This document shows, piece by piece, positions 1-64,000 of a stretch of 64,000 bases of DNA. A program made the translations under genes and the position numbers. Within the stretch, counting starts at the first letter, position 1; each line of letters opens with the position of its first letter. Origin of the DNA: Macrostomum lignano (Eukaryota); the NCBI GenBank assembly GCA_002269645.1, contig NIVC01002786.1, positions 1-64,000 on the forward strand, in the 5' to 3' direction. The notes under the pieces were generated by a model. It saw nothing but the letters and a program-made list of their open reading frames with translations, was not told the DNA's origin and did not search any database.

Positions 1-1732
<1,732 letters not shown>

Positions 1733-1905
1733 AAGCCGATCGCGCTGAGTCGGAGAAAACAAATTTCATCTTGTCAAAAGCGTTTAACGAGTCCTAATTC
1801 AACTGTCCAAGGAAATAAATAATGGGAATACTTCTGCTGATGATTGTGATCAGCGCAGCATTGCAAGAAAAGACAAAATTGTGACGCGTGAAACTCCAAT
1901 TCCAG

Positions 1906-2091
1906 AAAAGCAAAGTATCGAGCTTGGTCAGCCGCCAGTGCCTCAGCGCCTGCCTTCAGGCCATAGACTCCAGTGGCAACGGGCAGCACTGTTGCCAAGG
2001 AAACCTGTGCAACTCCGCTGAGCGACTGCCCGGCCTCTCCTGGTTGCTGCTGCCAGCCGCCGCCCTGGCCGCCATCAGCTGCAGACAGTAG
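1906..2091 (+). CDS. Terminal exon of a Ly6/uPAR (three-finger, quiver/sleepless-like) GPI-anchored protein
   Basis: Acceptor ttccag|AAA at 1905/1906, phase 0. Translation KSKVSSLVSRQCLSAC...HCCQGNLCNSAERLPGLSWLLLPAAALAAISCRQ* has the Ly6 CCxxxxCN motif followed by a hydrophobic GPI-signal-like tail. Upstream exons were not identified. Confidence 0.62.
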   Translation, partial: KSKVSSLVSRQCLSACLQAIDSSGNGQHCCQGNLCNSAERLPGLSWLLLPAAALAAISCRQ

Positions 2092-2469
2092 GGCTGTCAA
2101 CTCGTTTGGCAATCGGTCCCATTACTGTTAACTAGACTGTATGCACATTTATATATATATATATATACTCATGCAATTGCAAATGATTTAAAAGAGCAAA
2201 ATAAGCCCATACATAATTACTCGAACGCCAGACACTTTTTACTCACAAAGATTTATTAAATATACCAAAAAACAGAGAAACAGCACCTGTCTGTTACTAC
2301 TATTAGTATAATGATATGACAAAACGGCAAAATTAGCCAATAACTGTTTTTAAAGGCAGCTTAAAACAAGAGTAAAATATTAAGTAGATCACAGATAAAC
2401 AATTGGCAAAGTAGAAGTGCTGCATTATATTAACAAAAATGCAATAAATCACTTGGCCCAATAGAAGAG

Positions 2470-2955
2470 GGCCGTGGCCCAGGCTCGATTCCAAGTGCAG
2501 TTTAAATTAATTTGGGTCTAAATTGGAATCTCAGCTTGGCTCTGCTCCCAAGGCACAGTGAAGTGTACATGTCTAATGACTAATGAAGTCAGGGCCGCTG
2601 TACACTCCTGTGTGATTGTGTAATTTGATTTGATTGGACGAGGAATGGGGTGGGTGAACTGATTGGTCATTTGCGTAGAGAGTATGATGTACATTGATTA
2701 CGCGTGGCGAGGGACAGTTGAACTGAAAATCAGATAAGAGAATAGGCGAGTCTATATCTTAGTCATAAATTTTTAATTAGTTTAATTTAAAATCATAGCA
2801 GTATGCCTGCTTTTATCAATTAGAAAAATCTGCCAGTGGAGTCACCGAATGGTGTAATAATGACCGTTTTGACTTGTCATTGTGTTTAGGTAAAAGTTTT
2901 TTACATTGTCGCTCACAGTGCGCCAGGTTGCATACAGCCCCCTGCCTCTAATAAA
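2470..2955 (+). mobile_element. 5'-truncated, interrupted copy of a tRNA-derived SINE
   Basis: 2470-2610 aligns by eye with 12185-12350 (B-box-like GGCTCGATTCC, then ctcagcttggct...cagtgaagtgtaca). 2915-2955 matches the 3' end (cccctgcct.taataaa) of the 12141 copy. Confidence 0.6.
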
Positions 2956-3047
2956 GTACTCGTAGCCCAATAAAAGTGCCCCGAAACCCAGTAGAGTTCA
3001 GGAGTCCGGCACAGGCATGAGCAGCTCGTGCGTAGTTGGCGACGGTG

Positions 3048-4950
3048 TCAGAGCTCGGGCAGCAGCGGCGCTCCCGCTGTCAGCGTCTTTGAATACCGAC
3101 GGCGGCGAGGGCGTCCGCGGCGGCAGTTGCCAACGCCTTGAGGCGGCGGCGGTGGCGAGCGTGGCCGCTCATCAGCAGCTGCAGCGAGTTTATCTTCATC
3201 GTCTGAAAATTATGTTATGGATGCCTGATGTACTCAATCAGTTGAGAAATGGAATAGAGTTTAGAAAACCCCCTTTTAAAGGCTCGTGATTCGTGCATTA
3301 GCGAAACTGCTAATTGAAATCCAATAAACGTCCTTTGCACTTAGCCTGTCGAATTTAAAATTTTTTATCTTTTTGAAATGAGCTAACGACCCAATCTATT
3401 ACTTGTAACAACCATGGAAACAGAGCCGCTAGAGAAGCTGACGAATAAAAGAATTAAATCACTCTTAGACGAACTTTTGAGCTGGCAGCTTTAAATGAAG
3501 CCTGTTAAAAAACTCACTGAATTCGCATTGGGAAAACATTCTCGCGTATTTACTGTTAGTAGTAAGTTAAAAATATACACGAAAATATCATTGCTGAGGC
3601 AATGGGGATTATAAAATAGTGAAGCTGCTGTAAGATTGCAATAGAACACATTACTGGATAGTAAATCTTAACATTGATGTCTGATAGGGAACTGGGTCAG
3701 GTGGGATCTTGGGCAGGTGGGAACTGGGTCAGATGGGAACTGGGTCAGGTGGGAACTGGGTCAGGTGGGAACTGGGGCAGGTAGGAACTAGGTCAGGTGG
3801 GAACTGTGTCAGGTGGGAACTGGGTCATGTGGGAACTGGGTCTTGTAGGAACTAGGGCAGGTGGGAACTGAGTCAGGTGGGAACTGGGTCATGTGGGAAC
3901 TGGGTCAGGTAGGAACTAGGGCAGGTGGGAACTGGGTCAGGTGGGAACTGGGGCAGGTGGGAAATGGGTCAGGTGGGAACTGGGTCAGGTGGGAACTGGG
4001 GCAGGTGGGAAGGGGCAGGTAGGAACTGGGTCAGGTGGGAACTGGGTCATGTGGGAACTGGGTCAGGTAGGAACTAGGGCAGGTGGGAACTGGGTCAGGT
4101 GGGAACTGGGGCAGGTGGGAAATGGGGCAGGTGGGAACTGGGGCAGGTAGGAACTAGGTCAGATGGGAACTGGTTCATGTGGGAACTGGGTCAGATAGGA
4201 ACTAGGTCAGGTGGGAACTGGGGTAGGTGGGTACTGGGGCAGGTAGGAACTGGGGCAGCTGAGGAGCAGCGATCTTTTTAGGTAGAAACGTATTCTAATA
4301 GAGCATAAAAAGTTTAACGTGCTGCGTGTAGGAGGCATGAAAGCAATCATAAAATTCTAGCTTTATATTCTTAGCAAATAGGCTCTCTAAAAATTTCATA
4401 AAACGCTTGGAAATTATAATTCGATCAGCCGCGCAAGCTCGTAAAAACAACAGGATGTTACAAAAATGCATTATTAGTAAAAAGAAAAGTTAAGACAAAA
4501 TGCGTCGACTTGAATTTTTGTAACCACTTTTTTTGCTAAAAATACTGCTATTAAATCGCGGACAAACAAAAAGAAGAAAACATTAAATATTACAGCACTA
4601 AGTGCAAGCACGAGGCATCAGCCAATGAGAGACGACTACGAAGTGAGGTGGGTGCAAGCACGAGGTATCAGCCAATGAGAGACGACTACGAAGTGAGGTG
4701 GGTGCAAGCACGGGTATCAGCCAATGAGAGATGACTACGAAGTGAGGTGGGTGCAAGCACCGGTTGTCAGCCAATGAGAGACGACTATGGGCACATGAAA
4801 GAGACAGGCCTAGGCAAAGGAGCTTTTAAGCAGCCTGTGCACCGCATGGCCAATGCTAGATCTTTTGACCGCACTGGCGGCCGACTTCTGCTGGTGGTTT
4901 TGCCGTCGGCGCGGCGGCACCCTGTTGTCGCCAAAGAGGTGAAAATCTGC
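3048..4950 (-). CDS. Candidate terminal exon(s) of the RGS12-like gene (phase-1 acceptors at ~4950 and 3202)
   Basis: ttgcag|AT TTT CAC gives (D)FHLFGDNRVPP...SSFA*. tttcag|AC GAT GAA gives (D)DEDKLAAAADERPRSPPP...PEL* (3202-3048). Both are phase-compatible with the donor at 5255; which is used is unresolved. Confidence 0.35.
3685..4256. repeat. 16-bp minisatellite (GGTGGGAACTGGGTCA)n
   Basis: Direct tandem units visible. Confidence 0.93.
4605..4790. repeat. ~50-bp tandem repeat, ~3.7 copies, each containing TCAGCCAATGAG
   Basis: Units start near 4605, 4655, 4705 and 4754. Confidence 0.85.
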
Positions 4951-5255
4951 AAGCAAATACGGCCAAATAAATCCGCTGGGTCGAAGCGTTAACGAAATAG
5001 TGACAGGATTAACGATTAATTAATTAGGTTAATTGATTAGCTTAGCACAGCGGTTAAAGTTACGTAACTATAACGGTTAATAAATCATAATAGGCGGCTT
5101 TTTGCATACGCGAAATATTTTAAAGCGAAATCGGAGACTTCTCTTTGGTTAGGAACGACCCCATCTAATAAGGGAAAGAGCATGATCTCACTGCGCCCCC
5201 GGAAACAGGGAGCAACATTCTTGTCTGCCTGCTCCACAGACGCCGCACAACTCAC

Positions 5256-8200
5256 CGACAAAGTCCTCCTTGGGCAGGGCGCACAGGCGGAGGCCGTCAA
5301 CGCAGTCAACCGGAGCGTCCAGGCCCAGCGGCACGAAGCCGGACTCGCGGCAGACCACGAGCCGGTCCAGGCGGAGGCCGTACCGACCGCACACCGGGCG
5401 CAGCACGTCACGCAGCGATTTGGCTGGCCGAGCTCGGACACCGACGCACCGGCCGGCTGGGGCTGGCAGCTCTAGCCGGAACAGAACTCGCCGTTCCATC
5501 CGGATTTGCCGGCCAGCGAACGCCGACAGTGGAGCGTCCAGACCGCCGCTGCCGCTGACACCGTCGGGCTCGTCGTCGTTGAGCACGCGGACTTCAGCGG
5601 CGGCAAAGTTGAGGCCGCGCCGTTCGCAGAGATCTAGCAGGGCCTCGCGCAGGCTGCGCTGCTGCTGGCCGGCTGCGCCGCGAACGTCCAGCAGAGCCGA
5701 GGAGCCGTCAGCCAGCTGAACGCGGCAGCAGCCCGCAGCGGTGGGCAGCGCTGATGCAGACGGAGGTGACGGTGACCGAGATCCGTGCTGCTGCTGCTGA
5801 TCGGAGTGGCGTCTCAGCGTGCGGCCTGTATAAACAATTGTTTAATAAGTTTTAGTAGCCAAAAATTTACACAATTTTTAATTCCTAGTAAAAGGGGCCT
5901 TCCGAAATAAGCGCTAAGAAGCGATTGGAATTTAAATAAAATTAGGACTCAAATTTGGGATTAAAAACTAAGAAGTAGGGATCAAGATTCCGAGAGCAGG
6001 GATTGGGAATCTGAAAGTAGGGATCGGGACTGAGAGTAGGGATCAGGACTGAGAGTAGGGATCAGGACTGAGAGTAGGGATCAGGACTGGGAGTAGGGAT
6101 CGGGACTGAGAGTAGGGATCAGGACTCTGAGAGTAGGGATCAGGACTCTGAGAGTAGGGATCAGGACTGGGAGTAGGGATCGGGACTCTGAGAGTAAGGA
6201 CCGTGGCAAGGCCAGCTCACCGCGAACCAAGCTCGCCAAGAAGCCGCGCCGCTTGGCCCCGCCGCCGTTGTCGAGAGTCTCGGCCCCGATAGTCAACGGT
6301 CGCTGTTGTCGCTGTGCTGCGGCCGCGGCCACAGCCTCCCGGTAGCAGCTGGACTTGAGGAACCTGGCGTAGCTGTCCATCCGCATCAGATCGTAGATGT
6401 GCCGCTGCGCCTTGTCGAACGCGTGTCGACTTGGCGGCGGCCGACTGGCGTCCAGAATATCGGCGCGAAGCTGCTCAACCGTGGCGCCGTCCAGATTGAC
6501 GCACTGCGGCGCGTTGATGCCGATGAAGTCGTATACTATGCGGGCGGCTTCGGTTGACAGCTGCGGATGGGAGCAGCGCATCCGACACTATTTTCCAGTG
6601 ACTGCTGGGTTTCCACCGGAGTTTCCCGATCCCAATTTTTAAGCCCTGATCATAAAATCCGAACTCATAAGTCACCGGTCCTAACTCTCTGACTCCCGAT
6701 CCCAACTATTTGAGTCTAAATCCCAACTATCGAAGTCCCCATCCAAACTAATGGAAGTCCCGATCCCAATTAACGGAAGTTCCGATCCCAACTAACGGAA
6801 GTCTTGATCCAAATACCAAAGTCCCGATCCCTACTATCGACGTCCCGATCCCTACTATCGACGTCCCGATCCCAACTATCGACGTCCCGATCCCAACTAT
6901 CGACGTCCCGATCCCAACTATCGACGTCCCGATTCCAACTATCGACGTCCCGATCCCAACTATCGACGTCTCGATCCCAACTATCGACGTCTCGATCCCA
7001 ACTATCGACGTCTCGATCCCAACTAACGGAAGTCCAAATCCCAACTAACGGAAGTCCCGATCCCAACTATCGAAGTCCCGACCCCAACTATCAAAGTCCT
7101 GATCCCAACTATCAAAGTCCTGATCCCAACTACTAAAGTCCTGATCCCAACTACCAAAGTCCCGATCCTAGCTATCGAAGTCCCGATCCCAACTAGCAAA
7201 GTCCCGATCCCAACTATCAAAGTCCTGATCCCAACTACTAAAGTCCTGATCCCAACTATCAAAGTCCTGATTCCAACTACCAAAGTTCCGATCCCAACTA
7301 GCGAAGTCCCGATCCCACTACTCATCCCCAGCCCCGAACTCACTGCCTCCTGGTCCTCAATCGCCCTATACCGCTCAACAGCCAGCCAGAAGGCGACATT
7401 CTCTTCGCTGAACTCGCCGCGCAGAAATTCGGCGAACAGCTTGACGCCAGTCGGGTCGGCCAGCAGGCGGTCCAGCCCGGCCGACCAGTCGGAGGGACCG
7501 CCAGTGGCGGCTGTATCGTCGATGGCGTCGGGCGCATCAACGACGCCGGAGCCGAACGCCATCGCCGATTGGGGCCGGCGGCGCAGCAGCGGCGGCGGCG
7601 CCGGGACGAATTTGGCGCCGATTCCCGTACCGACGCCGAAGTCGCCGCCGCTGCGTCGGCGCTGATTGTCGGCAACGATTGGCGGCGATTCGGCGTCATC
7701 GGAGGAGGCGCTGCTGGCCAGATTCTGCGGTATGGAGAGGCGAGGCCGCTGGCTTTACTTAATTAGTTACCTAGCGTTAATTTGTAATTGCTTTTTAAGT
7801 GAGACATATTAGTTAAAAGGTCAGCTATGAGGGAAACTAGCTCTTCGGCATTGGACACTTGCTGCCTGATGCGCAAAAAAAGCGGCAGTTTTCTCCGCTT
7901 TACAATAATAACACTACCTCATATCATTCTGTCAGCTAAGATTTGGTTTCTTCAGTGGAGTTCAAGTCAGTGGAGCTCCAGTTAAATAGAATCCCAGTCA
8001 GTGAAATCACAGTTAGGAAAATTCCTGACAGTGGAATCCAATTAGGGGAATCCCAGATAGGAGAATCCTGTTAGGAGAATCCCAGCTAGGGGAATCCCAG
8101 CTAGGGGAATCCCAGCTAGAGGAATCCAGTTAGGGGAATTCCAGTTAGGAGAATCCCAGCTAGGGGAATCCAGCTAGAGGAATCCAGCTAGGGGAATCCC

Positions 8201-10470
8201 AGCTAGGAGAATATCAGCTAGGAGAATCCCAGCTAGGGGAATCCAGTTAGGGAAATCCCTGCTAGGAAAATCCCAGTTCGGGGAATCCAATTAGGAGAAT
8301 TATAGCTAGGAGAATCCCAGCTAGAGGAATCCAGTTAGGGGAATCCCAGTCACCAATATAATAACTGGTACGAGCGTAAATCTGTACCTCACAAGAGAGC
8401 GCACTGAGTCCAGTTGTCCATCGCGTCGACGGAGCGACATCCGTCTTTTGCTGCTGCCCTTGAACAACTTCTCCAGAGGCCAGCGTCCTGACTGTTGAGT
8501 TCAACGATGCCGCCAGGCCAGTCAGGGTGCCCGATGAAGAGTCGGCGACGTGTATCGGAACCGACGGTCGACGAAGCTGGCGCTGCTGTCGATTGAGAGC
8601 CGGCGGGCCAGACGGCGGCGGGGTCGGATAGCTCAGACTGGGCGGCGCCGCGGCCTCCTTGTCGGCGAACAGGCGCACCAGCCGGTGCACGATGGGAGCC
8701 GCCACCTGAGGCAGCTGGGTGCAGCAGCCAGCGGACTCGTCCGGCTGGCAGTTCAATCCGAACGCCGCCGTCCATCGAGCGTGACCGCGGCGCCGATGAT
8801 CGGCTAGGCGGCCGCTGACCCGGAAGATGTGCACCGCGCCAGCGACGGTGAGGAGAGCAAAGTAGCGGGCGTCCTCGTTGTAGGCGCAGACGAAGGCCAG
8901 ACTGTCTGCTGGCAGGCTGAGCAGCGAGCGGCTCGGGCGTCGGCGAGGCTGACAGAGCGCGGCGTCACCTCCAGAAGGGTCGGCTGGCCCGCCGCGGAAG
9001 TTGCTGGAGTCGGCGTCGGCTTCGTCGACGAGGTCGAAGACGACGGCGATAGTGAGGACGGCGAGGCCGAGGGCGACGACGGCTGCAGGCGGGCCGCGGC
9101 GCGGGCGCTGGCGATCGCCGAGCGAACGACGCGCAGCCGGTCGGCGGGCGCCGGGACCGGCAGCTGCAGGCTGGCGACGTGGATGACCAGCCAGCGGCCC
9201 GCCAGCTCACCCGACAGAGCCGAGGCAGTGGCAGCGGCGGCGTCTTCGTAGCGCTGCTCCGGCCCGATGGCGCCGCAGTGCTGATGCCGCGGTGGTGGCG
9301 GAGGCGGCGCCTGTTGCTGTGCCAGCTTTTGATGCGGCATTTCCGCTTCATCATTGTCTGAGCAGGCGCCTAGGAGGCTGGGCTCGGCCTGCGCGGCATC
9401 ACAGATTAAGAATGAGTTCTCGCTCTGAGTAGTGCTCACGAATTCTGTTGTCATATTGATGAGGGCCGCCAAGTCCAAAGTAACAGTGGGCTTCGAACCT
9501 CAGACTGAGCCTTGTTTTGAACCTCAGACTGAGCTCGAAATATTGCAATGCCATCAACTTTCTCAAAAAGTCCCAAATGCCCAAAAGCTTCCTACGTCTT
9601 AGAAGCTTCCCCCCAGCCCCTAAAATCCGTTCCGCCATTGATTTTTTTTTAAGTCACAGCCTTTAATTTCCCTACACCCTATAAATTCCCCACACCCTAC
9701 AAATTCCCCACACCCAATAAATTCCCCACATCCTTTAAATTCCCCACCCCTTTACCCCTTTAAACTCCCCACACGCTTTAAATTCCCCCACATCCTTAAA
9801 TTCCCCATCCCTATACCTATTTAAACTCCCCACACGCTTTAATTCTCCACACGCTTTAAATTCCCCACACCCTTTAAATTCCCCTCACCCTTTAAATTCC
9901 CTAAACGCTCTAAATTCCCCAAACGCTTGAAATTCCCCCACTTTTAAATTCCCCACACCCTTTAAATCACCCACACGCTTTGAATTCCCCACACGCTTTA
10001 AATTACCTACACCCTTTAAATTGCTCACACCATCAAAATTCCAACAGCTAAAGCTAAATTCCCTAGACCCTCTGAATTATCAAAACCTCTACGTTCCCTA
10101 CAAAAGTTGACCAACTCACTGACACAACCTGAAGCGCCAGAGAGTCGCCGCTGGCGCCAATCAATGCAGCCACTCGCTCGTGCTCAGCCCCATCAACTGG
10201 CTGGCCATTGACGCCCAGCAGGTAATCGCCAGGTTTCAGGCCGGCGTGCTGCGCGGCGCTGCCAGGCACAACTGCGCTAACAACGCACGGACGCTGGCCG
10301 CTGATGCTGAAGCCGTAGCCTGCCGGGAGTCTGTGCATAGCAACTGTGCGAACTGCATGCACAGTGCGGCACTGACGGCGGCAGTGGTGGCGGCGCTGTG
10401 CAGCCCGAAAGGCATCGCCTGCTGCTGCTGCGACACTGGAGGTCGCGACTGTTGCTCTTGCTATTGGCAT
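5256..10470 (-). CDS. RGS12: RGS12/loco-like regulator of G-protein signalling (PDZ-PTB-RGS-RBD-RBD), multi-exon
   Basis: Exons: 10470-10120 (PDZ, GYGFSISGQRPCVVSAVVPGSAA), 9388-8388 (PTB; needs +1 nt), 7748-7344 and 6560-6221 (RGS box, FAEFLRGEFSEENVAFW...MRMDSYARFLKS), 5825-5256 (two Ras-binding domains). All junctions are GT-AG with compatible phases, and the domain order matches RGS12. Confidence 0.88.
5990..6200. repeat. 17-19-bp minisatellite (GAGAGTAGGGATCAGGACT)n in an RGS12 intron
   Basis: Tandem units begin just downstream of the 6220 donor. Confidence 0.9.
6640..7325. repeat. 21-bp minisatellite (CCCGATCCCAACTATCGACGT)n in an RGS12 intron
   Basis: Tandem units; 7-aa periodic ORFs in the ORF track. 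Confidence 0.93.
7980..8350. repeat. 15-16-bp minisatellite (CTAGGGGAATCCCAG)n in an RGS12 intron
   Basis: Tandem, partly palindromic units. Confidence 0.88.
9665..10040. repeat. ~19-bp minisatellite (AAATTCCCCACACCCTTT)n in an RGS12 intron
   Basis: Tandem units. Confidence 0.88.
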
Positions 10471-12140
10471 CAGCAAAATTATTGTGGGCACTCCCTAAAT
10501 ATAAGCCTAATAATAAGCCTAAAGTTTCACATTGTCAATATGAACAGTCCTTTAGCTAACAGTCAGTTAAAAGTGATACTTCAATAACATGTAATCTATA
10601 AAAAAGTAATTACCCAATACCTTAAACTCGAATACCCAAATTTTGAATATTGTTAATACACTAATTCCAATACCATATTTTAATACCCAGCTTTTTGCAA
10701 AAGCAACAATATCTAACATGTCTAGCTGTATAATTTAAGCTTCTTAGACATTTTTGATTCTCCTAGGTCAAGAAATCATACTTAGCATTGTTTTGAATAA
10801 AGAAAATTTCACTAGAATAAATAACAGATAAAATAAACAAATGCAAAACAATCAGTTGCATAATAATTTATTTCAGTTAAGATATTTATTAGACACTACA
10901 GTCTATTATTGTTGATTATTTGTTTCATTTATTAAGTTACTATTGGCACCCTCCACCTTTAGTTATCAAATCACATTCTATTTTGTCAATTACTGTTATT
11001 TATTTGATTATTTAATAGTTGAATAACTATTATAGCTAGAAGTACATTGGATAATTTTTGTCAACAAGTTCTTTGGCACTACTCACTTATTGATTCTTTT
11101 ATCTTACCAATAGACATTGCCATAAGATTTTAAACAATTTTTTTACCAAATTTCAGTTAGTGCAGACAAAATAGAATATTAGTGGACTGCTAATACGCTT
11201 GTATAGAAAGGTATTTTATAATTGATAGTCATTTTCTCTATTGCTAGTTTATCTGCTATTCTAACTTGTCTATTAAAAGGGTGCTGACCATTTTAGTGAA
11301 AGACCACTTTGGTGAAGGCCATTTTGGCAAAAGACTACTTTGGTGAATCTATATAGACCATATTAAAAGTATAAAAACACATAAAAATCTTCTACATATC
11401 TTTCTAAACTACAGATTAATTTTTTTATATTGTATTAATCAGTTTCAATCATCCATTGAATAAATAATAGATAAATATTAATTAATAAATCATTCAATAT
11501 AAAAATAGAAAATCAATAAATCATAAATTATTTACACTGTTGGGCACTATTATTGAAAATCTTAACTTCCATTAATGGCAAAAGTGTTAGCATTAAAACA
11601 AAAAAATCTTAACTTATTAACTCTTAATTTGTTAATAGCATTAATCCATTAAAGTTAACATAGAAAATACAGAAATGTTATACTTTTTCCAAAACAAACT
11701 TCATAATGCATTGCCTTTGCTTTTCCATCTTTTTAGTAAAACACAGAGGTCATCCAAGCAACTTACAAGCTAAAAAAGTAATAAATATTAATTTAAAAAA
11801 CTTGTATATATAATACTACTAAAAGTAAGCATATGGTAAAAGAATTAACTTATTTCTTTGAAACTTGAAAGCTAAATAGCTAATAATGAAATATGAATAA
11901 GGTTGTTTTAGTAGCATTAGCAAACATAGCAGAAAGTTACGAAAGATTGGGAAAGAAGAGAATAAAAGCAATTGGTGCTCATATACAAGAAATAGAGTTC
12001 ACAATTTTAATTCATTATAGAGTTCATTAGTAAGAAGTTATTACATTTGCATAATTGTTATTATAAACAAATAGATTAATTGGGCATTTAGGTAAATTCA
12101 ATTCAACATTACATTCATAATGTTGTAACTTCTCTTTAGA

Positions 12141-12495
12141 AGCCTAGCAGTAGCGCAGCTGCTTTGGTGTACCAGTACCAGCAACCCAGGCTTGATTCCA
12201 AGTGTAATCACATTAATTTGGGGCTGAATTAGAATCTCAGCTTGGCTTTGCTCATGCAATTAACGGCCTTGAGAGCCAACCCTCCAAGGTGCAGTGAAGT
12301 GTACAAGCCTAATGATAATATAAAGTTAGGGCTGCTGTATACTCCTATGTAAGTGTGTGCCTGCGTACATATCTGTGTGCTTGTATGCCTGCTCAGGGGA
12401 GTTGGCAGAATGGGCAGTAATGCCTCTCACCAGTTGTGTGCCTATGTCACTTAAAGTGCACCAAGGTGGACACAAACCCCCTGCCTTTAATAAAA
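12141..12495 (+). mobile_element. Full-length tRNA-derived SINE with 14-bp target-site duplication
   Basis: A-box-like TAGCGCAGCTG and B-box-like GGCTTGATTCC, with a 3' AATAAAAA end. Flanked by the direct repeat AACTTCTCTTTAGA at 12127-12140 and 12496-12509. Homologous to 2470-2955. Confidence 0.8.
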
Positions 12496-15382
12496 AACTT
12501 CTCTTTAGATTTGGTCATTGACATTACCATTAACATTAACAATGAATTTGTTGTTAACTCACAAAATTATTAGGCCTAATGCTAATATTTTTGTTAATCT
12601 ATTAGTTCAAAAAATCTTAATGGCAGTTTGTTAATAAAAATCTTAATGCTTATTAATGATGCTTATTAATAGACTGGTGCCCAATATAGACTATTGAAGT
12701 CATTTATTAAAAAAGACTGTTTGTAAAATGGTCAAAGTTAAACTTATTTTCTTATCAATTTTAAATATAATATAATATGTTATTATATTTATTTAAAATA
12801 TGATAAACCAAAGTCCAAATTATATGTAAAAAATAATATTTCACTATAACTTTTATCTTTCTATATTAATCACAATATATCATTATGGAAAATAAGTTTT
12901 ACAATATATATACTTGACTATAGTCTACTTTTTTCAAACATTTTTATCTGCCAGCAGACAAGAACACAATAGATTAAATGACCATATTACTTCAATGATA
13001 AATATATATTCATATTTTATTTTAATATTTTTAAAGAAATTTTATTTCTTTAAATTTTGTCAAAGACAAAGGACATGTATAATAAATTTAGCCGCTAATT
13101 TTAATGCAGACCTTCATAAACTCAAATAAATAGAATTATAGATTGTATAGCAGTATTTTTGTCACTAAAATTTGACTACATATGCAGGATGCATTTGACT
13201 TGTTTGAGATGTTACATCTCAGATGTAAACTAACTAAATATGAGAACAGTCGCAATCATACACACAACTGGTAGCCTAACATTGTTTTCTTTGTTTACTC
13301 TTTGCTCAACTTCGTCCTGAAACTTCAATGCTAGATCGGAACGGAACTAGAAAGATCGATGATAAGAATGTGATTCGATTCGGTTAAATATAGACATTAG
13401 TCAATATACCCAGTGCTCATTAAGATCACATGAAGAGCAAAATTAAATATCTGCTATTTCCTGCCTCCCACTTTTCGAAACAGTTTAAACTGCTAGATAA
13501 AATGAGAAAACATTTTTTTGAAAAAACTGCCTTTCTTATATTACAATTTTTCCCTAACAAGCAACAGTAAGCAACTATACGGTAAATTTTGTTATAAATA
13601 TAAAAAAATAACTCTGGGTAAGCAGGAATAAAGTTCGTAGGTAGAAAACGACTATTTATCCCAATAGTTGCTTAAATTTTTCATTATGTTCAAAATATTA
13701 AATAATAAGCTGTCGTTGAATTTTAAATGTTTGCGACAATTTCAAAATTGGTGCACGTGTAGCCTATTGACGTGTAACTTAGAAAATATGTTTACACAAA
13801 TTGATTGAATGATTGTGTAACACAATCGATTTTTAACTACAATTTTTAATAAATCAGACAAGTCAGAAAATATTGACTAGACTAGGTTGTTGTCAATAAT
13901 ATGGCCTATATTAGCCCAAAACAATTAAAGCCTTTTATTTTACTTCAATGAAGGCACTACAGAGTGCACAGACTATAAAATTAGTACTACTAGACTTATA
14001 TGTAGATTATTTATTAGCTAAGCACGATAACAAATTTTCCTAAAACGAATGCATCAAGTTGTGCCATTTATTTTATTTCTGGTAACAATTATATCGTATA
14101 TATAAATATCGTATATTTAAATAATTTAAATTGATATATGCGATATCAATTTATTTAAATTAACTTGGATTCCTGAAAAGCAAGTCATGTCAAAACTCAA
14201 AAGATGAACATTGGATCCTCTTGTGCTGATCAAACCAAAACCTCCATTCTCCATAATAAATTTTTCGCCAAAATTTCCATTGTTTCATTCCCATCCTTCT
14301 GCTTACGCTCGTAGCAGTAGTCTTTTGAGAAAACCTTTGCATATCTTTATCTTCGCATTGCAAGAAGCTTAATATACAGTTATACTTTTAATTCAGATGC
14401 AGATTTCATCAACACTACTAGGAGTTGAAATGTACAAGCACATTGAATTCTTGAAAAAACATGAAAATCGGGCGGAAGCTTCAATCCATCCAATTATGCT
14501 GATCGCCCTCGGCTTCCGCTCTTCCCAATCCCTCCTTCACCCAGCCCAACTCTGCGTTGCGTGGCGCAAGTTGCGTCACTCAAAAGTCAATACTGAACTG
14601 GAATTTACTGCGCACTCTCAAAGGTGGCGACTTTTTAATTCTTTTGAGTGTACGAGCATGCATGCATGTACATGTACTGCATGTATATATTATCCGTATC
14701 TCTGCTATGCAAACGTGCATGTACACAGTTAGGCAGCTGTATGATAAAAATTGGCAGTTTAACAATGGACAGCAAGAACCGATAAGGAAATCCAAAACCG
14801 TAAAAGCTGCACAAGCATGCACGACAAGTGCATATTTGTATAGCTAAAGCTCATGCATTATTTACTAGGCTTCAATTATTTAATAAATTTAAAGTACAAT
14901 TAAGTAACAATTAAAGTAATATAGTAGCAGGCAACTGTTGAAGTCATGCTCTGATGTATGGAAATTGAGACCATGACAACCATTTCTCTGGCATTAATTT
15001 TTGAAAAAAATATGCAGCTAAAGCCAACTGTAGCTGCATCTCCCAGACCAGCAAGTACACGGAGAAGCCTTATTAAATATATATTTTTAAAAATTATAAC
15101 AATAAAGTGAAAAGTACGTGTATTTATTTGAGGAAAGTTAAATGTTCAATAAAGAGATTCAACAAAGAGAGTATAAAATTGCCTTTTCGTGAGAATTATT
15201 GCAATACATTTTTAGAGCTTTAAACATGTAATTAGTAGTGCATAAGCAACAAAAATAAAAGCAAAAAGTGACGCTGTGACATAAGTCATGGATTTTTGTG
15301 ACAAGAAGTGCTTCTGCATGGAAACTTAAATTATAACTTAAAAGTAAATTTGTCCTATCTTCATGTCTGCTAATCGAACGAG

Positions 15383-18300
15383 TCACTGATCAACATTTCC
15401 GGAAGTGTTGCTGGAACTGCCAACCGGATCTCTGCTGCTCATCGCCTGCTGGAGAATTCTGTAGCTCTCAGACTCGGTCGAGAATGGATTTCCCTGCAAG
15501 GGAGTGGCAATTGCTGGCATTTGATTGTACACGGATAACTAGTACTACTGCAGCTAGATGATCGAGACCCTCAGCAGCATATTTGCCTGTAAGCTACTAC
15601 CAGCTCAGTAGTAATGAAACATTTTCAAGCATTTTTATAAAGACACGGCTTATTCATTGGCTCTACCAACATCGCGTCTTTTTACACAGAATCTCTACCC
15701 CAGGTGCCCCACCGCCCATGCAATTTTATTGCCTTCTTCAATGCTCCAGCCTAAAGCTGCAATGTACATTTCAGTGAACTAGCTAATGTACATTATGGCT
15801 GAACGCGAATTAGCAAGTTTGTTTACGCCTGCAAGCTAGCGCCCTGCAGATAAAGACCTGTCTAGAGGCTCTCAGGAGAGCGCAAGGGCGCGCTTGTCGC
15901 ACGATCATGAGCGCCCCTCCGTCTGCTCCTTACGATGGCCTCAACGCCTTCCTCAACATTCCTCCGCTGGACATCTTTGTCCGCAGGGAAGCGGCTAAGA
16001 CTGCCCGCCGTCTAGCTGACGCTGGCATTCGAATCCAGCCCCATAGGGCCATGGCTAAGCGCAAGCTTCTGCCCCACGCTGACCTCTGCCTCAAGGACTT
16101 GAGAGACAGCGGCGGGCTCCACGTCCTATCTGACGGCGAACCCCGCACTCTCAACCTCTTTCAGCGCTACAAGGTCACCATCCCCTCTAGGGATGCTGCC
16201 AATGACCACTGGAATTTCCAGGAGGTCCATTGCTACACGGACGGATCCATCAAAGACGGTCGCGCCGGCTTTGGGGTCTGCATCATCATCAACGGCCGCG
16301 TAATTGCCACGCATGCCCAGCACACTGGTAGACTCTCCACAGTCTTCCAGAACGAAGTCCTTGCCATCAGCTCTTGCGCTGCAGAGCTAAACGCCAAGGT
16401 TACGAGAGGAAAGACTATTGTCATCCACTCCGACAGCCAAGCGGCCTTACAGGCCCTTTGCCACACCACAACGAACTCCCGGACAGTCGCCGACTGCGCC
16501 CGGCAGCTCAACCTCCTGGCCAGAAGCAATACTGTCAGGCTGAAGTGGATCCCAGGGCACGCAGGGTTTCCGGGGAACGAGCTGGCAGACACCCTCGCCA
16601 AGAGGGGCGGCTCTGGCTCTTTTTTCGGCCCTGCCCCCCTGGTCCCTATGCCCTTGACAGTCATCAATCGTCAGATCGACGACTGGGCTGACTCCCTCCA
16701 CAGGGACAGATGGGCGGGCACCCAAAACTGCCGGCAATCTCGTGCCGCGGTTCCTTGCCCGTCTCACAGGCTCAGAAACATCCTTCTGAACCAGAATCGG
16801 AAGGATATTCGAGCCCTTGTCATGACCCTTACCGGCCATGGCTACCTCGCCAGGCACTGCTTCCTCCGAGGCGACCTCGAGAGCGAAATTTGCCCCTTTT
16901 GCGAGTGCGACAATGAAGATGCTCAGCACTTTGTCTGTCACTGCCCTTTCTTTAACAGAGACCGGCTACGCTACCTCGGGCCGAACCCGTCCATTGACGA
17001 GGTTTGCCAGCCCGACAGCATCCCACGGCTCATCCAGTTCCTTCGGGCGACTAGACGAGCCAGTTTCTTCCCAACGGAAGATCACGCTGCAGGACGGACC
17101 GGCGGACCACCCTGACCGGCCCCACGCCTCTGCCTGTCTGCGGGCCTTCAGGGGCTAGCGGAATGGGCGACCCTCGCCTCCCCGCTGTGTCTACGGACCA
17201 CCCTGCAGCTAAGTCAAGTCAAGTCAAAGTCAAGTAAGGCCCCACCGCCCATGCAATTTTATTGCCTTCTTCAATGCTCCAGCCTAAAGCTGCAATGTAC
17301 ATTTCAGTGAACTAGCTAATGTACATTATGGCTGAACGCGAATTAGCAAGTTTGTTTACGCCTGCAAGCTTGGGTTTTAAACTTATCAAAGTCATTTCAG
17401 CTGGCTTTATTTTTACAAAATAGCTTATGTATTCTTCATAGCTACTGAACTAAAAGTAGACAGAGAACTGAGAGTCGGTGAAAGTCGGCTTGAAACTTAA
17501 AATCAAATTCGAATAAAATTTCAAAAAAATGTCAGGATAAGATCATAGTGGGGGACTTTACAGCTTCCGTCTCACCTGTAGCAGAAGCTTCATCAGTCCC
17601 GTGCCGTTCACCTTCTGCTTGCTCATGTAGGCCAGCTGGTAACTGACGGCCGTCTTCCACTGCAGCACGCCTTTGTCCGTGATCAGGTTTCCTGCAAGCA
17701 AGATAAAGATTGAGCAGGGTTTTTGTGTCAGCGCGTGGCATGATGATGAGATATACCAACTTATCCTGAATTTTGACACCGAATGCCATATATTGGCACT
17801 CAGTTAATTCCAAGCTGTTTAATTTAGATTTCATATTTTCTGTAATTCCATATTTCATTTGAAGCGTTAATAGTTTTATACTTATTGTCTTACACTCGAT
17901 TTTCTTAGAAATGAGAGCTGGAAGCCAATATAGAACGTTTAAAGAAGTATATAACCTTTATGGCAGAAGGCAAATGGCAGAGAAAGGATGAGGACGCGGT
18001 TCTCAAGCCTTAGATAAACGCGTCCAAAGTTTTTTGCCATAGACACCAAAAGAACAGGCAAAGATTATTGGTATAGATCATTGTATACTTAATCTACAGA
18101 TGTCAGAAGCCCCATCACATAAGCGTCTATGGCCAAGCCTCACTAAAACGAAGCCTGAGAACTCGAAACGAGGCCAATTAACCAGTTGACAGGACCAGTT
18201 GACATCTAATTTGGTCCAACAAGCATCAATTTGGTCCAAACACTCGTAAGCCATTCGGGAAATTCTTGCCTTCTCGCAACCGTCTGCAGGTTGTTGCGTA

Positions 18301-21300
18301 CTGCTGGAATGTCAGCGTCTCTATACCAACAATTTTCAGTCGCTTTTCCAGAGCTCTGGTAATAGTAAAAATCTGATAACCAACTGCAACTGTTCCTTCA
18401 TCTTCTGCTGCATTTTCTGCAATATTAACAAAGGCTTCGTCTCAACTGCATTGAGTAGCAGCTGGACCTGAGGCTCTCACAACTTGCCTTGGCGATAGTC
18501 ATAATTTCGCAGGCTATCTCTGCCGGTAGAGTTTCAACGCACTGATGGATGCTGCATACCATATTTTCTTTTACATTCAGCAACCTTGCAATGTACTTTG
18601 GGTGCTCACCTCTGTCGAGTGCTTCGATCACAAGCCAATGGCATTTGTTCAACAGCCCAGCATATATGGTCCACAATTCTCAGCAGTTGCAAATGCCCTA
18701 TGGACCAAATTGATGCTTGTTGTACCAAATTAAATGCCGCTGTGCCAGCCTTGCTACCATAGACAAAAGCTCCGTTACATTGGCAAACCTATCTTGGATT
18801 AAAATAAATGCGCGTAGGCCCAAATGGGCCGCAAAAAGCTATACTAGAGATCGCATAGCGCTGAATTAAGTCCATAGACGATCCTTAATTAGCGACCTTC
18901 AGCTCGGTTCTAAGAAAATCAAGTGTAGCTTATCCCCCTACTTCAAGCTGTCCATGAGGACGCTTAAAGCATCGCCCAGTACAAAAGTGCATCTGGATTA
19001 AAGTGGACGCACTCGATAGATTGAGCAGTGTCAGCACGTGGTTGCCAGGGACCAGCAGGTATCCAGGCGCGTAGGCCGTGTCCACTCGCTCGAGCAGTGG
19101 ATGGTCAGAGTCGGGCGGCTGCGACTCCTGTTGGAATTGCGGCGAACAGAACAAATTTTAAACTGCATTGCGTTCAATAAAGATCCTGGATCCTAAAAAA
19201 GTCTCTGGTACTTTTGATCCATCTGTCGAAAATGCGTCTTTTCTCTCTTGAACTTCCAGACTTCCCGATGTTGACTGTCGCGGGCCGGAGCCAAAATCGC
19301 TCGCTCTACAAGCGCCCAGTAAGTAAATTTTTGTGCATAAGCCCCAAATCAAAGTGGCTGCACAGGGAATCGAACTCAGGTACTAAATCGCACTACTAAC
19401 CGCTGAGCTATCCAGCCCCATACTTGGACGTCGGCTCTTGAAACTTTTATAGCAAAACTGATATTTATAGCAACTATTTTCTTAACTTGCTACTGAACAG
19501 ACAGTTCAGTAGTACAAACAGATCAGCCGCTCACCTCCTGGTCCAGCTGCAGGGGCGTTGAGACTTTCACGCGGCCGCCACCGCTGCTGCTGCTGTTGTT
19601 GCCGCCCTTTCCTTTGCCGGACTTCAGAGTGGCTGCTGAACTTTTCGAATCCTTCTCGGAGGCTTGAGCACCTGCGGATTCGGTGTATACGTGCACATGT
19701 AAATTGGAAAGCTGGTCTGTCTTCTTTAATTGGAAGAAATTAGCCAATGAGATCGAAAAAAATTGGGGCTGATTTAATGCGCAATTATAACAAACCTTTT
19801 CCATTTCAACTTTACAAGCAGTAGAAGCATTTAAAAGTTGCACAAGTTAAAAATTAGTAGCGATGAAATTTTATTGACTACGCTACTTACAGTAAAGGAT
19901 AAGGAAATTGTGCGAGAAATTGGGAAGATAAAGAATAAATATTCTACGTTACTACAGCTAAAATAATGAATTAAATTAATGACGACATCTCAGAATAACT
20001 TTTCACCTTTTCCTTTGGCTTTAGAATCTTCTTTTTGAGCTTTGTTCTTGGCCTTCTCTTCTGGCTTTGCTTTGTCGTCCTGCAATTAAGGTAGAGTAGG
20101 GGAGATGAGACAGAGATGAAAGGTAGATGTGACTGAGATGAGATCGAGATGGATAGTAGATGAGATCTAGAGAAAGGGATGTAGGTGAGATCGAGATGGG
20201 ATGGAAATGAGACTGAGGTGGGAGGAAGATCGAGATGGGAGGGAGAGGGATAATAAACATGGTAGTTAGACGATAATCTGAGACAGGGACACGGTTCACA
20301 TCTAAACGAAAGTACATCAAGTACTCTCAGCATTGTACTTAAAGTACGTGTCAGGAACTCTGATTACAAAAATCTAGAAGGGCAAGTAATATAATAATAA
20401 AAGAGCTCACTAAACATGCGCCTAACATCACGCGTACCTTCTTTCCTTTTCCAGGCGTTTTGCCGGTGCCGCCTGTCCGTCCGAGCTTCTCCTGGCCGGA
20501 CCGGACACTGACGGGCCGGTCGGCGGCGCCGCGGCGACTGGGCGGGGGCTGCGCGAGAGGCGAAAGGACGGGCCATGGACTTTTAATGAATGAACTACTA
20601 AATGCCAGCAAGCTCATGCAGTTAGCTTATAATTAAGCTTAGTGATAGTTTTAAATCGCTGCGCAAAAATAAATATCGTTTAGCCCTGTCAAACAATGCA
20701 GAATAACAAAGAGTACTTGCGTCATGCATTTGTTTAGTTTTGTTTTTCAATAAGTAAATCAAAAGTGAAATTTTAAGGGATTTTTTGTTTCTAATTTTCC
20801 TCTCGTTACCAAGGACTCATTCTCGGAGGGCAACTCCGAAGAAAAGTTCAAAGTGAACTTCACTTGTCGCCTCTGCAAATCCAGGACGCAATGAACTTTT
20901 GTTAAAGTAATTTGTTTTCTCATTAATCTCGTAATTACTCTCAAATTAAGAGAATTATGTTCACAAACAGATGTAAAGTTTTAGTCTGCAAGAGCAATTA
21001 AGAAGGCAAAAGGCCGAGGCTCATTGGCTCTTACCCCCAAGCTTAAACGGGTCTATGACATTTTCCCGCAAGAAGTTTTCCCGCTGAGGTTTTCCTCGCT
21101 GCGGGAAAATCTCGCGGGGGAAACCTAGGCGGAAAAACTTCCTGTAGGAAATTCTCGTGCTCCCGCCTAAACACTCCAACCGCGCCTTTCCACACTACCC
21201 CCCGCCGCCGACCCGCTCCGCACCAATTTTTATTGCCTTTCTCGGAATTCCAGCCCAAAGCTGCCATGTACATTTCAGTGGACTGGCTAATGTACATTAT

Positions 21301-24300
21301 TGCTGAACCAATTAGCAAATTGCTTACGCCTGCAAGCTTGGGCTTCTAAACTTATCGAAGTCATTTTAGCTGGCTTTATTTTTATAAAATGCTTATGTAC
21401 TCTTCTTTGCTGCGCTATTATAGTTGCTAACTGAATTGTTTACTCTACTTTTTTATAGTTTCAAACTAAAATTAAATACAAAACAAATTAGGCTTATTTT
21501 CATTGCAAATGCATATTAGCAAGTGTGTTAAAAACAAATAATTATTTATCAATTAGCAATTATAACAATTAAAATGCAACAGAAACTATATTGCGACTTA
21601 AAAATGAATTATGTCTATAGTTCCTCAAGCAGATAGTTAAGCAGCAAAACAGGGCGCCACTGTCATGTCATTATATTGTACTAAATTATAGCTACCGTCA
21701 CTGCTGATGACGAGGGCCGACTCTGACAGCTTTCTGGCTGCAAGAAATTTAAGAAAAATCAATCACTTCATGTACCTGTAAAGAGATTAAAATAGAAATT
21801 GAAACAGACAATTGCTAATTGTTAGCTGTTGCAGGCATAGAAAATCGAAAAATAACGTGTGCCAAAGTTAAAATTCGGTTATACTCGTGTAAATGTTTTT
21901 TAACTCAACCTCTGCTAGCTCTTGCGGTCCATGATTGGAACCCTGGAGGACAGGAGCGTCTGAGCACTTTTTGTCTTTGGAAGAGGGTAGCTTATTGAAC
22001 CCTGGATGAGGGAGGGTACTTCGTAGCTTATTGGATCCTGGATAAGAGTAACTTATTGAACCCTGGATGAGGGCAGCTTATTGGACCCTGGATGAGAGTA
22101 GCTTATTGGACCCTGGATAAGGACAGCTTATTGAACCCTGGATGAGGGTAGCTTATTGGACCCTGGATGAGGGTAGCTTATTGGACCCTGGATGAGGGTA
22201 GCTTACTGGACCCTGGATGAGGGTAGCTTATTGAACCCTGGATGAGGGTAGCTTATTAGTCCCTGGACGAGGGCAGCTTATTGGACCCTGGAGTTGTGTC
22301 TATGAAGGCCATAAAACCAACCGGATGGTTAACCGTAAATAAGAAAACAGTAAAAATGCAGATATTGTTCGAATCGTGGAGAAGATAAAAAAGTGAAGAG
22401 TTCAGTTTAGCCAGTTAGAACTCAAGTTTAGAATAGCAGTTTACAATGTACATGTACATAAGGAGACATAAAATACACATAGAACACTGAACTGGCGCCT
22501 CTGGTTCGACAGTCTCACCTCGGCCGACTTAAAACGATGCGTTTTAACAAATTTTCGAGTGTGAGTGAGGGGGAGAGTTGCGTCGTTAAACTCTGCTTTG
22601 CAGCGATCGAACTCGCAGCGATATTGGCACGGCTCAAATAACTCACTAATCGGGTGGCGGTGCTTCCAGAGAAAACTGACTGAGTGAGCAGGGTGGCATG
22701 CGAAGCGGTGAACTGGCTCGCGTCACCGCTGCTCAAGTCACTCACGCTGAGTCCTGTGCGTCTCTCCGCTGCGGTTGACAGAAGCCTGCGGCGTTCGACA
22801 GTCTCCTCGTGCGTCAGGTAGAACCTGGAGCAGGACTCGGCGAGGGCGGTGGCGCCCCGGTCTGACACGCGATTGTTGCTTAGCGACAGGTGGATCAGGG
22901 TGCGGTTGGTGCGCAGAGCCTGTCAAGAGGGATGCCATTGTTTGTATTGGCTTTGCATGCAAGCATTGGGCAGCCAGGAAATGCTTTTACGTAGCTCTGT
23001 AAAATGAGATTTCAGTGGCTGAATGGGAGTGCAATTATCATAAGGGAGGGTTGTACTGTTCACAGGGAGGGTTGTACTGTTCACAGGGAGGGTTGTACTG
23101 ATCACAGGGAGGGTTGTACTGTTCACAGGGAGGGTTGTACTGATCACAGGGAGGGTTGTACTGTTCACAGGGAGGGTTGTACTCTTCACAGGGAGGGTTG
23201 TACTGTTCACAGGGAGGGTTGTACTGATCACAGGGAGGGTTGTACTCTTCACAGGGAGGGTTGTACTGTTCACAGTGAGGGTTGTACTGTTCACAGGGAG
23301 GGTTGTACTGATCACAGGGGGGGGGGGTTGTACTGTTCACAGGGAGGGTTGTACTGTTCACAGGGAGGGTTGTACTGTTCACAGGGAGGGTTGTACTGTT
23401 CACAGGGAGGGTTGCAATGATCCCAGAAGGGTTGCAGGGATCTCAGAAGGGTTGCAGGGATCTCAAAAGGGTTGCAAAGCTGCAGACCTGAGCCAGAGCC
23501 GTGGCCCCGCCGTCCTGCACGCAGTTGGAGGACAGGTCCAGCGACACCAGCTTCGATGGCGGGTCGCGCAGTCCGCTGAGCTGTTCGCTAATTCTCGCTG
23601 CACCAGCATCCGTGATCTGGTTGAAGCGGAGCTGCAGCTTGGTGAGGCTGGATGAGGATGTAGATGCATTGCTATTGAAAATTCTCGTATATCAAAACGA
23701 TCATCAGCATTGTATGTGCAAGTATAGGAGCTATAAATCATAAGCCTGTTAGCTGTTAGCAGAAGGGTTGCAATGATCACAGGGAGGTTTGCAATGATCA
23801 CAGGGAGGTTTGCAATGATCACAGGGAGGTTTGCAATGATCACAGGGAGGTTTGCAATGATCACAGGGAGGTTTGCAATGATCACAGGGAGGTTTGCAAT
23901 GATCACAGAGAGGTTTGCAATGATCACAGGGAGGTTTGCAATGATCACAGGGAGGTTTGCAATGATTGCAAATCTGCAAACAGAAATCCCAAATCTGCAA
24001 TAAGAAATCCCAAATCTTCCATCAGAAATCCCAAATCTGCAATCAGATCCCAAATCTTCCATCAGAAATCCCAAATCTGCAATCAGATCCCAAATCTTCC
24101 ATCAGAAATCCCAAATCTGTAATCATATCCCAAATATGCAATCAGAAATCCCAAATATGCAATCAGAAATCCCAAATCTGCAATTAGAAATCCCAAATCT
24201 GCAATCAGAAATCCCAAATCTGCAATCAGATCCCAAATCTTCCATCAGAAATCTTAAATCTGCAATCAGAAATCCCAAATCTGCAATCAGATCCCAAATC

Positions 24301-27300
24301 TGCAATGAGATCTCAAATATGCAATCAGAAATCCCAAATCTGCAATCAGAAATCCTAAATATGCAATCAGAAATCCCAAATCTGCAATCAGAAATCCTAA
24401 ATCTGCAATCAGAAATCTCAAATATGCAAATCAGAAATCTCAAATATGCAATCAGAAATCTCAAATATGCAATCAGAAATTTCAAATATGCAATCAGAAA
24501 TTTCAAATATGCAATCAGAAATCTCAAATATGCAAATCAGAAATATCAAATATGCAAATCAGAAATTTCAAATATGCAATCAGAAATCTCAAATATGCAA
24601 TCAGAAATATCAAATATGCAAATCAGAAATCTCAAATATGCAATCAGAAATCTCAAATATGCAATCAGAAATTTCAAATATGCAATCAGAAATCTCAAAT
24701 ATGCAATCAGAAATTTCAAATATGCAAATCAGAAATCTCAAATATGCAATCAGAAATTTCAAATATGCAAATCAGAAATCTCAAATATGCAATCAGAAAT
24801 CCCAAACCTGCAATCAGAAAAGCCGAGCTCCTGCACTCACTTGCTGTCCACCCGAATCAGGTCGGCATAGTTCTCGTCAGTCACGTGACCATTTGCTTCG
24901 AGCGACAGACAGCGCACAGAGTCCAGCTGGCGGAGCAGCTCCGCCAACTCGGCGATGACTTCAGCGCTGGCGGCCACTCGCCAGAATCTGCAAAATCAAA
25001 TTAGTTGATGAGATGAAGTTCCCTGAGTCTGCTGAAGTGGCACAGGTCAGACCCCTGAGGAGTGGCACAGGTCAGACCCCTGAGGAATGGTACAGGTCAG
25101 ACCCCTGAGGAGTGGCACAGGTCAGACCCCTGCAGATTGGCACAGGTCAGACCCCTGCAGAGTGGCACAGGTCAGACCCCTGCAGAGTGGCACAGGTCAG
25201 ACCCCTGCAGATTGGCACAGGTCAGACCCCTGCAGAGTGGCACAGGTCAGACCCCTGCAGATTGGCACAGGTCAGACCCCTGTAGAGTGGCACAGGTCAG
25301 ACCCCTGCAGATTGGCACAGGTCAGACCCCTGCAGAGTGGCACAGGTCAGACCCCTGTAGAGTGGCACAGGTCAGACCCCTGCAGATTGGCACAGGTCAG
25401 ACCCCTGCAGAGTGGCACAGGTCAGACCCCTGCAGATTGGCACAGGTCAGACCCCTGTAGAGTGGCACAGGTCAGACCCCTGCAGATTGGCACAGGTCAG
25501 ACCCCTGCAGAGTGGCACAGGTCAGACCCCTGCAGAGTGGCACAGGTCAGACCCCTGCAGAGTGGCACAGGTCAGACCCCTGCAGAGTGGCACAGGTCAG
25601 ACCCCTGCAGAGTGGCACAGGTCAGACCCCTGTAGAGTGGCACAGGTCAGACCCCTGCAGATTGGCACAGGTCAGACCCCTGCAGAGTGGCACAGGTCAG
25701 ACCCCTGCAGATTGGCACAGGTCAGACCCCTGTAGAGTGGCACAGGTCAGACCCCTGCAGATTGGCACAGGTCAGACCCCTGCAGAGTGGCACAGGTCAG
25801 ACCCCTGCAGAGTGGCACAGGTCAGACCCCTGCAGAGTGGCACAGGTCAGACCCCTGCAGAGTGGCACAGGTCAGACCCCTGCAGAGTGGCACAGGTCAG
25901 ACCCCTGCAGAGTGGCACCAGAGCTACAGAAATCTCACACAATGGTGTGCAGCCGATTCAGCTTCTCAAAACAGCGGCCGAGAGTTTTAAGCATGGGCAA
26001 CTCCAGCTTCCAGTTTTTGGCGTGCACCTCGGACACCGTGTCCGGCTTGTCCGGATTCTCCAAGTCGATGTGGACGCAGGGCTTCATCAAGTCCAAGTAG
26101 TACTTCACTGTGAACGTCTTCGGCTTGAAGCCCAGCTGCTCGATAACGGCTGTTAGGCAAGGAAAATTTCGGTATGTAGGCCGTATTCAAAATGTGCTAC
26201 TCTTCAGTAGAATGGTTGGGGTTTTAACTTTATTTAATGGTCGCTACAATGATGAAAATTATTTTACAAATGCTAGTCACGGAATTCGAGAAAACTTGGG
26301 TTTGAGTAAAAATTCGATGCATTCCAAAATTCACTCTCGAAGTCTGCAGGCTTTGGTGACTACGAGCTATTAAGTAGTATGCGTCAGTAGTGAATTGTAA
26401 AAAATCTGTTGAAAACTTCATGTCAGTAAGTGTTACGCTTGGATACATGCTGCCATACTCGATTATTTGTGAGAATGATTTCGGTGACGTGAATATACAT
26501 TTTAGTGACTGATTCGCGGTGAAGGCAAAAACAACAGATACTGTAATATCTAGATGAGCCACTCATCCTACAAGCAATTGGCGTGTAAGCTACTTCCGTT
26601 CAGTAGTAAGTTTATTTCTCGTAGAAGCATTTTAATGTATTTTAGGACAAGACACGTTTATTGGCCCCTCACCCTAGCCGAACCCTTCAACAAGACCTCT
26701 TCTACCCCACTCAATTTTTATTGCCTTCCTCGGTTTTATAGTCGCATGTACATTTATTTACATTTCAGTGGCGCGCTGGCTAATGTACATTACGGCTGAA
26801 CTAATTAGATATTTGTTTACGTCTACAAGCGTGGCTTGCTTTATTTTTTATAAAACAGCTTATATACTCCTTTTTTCTACTGAACTGGAAGTAGAAAGTT
26901 GTTTTACTACTATGCATTTATGCCTAAGTGGCCCATCTAGTTTTAGTATCTGTGGGTAAAGGAGATTTCACTTTAAATCTTTGGCTTGCATTGGCTATGA
27001 ATAAAAAACTACTGGAAGCAGGCCTGTAATGCTCCCTCATCTTGCTCGTGGATGTCCAATAAAGTTGTCTCTGTTTACCTGCATCGTCAACAGCCTGGTG
27101 GCTGCTGCATTCTTCCAGCACGTCAGGGTCTTGAGCACGGGGAGGTGGAACCAATGAGAACTCAATTAGCTTAATTTAAATAGCATGCAATTTAACTTCA
27201 GAATCTGCAACATGTGCCTGTCCCCTCCGACAGGTGGGACTTAAACAGGTGGGATACCCCTACAACAGGTGAGATTCAAACAGGTAGGGATATCCCCTGA

Positions 27301-28444
27301 AACAGGTGAGACTCAAACAGGTGGGATACCCCCTACAACAGGTGGGACTCCGGTGTCTCTCATAAACCGAGGCCCATTATGGGTTCAAATTGTGTCCTTG
27401 ATCTCGCAAACTCAATAACAAGTAGTATTTTGCTCACCCTTTTCTTCCGGCGTCTCCTCTTCCGGTTCAACCATTTGCTGGGCCATGGAGGCCTTCTTGT
27501 CCTCCTTGGCCTTCCGGTTGGTTGGCGCCTGAGTTTGCTGCTCGTTCTGAAACAACATTTCAAGCGAAACTGTAACTGAATAAATTTCACTTTCATAAAA
27601 CGGCCCTTTTCGGGTCTCAGTTACTTTACACTTTTCTATGGCCGCAACCGGCTTCGACCAGGCTTATTGGCTCCGGCTTCGCCTTGTATATACTCGTATA
27701 TTTTTACGTCGTAATGCGCCCTGTGTACGGTAGAAAGTAGCTACTGGTTTGGCCATAGACATCCCAAGGACCACTCAAGTAGAAGGACGAGACACTACGT
27801 TTCTTGGAAAATTATAGACTGCAAGCTTTACCAAAAAATACATTACGGAGATAGGAGGTTCTCATTTTTCAGCACAAAATTTGTTATGGCAATTCCCGTC
27901 CTTCATTCTACTTGAGTTGTTCTTGAGACATTCTTGTCTATTTAGAGCCAAGTTAAGGGAAACACAATAACACAAATCGAGTATTCCGTGTACAGCATCG
28001 CGACATCACCCCACAACCAGCGCTGAGGCCATTTTGCCCATTCCGCTGGCTCCTGAGCACATGCAAGCGCCAATACTGTACGCATGGTGTACATGGTGTA
28101 CAGAGGTCTTGACTTCCTTATCGTCAGTCGTGTACACTCAGACGGGCATCAGTTCAGCCAGCAAAACTTCAACACTGCTAACCTGAATAGGCGAAGAAGG
28201 CCTCTTGGGTCGCAAGAACACGGGTGGCGGCCGGTACATTTTCATTTCTTTGCACAGCTCAACGAAGTCTGACTGGAAGTTTCCAGTTGGCTGGTAGGAC
28301 TCTGAATGATGGGTGAATGAGTTGCAGCTTTTGATTTTATAGCTTCAGGACTGGTATTAAAGAACTCACTTTCTGCAACTCACCGTTCACCTTGTCCTCC
28401 TGTTCTTCACTTCGGGCCGACTTGTCGCTCTTCTTGCGGCCCAT
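15383..28444 (-). CDS. LRRC71: Leucine-rich repeat-containing protein 71-like, 14 coding exons, 564 aa
   Basis: Exons 28444-28384, 28301-28183, 27546-27438, 27129-27079, 26149-25939, 24987-24841, 23647-23488, 22919-22746, 20548-20438, 20079-20007, 19671-19535, 19127-19013, 17691-17576, 15493-15383 are all GT-AG, phase-consistent, and sum to 1695 nt. Motifs ALRTNRTLIHLSLSNNRVSDRGA, FYLTHEETVERRRLL, HPLLERV..PGNHVLTLLNLSRNLITDKG and SRDPV match LRRC71 as recalled. Confidence 0.88.
15838..17238 (+). mobile_element. 5'-truncated non-LTR retrotransposon (I group, LOA/R1-like) with (GTCAA)n tail and 132-bp flanking direct repeat
   Basis: Contains the RNase H and CCHC end of ORF2 and a tandem tail at ~17213-17235. 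Identical 132-bp repeats lie at 15706-15837 and 17239-17370. Confidence 0.9.
15907..17115 (+). CDS. C-terminal 402 aa of LINE ORF2: RT thumb/linker, RNase H, CCHC zinc knuckle
   Basis: RNase H catalytic motifs CYTDGS, FQNEVLAI, IHSDSQAAL and GNELADTLAK. C-terminal TGHGYLARH...CPFCECDNEDAQHFVCHCP. No stops. Confidence 0.88.
   Translation: MSAPPSAPYDGLNAFLNIPPLDIFVRREAAKTARRLADAGIRIQPHRAMAKRKLLPHADLCLKDLRDSGGLHVLSDGEPRTLNLFQRYKVTIPSRDAANDHWNFQEVHCYTDGSIKDGRAGFGVCIIINGRVIATHAQHTGRLSTVFQNEVLAISSCAAELNAKVTRGKTIVIHSDSQAALQALCHTTTNSRTVADCARQLNLLARSNTVRLKWIPGHAGFPGNELADTLAKRGGSGSFFGPAPLVPMPLTVINRQIDDWADSLHRDRWAGTQNCRQSRAAVPCPSHRLRNILLNQNRKDIRALVMTLTGHGYLARHCFLRGDLESEICPFCECDNEDAQHFVCHCPFFNRDRLRYLGPNPSIDEVCQPDSIPRLIQFLRATRRASFFPTEDHAAGRTGGPP
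18207..18732 (-). mobile_element. Small TIR element (~32-bp inverted repeats) carrying a degraded HTH-like, Tc1/IS630-type transposase N-terminus
   Basis: TAATTTGGTCCAACAAGCATCAATTTGGTCCA (18207-18238) is inverted at 18701-18732 with 1 mismatch. The internal minus-strand frame reads EALDRGEHPKYIARLLNVKENMVCSI, and a later frame reads TITRALEKRLKIVG. Confidence 0.45.
19335..19419 (-). mobile_element. tRNA-derived SINE head in LRRC71 intron
   Basis: Minus strand GGCTGGATAGCTCAGCGGTTAG...GAGTTCGATTCCCTGTGCAGCC has A and B boxes and a partial acceptor stem. The anticodon arm is defective, and it is followed by ATTTGGGGCT as in the 12141 SINE. Confidence 0.55.
21010..21440. repeat. Copy of a dispersed repeat also at ~15640-15837/17239-17460 and ~26645-26890 (all in LRRC71 introns)
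   Basis: Shared core aattttattgcc...atgtacatttcagtg..ctgctaatgtacatta..gctgaa..aattagca...tttacg.ctgcaagc. Confidence 0.7.
21990..22292. repeat. 25-bp minisatellite (TTGGACCCTGGATGAGGGTAGCTTA)n
   Basis: Tandem units. Confidence 0.92.
23045..23420. repeat. 21-bp minisatellite (GGAGGGTTGTACTGTTCACAG)n
   Basis: Tandem units. Confidence 0.95.
23760..24822. repeat. Two adjacent ~21-bp minisatellites: (CAGGGAGGTTTGCAATGATCA)n then (ATCAGAAATCYCAAATMTGCA)n
   Basis: Tandem units; the switch between them is at ~23965. Confidence 0.93.
25035..25918. repeat. 25-bp minisatellite (AGAGTGGCACAGGTCAGACCCCTGC)n, very homogeneous
   Basis: About 35 near-identical units filling the intron between LRRC71 exons 5 and 6. 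Confidence 0.97.
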
Positions 28445-31288
28445 TTTTAGTTTTTTAGCGACCCTGTAAATTGTTTACAGCATTGTTAATTATTTTATGC
28501 AACACTCTCAGTCAAACAAAAATGCATAACCATCCATAGATAAATTTGTGAATCTATCCAAGGCAGCCAAGATGCTACCCATTTTTGTCATATGGATAAT
28601 AGTACTTTAAGTAAAAAAATCTTAAGCCAAAAAGTCAGTAATATATATAAATGAAACCAATCAGCATACTAATTCCATCACTACAATTTAGTATTATTAA
28701 TTGAAACTAATTTTTAATTCACGAAATTTCTGCCATTTTTGATTCAAGTAATGTAAGTAATTTTGGTGATTTAGGCATATTATGATTCAATTAAGATCAA
28801 AGTGACAATGAGACTTTATTGTGCAGCAAAATACGAAATATACTCTATGAAATAGGCTTACACTTTACACACTTAAACTTGCATACAATTTATCTCTTAG
28901 TCTTCGCTATCTGTATGAAACGTATGAAATATCGCATTAAAAATTCTTGTGTCTAAGTTAATATTAGATATATAAAATCTTAAGTTTTCAATAGTCTACT
29001 CTATATTCGTGCCGTGGCCGTGATAGTATAAGTCATTACGTTTGTTTCCAGTATTGGTTTCACGTTAATCCTATTCAAGAAAAGCTGAAGCAGGTAGCAA
29101 AAATACTACTTCATTTTAAACGAAACAATAAAAATTCTAGGATTTGAAGTCATATTAAAACTACAGCCTAAAGGGCCCAACAACACGTTATTCTACTGCT
29201 CATAAGCGACCGACAATGGACTGAATTTAAATAATATACAGCCAAATACAGGGAACAGGTATGCCTTTTTTGCTCTTCTCAATATAAACCGTTAAGTTGA
29301 CCCAATATAAATATGAAGTACAACTCTTTAGCAAAGCAAATCTACAGATCTTTAGTAGAATAGGGCTAGATTAAGATTAAGACGCTAATAGTTAATAAAT
29401 ATTAAATTACGTACATCAAGTCCTTCGTAGAAAAAACGCACAGATCGGTTGCTTTTAAAAGAAGAAAATGTAAACTTTACCTTAGCAATGTTTTAAACAA
29501 ACAATTACTAAATTATGTAACTAAATATCTCTATTATCGCGTTAAACTCTGTATAACTTGTAAATTAAAACTTAAAACTTGAATCTTGGTTATAACACCC
29601 AGAGTTTCTTTTTTATTGCTCGTTTAAAAATTTAAAATTTGTTTTAGGAAATCCATGGGTCTGGTTTCGATATTAAAATACAATTTGATAAAATTCTCTT
29701 TTATCCTATGCTGGATTTTCTAGGAATAATCAAAGCCTTTTATTCTTAGAAGTTGGAGTTGGATGAAAGGAAAACAACAAGTGTTGAATTACCAACTATT
29801 TTTCCAGTGTTTCAGTGTACACGTAGTGCAATTAAGACGAAGAGGGGAGGCCCCTTGCGCGCAAGCGCTCGCAGAACAGGCGGGAGGGGCAGGCACTAGC
29901 AGCCTGGATGGATCAGCTCAAGCGCCTGCAAGTCATGCAGGGGCAGAGCTGGGATCAAACAGCTGCCTCCCTGGGCTTGAGGGGATCGTACGTTGGGAGG
30001 CACTTATACCTCCGTTGAAATTTGATATCATTGCTTTATCTGAAAGGGGAAACCATCCAGGGGAAGTCAGGGTGCACGAGATCATATGTCCGCAGTGATA
30101 ATAAAGAATTAAATGGTCAAACATGTATATGTATAATAAAATGTACATGCATATGTTATGTTATTTCATGCATACGAGGAGGCACTGCAAAAGTTTTCAC
30201 CCATATTACTATACATTTATATACATGTAAAAGCCTGTCATCAGCTTTCTCAGACTCTGCGGCCGTCTTTTGCAACTGTAACCGCGTGTGCTGCATGGTT
30301 CCAGCTCTGTCAAAAACCCTTGGTATAAAATGACGTACCGGAAATTTTGGTTTGGCGTTACTATAGAAGCATATTACATGTATTTTTGTATACTCTTTTC
30401 TGGCGACAATAATAAGCCGGGGCAAAGCGTCAATGAAAAGACACAAGCCATATTGTGCAACAATATAGCAATGCATGGCTGCGGGGGGGCATTAAAGATC
30501 CCCATGACCAAAAGGAGGCCCAATTGTGTAAATTTGCCAAACTAAATGGAGACAATAAGTGTGCGTGCCGTTTATTGTGATCTTGCGTAGCTCTGCGCAT
30601 ACAATGGCTAAGAATGCATGCACTGAATGTACGTGCTTAATTGCAGTCTGTAATGTTTACTTCTCTCAATTGATGAGGACGCACTTTTTCCCAAATCCCG
30701 CGCTAGCACATGGGCTCTAAACTTACTTGCCTACTAACAGTGGGCAGTGGGCATTTTTATCCTTTTTCTGCGAATTTTCATAGAATCTATACTAGATATA
30801 ATGTCTGGCCATACTAGTAGTCATAATAACATAGGCGCAGCTTTTTGGGTCATAAATCATCGCTTTCGAAGCTGATCTGACAGCCACCTGCGCCTCACTC
30901 AGTGTTGAAGCGGGCGCCAGATGGTCTGAGAGGATGCGGGCGGTAGCTTTTTTCTCATCATTTTGACAGGCCATCAAGATTTATGAGGTCAGAGCCTATT
31001 GTTCGGATTCACTCAAGCGTGTGACAGCTTTGACAGCTATGCGTTTTACCCCTAAAAGTACCTTGGGATTAGCGATTAGCGATTTCTCTTCATTATCTTC
31101 ACTTTCTATTTAATAAGAGCTTTCTAATGTATATTTTTTCATTAATTTCTGTCAATCCTACGCGAAAAGTCATAAATCATTTTGTTGCGATTTTGAGTGA
31201 TTTATGGCCGCACCTGTCATCTTTTTACGACCCTGTGGGAACTGATAGGATCTCTCGGTCACGTGATTCTGGGTGGCAACGAGCTTAG

Positions 31289-31390
31289 CCAATCAGAAAA
31301 TTCGGCGCTCACTTTAACAAAACGGCTCGGCCAATCAGAATCGACGTGTTCCGTTATAACAAACTGCGGTCCAGTTGGCGGCTATTTAAA
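31289..31390 (+). promoter_or_regulatory. Candidate Pol II promoter: two CCAAT boxes 42 bp apart plus TATTTAAA
   Basis: AGCCAATCAG (CCAAT at 31289), GGCCAATCAG (CCAAT at 31331) and TATTTAAA at 31383-31390. No downstream gene was identified. Confidence 0.4.
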
Positions 31391-32189
31391 CCGGAGTTTT
31401 TGGCCCGCTCGGACTCAACTTCTTCTTACTTTGGCTCGGGCCCAGCGCGCAACTTCTGGTTCCCGGAGCACGACCGTCGTTTCTTGATCCCCGGATTGCA
31501 ACTTCCCCCATCATCATCAAGGACGAGTCCCCCGGTCGACAGCAGCGAACATCCAGTTAAGAGCATCACCTGCTAGCTAACAGCGAAGATTGTGACAGCA
31601 TCATCCCGAGTCTACAGCTGCAGAGCATCGAGCCGATTCGGTCACTGTGGAATACCTGGTCTCCTGCTGTTGAGTTTCTGATTGGTTGGGTGAGAGGCTA
31701 CCTAGACTTGCTTGATTGGGTGATCCCTTTTCTGTCCCCTGTTGCAGTAGCTGAATTAGGCGCACACTTTTGCTCATTTTGTTCAGTAGTGCTGTTGCTG
31801 AGGCAGAAATCATTCAATAATACTGCTAGTAGTCTAAGACTCCAATTCGATCTGAAGTGTGAAGAGAACTAAGGAGAAGGTTAAATCTAACAGTTATCTT
31901 TGTCGGCTTTATTTCTTTGTTCGCCGATGGCTCAGATGAGTAGCTAAGCTAGTAGGCGCCGGTCACAGTGGACCAATGGCAAGGCAGTTCTCAGTCGACC
32001 AATCTAACAAATCAGTGAGCAAAACTGCCAAAAGTGCAGAATCGGCGCCAGAGATGTACTTTGTGCACTCTAGGGTAGCCAAGCGGCTCGGGTAAATGAA
32101 TCATGCGGTCTCTGAAGTTCGAGTTAGCCTATCATCAGCGCTATGAGAGGCTAGTTGGCGCGTTGAAGGCCAAAAGTACATATCTTCGT

Positions 32190-32690
32190 ATTTAGCAATG
32201 TAATAGTACATGCAGCTACCCCATAGACTCGCCACCGCAAGAATCCCCTGCACAAGTCCCCTCTGTACCTGCATGGCCAACGCGATCTAGTCCCAGCAGT
32301 GTCCCTTATCATCGGCTATGACTTCGAGATTGACAGCAAAAAGACACTAGTTGGCAGGTAAGTGCAAAGCCCCTTCTAGTCGGAAGCCCGATTTCGAGAG
32401 TCCCGGTGTGGTGAGCCAGGGCGCACGGGCTGGTGGCAGCAAGTTAGTTGATCTGCGGATTAGCTAATTTCTACTTTCAAAATTCTCCCTGCTCGTCTCT
32501 CGCTGTCCCTCTCTTAGCTACGATAGGAGTCTATAGGACCTAGACTGCTCGCCACACGATCAAGCTACCATGGGGCTGACCATCTGACAGGAGTGGGGGG
32601 CCAGGTCTCTAATTGATTTATTTCTGAGCCTGAGGCTGGAAGGCTTCCCTAACAAGGAGCCCGAAGGTCGAAACCCATCACAATTCAGAG
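32190..32690 (+). pseudogene. Possible degraded Penelope-like element, GIY-YIG C-terminal remnant
   Basis: A frame with stops reads RH..K SPLYLHGQ...GYDFEIDSKKTL...RKPDFES, resembling the EH..SA..H..H.FD..IL..RK..ES pattern of Penelope endonucleases. Weak. Confidence 0.3.
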
Positions 32691-33079
32691 TAAACTTTTT
32701 TCAGAAAAGTTCATCTTTTTTCCGGGGACTTTGCAGAGAAAAAAGGCAATTGTGTAGAAAAGCAAGATTCTGTACTACTACATCTGTATGGCTTCTGTTT
32801 GGGCCTTCTAATTAGATTAAAACCGATACTTTGTTTAAGCTAGTTTGAGTACATTCAGCATCCTTACTCTCATCACCTCTTCTCACTCCTCCATCTCTCC
32901 CTGTAGCTGCCGCTATATAGAGTGCCTGAGAAAGTGAAGAGTCTGTAGCTGCAGTGTCTTCCATCTCTGCAGAGTGCCCGCAGCTTCTGCCTGACATGAT
33001 GAAACTAATGAAACTTATGAAACTAATAGAAAATTAAGGCTATTACAACCCTTAATAATCAACATTCTCACTTTTCTAT

Positions 33080-33560
33080 ACACTGTATCTCGGCTCCCTT
33101 ATCTCTACTCTCCTTTACATATTTCATCGCCTATCTCATTCCCCTTATCTCTACTCTCCTTTACATATTTCATCGCCTATCTCATTCCCCTTATCTCTAC
33201 TCTCATTTACTTACATATTTCATCTCCTATCTCATTCCTCTTATCTCTACTCTCCTTTACATATTTCATCTCCAATCTCATTCCCCTTATCTCTACTCTT
33301 CTTTACATATTTCATCTCCTATCTCATTCCCTTTATCTCTACTCTCCTTTACATATTTCATCTCCTATCTCATTCCCTTTATCTCTACTCTCCTTTACAT
33401 ATTTCATCTCCTATCTCATTCCTCTAATCTCTACTCTCATCTTCATTTCTCTTCTCCATTTCTCAGCTCACTTATATCTATTCTCAGTTCCATCTCTCTT
33501 CTCCATATTACGACTCCCTTATCTCTATTCTCATTTTCTCATTCACTCCCAATCTCTTCC
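33080..33560. repeat. ~46-bp pyrimidine-rich tandem repeat (CTATCTCATTCCCCTTATCTCTACTCTCCTTTACATATTTCATCTC)n
   Basis: Tandem units. Confidence 0.9.
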
Positions 33561-33954
33561 TGTTGAACTCCACTTTGTCTCTCTACAACCTCCATGTCAA
33601 TGTTCCTAATACGCAGCTACCTGTGTAGTCCTGCATTCTGTATTCAATTTCTATTGTCCTTCTCAGCCTCGTTTATTCATAGCTGCAAACGGCGGAACTG
33701 AGCCTTCGCGTGTGCAAAAAATGTGAAGCTGCAAAGAGAGCATATTCAACTGTCGGAACCATATGCTCAGGAAAAATGTATTCTCTTTGTCTGATTTTGT
33801 AGGCCAAAAGATAATACAATCTGACATGAGTCTGAGCCCCCCATTGTGATTCAGTCTCAAAGCAAATAGTCTTCTCAATGGTTTCGACATTTGCTCAAAA
33901 TTTCAACATATAGAAATACTTTTATAATATATACAATACTGCAATGGCACAGGT

Positions 33955-34548
33955 GAGAGCAGCTACACTGGTGTGTGAGCAGCTACACTGGTGTGTGAGC
34001 AGCTACACTGGTGTGTGAGCAGCTACACTGGTGTGTGAGCAGCTACACTGGTGTGTGAGCAGCTACATTGGTGTGTGAGCAGCTACACTGCTGTGTGAGC
34101 AGCTACACTGGTGTGTGAGCAGCTACACTGGTGTGTGAGCAGCTACAGTGGTGTGTGAGCAGCTACACTGCTGTGTGAGCAGCTACACTGGTGTGTGAGC
34201 AGCTACAGTGGTGTGTGAGCAGCTACACTGCTGTGTGAGCAGCTACAGTGGTGTGTGAGCAGCTACAGTGGTGTGTGAGCAGCTACATTGGTGTGTGAGC
34301 AGCTACATTGGTGTGTGAGCAGCTACACTGCTGTGTGAGCAGCTACACTGCTGTGTGAGCAGCTACACTGGTGTGTGAGCAGCTACACTGGTGTGTGAGC
34401 AGCTACATTGGGGGGTGTGTGAGCAGCTACACTGCTGTGTGAGCAGCTACACTGCTGTGTGAGCAGCTACACTGGTGTGTGAGCAGCTACACTGCTGTGT
34501 GAGCAGCTACACTGGTGTGTGAGCAGCTACACTGGTGTGTGAGCAGCA
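33955..34548. repeat. 20-bp minisatellite (GAGCAGCTACACTGGTGTGT)n
   Basis: About 29 tandem units. Confidence 0.96.
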
Positions 34549-34653
34549 CATTGGTATTTGAGCAGCTACGGAGCGTAAAAAAACAGCATAGCAACAAGAA
34601 ATGGAAATGGCACAGGTGCATTGCACAGTGTTCGCAAAAAGACCGGCACTCAC

Positions 34654-34724
34654 TGAGTGGCCTGCTGGATCTGCCGCATGGTCAGCGAAGTGCTCGGAGT
34701 GGGTGACGGCGTCGATGTCGACAT
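34654..34724 (-). CDS. Possible first coding exon of an unidentified gene (MSTSTPSPTPSTSLTMRQIQQATQ)
   Basis: ATG at 34724, GC-rich exon-like composition and a GTGAGT donor at 34653. Downstream exons could not be established. Confidence 0.28.
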
Positions 34725-35124
34725 GATTGCAGCTTTTTACAAAACAAACAACAAAAGAATTGTTTCCTATAGTAAAAGCATGCAGCAGGCGGGTAACGAA
34801 AAGAGCTGGGAGAGAAATTTCCAAATTTAAATTTGCTTCGGCATAAAACGAGACAAGACAATGCAGATGGACCGGTTGCCATGGGCCAGATCATGGGCGA
34901 GGAATGAGCGGCTGCATTTTTACTTGATTATTGAGCCGGCTGCATCAATTCCGCCCACATGTCCGCACTTGTTTCTGCACGCCTGCTGCAGTTTTCTATG
35001 AAAGGAATTGGACAGCCAATCATGACTCAGCTCTTCTACTCTGCTGATCGTTTAGCAGTTCTAGCTTGGAATCTAGAGTGGAACAACCATTGTGTTCTAG
35101 TGAGCGCGGCGGCGCACGCAGAGG

Positions 35125-35840
35125 GACGCCTACCAAGAGACAGTGGCGCCTACCAAGAGACAGTGGCGCCTACCAAGAGACAGTGGCGCCTACCAAGAGA
35201 CAGGGGCGCCCACCAAGAGACAGTGGCGCCTACCAAGAGACAGGGGCGCCCACCAAGAGACAGGGGCGTCCACCAAGAGACAGGGGCGTCCACCAAGAGA
35301 CAGGGCGCCATCAAGAGACAGGGGCGCCCACCAAGAGACAGGGGCGCCTACCAAGAGACAGGGGGGCGCCCACCAAGAGACAGGGGCGCCCACCAAGAGA
35401 CAGGGGCGCCCACCAAGAGACGGGGGCGCCTACCAAGAGACAGGGGCACCCACCAAGAGACAGGGGCACCCACCAAGAGACGGGGGCGCCCACCAAGAGA
35501 CAGTGGCGTCCACCAAGAGACAGGGGCGCCCACCAAGAGACAGGAGCGCCCACCAAGAGACAGGAGCGCCCACCAAGAGACGGGGCGCCCACCAAGAGAC
35601 AGGAGCGCCTACCAAGAGACAGTGGCGCCTACCAAGAGACAGTGGCGCCTACCAAGAGACGGAGGCGCCCACCAAGAGACAGGGGCGCCCACCAAGAGAC
35701 GGGGGCGCCTACCAAGAGACAGGGGCACCCACCAAGAGACGGGGGCGCCCACCAAATAGACAGGGGCGTCCACCAAATAGACAGGGGCGCCCATCAAGAG
35801 ACAGGGGCGCCCATCAAGAGACAGGGGCGCCCACCAAGAA
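35125..35840. repeat. 21-bp GC-rich minisatellite (CACCAAGAGACAGGGGCGCC.)n
   Basis: Tandem units; the overlapping long ORFs are 7-aa periodic artefacts. Confidence 0.95.
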
Positions 35841-38800
35841 ATCAGATATTGGTGCCTCAGTTAGAGTTTCGCATCCAGGTTACTTCAATTAAAATTCTTG
35901 CGCACGTCACTTACTAAAAAGTACGTAACACATTACGATCTTTAAACTCAGTTTTTCGTTCGCAGCTATACATGCGTGTACATGTACACGTGACCCAGAT
36001 ATAAAGAAAATATGCTGACCGAACTTCTTGCAACCGGTGTCAAAAGATTGCTTGTTTTCTGGCAATGGTAATGCGTGGTTTTGGCTAAAAAATTCAGAGA
36101 TCGAAGTGGGTAAAAAATCCCAAATATTTTATAACTAAAAGCATCAGCATCAGTTCAAGTGCTTGGAAAGTCTGTCATTGTGGGGGACAGAATACTCTAA
36201 TAAAGTTATTCCAAAACATGCACTGTACATTTGCTATGTACATTAAGCCCTATCACCTGATCCTTGCTCTGGGGGAATGAGCTGGATGAGTCCGATGAGA
36301 GGCACAACAGAAAAAGCAGACAAACTTCACTTGCCTACAGTTTCTGTCCTAATTGAGGTACAAAGTTGAGACTACATGTATATTTAGCTAGATAATGAGT
36401 CAATGAAGAATTGTATCAAGTTTGAAGTCAATCGCTGTACGTGGAGCAAACTTAATGCCAGCTGCATGAAAGTTAGTTAATTTTAAACGGCCTTTCACAC
36501 ACATCTGTCCAGTGGCCAGGAAGGAGAGAGAGGCGGAGGTTGGGGTGGCTGTCTCGCTGACGAAAAGCAGACTAACTTTAAAAGTACACAGTGCCGTTCA
36601 GAATTAACTTCGAGACTCAAACTTTATACGATTGTGCCAAAATAGTTGAAAATTGATTGTGTCCAATTTGAAGAGGATTGGTAAAAGTGGAGCGATGCTA
36701 TAGAGGATTTAGTGAAATTCTTGCGAAACTGGACAAGCCAATTGTCTCTATAGCTATAACTACAACTGCCTGAGTTCGGCTAGCCAAATTGCTGCTTGCC
36801 GGTTTTGGTGGATTCTCGATAGCAGATTTCGGCTAGCTAAATCCTCGCTAGCAAAATTCCTGCTAGCAAGCTTCGGCTGGCAAACTTCAGCTAGCAAATT
36901 TCGGCTAGCAAACTTCGGCCAGCAGATTACCTGCTAGCAAATGTCATAGACCCCAATTCTTCTTTTCTAACTTTTTATTATTTTTTTTATTATTTTTAAT
37001 TATTATCCTTATTGTTATCAACATCATCATTAAATGCGCACGCCGATGGTTCCAATTCGCCCAGAGTAGCTAAATTGGCGGCAACGTAACGCGCCTCCTC
37101 GCTGCATCGATGCCCGGACCCCCTGCAGCTACCTGAAATTCATTCCTGTACCTGAGTCAAGTAAAAGCAGGGTTGCTGATTTTTATATGTGACATTTTAC
37201 CAAATATTTTACACAAAAAATGAATGCAAGAAACTGCATTGTGAATAAACACTTCAGACGTAACAGGAAGTTAAAATCTTATTCTCACAACAGAGTTCAA
37301 GATTTAATTTTTGGATACCAAGATGAACCCTAATCAGGGCATTTTTATTTAACTCTTCTATTCCCTCTCCTTTCCCCTCTCATCTGACCCGCAGCCATGA
37401 GCTAAATTCTTTATCTAGCTGAAGCTGGTCTATGATCATGAGGTAAAAAGTCTGCTAATTAACTCCTGAGTCCTGACATTCAGCCAATTTTCTTAGAATA
37501 GCTTAAATTAAAGAGTTTTATGTAAAGTTTTTAAAAATAAAAAAGGCACTTTTAATGAAACTATGAGTAGGTAATTGAATCTGTAGCGAAAAGTAAAAAC
37601 AATAGTTTTTTGTATATAGGTTTGTTTTATTGCATAAATATAGGTTGATTAAAGAAATATTTAGGCAATTGTTTGTACAAAAAAGATAATTTGATCAGAG
37701 CCGACGCCGGCGGTCTTAGCGCCGGTGGGCCGCAGCGGATACACAACTAGGGCCTTGGTCGAAGCCTGCGGCAGTGCCGCCTATTGTATACTACTGTACT
37801 GTACTGTTTTTAGTCATTAAAACTTTACATTATTATAGAGCTAGGTTAATTAATGATGTAGGGCCTAATAACAATGCCAATTGACAATGTGGCATAGGCC
37901 TAGGCCCTAAGTCTAAACTCTGAATTATTTTTTTGTATGTATAACAGTATTGTCAATAAAAAAGACCTACCATCCATTATATAGTGGAGAGGAGATCCTC
38001 CAAAGGAGTAGTAACTAAGGATAAGGTATATGTTATTCAAATTTAAAGTAAAATAAAAACCTTATTTAATGCCATTTTATATCAAACTTTCTTTTTTATT
38101 ATAGATCCTAATCTAGTCTAGACAGATTTAGCATTAGTAGGGACTTCAGTAAGGGTCTCATGATTTGCTAGTATTATAGAAAGCAAATTTAGTGAAAACT
38201 CAAACTAGCCCTAAGTAGATTTTTGCAATAAAAAACTTTAGAATAAAATTATATAAAATTGTAGGCAAGAATATACTAAAAAGAGGAGAAAAATGTGGCA
38301 GTCTTGCAAATTCTTTTGTGTAATTAAGTCAATCTAATGTGCCAATAATCATTTGTAAAAGTTTAAATAAACTTAAAATAATTAGGCCTATGTAAAACAA
38401 ACTGCAAGATTGCCAAAATGTTTTGTCTTAAAAGGAAAAACTTTTAAAAGTAGGCCTAGGCCTATTTTTCTGGCTTTTATTGCAGTAATAGTAGGCCTAA
38501 ACTATATTATATTTTTATTGAAATGGCTCTAAAAAAGTTTAGCTACTGTCCTTATCTGTAACTGCACTACTTTCTTTAGGCCTTATGTATGTTATAAGAT
38601 AATACAAACAAGATTGAAACAGTTTAAGGGTTGATAAATTTTAAGCTAGCTTTATAACCTTTACTCTTTCATTGATCATCTATTAGACTAGTTGGTAAAT
38701 GATAATATTTGATCAATTTCACAATTAAATTGCAAGCCTACCACAAGAATTACAAAAGATCATAAAAATTCATAAAATTAACCAGATAGTTCTAAAAAAT

Positions 38801-41800
38801 TAAAGACAGACAGACAAACAGAGAGAGAAATAGATAAACAGCATAAAATTAGTATATAGACTATTAATCTTGTCCACCTATATTAAGATATATCTAGTAA
38901 GCAAAAGACAAAAAATATTTAGGAAATCTTATTTTCTTTGATTTTTAAACCATTCTCCTAATAAGCCTTGATTTTTAGCAATAGCAATTCCCCTAATAGG
39001 TCTCAAAGCCTTAGCAATTCTCTTAATAATCCTTGACCATCTCACTGATTACCTAGTAAGCCTTAACATCTTGTAATTCCCCTAGTAAGCCTTGACATCT
39101 CATTTAATGATTCATCTAATAAGCCTTGACACCTCAGCAATTCCCCCAGTAAATCTTGAAATCTCAGAGATTCCCTAGTAAGCCTGGACATTTAAGCAAT
39201 TCTCCCTTTAGCCTCAATAAGCAATTCTCCCAGATAGCAAGTATCCCTCTAACAAAAAGCATCCCCACTTAGATTGCAAGCATCCTTAGCCTATCCCCAT
39301 ATAGCAAGAACCCCCCCCCCCCCCTAGAAAAAAGCTAATATAGCAATTTCTTCAAATAGTATAATAATCCTTTCCTCATCAAGTGCAATAATCATTTTCT
39401 TAGCTAGTGCAATAATCCCTTTTAAGCTAGTGCAGTAATCCTTTTCTTAGCTAGTGCAATAATCCATGTCTTAGCTAATGCAATAATCTTTTTTTAGCCA
39501 GTGCAATAATCTTTTAGCTTCTTTTATGCTTTACATGGTGCTTCCTTTATATGACAATGCTCTGTATTAAAAGCTTTTTATAAAAAATACATAGCTTAGA
39601 TTTGATTCTAGGTTGCTGCATTAGCAAGTCAGCCTATTTACATCTAGACTAGCTCTTATTGGATAAAAAAACAATTTATATCACTTATAATTCAATATCC
39701 ATACTAAGTCAGTTAGAGTTTAAAGCACACAAAGCAGTTATGTCATAATCAATTTCTTAGGTATTCTAGTTAGTCAGACTAGTCTCTATTAAAGTTAACA
39801 GTATGGTTATACAATCTCAACCATGTCCTATGCTATGTATCCAAATTGAATTTTTCAATGTGTTATGTTAAGTGTGTTTCTGCCATTATTGTGAATATAC
39901 ATTTTTGACATAGATATTACATGACTTTGTCACAAAATATATTTCAACTAATTTGTTAAACCTTGTTATTGGACTATAACCAAAGCTACCAATTCTCTAT
40001 CTAGGGTGGGTGCCCCTGGGAGCGTGAGGTCTGATCTCCTATCTTGTTATTAGTATCTCACTAGCAATCTTCATCCCCCAATGGGGGACATCTGGAAAGA
40101 ATCCTTGTTCTTTATAAAAAAACAAATAGACAGCAAAATAAAGCCTTCATAAAAAACAACGGACATTCCCTCTAAAAACTGGGATTTTTTTAGCATATAG
40201 ATGAATTTATATCACAACTGGTGTGATTTTCCTAAGCTGATACTGGCATATAAAAAAAGCTTGTCTATATGCTAGTCTACAGTATATATCACGCTAATTC
40301 AGAGCTAATTGTCAGTTTCTTGTTTGCAAAATCTTTTATTTTATTCTATTTATATGCTTTAAAGCTATTTGAAATCAGATTAGATGGCTTCATAAGCCAA
40401 AATTGCACCAACAAAAATTAGACACTTTCTCAATCCTATGATCCTAGCCCAATTTGTTGAGATCCTGGGATAGGAAAAGTCTGGGATATCCTGATCCCAA
40501 TAATAGGATTTTCAAAGTCTGGGATATCCCAATCCTAAAAATCCCAAGATTGGCAGAACTCTAGATTTTGTATTCCCTAATTGCCGATCTAAAATTATAA
40601 TTAAAAACTTAATGCATCCTGGGTTTTTTCTAAGGTTGGAAATCCAGTTTGCCAGCTGGCCCTTTGGGCTCAAAATCCAGTTGCCAATGGCTATTTTTAG
40701 TTGCCCATTGGCAACTAGCCAAATTCTCAAGGATGAATATTTCCAAGGCTTATTAAACATGTATGCACTGTATAATTGCGGGGAATGAGACTGTCTGGGA
40801 CTTGTTATTGAAATTGTCAATTTTCGAAATTGGCAACTGGCATTGGGAAAATGAAGTTGCCAGATTGACCTCTGATGCCAAAAATCCAATTGCCAATAAG
40901 ATTTTCAGGGGGCCAAAAAACCCTATGTGGCCCAAAAAACCAGAATGCATCTGCAAGGTAATATGATATAAGTTATTTGAAACAATGTTTGTATCTTATA
41001 AATAATAATTTATTACACCTACCTTATAAAGCAGATATTGAACCAAAAGCTTAGTTGCACTTATTGTATAGCATATCTAAAGGCTATATATAGCTGTTCA
41101 GTCCAATGTTGAAAACTAAGGCATTGCCACATATATTCAGTTTGTAATGGAAAAATGAATATCTTTTATTATCTAACACAAGTTAAATTAAAATTGTTAA
41201 TTCATTGAAGCATGTAGCAATTATATAAAAATGCTGCATGTAATATGTACAAAAAAAGACTTTTAGCTTAACATTCAATAAATTGAATAGAGACATCTTT
41301 TTGGGTCATAAGACTGTCAATGCACAAACAAATGGAGACAAAAATTATATACTTAAATATAATTGAATTTTTTTGAGATTCAACTTACAAGTAAAAAAAT
41401 GTTAAACATACAATATTAACTTGTATAGATTAGGTTAGATATGAATAAAGGTTAATCAAAGTACATAAAAATTAAAAACTTTTAGCAGATTTTAGATTTA
41501 GATTTCTAGTATACAAACCAGAAAATAATTATTTTTTAATCTAGTATACACAGGGAATAATCTTGACTATTATAATCTTGAATATATATAATTTCTTTTA
41601 AGGTTATAGGCCTATATTAAATTTCAAGTAATAAAAAATACAATTTTGTCATTGTTTTGACTAGTAATAAATATTTACTAGTTTTAAAAAAAAAGTTTAT
41701 TTATATATTTTGCATACATGTCCATGTAATACTATTTGTAATCTGCTCAAAATCACTAGAAGCCATAAAATAGTATTCTTCACTGTGTTCTGGGTATGCT

Positions 41801-41982
41801 ATGAGAAATGCACAAATGCTCTTAGAATCCTAGGCTATTGTAGGTAAAAAAGTACAATGATTTTTTTATGAAATAAACCTTATTCCTTGTGCTACACCTA
41901 TAATGAATGTCAAAGATCAAAATGAAAATTCTTACTGCATTTCGGTTTCAACTTTCGCTGCTACCAGCTATAATATTGGACC

Positions 41983-42945
41983 ATGGCAAACAAAGCGGCC
42001 AGCAGCTCTTCTTGCGATCTGCAGCAGGACGGCTCATTTCTCAAGCTGGTGATCTCTAGCATTCCAACCAAGACGCTACTATTCGACGCCAACAACAATA
42101 CGGTTAGCTATGCAAAGCGGCGCAAAGAGAAGAAGGAGGCTGGGGTCAGGCGGTCCTTTCCAGCCAACCAGGTGGCCGGCCACCGCGGGGCAGACGAGAT
42201 CGAACGGCTGCTGGAGTTCATCGAGAATCGGCCGCCTCAGACTGTCGGCTCGATGTCGCGTTCAGCGGCCGGAAGTTTGGACCGGAAATCAGCCGAGAAG
42301 GCTGTAAAAGAAGAGTTCAAAGCTGCAGTTGAAACGGAGGCCGAGCCAGCCAATGAGCAGCTGCAGGCTGATGAGGCTTCTGTTGAGCAGCCAGAAGAAA
42401 CATCAACAGAATTTCCAGCGGAGCCGGCTGAGGTGAACGCAGAGGCAGCGGTGGAGGCTTCGGACTCTGGTGCGGACAAACCGAGCTACGCCGGGCCTGG
42501 TTGTCGCGGCGGGCGAGGTGGCATCGGCGCCAACCGTCGTACAAATCTGACGCACTGCTTCGGCAGCAGCTTTGCCGGCAACTCCAGGTGTCCCGGCTAT
42601 GGCTATGCACCCGGCGGTGCTTATAATTATTACAATCGCCAGAAGCAGCAGTTCCACCATCAGCCGCAGCGTGGTTGCTTCCAGCAGCAGCAATTTGTTC
42701 GCAGACAGGAGTTCGTCAACTCTTACCAGCATCGGCAGCACCAGCGGCCGCAGTGGCAGATGTACTGCAATAATCGCCGGTTTCAACAGGCCGTGTCGCC
42801 AGAGCAGCACGGCCAGCGGCTGTGGGAGCTGGCCCGCACTAACAGGCTGCTGCACAGAGATCTGGTCCGGGCTAGCAGGGGCGACAGCCACCGCCAGCTG
42901 CTGGGATTTCTGTCCTCCTTGGCCAAAGAGGCTCCCAGTCGCTGA
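41983..42945 (+). CDS. Intronless hypothetical protein, 320 aa (basic/acidic N-half, G/Y/Q-rich low-complexity C-half)
   Basis: Strong ACCATGG start and a GC-rich open frame flanked by AT-rich DNA. Contains a GHRGADEIERLLEFIE helix-like motif. Family not recognised. Confidence 0.7.
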   Translation: MANKAASSSSCDLQQDGSFLKLVISSIPTKTLLFDANNNTVSYAKRRKEKKEAGVRRSFPANQVAGHRGADEIERLLEFIENRPPQTVGSMSRSAAGSLDRKSAEKAVKEEFKAAVETEAEPANEQLQADEASVEQPEETSTEFPAEPAEVNAEAAVEASDSGADKPSYAGPGCRGGRGGIGANRRTNLTHCFGSSFAGNSRCPGYGYAPGGAYNYYNRQKQQFHHQPQRGCFQQQQFVRRQEFVNSYQHRQHQRPQWQMYCNNRRFQQAVSPEQHGQRLWELARTNRLLHRDLVRASRGDSHRQLLGFLSSLAKEAPSR

Positions 42946-43529
42946 ACCAGCTTTGCTCTGTGCCACAGTTGAAACACTTCTTAATTACGCTTTACATACC
43001 TGCTTTTCAACTCATTCTTCACGTCTACCGGTTTCGTTTCGTTTTTTTATTAAGCCAACTTTAGAATAATTTTTTGTGTATATCCGATCCTATTTTTCGA
43101 AAATCAGTGTTATACTATGCTATTATATTATGCCTACCTGCATACAAAAGCTCAATTTATTATTGTTGTTGCATTCATTTTAAAATTTTATAGGCAAATT
43201 TATCCTGCCGGCTTCCCGTTTCAATTCTAAACTGCTGTAGCCTAGTAAGTGTACTCTTACGCTATGAGCGTCTTTGTGAAGCACAACTTGCCAGCCAGTC
43301 AGCCTTTTTATCGGCTCTGCCTTCTCATTTTAGTATTCCAAATCTTACTCTCTACAGCTTAAACAATGGTGTCGCGTCAATTACTCGGTGGATTCAGAGA
43401 TGCCTGTAGCTCACATTGTAGCAAGCAAGACTCATCTTATTTGAGCAGTTCATCCAACTTACATCTATTCCTGTAATCCCATCCTATTCATTATCTCCGT
43501 CTCATCAATGACGTCCCCATTCCATGCCA

Positions 43530-44320
43530 TTTCAATCCATCCCATTCCCCATCCCCAGTCCTATCCCATTCCCAATTACCAATCTAATGTGATTATTCAT
43601 TCCTAATCTCATTCCATTCTCCATCCCTAATCCCATTCCCATCCCTAATGCATCCCACTCCCCACTCCCTAATCCCACCCCATTTCCCATTCCCAATACC
43701 ATCCCCAATTCATCGCATTCCCTACTCCATAATCCCACCATTCCCCATTCCCAATACCATCCCCAATGCATCCCATTCCCCACTCCCTAATCCCATCCCA
43801 TTCCCCACTCCCTAATCCCATCCCATTCCCCATTCCCAATACCATCCCCAATGCATCCCATTCCCCATTCCTAATCCCATCCCATTCCCCATTCCCAATA
43901 CCATCCCCAATGCATCCCATTCCCCACTCCCTAATCCCACCCATTCCCCATTCCCAATACCATCCCCAATGCATCCCATTCCCTGCTCCCTAATCCCACC
44001 CCATTCCCCATTCCCAATACCATCCCCAATGCATCCCATTCCCTGCTCCCTAATCCCACCCCATTCCCCATTCCCAATACCATCCCCAATGCATCCCATT
44101 CCCTGCTCCCTAATCCCACCCCATTCCCCATTCCCAATACCATCCCCAATGCATCCCATTCCCCATTCCTAATCCCATCCCATTCCCCATTCCCAATACC
44201 ATCCCCAATGAATCCCATTCCCCACTCCCTAATCCCACCCCATTCCCCATTCCTAATCTCATCCCTGATACATCCCAGTCCCTATCCTATTCCCCATCCC
44301 TTTCCCATTCCCAAGCTGGG
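43530..44320. repeat. C-rich (CCCATT/CCCAAT)-based minisatellite with ~60-bp higher-order unit
   Basis: Tandem units. Confidence 0.93.
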
Positions 44321-45049
44321 AGCTATGCTCTCTGGCTTGTGATTCAAGTTCGCATCTGCTTTTTCAATTTTAATAAATACACCAAACTCCTAGCGCCTCT
44401 GAAAGAGTCCAGGCCCTAGAAAACTTTGCATACACTGAACTCCATACTGCGCCAGCGTCTATTAAATATAGATAAATATTAAATATTTACGACAATAACA
44501 AAAGTGCAAAATGCGCTTTAAGTAATGCTTAGTTTACATTAAATACTATATTAAGTGACTTTCTGAGAGGTATAGAAACATTATTCATCTTAGCATTTAA
44601 ATGTCCCAGTCTATGAAATTTGCTATTTAGTTTACCGTTGCATTAATTAGATTTATTTATTATCACCATTTATATTCTCGCAATAGCCTCTGAGCGAACA
44701 GTGATCGCCTGTATCGCAGTTTATCTATTCTCTGCCTTATTTCATTTTTGCTTATATTCATATTTCACTTGGCATTGTTTTGCTACAAGAAAATACTTTA
44801 TGCGTACTATTATATTCAGTTTGTCGTTTGCCAACTTGCACCAATTCTAAGTCGCATTTGTCCTTTCTACAGCAATCCCCTGTGTGTTTTTTGTCTTAAT
44901 AATCACCTCCCACTTCTCCTGCAAATTACATGCGTAACATGCGTTTTTACCGTTGCTTATATCTTCTTTTCAAGTTTATTCTCGGAAATGCTTCGCCTTC
45001 CATTCCTTGTTTCTGTTCTTTTAACAACTTTGTGTGCGACTGGAAATGG

Positions 45050-47165
45050 CACACATGCTACTGGACAGGTAGCACACATACTGATAGACAGGTAGCACAT
45101 ACTAATAGACAGGTATCACACCCACTGATGGACAGGTAACACACATACTGATGGACAGGTATCACACCCACTGAAGGACAGGTAACACACATACTGATGG
45201 ACAGGTAGCACATACTGATGGACAGGTATCACACCCACTGATGGACATTGGACAGGTAGCACATACTGATAGAACAGGTAGCACATACTGACAGACACGT
45301 AGCACATACTGATAGACAGGTGGCACATGCTGATAGACAGGTGGCACATGCTGATAGACAGGTAGCACATGCTGATAGACAGGTAGCACACGCTGATAGA
45401 CAGGTGGCACATGCTGATAGACAGGTAGCACATGCTGATAGACAGGTAGCACACGCTGATAGACAGGTAGCACACAGTCTGATGGACAGGTAGCACATAC
45501 TGATAGATAGGTAGCACACATGCTGATAGACAGGTGTCACACCCACTGATGGACAGGTAACACACATACTGATGGACAGGTATCACACCCACTGAAGGAC
45601 AGGTAACACACATACTGATGGACAGGTAGCACATACTGATGGACAGGTATCACACCCACTGATGGACATTGGACAGGTAGCACATACTGATAGAACAGGT
45701 AGCACATACTGACAGACACGTAGCACATACTGATAGACAGGTGGCACATGCTGATAGACAGGTGGCACATGCTGATAGACAGGTAGCACATGCTGATAGA
45801 CAGGTAGCACACGCTGATAGACAGGTAGCACACAGTCTGATGGACAGGTAGCACATACTGATAGATAGGTAGCACACATGCTGATAGACAGGTGTCACAC
45901 CCACTGATGGACAGGTAACACACATACTGATGGACAGGTATCACACCCACTGAAGGACAGGTAACACACATACTGATGGACAGGTATCACATACTGATGG
46001 ACAGGTATCACACCCACTGATGGACAGGTATCACATACTAATAGACAGGTATCACACCCACTGATGGACAGGTAACACACATACTGATGGACAGGTATCA
46101 CACCCACTGAAGGACAGGTAACACACATACTGATGGACAGGTAGCACATACTGATGGACAGGTATCACACCCACTGATGGACATTGGACAGGTAGCACAT
46201 ACTGATAGAACAGGTAGCACATACTGACAGACACGTAGCACATACTGATAGACAGGTGGCACATGCTGATAGACAGGTGGCACATGCTGATAGACAGGTA
46301 GCACATGCTGATAGACAGGTAGCACACGCTGATAGACAGGTAGCACACAGTCTGATGGACAGGTAGCACATGCTGATAGATAGGTAGCACACATGCTGAT
46401 AGACAGGTGTCACACCCACTGATGGACAGGTATCACACCCACTAATAAACAGATATCACACCCACTGGTGGACAGGCATCACACCCACTGGTGGGCAGGT
46501 ACGTAACGTAGCACACCTGATGGGCAGGTACGTAGCACACCTGATGGGCAGGTACCACACCCACTGATGGACAGGTAGCATACCCACTGATGAACAGGTA
46601 GCATACCCACTGATGGACAGGTATCACACCCACTGATGGACAGGTAGCATACCCACTGATGAACAGGTAGCATACCCACTGATGGACAGGTATCACACCC
46701 ACTGATGAACAGGTAGCATACCCACTGATGGACAGGTATCACACCCACTGATGAACAGGTAGCATACCCACTGATGGACAGGTAGCATACCCACTGATGG
46801 ACAGGTAGCATACCCACTGATGGACAGGTATCACACCCACTGATGGACAGGTATCACACCCACTGATGGACAGGTAGCATACCCACTGATGAACAGGTAG
46901 CATACCCACTGATGGACAGGTATCACACCCACTGATGGACAGGTAGCATACCCACTGATGAACAGGTAGCATACCCACTGATGGACAGGTATCACACCCA
47001 CTGATGGACAGGTATCACACCCACTGATGGACAGGTAGCATACCCACTGATGAACAGGTAGCATACCCACTGATGGACAGGTAGCATACCCACTGATGAA
47101 CAGGTAGCATACCCACTGATAAACAGGTAGCATACCCACTGATAAACAGGTATCAACCCACTGGT
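45050..47165. repeat. ~20-21-bp minisatellite (CACCCACTGATGGACAGGTAK)n with ~400-420-bp higher-order duplications
   Basis: Near-identical ORF translations recur at 45162, 45583 and 46098. Confidence 0.95.
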
Positions 47166-47559
47166 GGAAAGCTAGTACATCCACAAATAGGCAGGTAAAA
47201 GCAGCACAGAACCAATGACAAGCATTTGCCCTACTAAAAACGCTATATGAATTTGGTCTACGAACTTTGCCAGCCGGGAAAGTTTCCAGCGGAGTTCGAT
47301 CATTTGCAGCAACAAAGGTACCAGCTCAGAATTCGAGCAGCTATCTAATTTTACAATCATAAATCAATCATTCTATAGGTTTAATGTAGATTATAGGAAC
47401 TTAGTTATATCTATTACATTGTTTCTGAATGTTAGCTGCATAAAAATATCTGTACTTTAAACAAAATATTCGCTCTTTGGGGTGTCTTAATACAGGTTTC
47501 TTTCGAGCCTAATATAATGAATCTATCCAATGTTTGTCTCTCAACTCAATCCTGATACA

Positions 47560-48715
47560 ATATGTTTAATTTGTCCACCTCAATCCTGACACAATGTTTA
47601 ATTTGTCTCACCTCCATCCTGACACAATGTTTAATTTGTCTCACTTCAATCCTGACACAATGTTTAATTTGTCTCACTTCAATCCTGACACAATGTTTAA
47701 TTTGTCTCACTTCAATCCTGACACAATGTTTAATTTGTCTCACTTCAATCCTGACACAATGTTTAATTTGTCTCACTTCAATCCTGACAATGTTTAATTT
47801 GTCTCACCTCCATCCTGACACAATGTTTAATTTGTCTCACCTCCATCCTGACACAATGTTTAATTTGTCTCACCTCCATCCTGACACAATGTTTAATTTG
47901 TCTCACTTCAATCCTGACACAATGTTTAATTTGTCTCACTTCAATCCTGACACAATGTTTAATTTGTCTCACCTCCATCCTGACACAATGTTTAATTTGT
48001 CTCACTTCAATCCTGACACAATGTTTAATTTGTCTCACTTCAATCCTGACACAATGTTTAATTTGTCTCACTTCAATCCTGACAATGTTTAATTTGTCTC
48101 TCACCTCCATCCTGACAATGTTTAATTTGTCTCACTTCAATCCTGACACAATGTTTAATTTGTCTCACTTCAATCCTGACACAATGTTTAATTTGTCTCA
48201 CTTCAATCCTGACAATGTTTAATTTGTCTCACTTCAATCCTGACAATGTTTAATTTGTCTCTCACCTCCATCCTGACAATGTTTAATTTGTCTCAACCTC
48301 CATCCTGACACAATGTTTAATTTGTCTCACTTCAATCCTGACAATGTTTAATTTGTCTCTCACCTCCATCCTGACACAGTGTTTAATTTGTCTCACCTCA
48401 ATCCTGACAATGTTTAATTTGTCTCTCACCTCCATCCTGACACAGTGTTTAATTTGTCTCACCTCAATCCTGACAATGTTTAATTTGTCTCTCACCTCCA
48501 TCCTGACACAGTGTTTAATTTGTCTCAACCTCCATCCTGACACAATGTTTAATTTGTCTCACTTCAATCCTGACAATGTTTAATTTGTCTCTCACCTCCA
48601 TCCTGACACAGTGTTTAATTTGTCTCACCTCAATCCTGACAATGTTTAATTTGTCTCTCACCTCCATCCTGACACAGTGTTTAATTTGTCTCACCTCAAT
48701 CCTGACAATGTTTTG
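47560..48715. repeat. 31-33-bp minisatellite (TGTTTAATTTGTCTCACTTCAATCCTGACACAA)n
   Basis: Tandem units; 11-aa periodic ORFs. Confidence 0.96.
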
Positions 48716-49766
48716 TCTCAAATGCAACAGGCTAAGCATACTTTGTAAATTGGAAAGTAAAGATGTGGATGACATCATTGGTATGACAGAGTCGAGAAGG
48801 CCCTTTTACGCGCCATATCTGACATGTGAATTGCCTGGGCTAATGATACTATGAATTGCATATATTGCATATAATTGTCACATATAGAAAAATCGATTAA
48901 ACTTAATTTGAAAACGCGAGTAATCAGCAAAAAGTTGGGGTGCTTTCACAGGGTCGAAATTTCACGTCGAAAAGTAAATTATTTCACAATATCAAAAACT
49001 TTAGCAAGGGACTTCATAAGGTCGAAATTTCAAAGCGTTGAAAACTTAATTTAACAAGAACTGTGCAGTAGTCGAAATAGACTTCGAGTCAATGGCAGTA
49101 AATTAAGTAATGAAATGACAATTAAAACTTACAATTGAGACAATGACAATTATGGCATCCCGTAAATGCCATGAGAGTGGGTAGAAACGGAGGGTGGGAA
49201 ATTCTTAGTCAATTATTTCAAACTTGCTTTTTTAAGCTTTCAAACTTCAATCTTTTTAAAAGTTTATTCTCGGAGATGCTTCACCTTCCATTCTTTGTTT
49301 CTCTGGAACTACTGTTGTTAAGGCTGGCGAGGGGCCCAAGCCAAGGTACGAGTACATGTAAGTCGCAAAAATTCCCACCGAAAAAGACGTGGCACTAATT
49401 AGATGACGAGGCATTTAGCCTTAATGTAATAATAAATAGTTACTCCTGCCGTTTACCCAAAATGCGTTTTTACTTGGGTTTTTTTATATTATAGCTAAGT
49501 CGCACTGCCTCTGTAAATCAGGGGGTTGCGCCTCAGCGCATGTACATGTATGTTTGAGAGCACATCCGAAGGTAAGCTATTTGAGATGGCCCTTTGCACA
49601 GCCTTCTGCTTGAGCACGACGGAAGCAAATCTTCTCAGCCTCCCGAAAGCAGTCGGGGTGCTTTCACAGGTCTAAAAGAAAATTATTTCACAAGGTCGAA
49701 ATTTCACATTAAAAACTTGAATAGCAGCCACTTTCACAGGGTCGAAACTTTATTAGCTCGAAATTT

Positions 49767-50688
49767 CGGGAGCACCCCAACTGCCAGCCGGAAAACCGCC
49801 AGCCGACAACTGCCAGCCGACAACTGCCAGCCGACAACTGCCAGCCGAAAATTGCCAGCCGAGAAAACTGCCAGTTGGAAAACTGCCAGTCGACAACTGC
49901 CAGCCGACAAGTTCTAGCTAATTGAATCTACTGTAGCCTACTTATTAGCTAAGTAAAAAGTACGAAACTGTTTGGCTAGCAAAAGGCTTGTGGGGTAGCC
50001 TTAAATGTCGCCCTTCCCTTCCCTAATTTTTTCAGATTTCCATTAGAAGTGTATATGTGAAAGAGAAGGCATTCTGTAATGCCTATTGTAAATATATTTG
50101 TATTGAAAGTTCATTTACTTTATTATTTAATTTGCGATTGCGATTGCTATATGACGCAATCCTAGAAAAGTCTATTAAATTACTTTACTTAAATAAAGCT
50201 TTCAAAGAAAGAGCAAAGGCTACCTAAAATACGAAATTTGAACCAAGATGTTCGTGCAGGAGCCGAAAGTTGCCAGCTCTGATTCGCGCACATGCCGCAC
50301 AAGCTTACAAACTTTTGTTGGCGATAAAACAAAACAACTTGTAGCTAGGCTAACTGATTTCTGTAACAATGCAATGGCAACCTGTTTTTGCTGAATAATA
50401 AACTGATTTAATAAATAGTAAACAAAGCTGTCTACTTTCTAGCTAGATCCTGAATGCCATATTGCGGAAGGTGTAGTGTACGCCGGAAAATTCCGGCGTA
50501 CAAACGCTTTGTCTGGCGTACATCTAGCGTTTTTCTCGCTGGCAGTTTTCTCGGCTGGCAATTGTCGTCTGGCAATTGTCGACTGGCAATTGTCGACTGG
50601 CAGTTGTCGGCTGGCAGTTTTCCGGCTGGCAGTTGTCGGCTGGCAGTTGTCGACTAGCAGTTTTCCGGCCGGCAGTTGGGGTGGACCC
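49767..50688. mobile_element. Foldback/MITE-like element whose ~150-bp TIRs are built of 14-bp subrepeats (CTGCCAGCCGACAA)
   Basis: 49767-49915 is an imperfect inverted copy of 50525-50688. CGAAATTT flanks both ends (49759-49766 and 50689-50696). No transposase. Confidence 0.7.
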
Positions 50689-51643
50689 CGAAATTTCACG
50701 TCGAAAACCTGATATAACAAGAACCATGCAGTGTAGTTTTCTGCGTTGCGAAATTTCGATCTTGTGAATGTGGCTGCTAAGTTTTCTACGTTGTGAAGGT
50801 TCGACGAAGAACAAGACCAGCGTCTTAACACCTGGCTAATCAACCAAATTGATATTAAAAAGTGCTACATGAAGCGAGTGGCTCCGCCACTAGTGAAAAA
50901 ATTAATCATTGTCTACCTAAGTCTTTATTGCTTAAGCACATGCATTGTTTCATGAATGAATTTTAGTAGCCTTATATTAAATTGACTTCGAAGCGTTGAA
51001 AAATGAGCGTACACCATGGATAAATAATCAGCTGTCCCAGTGCGTGACGATTGTCTGGCGAGCGCCTGTAGGCGCGAGCCATAGACAAATCGCTGTCACG
51101 TGCTGCGACCGCTGATTCTTTGCATTGTTTTTCTGTTTGCCGATCCTACAGACAATGCATTGTTTGTAGTAACGGATTGTTCTGCATTAAAATTGTGAAT
51201 AATGATCGTCAAATTGCTAAACAATGACATATGTTTACTTTAACTTCCTTCACCCTAAATTCCTAAATTCAGCCATTAAATAGCAATTCCTTCACGGCCC
51301 CTAAAAGGGCCGTTTTATTACCGTGCAAGTGCAAAATTGTCAACTAGCCGTTGAGGTTCACGAAGTACAGGATTGAATCCTAAACAAACTTTAATGTAAG
51401 TAATGTAACTTACAATAAATACTCTTATGTGCATTAAGCTAAGATCACGATCTCTACCCAAAGTTACACAGTTGGGTTTTTATAGACATTCCGTAAATTT
51501 TTCTGTACGAACATACAGTAATGTAGCACATTGCCTGTTTTGAGTAAAAAGGATTATTACAGCTCAGCAGCTGTTCTATACAAGTTTAGGCAGGGGGTTT
51601 TGACTAAACTAAGCAGGCGATTTTGACATCAATTTAATGTGGT

Positions 51644-51659
51644 GGCCCTGAAAAGGGCC
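51644..51659 (-). promoter_or_regulatory. Histone 3' stem-loop of the H3 mRNA (AAAAC GGCCCTTTTCAGGGCC ACCACA)
   Basis: Perfect metazoan consensus with correct flanks, 109 nt after the H3 stop. Confidence 0.9.
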
Positions 51660-51767
51660 GTTTTAGCGTTCAGTTTGCTATGGACGGACTTTTGTTATAT
51701 GCCGATGTCGAGACGAAGCTAACCAATCGAAGGATCACCGGGATACGTTGCGAGACGATTGGAAAGT

Positions 51768-52184
<417 letters not shown>

Positions 52185-52802
52185 CTATTTAACTACAAAG
52201 CAAAATGAATTTAATAGTCCTCTGACGACAAGGGGATGGTGAATGGCGGCGAGATGAGAAAACGCGTGTTTATATAGCGCAGTTTCTATTATCATAATTT
52301 ATGAATCGTATTCTTATTGGCTGATAAAATTATGTTAAATTTCTATCATTTTTTATGCGCACTTCTACTCTAAGTAGAACTGCAAGTTTTATTTGTTCTA
52401 TAGCAGCCTGCTAATCCTAAGAAAGCTACAAACTCGAACGAAAGAAGTAGAAATGAACTAACCGAACAACACAAATTTCAACAGACAAAGCAGGATAAAG
52501 CAGAATTGATATGAACGTGACAACTCTGGCTGTAGGTTTGGTCTGGAGTGGAGTCTGGACAAGAAAAAGAACAAAAAGCAAGAAAGCAAGCTAAAGACCC
52601 GCTCAAACTGCACTCTTCCTTCGAATAAACGAGCCAGGATTAAGAATTGAAGTATGATTATATAGTTAGGTCTCTATTATCTGTGTATTGTTTAAATATT
52701 TTTTCTCGTAAAACTGGGCTAGGCCTAAACTAGACGGAGCTTAAGTTGTAAGACTAAAATTTCAAAGAAAGATTTGTGAGCCTAGTTAATCTCATTTTAC
52801 CC

Positions 52803-53126
52803 GAGATGATTGTTTCTTTGTGTAACAAAATAAGTTAGATTAGATTAATGCAAACAAATAGTGTCATCAATAAGCTAGCATTATGGTTTGCACATGTATA
52901 GGAAGAGTACATGTAAAACGGCCCCTTTAAGGGCACCCTCTGATAGTTTATATGGGAAGGGATGTATGAGATGGTTGTTTCTTTGTGTAACAAAATAAGT
53001 TAGATTAGATTAATGCAAACAAATAGCGTCATCAATAAGCTAGCATTATAGTTTGCACATGTATAGGAAGAGTACATGTAAAACGGCCCCTTTAAGGACA
53101 CCCTCTGATAGTTTATATGGAAAGGG
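52803..53126 (+). repeat. Tandem duplication (period 165 bp), each copy containing a degenerate histone-type stem-loop
   Basis: 52803-52961 repeats at 52968-53126. AAAACGGCCCCTTTAAGGGCACC at ~52915 and a variant at ~53079. Confidence 0.8.
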
Positions 53127-53924
53127 AATCCAATAAAGTAAGTGTTGCTATCATTAGATATTTATAATAATTCGCAGGACAAAGTCAAGAACATAATGCA
53201 TTCGAAGTTAAAGCTAAAATTAAGAGTTCCAAAAGTTCTTTGCGATTAGCAGTGATTGTGGGACTTAAGGTAAGCCTAATTGGTCAAAATTAAAATCTCA
53301 CAAGAAAAAAACGCAAACCTCTACTCTAAGAACTCACATTAAACTATGAGACATATTAAAGCGAAATTCTCGGGAGGTTGACAGGACAGTTTGTTGAACG
53401 GCCATTTTTATGCATTTGACAGCCAAACAGTCTACACTCTACAGCCACCGATCAGGTCCATGTACCACTCGTACCTTGACTTTTACGAAGCTTGCTTGCA
53501 CTCCAAAACTACTCCCTCTGGCAAATTGTAGGTCCATTCATAGCTCGTATTCTTCTTGTTCACAGGTGCGCGTGTCACTTAAATCTCTATTAATTTTGCT
53601 TAAAAATATTTAATTCACTACACAGTAATAAAATGTAATTTTGCTGCGATAAGACTTAGTTAAGTACTTCTAAAGTACTTCGTGCCACCTGGGCTGACTC
53701 ATGGAGGCCGGTTGCTGAGATGCCAAGGATCAATTGGAAGTTGTTGGTGCACCAAGCCAAAGGCAGGTCAAAGGGAGAGTTAGGGTTTAAGCCATGGCTT
53801 ACAAGGGAGTCTGATTGCCAAAGCTCACTGGGGATGCTGATATCTTAGGCTCTCTAGGGGGGGGGTGTACTTGCTATTTGGGAGAGAGGGGTACTAGCTA
53901 CATGTATGGGATTCTTTCTATCCA

Positions 53925-54235
53925 AAGATGCTTGCTATCTGGGGGGATGCTTGCTATCAGGGGGGATGCTTGCTATCAGGGGCCGGGATGCTTGCTATCA
54001 GGGGATGCTTGCTATCTGGGGGATGCTTGCTGTCTGGGGGATGCTTGCTGTCTGGGGGATGCTTGCTATCAGGGGATGCTTGCTATCTGGGGGATGCTTG
54101 CTGTCTGGGGGATGCTTGCTGTCTGGGGGATGCTTGTTATCAGGGGATGCTTGCTATCTGGGGGATGCTATCTGGGGGGATGCTTGCTATCTGGGGGATG
54201 CTTGTTATCTGGGGGATGCTATCTGGGGGGATGCT
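53925..54235. repeat. ~17-bp satellite (GGGGATGCTTGCTATCT)n, left part
   Basis: Continues in the same orientation at 58626 after the inserted element. Confidence 0.93.
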
Positions 54236-55031
54236 ACTACGTAATGCGCAGATAGAGCAGGGTTTTCAGGCAGATTTGACGCAAAAAACGCAAATTATAC
54301 TACTATCTGAAAATGAAGTAAGTAGTATACAAAAACGCTATCCTAAGCGTGATGTGGCAATATGTAGTTGTAATAATCCATGTGCTCATATTAATACCAT
54401 GTACATTAATCCCTATCTATCTCAAATTGTACATTAATTCCATGTACATTAATCCCTATCCCAAATTGTCTATCCCCAATTCTATATGTACATGTGCATT
54501 AATCTACAGTGTCATCCCCAGCGCGCGCGCACCAACATTACATGTACAATGCTACATGTACACAGAGGCGAGAATTACTAATCTCATCTACTACCAAATG
54601 AGTCAACTAACCGTGTAGCGTACATCATGTATAAGTATTTACAATGAAGATATATTTACATTTAATCAGTAGCATATTACAGGAAATAATTTATGTACAG
54701 CATTACCAGCAAATAGAATATACAGAAAATTTTACATTGTTTTTCATTAATTTTCTTTTCATAAATAATTTTAAACAAGTTTGACACGCAAAATATGTAC
54801 AATAGATTTTTACATTGGCAATTTCGCTGCATACAATACAAAAATGCTTTATGTACATTTGTATAGTAGTATGTAACTCTTCATTAATTTAACATGCAAA
54901 ATATGTACAACAATAAATAGATTTTACTCAGTCAAATTTAACAAGATATTTATTAAGCAAGGGCCACATTATTTATAACCATAAGGCCTGCTGCAGGCCC
55001 CGTACACGCGCTTCGTCAGGACGCGCTGAAA
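54236..55031 (+). repeat. Left terminal inverted repeat (796 bp)
   Basis: Reverse complement of 57830-58625 with no differences seen by eye. The identical 89-aa spurious ORFs at 54349(+) and 58243(-) corroborate this. Confidence 0.95.
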
Positions 55032-55056
55032 GGCTCCCAAAGTGAAAGCTTCGACT

Positions 55057-57892
55057 ATGCCATACGTGTTCTACGATACGGAAACATACACGGACGAGGA
55101 GAAGCAGCATCACGTGCACCTGGTGACTGCCGTCACGTGCTGCGAGACCTGCTCCGGCCGGGCGTTTCCGCGCGAGACTTGCCGCCTCTGCAATGGCCTG
55201 CATAGCGCCGCCAATTGTCTGACTGGCCGCGATCTGGGGGAGGAATTCTCCAATTGCGTCAGCCACTCAGACTGCGCCTGCCAAATGGCCGATTTTGTGG
55301 CTGTGGGCCCGGCCTCGCTGAATGCGTTTTTCACCTGGCTGAGCACAGCTTTCCGAGGCGGCGCCATTGTTGTAGCGCACAATGCATCAGGCTACGATTC
55401 GTTCCTACTGCTTGGCGCTCTACTCAACGGCCTGGCCAAGAAGCGGCCACAAGTACTGTTCCAGGGCAGCCGGCTAATGAGCATGACGGTGGATAAATTG
55501 GTATTTAAAGATTCATTAAATTTTATACCAATCCCGCTTGCGCAATTCCCCAAAGCTCTGGGGCTCGCTAACACAAAGCTGGCCAAGGGGACCTTTCCCC
55601 ACGAGTTTAACAAGCCGGCTAATTGGAACTACGTTGGCCCCTACCCGGCTATTGAATATTATGGCGGCAAAGCGAACAAGGACTATGACTCAATCTGTGC
55701 TTGGCTAGCCTCGCGACAGGGCGAGTTGTTCAACTTTAATCGGGAATATCTCGATTATTGTTTGAGCGACACAGTCCTGCTTCGCGAGGGCTGCATCAAG
55801 TACAGGGCAATAATTGGTGAAATTTGCGACGGCCTGGAACCGTTTGTTCAGGCCAATACGATTGCCAGTTTGGCAATGGCCGTTTTCACCACCCGGTTTA
55901 TGGAGCCCAACTCGGTCGGCGTGATTGCCCGGCAGGCCGACCAGCAGTCGTTCAAGGCGCGCAAGTGGCTGGCCTATTTGAATGCCACCGAATTTGGCGG
56001 GCGGCTGCGAACCTGCGACTCGACTGGCGGCGAGGCTGTCATTCTCGGCCGCAAGGTGGACGGCTTCGATGAGGCGAGCAACACTGTTTTGCAGTTTCAT
56101 GGCTGTTTCTACCATGGCTGCGAGCAGTGTATGCCCGATCAGGATGTCGTCCACCCGCTCAAACGGCAGCCTCTGAGCCATATTCGCCACGAGACTGAGT
56201 GGTTCACTCGCGAGTTGGAGCGGCACAATTACAGTGTTCGAGTCATTTGGGAGCATGAGTACGACACTGTATTGGCGTCGCAGGCCGACTTTATCGCCGC
56301 AACTGCACATCTGCGCGCTCCGCTCAAGATGGAGGATGCGCTCTACGGTGGCCGCGTAGAGTGCTTTATCCCGCATGCTGTGGCCAGCGAGACTGAGACT
56401 CTCAAATATCGGGATGTGGTGAGTAGCGATACTACTAATATAGTAGAATATTTTGCAAAAAATACAGTTTATGAAAAAAAAATAATGCTTTATTTCAACT
56501 GGCAGGTCTCTCTGTACCCGACGGTGCAGTCGAAAGACCCATACCCGATTGGCCACCCGGTGCAACATCCGACGCCGCAAGTGCTCGATTCTGACGCGCT
56601 GGCTAGCTACTTTGGCATTGCCAAGGTGACAGTGCTGCCGCCGTCAGATTTGCACATTCCGCTGCTGCCCTACAGGGTGCAAAAGAAGCTCTTTTTTGGG
56701 CTTTGCCGCACCTGTATGGAGCAGCAGTGCGGCGAGTGCTGCGACCACTCTGACCAGCAGCGGGCACTGACTGGTACCTGGGCAACGCCGGAGCTGCGGA
56801 AGGCCTTCCAGTTGGGCTACCGGCTGCAGGCGGTGCACGCGCTGGCCTACTGGACAGAGAAGCGGACCGGTCTGTTCAGTGACTATGTCAGCACCTTTCT
56901 CAAGCTGAAGGCTGAGTCGAGCGGTTCCCCCGGCATGTCGGATGAAGACAAGGCCGCCTACATTGCCGATTTTTACGCCAAGGAGGGCGTCACGCTGGAC
57001 AAGGTCGAGCCCAACCCAGGACTTCGCTTTGTAGCGAAAATCTTTTTGAATTCGTAAGTATTCATAAATTTTTGTATTTTAAATGATTTTCTTCTTCTAC
57101 TAACAGTAGCACTTCTTTTCACAACACACAGGCTCTGGGGCAAATTTTGTCAGCGTGATGACCTGACATCGACAGAAATTGTATCCAGCTACGAGGACTG
57201 GCTCGCCCGGCTGACCGACCCCAACCTCAAAGTCAAGGCCTGCGAACCGATTGGCAGCGAGTTTATGCTGCTAGAGTACCGGCACCGCTATTTTAATCAG
57301 CGGCCGTTCCGGTACTCCAATGTGCCAATCGGGGTCTTTACGACCACTCAGGCCCGGCTGCGCCTGTATGAGGCATTGGAGGGGCTCGGCGAACGGGCCA
57401 TTTACTGCGACACTGACTCGTAAGTATTGCATTGGGAAAATTATTTTAGAATTGATTACATGTAAATAGTTAGCAATTATCTCGTTTTCTCTCCCACACA
57501 GGGTCGTTTACCGGCATTCCGAGGGCCAATGGGAGCCGCCCCATGGCACGAGCCTCGGAATGTGGACCGATGAGGTGCCCGCAGGCAGCCGGATGACCGA
57601 CTTTGTAAGTGGGGGGCCCAAACTCTACACTTACATTGTCGAGGATGCGGCCGGTGCCCGGAGTCAGGTCCTGAAGTGCAAGGGCATCCGCCTGACTCCG
57701 GAGATTCGGGAGCGCAGCGATGAATTGCGCAGTGCCCTACTACACGGCGGCTCCCTGCAGCTGCCGCAGCTTCAGTTTAGGCGCGACAAGGCGTCTTGTA
57801 CCATACACACAATCAATATGGACAAGACGTTTCAGCGCGTCCTGACGAAGCGCGTGTACGGGGCCTGCAGCAGGCCTTATGGTTATAAATAA
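55057..57892 (+). CDS. polB: Protein-primed family B DNA polymerase (Polinton pPolB), 4 exons, 862 aa
   Basis: Exons 55057-56418, 56506-57053, 57132-57419 and 57502-57892 sum to 2589 nt. ExoI FYDTET, ExoII AHNASGYD, ExoIII YCLSD, Vsr-like insert VDG...FHGCFYHGC, and the Polinton-typical LCRTC...GTW segment are present. After splicing, motifs A (RDVVSLYP), B (KIFLNSLWGKF) and C (YCDTDSVVY) and the GGPKLY motif are restored. Confidence 0.93.
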
Positions 57893-58625
57893 TGTGGCCC
57901 TTGCTTAATAAATATCTTGTTAAATTTGACTGAGTAAAATCTATTTATTGTTGTACATATTTTGCATGTTAAATTAATGAAGAGTTACATACTACTATAC
58001 AAATGTACATAAAGCATTTTTGTATTGTATGCAGCGAAATTGCCAATGTAAAAATCTATTGTACATATTTTGCGTGTCAAACTTGTTTAAAATTATTTAT
58101 GAAAAGAAAATTAATGAAAAACAATGTAAAATTTTCTGTATATTCTATTTGCTGGTAATGCTGTACATAAATTATTTCCTGTAATATGCTACTGATTAAA
58201 TGTAAATATATCTTCATTGTAAATACTTATACATGATGTACGCTACACGGTTAGTTGACTCATTTGGTAGTAGATGAGATTAGTAATTCTCGCCTCTGTG
58301 TACATGTAGCATTGTACATGTAATGTTGGTGCGCGCGCGCTGGGGATGACACTGTAGATTAATGCACATGTACATATAGAATTGGGGATAGACAATTTGG
58401 GATAGGGATTAATGTACATGGAATTAATGTACAATTTGAGATAGATAGGGATTAATGTACATGGTATTAATATGAGCACATGGATTATTACAACTACATA
58501 TTGCCACATCACGCTTAGGATAGCGTTTTTGTATACTACTTACTTCATTTTCAGATAGTAGTATAATTTGCGTTTTTTGCGTCAAATCTGCCTGAAAACC
58601 CTGCTCTATCTGCGCATTACGTAGT
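57830..58625 (-). repeat. Right terminal inverted repeat (796 bp), overlapping the last 63 nt of the polB CDS
   Basis: Complementarity to the left TIR extends into the codons for FQRVLTKRVYGACSRPYGYK*. Confidence 0.95.
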
Positions 58626-59350
58626 GATGCTTGCTATCTGGGGGATGCTTGCTATCTGGGGGATGCTTGCTATCTGGGGGATGCTATCTGGGGGGATGCT
58701 AGCTATCTGGGGGATGCTTGCTATCAGGGGGGATGCTTGCTATCAGGGGATGCTTGCTATCTGGGGGATGCTTGCTGTCTGGGGGATGCTTGCTGTCTGG
58801 GGGATGCTTGTTATCAGGGGATGCTTGCTATCTGGGGGATGCTATCTGGGGGGATGCTTGCTATCTGGGGGATGCTTGTTATCAGGGGATGATATGCGGT
58901 TGCTTACTCTTGGAGGGCGGTGCTTGCTATCTGGGAGATACTTGTTATCTGCGGGATGCTTGCTATCTGGGGAATGCTTGCTATCTGGGGGGGGGGTGCT
59001 TGTTATCAGGGATGCTTGCTATCTGGGGAATGCTTGCTATCTTGGGAATGCTTGCTATCAGGGGATGCTTGCTATCAGGGGATGCTTGCTATCTGGGGGA
59101 TGCTTGCTATCTGGGGAATGCTTGCTATCTGGGGGGGGGGGGTGCTTGTTATCAGGGATGCTTGCTATCTGGGGAATGCTTGCTATCTTGGGAATGCTTG
59201 CTATCAGGGGATGCTTGCTATCTGGGGGGGTGCTTGTTATCAGGGGATGATATGCGGTTGCTTACTCTTGGAGGGCGGTGCTTGCTATCTGGGAGATACT
59301 TGTTATCTGCGGCATGCTTGCTATCAGCTGGGGGATGCTTGCTGTCTTGG
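58626..59350. repeat. ~17-bp satellite (GGGGATGCTTGCTATCT)n, right part
   Basis: Same unit and orientation as 53925-54235. Confidence 0.93.
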
Positions 59351-61121
59351 GATGTTTTCTGTTTAGGGGGAATGTCTGTTATCATTGTGAAAGCTTCATT
59401 TTGTCGTCTTTGTTAATTTTTAAAAAAAAACTTCATAGCCAACAAACATCTTTGACTTTGACCGTGACAATTTTACTCGAATAAGGTGATTTTAAAACTG
59501 AAGAATTCTTAAGAAAATGTGCTTTTTTAACTGTTTTCCATGAATGATTTTTGCTCCTTGCATATTGCGCGCCACGAAGGGGGCACTAGATTGCTAGTCA
59601 ATCTTTTAAAGTTGAAGATATCCTTGCAAAGAGCTAGAAATTTTACAATTTCTGCTAGATGTAGAGTTCCACTTGCGTTAAATTGTAACTCACTAAGAAG
59701 CAGCATTGGCGACAACACGCTGATACAGAAAGCCTTGAAGGTCAAGCATCCCATACAATGGGTGCTACTCATAAGTAGAGCAGACAGTGTTTCTTATTAC
59801 GAAGAATCAAAATAAATAAAAGTTTGTCAAAGTAATAACAGTTACGCTATTTGTGAACGCCTAAAGTAAGCTTTGCACAGACTTCGCGCAGGTCTGCGCA
59901 ACATTCCAAGGGTTATAATTATAGTCTCTATCTGAGCTCTATATGTATATATTTGTATTATAGTACTGTAATATAATAAGCATGTAATAAGTTCAATTAA
60001 ATCTTAACGAGAGAGTGCTTGCATTGATGAGGATAATAAATAAGGTGCGAAAGCCGCTACCGCCGCGTACAATCGAGAATCTGAATTCATCCTGGTCCAA
60101 AATCTTACACTTGGAAATATTATTATGAAACACACAGAGAAGGAAGAGAGTACGGTGACTGTAGCTGGGAGATTTGAGTGTCGGGCATTTGATTATTAGT
60201 TGAATCGAGTGCAATAGTGACTACTGAGAACGTGTGATTCAGTAGATTGCAAAACAATATAAATTTCAACTGCACAAAAAATCAATGGTTAGTTTGTTAG
60301 CCTGCCCGACAGAAATCAGTTAACAATCTAAAATTTGGACTGGAGTATGGAACGAAAATTGTCCATACTAAAGTACTTTTAGTACTATTACGAGTAGAAT
60401 GGCATAATAATTCCCTATACAGTACTATTAATAATTCCCTATACAGTACTATTAGAATGGCATAATAATTCCCTATACAGAATGGCATAAAACTCACGAG
60501 ACCCCAAATTTATTCTACAAATTAACAGGTGCCAGCGCACTGCCCACAATTAGTCATGGAGAACTGCGCACTGGTGCGCAAAAGCAGACAAAAAGACAAA
60601 TTATTGAAGGCAATGCGCTGAATTGTTTGCAAGACAGCTACAGGTGGCTGGTTGCAGCAATAACACTTATAACTTGATGACAGGGTAATTAATGCAACAA
60701 TCAACGGATATCAAAATAAAATAGGCCTTCAAATTAACAACGTGAGATCAGGTGTGAGGTACAGTCAGTACAATTGATGACAAAATATTTATCAGTTCAA
60801 AAAACTCAATAAATAAAACAACTCAAGTGAGATTAATTAGCTGATTAGGTGAACGCATTTATTCAACAAGATAATATAAATAATAATTTACAGACTGGCA
60901 TTGCAAGTTTGAAGACAAGGGATGGATTAAAATCTGACTAAAGCATGGCCATATGGCCACGTGCACACGGTGAATACCAAGAGCACGATTTTCATTCGGA
61001 TCTAAAAAGACAGCTTGTACTTTTATGATTAACTAGACCAGATAAATCAGACAGATACAGTCAGAGTTTACCGCTACAGATGCAAATATTTTTCAAAATC
61101 TATTATTAGCAGCAAGACAAT

Positions 61122-61852
61122 GAATCAACAAAGCAGAATTCCAACCGGAAATCAAAGCAGAATTCCAACCGGAAATCAAAGCAGAATTCCAACCGGAAAT
61201 CAAAGCAGAATTCCAACCGGAAATCAAGCAGAATTCCAACCGGAAATCAAAGCAGAATTCCAACCGGAAATCAAAGCAGAATTCCAACCGGAAATTAAAG
61301 CAGAATTCCAACCGGAAATCAAAGCAGAATTCCAACCGGAAATCAAAGCAGACTTCCAACCGGAAATCAAGCAGACTTCCAACCGGAAATCAAAGCAGAC
61401 TTCCAACCGGAAATTAAAGCAGAATTCCAACCGGAAATCAAGCAGACTTCCAACCGGAAATCAAGCAGACTTCCAACCGGAAATCAAGTAAGTTGAATTC
61501 CAACCGGAAATCAAGTTGAATTCCAACCGGAAATCAAGTTGAATTCCAACCGGAAATCAAGTTGAATTCCAACCGGAAATCAAGTTGAATTCCAACCGGA
61601 AATCAAAGCATAATTTCAACCGGAAATCAAGTTGAATTCCAACCGGAAATCAAAGCATAATTTCAACCGGAAATCAAGTAGAATTCCAACCGGAAACCCA
61701 AGCAGACTTCCAACCGAAATCAAGTTGAATTCCAACCGAAAATCAAGTAGAATTCCAACCGGAAACCCAAGCAGAATTCCAACCGGAAATCAAGCAGAAT
61801 TCCAACCGGAAATCAAGCAGAATTCAAAGCAGAAATCGAGCAGAATTCCAAC
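61122..61852. repeat. 22-24-bp minisatellite (GAATTCCAACCGGAAATCAAAGCA)n
   Basis: Tandem units. Confidence 0.95.
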
Positions 61853-62038
61853 CGTAGTTTGTCCATCACACTAGGAGGAATTCCAGAAAGAAAATATAAT
61901 TTTCAGAGAGCAGCTACAAACTGTACAATAAGAATCAATTGATCTAGGATCTAGGTTATGCCGCACTAATATTCTGGTTGTCAGGCAAAAAATAACAGAG
62001 GCAGTGAGTAGTGACGGGAGACTAAGGACTGGGGACTG

Positions 62039-63370
62039 TTAAAGCGGTTTCAGCCGTTCCAACTCCAATTCCAAGGCAATCCTTTGCTCGGTGACCTCCT
62101 TGAGCTCGACAGCCAGTTCATTGTTGAGCCTAACCAGGGTGTGATTCTTCTCTTTCTGAGCCTTCACCGCCGCTAGCAGGCGTTCCCGATTGGGCGGCTG
62201 GCCGGAGGCAACAGCGGCGGCGTCGGCAGCAGCGGCGGCAGCAGCAGCGGAGGACGCCAGCTGATAGCTGGCAGCTCGTGGCGGCACAGTCGGAGCGGAC
62301 GGGTCGGCGTGCTGTTGCAGGAGATGCTGCTGCTGATGCGCTGTCGGTTTCCTAGGGGTCGGATGAAGCACGCCAACACCGGTTGGAGGAATTCCGCCAA
62401 AGACTGACGGCTCCGGCGGCGGCTGCTGCTGGTGAATTGGCGGTGGCGGCGGCATCGTCGGAGGCGGCGAAGCCTCGTCCTGGTCGGACAGCGGCTCGTA
62501 GCCGGCAGCAACAGGGGGCAGCCTGTCGGGTATCGGCACATTGTTGCGCCTCAGCACGACCAGGTGCATCGCGGTGGAGAACTCGGCCAGGTTGAGCTGG
62601 CCGTCCATGTCGCGATCGGACAGGGCCCAGATGCGGGACAGCTCGGGCGGGGGCAGGCGGGACTTCTCAAAGAACTGCTTGGCCACTGGGCCGGTGATGC
62701 GGCCGGTGAGGCTGGGGCACAGGGTGAGGAATTGGTTGGCGTAGTACTCGCGCTGCTCGCGGGTCATGGCCAGCGGATCCGAGCTGTCCTCTTCATCCTC
62801 GAAGCCGCCAGCGCCGCCGCCGTTGCCCTCAACGTACTTGTGCCGGTCGTCGGGCGCGTCGCCAGCCTGGCTGTCGGAGTCGTCCGAATCCGACGTCGAA
62901 TCGTCATCATCGACATCGTCGCCGTCGTCGTTTTTGGATCCCCCGACGCCGCCTTCTGCCGAGGACGACGAGGCGGCCCGACGATGACGTCGGCGAGAGG
63001 CGCCGCGGCCGCCAGTGGATGCTGCGGCAGCGGTCGAGCCGGCCAAAGGCTCGCGGCCAGCGGCCGAGCCGCTGATGAGGCCAGTGTCCGAGTCGACGTC
63101 CGAGAAGTGGGCCCAGCCGCCGCCGCTGCCGCGCCCAGACTGGTCAGTGCCGCCGCCGCCGGCCCCGGGATCGGCGTCTTCGTCCGAGTGGCGCCGGACT
63201 CCGCCGCCGGCCTCGGCAGCGTCGACAACTCTAGGTGCTTCGTCGGCGTCGGCGCTAGAGGAGCCCGGCTTCAGTTTGGGCTTCGGTTTTGGCTTCGGCT
63301 GCGGCGGCGGTAGCGCCGAGCGGTCCAGACTGGCCGCCCTGGCGTCTCCAGGCGTGGCGGCGCCGGCGAC
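62039..63370 (-). CDS. REPS1: Terminal exon of a REPS1/REPS2-like EH-domain endocytic adaptor
   Basis: Acceptor cctaag|GTC at 63370, in frame. EH domain MTREQREYYANQF...AKQFFEKSRLP..ELSRIWALSDRDMDGQLNLAEF..AMHLV. C-terminal RalBP1-binding coiled coil KEKNHTLVRLNNEL..ELKEVTEQRIALELELERLKPL*. The 5' exons lie beyond the window. Confidence 0.87.
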   Translation of the reverse strand, partial: VAGAATPGDARAASLDRSALPPPQPKPKPKPKLKPGSSSADADEAPRVVDAAEAGGGVRRHSDEDADPGAGGGGTDQSGRGSGGGWAHFSDVDSDTGLISGSAAGREPLAGSTAAAASTGGRGASRRRHRRAASSSSAEGGVGGSKNDDGDDVDDDDSTSDSDDSDSQAGDAPDDRHKYVEGNGGGAGGFEDEEDSSDPLAMTREQREYYANQFLTLCPSLTGRITGPVAKQFFEKSRLPPPELSRIWALSDRDMDGQLNLAEFSTAMHLVVLRRNNVPIPDRLPPVAAGYEPLSDQDEASPPPTMPPPPPIHQQQPPPEPSVFGGIPPTGVGVLHPTPRKPTAHQQQHLLQQHADPSAPTVPPRAASYQLASSAAAAAAAADAAAVASGQPPNRERLLAAVKAQKEKNHTLVRLNNELAVELKEVTEQRIALELELERLKPL

Positions 63371-63529
63371 CTTAGGGGAGGGGCGTTTTTAAATGTGAGT
63401 TAAATAATAGTTACAATTTGCGCGCTTTTCTACTGAGCGGGACGAAGGCAGTAGAGGATAAAAAAATTTAATGTATCTGTAGTCTAAATGAGTCAGAATG
63501 ACAGTTTCTTCTCAAGCAATATCTGATTT

Positions 63530-64000
63530 CCCCAGTAGATAATACCCCCAATTCCTCAGTAGATAATATCCCAATTCCTCAGTAGATAATAACCCCAATT
63601 CCTCAGTAGATAATATCCCCAATTCCTCAGTAGATAATATCCCAATTCCTCAGTAGATAATATCCCAATTCCTCAGTAGATAATATCCCAATTCCTCAGT
63701 AGATAATATCCCAATTCCTCAGTAGATAATATCCCAATTCCTCAGTAGATAATACCCCCAATTCCTCAGTAGATAATATCCCCAATTCCTCAGTAGATAA
63801 TATCCCAATTCCTCAGTAGATAATATCCCAATTCCTCAGTAGATAATACCCCAATTCCTCAGTAGATAATACCCCAATTCCTCAGTAGATAATATCCCAA
63901 TTCCTCAGTAGATAATATCCCAATTCTTCATTAGATAATATCTTCAATTCCCCAGTAGATAATATCCCAATTCCTCAGTAGATAATATCCCAATTCCTCA
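63530..64000. repeat. 22-23-bp minisatellite (CCCAATTCCTCAGTAGATAATAT)n in a REPS intron
   Basis: Tandem units running to the window end. Confidence 0.95.

What the first reader, a model, noticed from the sequence alone, without database searches (positions are those of the whole stretch)
54236..58625. A 4.4-kb polymerase-only mini-Polinton with an intact, spliced pPolB
Seen: two 796-bp TIRs with no visible differences, a 6-bp TSD, termini with a 3-nt reiteration (ACTAC), and one gene with every exonuclease and polymerase catalytic motif intact and CpG-rich. Established: Polintons/Mavericks are typically 15-20 kb, make 6-bp TSDs, and encode integrase, packaging ATPase, protease and capsid proteins as well as pPolB; their genes are generally intronless. 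Inference: this is a young element reduced to TIRs plus replicase that must borrow integrase (and probably terminal protein) from a helper. It may be a satellite-like class that keeps only replication in cis. A correct TSD shows this exact short form, or a close precursor, was integrated by an integrase.
Basis: partly seen in the sequence, partly recalled or inferred. Interest (0 to 1): 0.92.

Follow-up and report, generated by a model that had tools for sequence, protein, structure and literature searches.

The report
Broken piece of a two-part Polinton
The short element is a folded-back, truncated piece of something more unusual: a virus-like jumping gene in a flatworm whose genome appears to be split into two separately moving halves, one carrying the DNA-copying enzyme and the other the integration and capsid genes.

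Summary
The anatomy is real: two identical 796-bp inverted arms, a 6-bp TSD and three GT-AG introns. The pPolB is not intact. It starts at about residue 447 of about 1,170-1,250 and lacks the N-terminal region inferred to hold terminal protein and vOTU. The left 'TIR' is an inverted copy of the right end, including the last 20 codons. The same insertion appears on two other contigs as a 5.96-kb palindrome, so the 4.4-kb form is one fold-back deletion product (or an assembly collapse), not a class.

Its parents are the surprise. In this genome (Macrostomum lignano by UniRef match), two related Polinton families (A, B) each exist as two separate TSD-flanked elements of about 10 kb sharing only about 31 terminal bases. 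Segment R carries spliced pPolB, with PC4 and dUTPase in some copies. Segment S carries integrase, capsids, protease and ATPase. None of 101 pPolB loci lies within 25 kb of a cognate capsid or integrase, and none of 88 paired-terminus elements holds both. pPolB dN/dS is 0.03-0.10. Gene-less 9-kb palindromes share the termini. Best reading: a bipartite Polinton with copy-back defectives. I found no such report. Complementation and virions are untested.

The parts
54230..54235 (+). left target-site duplication GATGCT
54236..58625 (+). 4,390-bp copy-back/deletion derivative of the replicase (R) segment of family A
54236..54266 (+). common terminal sequence (about 31 bp) shared by R, S and palindromic elements; identical to the left end of S element C175:235327
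54236..55031 (-). left arm: inverted copy of the right 796 bp (ordinary R-type TIR plus 3' region)
54969..55031 (-). inverted duplicate of the last 20 pPolB codons plus stop, marking the arm as a copy-back
55030..55031 (+). 2-bp microhomology (AA) at the deletion junction; the parent continues upstream through a 14-bp inverted repeat that is the fold-back centre on C4430 and C3085
55030..56418 (+). 5'-truncated pPolB exon (Exo I-III; first in-frame ATG at 55057, just before Exo I)
55915..56304 (+). VSR-endonuclease-like insertion in pPolB (P0001 residues 742-871)
   Evidence: Z 9.2, rmsd 4.8, 118 aligned to 1cw0; coordinates mapped from P0001
56419..56505 (+). intron, 87 nt, GT-AG, inside Pol motif A
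56506..57053 (+). pPolB exon
57054..57131 (+). intron, 78 nt, GT-AG, inside Pol motif B; same position in family B
57132..57419 (+). pPolB exon
57420..57501 (+). intron, 82 nt, GT-AG, just after DTD; spliced joint seen in one probable RNA run; same position in family B
57502..57892 (+). last pPolB exon and stop
57830..58625 (+). right arm (original right end of segment R)
58595..58625 (-). right common terminal sequence
58626..58631 (+). right target-site duplication GATGCT
53927..59343 (.). 18-bp host satellite array interrupted by the element

Best explanation
The window element is a defective copy-back derivative of the replicase segment of a bipartite Polinton. SHOWN: families A and B each exist as two kinds of TSD-flanked elements of about 10 kb. 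R carries spliced pPolB, with a PC4-like ORF and dUTPase in some copies. S carries PW- and PZ-like ORFs (labels recalled from position), RVE integrase, minor capsid, DJR major capsid, protease and ATPase. R and S of a family share only about 31 terminal bases. INFERRED: pPolB with its fused terminal protein, made from R, replicates any linear DNA ending in that 31-bp origin. Integrase from S inserts any such DNA with a 6-bp TSD. S capsid proteins may package each roughly 10-kb molecule. During strand-displacement replication a nascent strand can fold back at a short inverted repeat and copy itself, giving a palindrome with two good ends. At this locus that happened at a 14-bp repeat just 5' of Exo I. 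The predicted 7.27-kb palindrome lost terminal protein and vOTU, was integrated, and now appears with different one-arm deletions (5.96 kb on two contigs, 4.39 kb here). This copy cannot prime its own replication and is a passenger. I put the odds that the exact 4.39-kb form exists in vivo, rather than being an assembly collapse, at about 0.6.
For: Copy-back: arm contains the CDS end. Flanks on C4430 and C3085 are 99.7-99.9% identical on the left and 98% on the right, with a 2.3-kb arm and an inverted 61-bp loop. The natural hairpin at that point folds. Gene-less palindromes L032 (9.4 kb, 99.7%) and L040 (8.8 kb, 99.5%) have 71-75-nt central loops and their own TSDs. Two segments: S elements L039 and L161 read almost end to end have no pPolB hit at E<1, and none of 29 R or palindrome loci has an S gene. 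0 of 101 A/B pPolB loci lie within 25 kb of 62 cognate MCP or 52 cognate integrase loci, while 52 of 52 integrases lie within 7 kb of own-type MCP. Of 88 paired-terminus elements, 23 have pPolB, 18 have MCP plus integrase, 47 have neither and 0 have both. Control: 8 of 33 other-family pPolB loci are linked to MCP or integrase, from truncated lists. 31 of 32 elements have exact 6-bp TSDs (28 of 29 distinct sites). R-S identity is 0.77 over bases 1-31 (R-R 0.74, S-S 0.79) and 0.16 over bases 32-45. A and B are both split, with terminus type matching across segments. pPolB dN/dS is 0.03-0.10 in 20 of 20 non-allelic-locus comparisons. MCP fold is DJR. In metagenome contigs L148 and L152 the same gene block and pPolB converge on one molecule, so the split falls between them.
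Against: Complementation, extrachromosomal DNA and virions were not observed. Genome searches score only the best candidates, so a rare or unassembled 20-kb monopartite copy is not excluded. Only 4 A-R, 1 B-R, 1 A-S and 1 B-S interiors were read; the rest were typed by search hits. 56 of 65 B pPolB loci had no B terminus within 9 kb under my single pattern. 2 of 4 A-R interiors lack the PC4-like ORF. 9 of 21 copies have frameshift indels and 4 of 21 have stops. One B pPolB lies 3.8 kb from another family's MCP on C4072 and was not inspected. No listed contig from 4 runs bridges 55031/55032 (tables were cut), and the window's private base at 55062 was seen in none of them. Only 2 of 16 long metagenome contigs showed pPolB, so that control is thin.
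Confidence: 0.78

Rival explanations
1. R, S and the palindromes are all non-autonomous deletion families of a monopartite master Polinton that is missing from this assembly or lives as an exogenous virus.
For: Searches give lower bounds. pPolB-less Polintons that stay mobile beside complete ones are reported in butterflies (10.1101/2025.02.07.637071, section 13 read). Monopartite relatives exist in metagenomes.
Against: No element with both modules among 88 paired termini. The same split occurs in two families that differ by about 35% in pPolB and about 15% in MCP. R and S have different TIR interiors, each conserved within its class. pPolB on R is under purifying selection.
Confidence: 0.12
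2. One reading: the 4.4-kb form is itself a mobile polymerase-only satellite class with a working replicase.
For: Perfect arms and TSD. An in-frame ATG sits just before Exo I, where the phi29-like core starts (model residue 455), so a core enzyme could in principle be made.
Against: Single locus, and the same site has another structure on two contigs. The N-terminal region is gone. No promoter or transcript specific to this junction was shown.
Confidence: 0.04
3. R is a plasmid-like replicon and S an unrelated capsid element; each is mobilised by the ordinary monopartite Polintons of this genome, and the shared ends are convergent or borrowed.
For: The genome holds many other Polintons (73 DJR hits; intronless pPolB frames up to 1,478 aa). 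The A-S inner TIR resembles the B-R inner TIR, showing end swapping.
Against: The one other-family element inspected appears to end in AGTAGT-type repeats, not ACTAC (one end only). S has its own integrase. R and S share the same terminal sub-variants.
Confidence: 0.06

Closest known systems
Polintons/Mavericks (eupolintoviruses, adintoviruses), pPolB2 group with VSR insertion
   Same: 6-bp TSD, TIRs, pPolB, RVE integrase with chromodomain-like tail, ATPase, protease, DJR MCP and minor capsid are all present across R plus S. A VSR-like insertion is present, as in mollusc and marine-nematode pPolB2 (10.1101/2023.08.22.554363, passages). The best BFVD fold hit is an adintovirus polymerase.
   Different: Genes lie on two molecules of about 10 kb instead of one of 13-25 kb. 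pPolB has spliceosomal introns, whereas intact vertebrate Mavericks have none (PMC8097293, passages). The vertebrate modules put ATPase and PZ with pPolB; here they go with S. Termini are ACTAC-type.
Bidnaviridae (Bombyx mori bidensovirus)
   Same: Two segments with different ITRs sharing a common terminal sequence (53 nt), pPolB on one segment, separately encapsidated (PMC4938981, passages). Its pPolB came from Polintons (10.1101/2024.03.18.585575, passages).
   Different: Bidnaviruses are ssDNA with an unrelated capsid protein and, as recalled, have no integrase. This system keeps the Polinton DJR capsid, ATPase, protease and integrase, and integrates with a TSD.
Yeast cytoplasmic linear plasmids (pGKL1/pGKL2) and mitochondrial linear plasmids
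   Same: pPolB replicons derived by loss of the morphogenetic module.
   Different: They do not integrate by an RVE integrase and have no capsid partner (recalled). R is nuclear, spliced and TSD-flanked.
Copy-back (snap-back) defective viral genomes; palindromes formed at short inverted repeats
   Same: Large palindrome centred on a short inverted repeat, keeps both origins, loses genes, and is resolved by one-sided deletions (mechanism recalled, not from a call).
   Different: Here they are endogenous, integrated with TSDs and amplified as families.
pPolB-less polintons of Pieris mannii
   Same: Polinton elements lacking pPolB that stayed mobile.
   Different: There pPolB loss goes with LINE or LTR cargo, and complete near-identical helpers exist. 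No reciprocal pPolB-only partner or shared short terminus is described in the section read.

Membership tests
Polinton/Maverick (system R+S) | 6-bp TSD and TIRs | tested here: met
   31 of 32 elements
Polinton/Maverick (system R+S) | protein-primed PolB | tested here: met
   PF03175; phi29 best structural match, Z 15.9, rmsd 3.4, 399 aligned
Polinton/Maverick (system R+S) | RVE integrase | tested here: met
   PF00665 E 2e-9 on L161; weak hit on L039; on S only
Polinton/Maverick (system R+S) | DJR major capsid protein | tested here: met
   model pLDDT 84; PBCV-1 Vp54 and related hits E 1e-11; homologs named F54H12.2-like
Polinton/Maverick (system R+S) | packaging ATPase, maturation protease, minor capsid | tested here: inconclusive
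   No significant Pfam or PDB sequence hit. Assigned from a Walker A motif, recalled protease motifs, conserved order in metagenome Polinton contigs and a tblastx match to the L038 minor-capsid-position ORF.
Polinton/Maverick (canonical) | pPolB and integrase on one 13-25 kb element | tested here: not met
   0 of 101 loci, 0 of 88 paired-terminus elements
Polinton/Maverick (canonical) | intronless genes | tested here: not met
   pPolB introns in A and B, one seen spliced; S genes have long open frames
Polinton pPolB (window copy) | N-terminal terminal-protein and vOTU domains | tested here: not met
   Region absent from the window. Its identity in parents is inferred and invariant C232/H315; fold searches did not test that part.
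Bidnaviridae | segments sharing a common terminal sequence | tested here: met
Bidnaviridae | non-DJR capsid protein | tested here: not met
   MCP is DJR
Bidnaviridae | ssDNA virions, segments packaged separately | not testable with these tools
   needs particles
Mobile 4.4-kb mini-element class | same internal junction at several sites with different TSDs | tested here: not met
   one locus among 39 of 345 candidates scored

The most novel reading that the evidence does not exclude
A true bipartite, integrating dsDNA virus with a double-jelly-roll capsid. Replicase and integrase/morphogenesis segments of about 10 kb are replicated from a shared 31-bp origin and packaged separately into size-limited capsids. 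Unit-length (about 9 kb) palindromic defectives ride along. The split arose by the same fold-back end repair that made the window element and predates the A/B divergence. Introns accumulated only on the replicase segment.
Probability: 0.4. Interest if true: 0.95.

Novelty: new variant of a known kind. Interest (0 to 1): 0.85.

Why it matters
If true, this is a segmented member of the Polinton group, for which my searches found no precedent. It would give a natural case of a dsDNA virus or transposon splitting into two mutually dependent halves, with integrated copies recording the intermediates (copy-backs, palindromes, end swaps). It narrows the Polinton replication origin and integrase attachment site to about 31 bp, which can be assayed. 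It is in a laboratory flatworm, where particles, free linear DNA and expression can be looked for; Maverick virions had not been observed as of PMC8097293 (abstract start). Pipelines that demand five or more Polinton genes around pPolB would discard both halves, so the arrangement may be overlooked elsewhere. It also offers a parallel to how bipartite bidnaviruses took pPolB from Polintons. The 4.4-kb piece alone is minor.

Tried and rejected
Pfam Pox_A32 and Peptidase_C5 searches of the genome found nothing, although one search shows an A32 hit in L038, so these negatives are uninformative. PF21738 found other families' MCPs but not the S-type MCP. The idea that the 15-18 kb elements are full-length Polintons was rejected for the 2 read (C694, C1945): the extra length is nested LINE, mariner and RNase H fragments; C1486, C200, C2286 and C221 were not read but have no MCP or integrase hit. 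The idea that all pPolB-less elements are S was rejected: L032 and L040 are gene-less palindromes. Viral contigs held no relative of the MCP. Metagenome hits were only 27-39% identical, too distant to test whether relatives are split. No run was on record as RNA. Introns 1 and 2 had no listed joint (17 joints not shown), and no listed piece bridged the deletion junction; neither shows absence. The treekit tree timed out and was replaced by FastTree on 1,177 columns of alignment A2. The Atlas gave no usable hit for the 283-aa S ORF. Earlier-findings look-ups were empty. The centre of the C1313 inverted duplication was not in the stretch fetched. The review PMC11426020 was not held.
Full report
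OBSERVATION. The arms 54236-55031 and 57830-58625 are 796 nt and fully complementary. GATGCT flanks both ends, inside an 18-bp satellite. The pPolB has GT-AG introns at 56419-56505, 57054-57131 and 57420-57501, and its four coding blocks have no stops. Pfam PF03175 hits the first two blocks. Intron ends were GT..AG in 19 of 21, 19 of 21 and 19 of 19 covered copies. One run guessed to be RNA shows the joint 57419-57502, absent from the other three runs laid. This supports splicing in the family, not in this copy.

THE GENE IS TRUNCATED AND THE LEFT END IS A COPY-BACK. The right arm starts inside the last exon, and the left arm holds the last 20 codons inverted. In the genome (G000, 764 Mb) only the window matches over the full length. 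31 of 119 rows start exactly at query position 795, where the left arm ends (39 of 345 candidates scored). Upstream of that point, 15 of 22 copies continue the frame for 194 or more codons. UniRef models from Macrostomum lignano are 96-100% identical to the first exon and 1,158-1,250 aa long; the window frame begins at residue 447 of P0001. The phi29-like core of the model starts at residue 455. Polinton pPolBs have the order terminal protein, vOTU, exonuclease, palm (10.1101/2024.03.18.585575, passages). C232 and H315 are invariant in 64 aligned sequences. I infer that the window copy lacks the primer domain and its protease; the fold searches did not test that region.

ONE LOCUS, TWO STRUCTURES. 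C4430 and C3085 carry the element in the same flanks (99.7-99.9% left, 98% right). There it is 5.96 kb, with a 2.3-kb left arm and an inverted 61-bp piece at the centre. That piece lies at a natural 14-bp inverted repeat just upstream of the junction, which folds as a hairpin. The simplest history is a fold-back there, giving a palindrome of about 7.27 kb, then different one-arm deletions. The window junction has 2 bp of microhomology. The window differs from those contigs by two synonymous bases. One of them (55062) was not seen in any of four runs, and no listed contig bridged the junction, though the tables were cut. So the 4.39-kb form may be a real allele (about 0.6) or an assembly collapse. 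Either way it is not a class.

THE PARENT LACKS INTEGRASE AND CAPSID. Full pPolB elements with these termini are mostly 9.5-10.8 kb. Four interiors were read. C157 has dUTPase, a PC4-like ORF and small ORFs. C694 is the same plus nested LINE and mariner sequences. C1485 and C1945 lack PC4. A second family, B (about 64% aa; 65 loci against 36 for A, fragments and allelic duplicates included), has ACTACTAAGGG termini, the same intron positions and a PC4-like ORF. A and B form one long-branch clade, support 1.0, inside a group with unnamed proteins and Saccostrea pPolBs (FastTree, 64 sequences). A VSR-like insertion links it to the mollusc and marine-nematode pPolB2 group. Against the window copy, 20 other copies give dN/dS 0.03-0.10; 9 of 21 have frameshift indels and 4 of 21 have stops.

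THE MISSING HALF. A 10.2-kb element with the same first 19 bases (L039, C3051) encodes, in order, PW- and PZ-like ORFs, integrase, minor capsid, a small ORF, major capsid, protease and ATPase, several frameshifted in this copy, and no pPolB. The PW and PZ labels and the protease are assigned from recalled motifs and position. The MCP model is a double jelly roll. A B-terminus element (L161, C181) has the same order at 53-88% identity for most genes, plus a Fic-domain ORF. Genome-wide I counted 33 A-type and 29 B-type MCP loci and 27 and 25 integrase loci, leaving out rows at 42% identity or less as other families and merging split rows. None of 101 pPolB loci lies within 25 kb of any of them, while 52 of 52 integrases lie within 7 kb of own-type MCP. 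Of 65 A and 23 B paired-terminus elements, 17+6 hold pPolB, 16+2 hold MCP and integrase, 32+15 hold neither and none holds both (one search listed 100 of 123 matches; C200 holds only a 3' pPolB part and fell under 'neither'). As a control, 8 of 33 other-family pPolB loci, many with long intronless frames, are linked to a listed MCP or integrase. Two A/B pPolB loci lie near another family's MCP: C211, outside its own termini, and C4072, not inspected. Of 32 elements that I chose for having paired termini, 31 have exact 6-bp TSDs (28 of 29 distinct sites, two in simple repeats); C996 has inverted flanks. R and S are as alike over bases 1-31 as members of one class (0.77 against 0.74 and 0.79) and unrelated over bases 32-45 (0.16), and they share the same terminal sub-variants (13 R, 9 S). 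In two metagenome contigs the block integrase-MCP-protease-ATPase converges on pPolB in one molecule (2 of 16 contigs of 6.5 kb or more). In R and S the 3' ends of pPolB and ATPase each abut a terminus, so the split falls at that convergence point.

PALINDROMIC PASSENGERS. L032 (A termini, 9.4 kb) and L040 (B termini, 8.8 kb) are 99.5-99.7% palindromes with 71-75-nt loops and their own TSDs. L032 keeps a dUTPase remnant, so it derives from the left end of R. Related copies at 93-99% identity occur on about 19 contigs, many with unequal arms (19 of 243 candidates scored). Fold-back products are therefore amplified and integrated as such, which makes the inferred 7.3-kb precursor of the window element an ordinary product of this system. 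R, S and palindromes cluster at 9-10.5 kb, which hints at a packaging limit (inference).

MECHANISM. Shown: two gene-complementary element classes per family, shared 31-bp ends, TSDs, purifying selection on pPolB, and one spliced junction. Inferred: protein-primed replication of all classes by R's pPolB, integration of all by S's integrase, packaging by S's capsid, and fold-back end repair as the source of the defectives and possibly of the split itself. Confidence 0.78 for a two-segment Polinton with this element as a defective; 0.4 that it is also a separately encapsidated virus.

COMPARISON AND NOVELTY. It works like a Polinton with the genome plan of a bidnavirus (common terminal sequence; PMC4938981, passages). 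It fails two canonical Polinton features (one molecule; intronless genes) and is not a bidnavirus (DJR capsid, integrase). Ten literature searches, including polinton with bipartite/segmented, multipartite, segmented genome, and Macrostomum, listed no title or abstract start describing a bipartite Polinton or Polintons of this worm. I read passages of PMC8097293, 10.1101/2023.08.22.554363, 10.64898/2026.10.13.758929, 10.1101/2024.03.18.585575, PMC4938981, 10.1101/697771, PMC8363768 and PMC12166617, and passages plus section 13 of 10.1101/2025.02.07.637071; the rest I saw only as listings. No supplements were read. Subscription papers, the 2024 polinton review, Repbase and Dfam were out of reach and could hold a prior description. 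Introns in polinton-like elements are known from dinoflagellate introners, and pPolB-less mobile polintons from butterflies.

VERDICT. The 4.4-kb mini-Polinton as described is not supported; the bipartite system it points to is well supported by genome evidence and untested at the bench. New variant of a known kind; interest 0.85.

Noticed in passing
G000 termini, L041-L079 and window 54236-54266: The terminal 31 bp vary in short blocks (positions 9-11, 12-16, 17-23, 24-27) that recombine freely. The two ends of one element are usually identical, and the same blocks occur in R and S. Unexplained; suggests frequent end exchange.
   Followed up: partly
L041-L059 versus L060, L076-L079: The inner TIR of A-type S elements resembles the inner TIR of B-type R elements, suggesting a TIR swap between segments or families.
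   Followed up: no
G000:C1313:243594-257956: 14.4-kb element with two MCP genes in opposite orientation, probably a copy-back of segment S; centre not located.
   Followed up: partly
G000:C996:304975-315186 (L043, L044): S element whose flanks are inverted copies of each other instead of a TSD.
   Followed up: no
G000:C1485:44228-62496 (L004, L031): An R element with its own TSD is nested inside a family-A palindromic element.
   Followed up: partly
L039:675-882 and L031:3603-3799: About 200 bp shared (84%) between the region 3' of the S ATPase and the interior of one R subtype.
   Followed up: no
L161:8822-9625: Fic-domain ORF (PF02661, E 7e-14) as cargo on a B-type S element.
   Followed up: no
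L038 (G000:C67:357500-367400) and hits: The genome holds several further, AT-rich or intronless Polinton families; L038 has a PLA2-like region before its integrase and an F5/8-type domain ORF.
   Followed up: partly
P0121-P0123: MCP relatives at 72-74% identity on short ENA and Logan contigs; possible related systems in other hosts.
   Followed up: no
window 62039-63388 (-) and 15814-17115 (+): An EH-domain host gene exon and an RNase H fragment of a retroelement; the rest of the window is rich in minisatellites.
   Followed up: no

Follow-up and report, generated by a model that had tools for sequence, protein, structure and literature searches.

The polymerase gene described here raises the question of why spliceosomal introns should lie precisely within catalytic motifs. 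It is found in 64,000 nucleotides of Macrostomum lignano DNA (contig NIVC01002786.1, positions 1 to 64,000, referred to below as the window), and three of its introns split the sites that we take to be polymerase motifs A, B and C. Animal Polintons have been described as lacking introns in their core genes, and spliceosomal introns as falling without regard to how conserved the protein is. The Macrostomum gene departs from the first description, and its intron sites, like those predicted in other lineages, lean towards catalytic motifs.

The gene is carried by a 4,390-bp element (54236–58625) whose inverted arms are perfect over 796 bp. The element is inserted in an 18-bp tandem array and is flanked on both sides by a 6-bp target-site duplication (TSD), GATGCT; the left copy (54230–54235) lies inside the array and the right copy is at 58626–58631. 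The left arm (54236–55031) repeats the right end (57830–58625, terminus ...TACGTAGT) in inverted orientation without a mismatch, and includes the gene's final 63 nt. It stands where the 5' part of the element would be, joined through a 2-nt microhomology. The same insertion is found with the same flanks on contigs C4430 (L002/L024) and C3085 (L003/L025), where the left arm is 2.3 kb and a small inverted segment lies at the breakpoint, so the form in the window is either an allele or a variant of the assembly. The window also contains numerous tandem arrays, an RNase H ORF (15814–17115, + strand), an EH-domain exon (62039–63388, − strand) and an RGS-domain exon (7023–7754, − strand).

The element contains a single gene, for a protein-primed family B polymerase (pPolB), on the + strand. 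Its first exon (55030–56418, first ATG at 55057) is 5'-truncated and encodes the 3'-5' exonuclease, a VSR-like insertion (approximately 55945–56340) and the sequence up to motif A; the match to PF03175 (E 2.6e-28) identifies the protein as a protein-primed PolB. The second exon (56506–57053) runs from the second half of motif A to the first half of motif B, the third (57132–57419) from the rest of motif B to the DTD of motif C, and the last (57502–57892) ends with the stop codon, followed by AATAAA at 57907–57912. The first window exon is 100% identical to a UniRef entry that bears the name of Macrostomum lignano, and several of the exons have already been joined in automated UniProt models. 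The nearest named relatives outside Macrostomum are oyster proteins (35–36%).

When a profile of the family is compared with known structures, phi29 polymerase is the top match and the Vsr endonuclease structures 1vsr, 1odg and 1cw0 are matched at E 6–8e-5. These matches place the window polymerase in the pPolB2 group with a VSR insertion that Jeong et al. describe (10.1101/2023.08.22.554363). The VSR-like domain, which is located between the exonuclease and motif A, is a candidate nuclease matched at the level of the profile; the single sequence of the insertion, used without the family profile, did not match the Vsr structures. A single-sequence AlphaFold model of one exon was uninformative (pLDDT 32). 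Polymerases of this kind have a TP-vOTU domain order, as outlined in PMC11161782, and these two domains are missing from the window copy. Long copies in the genome are extended at the N terminus, and the extension contains the Cys and His that hardly vary in A1, an alignment of 59 outside pPolB proteins; the pairwise match is weak (E 0.015).

The preliminary description gave the three introns exactly, in coordinates, length and junctions. Intron 1 (56419–56505, 87 nt, phase 0, GTGAGT..GGCAG) splits motif A as RDV/VSLYP. Intron 2 (57054–57131, 78 nt, phase 2) splits the Ser codon of NS/LWGKF in motif B and contains a branch-like TACTAAC at 57098–57104. Intron 3 (57420–57501, 82 nt, phase 2) splits the Ser codon of DTDS/VVY in motif C. 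The introns have a GC content of 26–30% against 56–60% in the exons. A profile-to-DNA spliced aligner found all three to the base; it also made one spurious call, in frame, within the exonuclease.

Splicing was examined by aligning contigs from four runs presumed to be RNA (X1, X5, X6 and X16) to locus L079, a long copy whose three motif introns are identical to those of the window. Joints that skip exactly the 87 nt of intron 1 and the 82 nt of intron 3, with CT..AC ends on the opposite strand, are present in X1, X5 and X6, which come from three studies; the assembled contigs may derive from other copies than L079 or the window. Introns 1 and 3 are therefore spliced out exactly. No joint for intron 2 is among those listed for the four runs, and one X5 contig starts and stops exactly at the boundaries of exon 3. 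X16 gave no intron joints, although all 30 bins were covered, while X1, which may contain DNA, has both spliced and unspliced contigs.

The introns have GT-AG ends, a pyrimidine tract and lengths indifferent to the reading frame, and are ordinary major-spliceosome (U2) introns. They are not inteins, being short, AT-rich, non-coding segments that are removed from RNA and that contain no in-frame protein-splicing domain. A proto-splice bias is not evident in the window (exon ends GTG, TTC and CTC); AG directly precedes GT in several predicted introns of the outside lineages described below. Window introns 2 and 3 are both in phase 2, each interrupting a serine codon TCG, and resemble each other (0/200 shuffles were as good), the only similar pair among 15 intron pairs compared; this may reflect conversion, common origin or composition.

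The window copy was compared with 29 related loci of the genome (family A), of which some represent the same insertion more than once. Among the loci that cover each site, 28/28 have intron 1, 29/29 intron 2 and 28/28 intron 3, with GT..AG kept in 78 of the 85 motif-intron copies. Indels inside the introns are many, and their lengths range from 66 to 116 nt in all three frames; intron 1 alone varies from 81 to 116 nt, so that its in-frame, stop-free state in the window is not conserved. Differences from the window amount to 2.1%, 1.1% and 10.5% at codon positions 1, 2 and 3 and to 8.0% inside introns, and the pooled exon pN/pS over the 29 loci is 0.095. The gene has multiplied together with its introns under purifying selection. 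The preliminary description allowed that the segments might be unspliced insertions that had inactivated the gene, which is ruled out by the spliced joints, the retention of the introns in all covering loci and the pN/pS value. It had also proposed that the polymerase depends on host splicing, and this is borne out by the joints and the frame-indifferent lengths.

A second family (family B) is 63–74% identical to family A over these exons. The full-length gene has six introns, and all five family B copies examined have them at the same six places and phases. Being common to both families, the motif introns are old. Orthologous introns of the two families have no sequence similarity; a recent introner burst at these sites can be rejected because the sites predate the A/B split.

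In the window copy the 5' third of the gene is missing, the arm joining just before the exonuclease. No intron beyond the three is evident in this copy, as the preliminary description had noted, but the longer copies have three more, outside the polymerase motifs: one that is long and follows a short first exon, one of 69–79 nt whose joint is seen in X1, and a third within the vOTU region. Of ten family A stretches, 8, 7 and 10, respectively, have these introns, as do 5/5 family B copies. The earlier count of three introns out of three in motifs thus becomes three of six.

The bias was measured against a conservation scale derived from alignment A1. The three motif-intron sites are in the top 2–3% of conservation, with one site in the top 8% at the widest window of the scale. 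Six random introns do as well with a Monte Carlo probability of 0.002–0.003; a Fisher test over all six Macrostomum introns, with the three non-motif ones as misses, gives P 0.02–0.03. The earlier suggestion that such placement is unlikely by chance is upheld at these values.

An independent set was obtained by running the spliced profile aligner on 82 loci, comprising the best 80 of 455 metagenome matches and two of 25 viral loci. A scan of viral contigs with profile P0032 gave no loci; with A1 it gave the 25, of which only two contained full polymerases, both intronless. Over the 82 loci the aligner made 20 frame-breaking and 31 stop-free calls. Confident calls were frame-breaking, with an AT-rich interior and no frameshift nearby, and these criteria were chosen after the calls had been seen. 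On sequence alone, 12 calls in seven loci qualify as confident predicted introns, at ten sites in five lineages with a mutual identity of 30–46%; 75 of the 82 loci have no confident intron. The ten sites give a Fisher P of 0.001–0.002, and five to six of them are in the top conservation quartile; five are on one contig, L201. When seven doubtful sites and a single stop-free call are included (n=18), P is 0.0007–0.003, and a likelihood-ratio test over 14 sites gives P 1e-5. The remaining 30 stop-free calls resemble coding sequence in their GC content, are mostly at variable sites and were treated as coding inserts; any real introns among them would weaken the bias. A 60-nt stop-free call with a GTAAGT donor recurs in the vOTU region (profile position 204) of L148, L150 and L151, and may be a genuine intron that keeps the frame instead of inserted coding sequence.

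The helix of motif B is split in four of six lineages within 12 codons (P 0.0007 under a uniform model, 0.013 when weighted by conservation). Three of these lineages are split within 6 nt, each at a different nucleotide. Motif A is split in two of the six, never at the same nucleotide, and all 14 alignable intron sites differ between lineages. In a tree built with FastTree only, from the 56 of 82 loci that were long enough, intron-bearing rows are scattered among intronless ones, and L187 and L211 each have an intronless sister (61% identical in the case of L187). Given this distribution, the gains in the outside lineages were probably independent. A single ancestral motif B intron that slid is unlikely, as the common ancestor of the intron-bearing rows spans 117/117 tips. 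The motif bias in Macrostomum survives these comparisons and recurs among the predicted introns of five metagenomic pPolB2 lineages. L201 is a Polinton with five to six predicted polymerase introns, capsid and protease genes that are each a single ORF, and a TBP-like gene directly 3' of the polymerase (37–3144, 3144–3701).

The element that carries the gene differs from a typical Polinton. Polymerase-bearing long elements have terminal inverted repeats (TIRs) and are about 9.5 kb in family A and 8.9–9.1 kb in family B. The terminus pattern finds 133 family A ends in the genome; among pairs from the first 100 ends listed, 15/35 span 9.0–9.9 kb. A 6-bp TSD flanks eight of nine family A and the one family B polymerase-bearing elements with both ends, and 13 of 14 further elements with family A ends. 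The polymerase is absent from all 14. Five of them are palindromes of 9.1–9.6 kb, non-coding and almost perfect, with 6-bp TSDs (L099, L100, L101, L102 and L105, on G000 contigs C301, C657, C903, C982 and C2205). As they equal the polymerase-bearing elements in size, the palindromes suggest snap-back replication products under a length constraint.

In 81 family A and B loci, two host Polinton integrase queries gave no tblastn match at E<0.05, though a split, diverged gene could escape this search; a search of the genome for integrase listed 115 places. Queries for host Polinton capsid (four), ATPase (two) and protease (one) also gave no matches in the 81 loci. Complete host Polintons end in AGTAGT (three elements; 3/15 locus pairs gave inverted ends), whereas families A and B begin with ACTAC, the reverse complement of AGTAGT ends (window 54236 and 58625; L061; L098/L081). 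Having a protein-primed PolB and 6-bp TSDs, with integrase and capsid genes not found, the carrier appears to be a Polinton-derived element rather than a complete Polinton. It probably replicates by strand displacement with snap-back products and is integrated in trans. The polymerase-only elements of about 9.5 kb and the palindromes point to an undescribed helper-dependent life style. Some family A elements have dUTPase and PC4-like genes (L045 3183–3995 and 5810–6334; L106 795–1316 and 2746–5645), and L106 also has a THAP/P-element-type transposase. Family A elements are in places nested in or beside one another (G000:C1485:44228-62496, C157:54556-88600).

Spliced motif introns that can be dated against intronless relatives make Polinton polymerases a compact test bed for intron origin and retention, and for whether a filter or targeting has placed the introns. 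The reading that we prefer, tentatively and with less than even confidence, is that introns survive selectively at invariant motifs and are then locked in, with no targeting. Host Pol II would transcribe the element's gene in the nucleus and the host spliceosome would splice it. The polymerase would start at the ends of the linear element and copy it with displacement of a strand, which would yield the snap-back palindromes as by-products, and an integrase from elsewhere would insert the element, giving the 6-bp duplication. An insertion in a variable loop could persist as additional codons or be lost through an imprecise deletion; one at an invariant motif would survive only if spliced out exactly and could be removed only by an exact deletion, and motif introns would pile up. 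They would be locked in because an element that copies DNA to DNA seldom goes through cDNA. This agrees with the bias at the ten outside sites, the absence of motif-intron loss in family A and the scatter of intron-bearing lineages among intronless ones; different positions at all 14 sites are what a filter predicts, and stop-free inserts mostly at variable sites are expected if loop insertions become protein. Against it, a test reported in PMC2814812 found spliceosomal introns to have no preference for conserved sites, unlike inteins and group I introns. Selective survival also requires many gains and losses, yet most outside loci have no confident intron; the motif B splits exceed general conservation even when weighted for it; and L201 and L157, loci found through their polymerase, have that gene split but keep capsid, protease or integrase genes as single ORFs. 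Loss at variable sites is not fast, since three of the six Macrostomum introns persist there.

The concentration in motif B and the restriction to the polymerase in L201 and L157 are what would be expected of a targeted origin, which is a close rival and quite possible. The introns would be either emptied spliceosomal homing introns or scars of site-specific cuts in motif-coding DNA, made by the nuclease of a homing intron or of a competing element, where a spliceable insertion is the only repair that both destroys the target and keeps the enzyme. A precedent for site-targeting mobile introns exists in the mirusvirus spliceosomal introns, which are described as gene-specific and as encoding HNH, GIY-YIG, VSR-like and PD-(D/E)XK nucleases (PMC12768974). 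A Vsr-fold homing endonuclease is described in PMC3239194, and the window polymerase has a predicted VSR-like domain, though as a nuclease this is a sequence-based candidate only. The likeness of introns 2 and 3 is also compatible with targeting. However, there is no ORF-bearing allele among the motif-intron copies (66–116 nt), 85 of them in family A and 15 in family B, and no nucleotide position is common to two lineages. The preliminary description drew a parallel with inteins, and PMC549080 does place PolB inteins at three conserved sites at the active site; its pol-c site, YGD/TDS, is 8 nt upstream of intron 3, so the parallel does not extend to the exact position. A broader and rather speculative version, somewhat unlikely as a whole, is that Polinton polymerase motifs are repeatedly cut by site-specific nucleases of homing introns, of rival elements or perhaps of their own predicted VSR-like domain. 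A spliceosomal intron would be the only change at an invariant motif that avoids cutting and leaves the enzyme alive, and the short introns would be fossils of spliceosomal homing in animals, on a polymerase-only element of about 9.5 kb whose palindromic non-coding siblings keep to the same length, as though some helper packaged them or copied them as its satellites.

Chance combined with ascertainment is improbable as the whole explanation. Six old introns could have three in motifs by luck, and introns that split motifs are those best noticed by readers and profile searches. The three poorly conserved sites in Macrostomum and the modest Fisher value over six introns allow for this, as do the one contig that supplies half of the outside sites, the fraction of these in the top quartile, the filter fixed after the calls were seen and the 30 of 31 stop-free calls set aside, some of which may be real variable-site introns. 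A frame-breaking intron, however, splits the ORF wherever it lies within the aligned span, and the signal persists with the doubtful calls and in the likelihood-ratio test. Even less probable is a licensing switch, proposed earlier, in which motif placement makes unspliced RNA yield a dead enzyme and so restricts replication to splicing-competent cells. The germline-restricted splicing of the P-element is an analogy; the polymerase cannot be made without splicing, and the mixed contigs of X1 would fit, allowing for possible DNA in that run. Licensing is unsupported as the reason for the placement because any frame-breaking intron licenses equally well: a stop or frameshift kills the enzyme at any position. 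Nor is the open state of intron 1 conserved, the intron interiors drift nearly like silent sites, and the splice sites are near consensus.

Several known systems share part of this arrangement. Animal Polintons or Mavericks with a VSR-bearing pPolB2 are described with a TP-vOTU-exonuclease-palm order, which the long copies may share, and with the same VSR-like insertion, TIRs and 6-bp TSD (Jeong et al.; PMC8097293), but the genes of intact vertebrate Mavericks are given as intronless (PMC8097293), against six introns here, and Polintons as 15–25 kb with integrase and capsid genes (PMC6431247), neither of which was found in the Macrostomum elements of about 9–9.6 kb. The mirusvirus introns, termed shintrons, likewise have GT-AG ends and a length of some 80 nt; they interrupt core genes of a DNA virus of the nucleus and are unevenly spread between genes (PMC12768974). 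They encode nucleases and are reported mostly from morphogenesis genes, whereas the Macrostomum introns are in the polymerase and are empty, with no nuclease ORF in any of the 100 motif-intron copies examined. Inteins and group I introns share the position in catalytic motifs and the logic of lock-in (PMC2814812, PMC549080), but are characterised there as self-splicing, nuclease-driven and at fixed allelic sites, whereas the Macrostomum introns are host-spliced and lineage-specific in position. The chlorovirus DNA polymerase has a spliceosomal intron too, but only one, in an RNA/DNA-primed PolB (PMC7019647). Dinoflagellate eupolintovirus introners are likewise intron-generating elements in Polinton genomes, but young and repeated (PMC12166617). 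A motif bias is not reported in the available text on either. Nothing on intron-split animal Polinton polymerases or motif bias was found in a literature search that covered few subscription journals and did not include Repbase. Lineages with an intron-split polymerase are missed by ORF-based searches. At least four further polymerase families in the Macrostomum genome have open frames of 1,125–1,478 codons, and several of these lie next to genes for integrase, capsid or ATPase.
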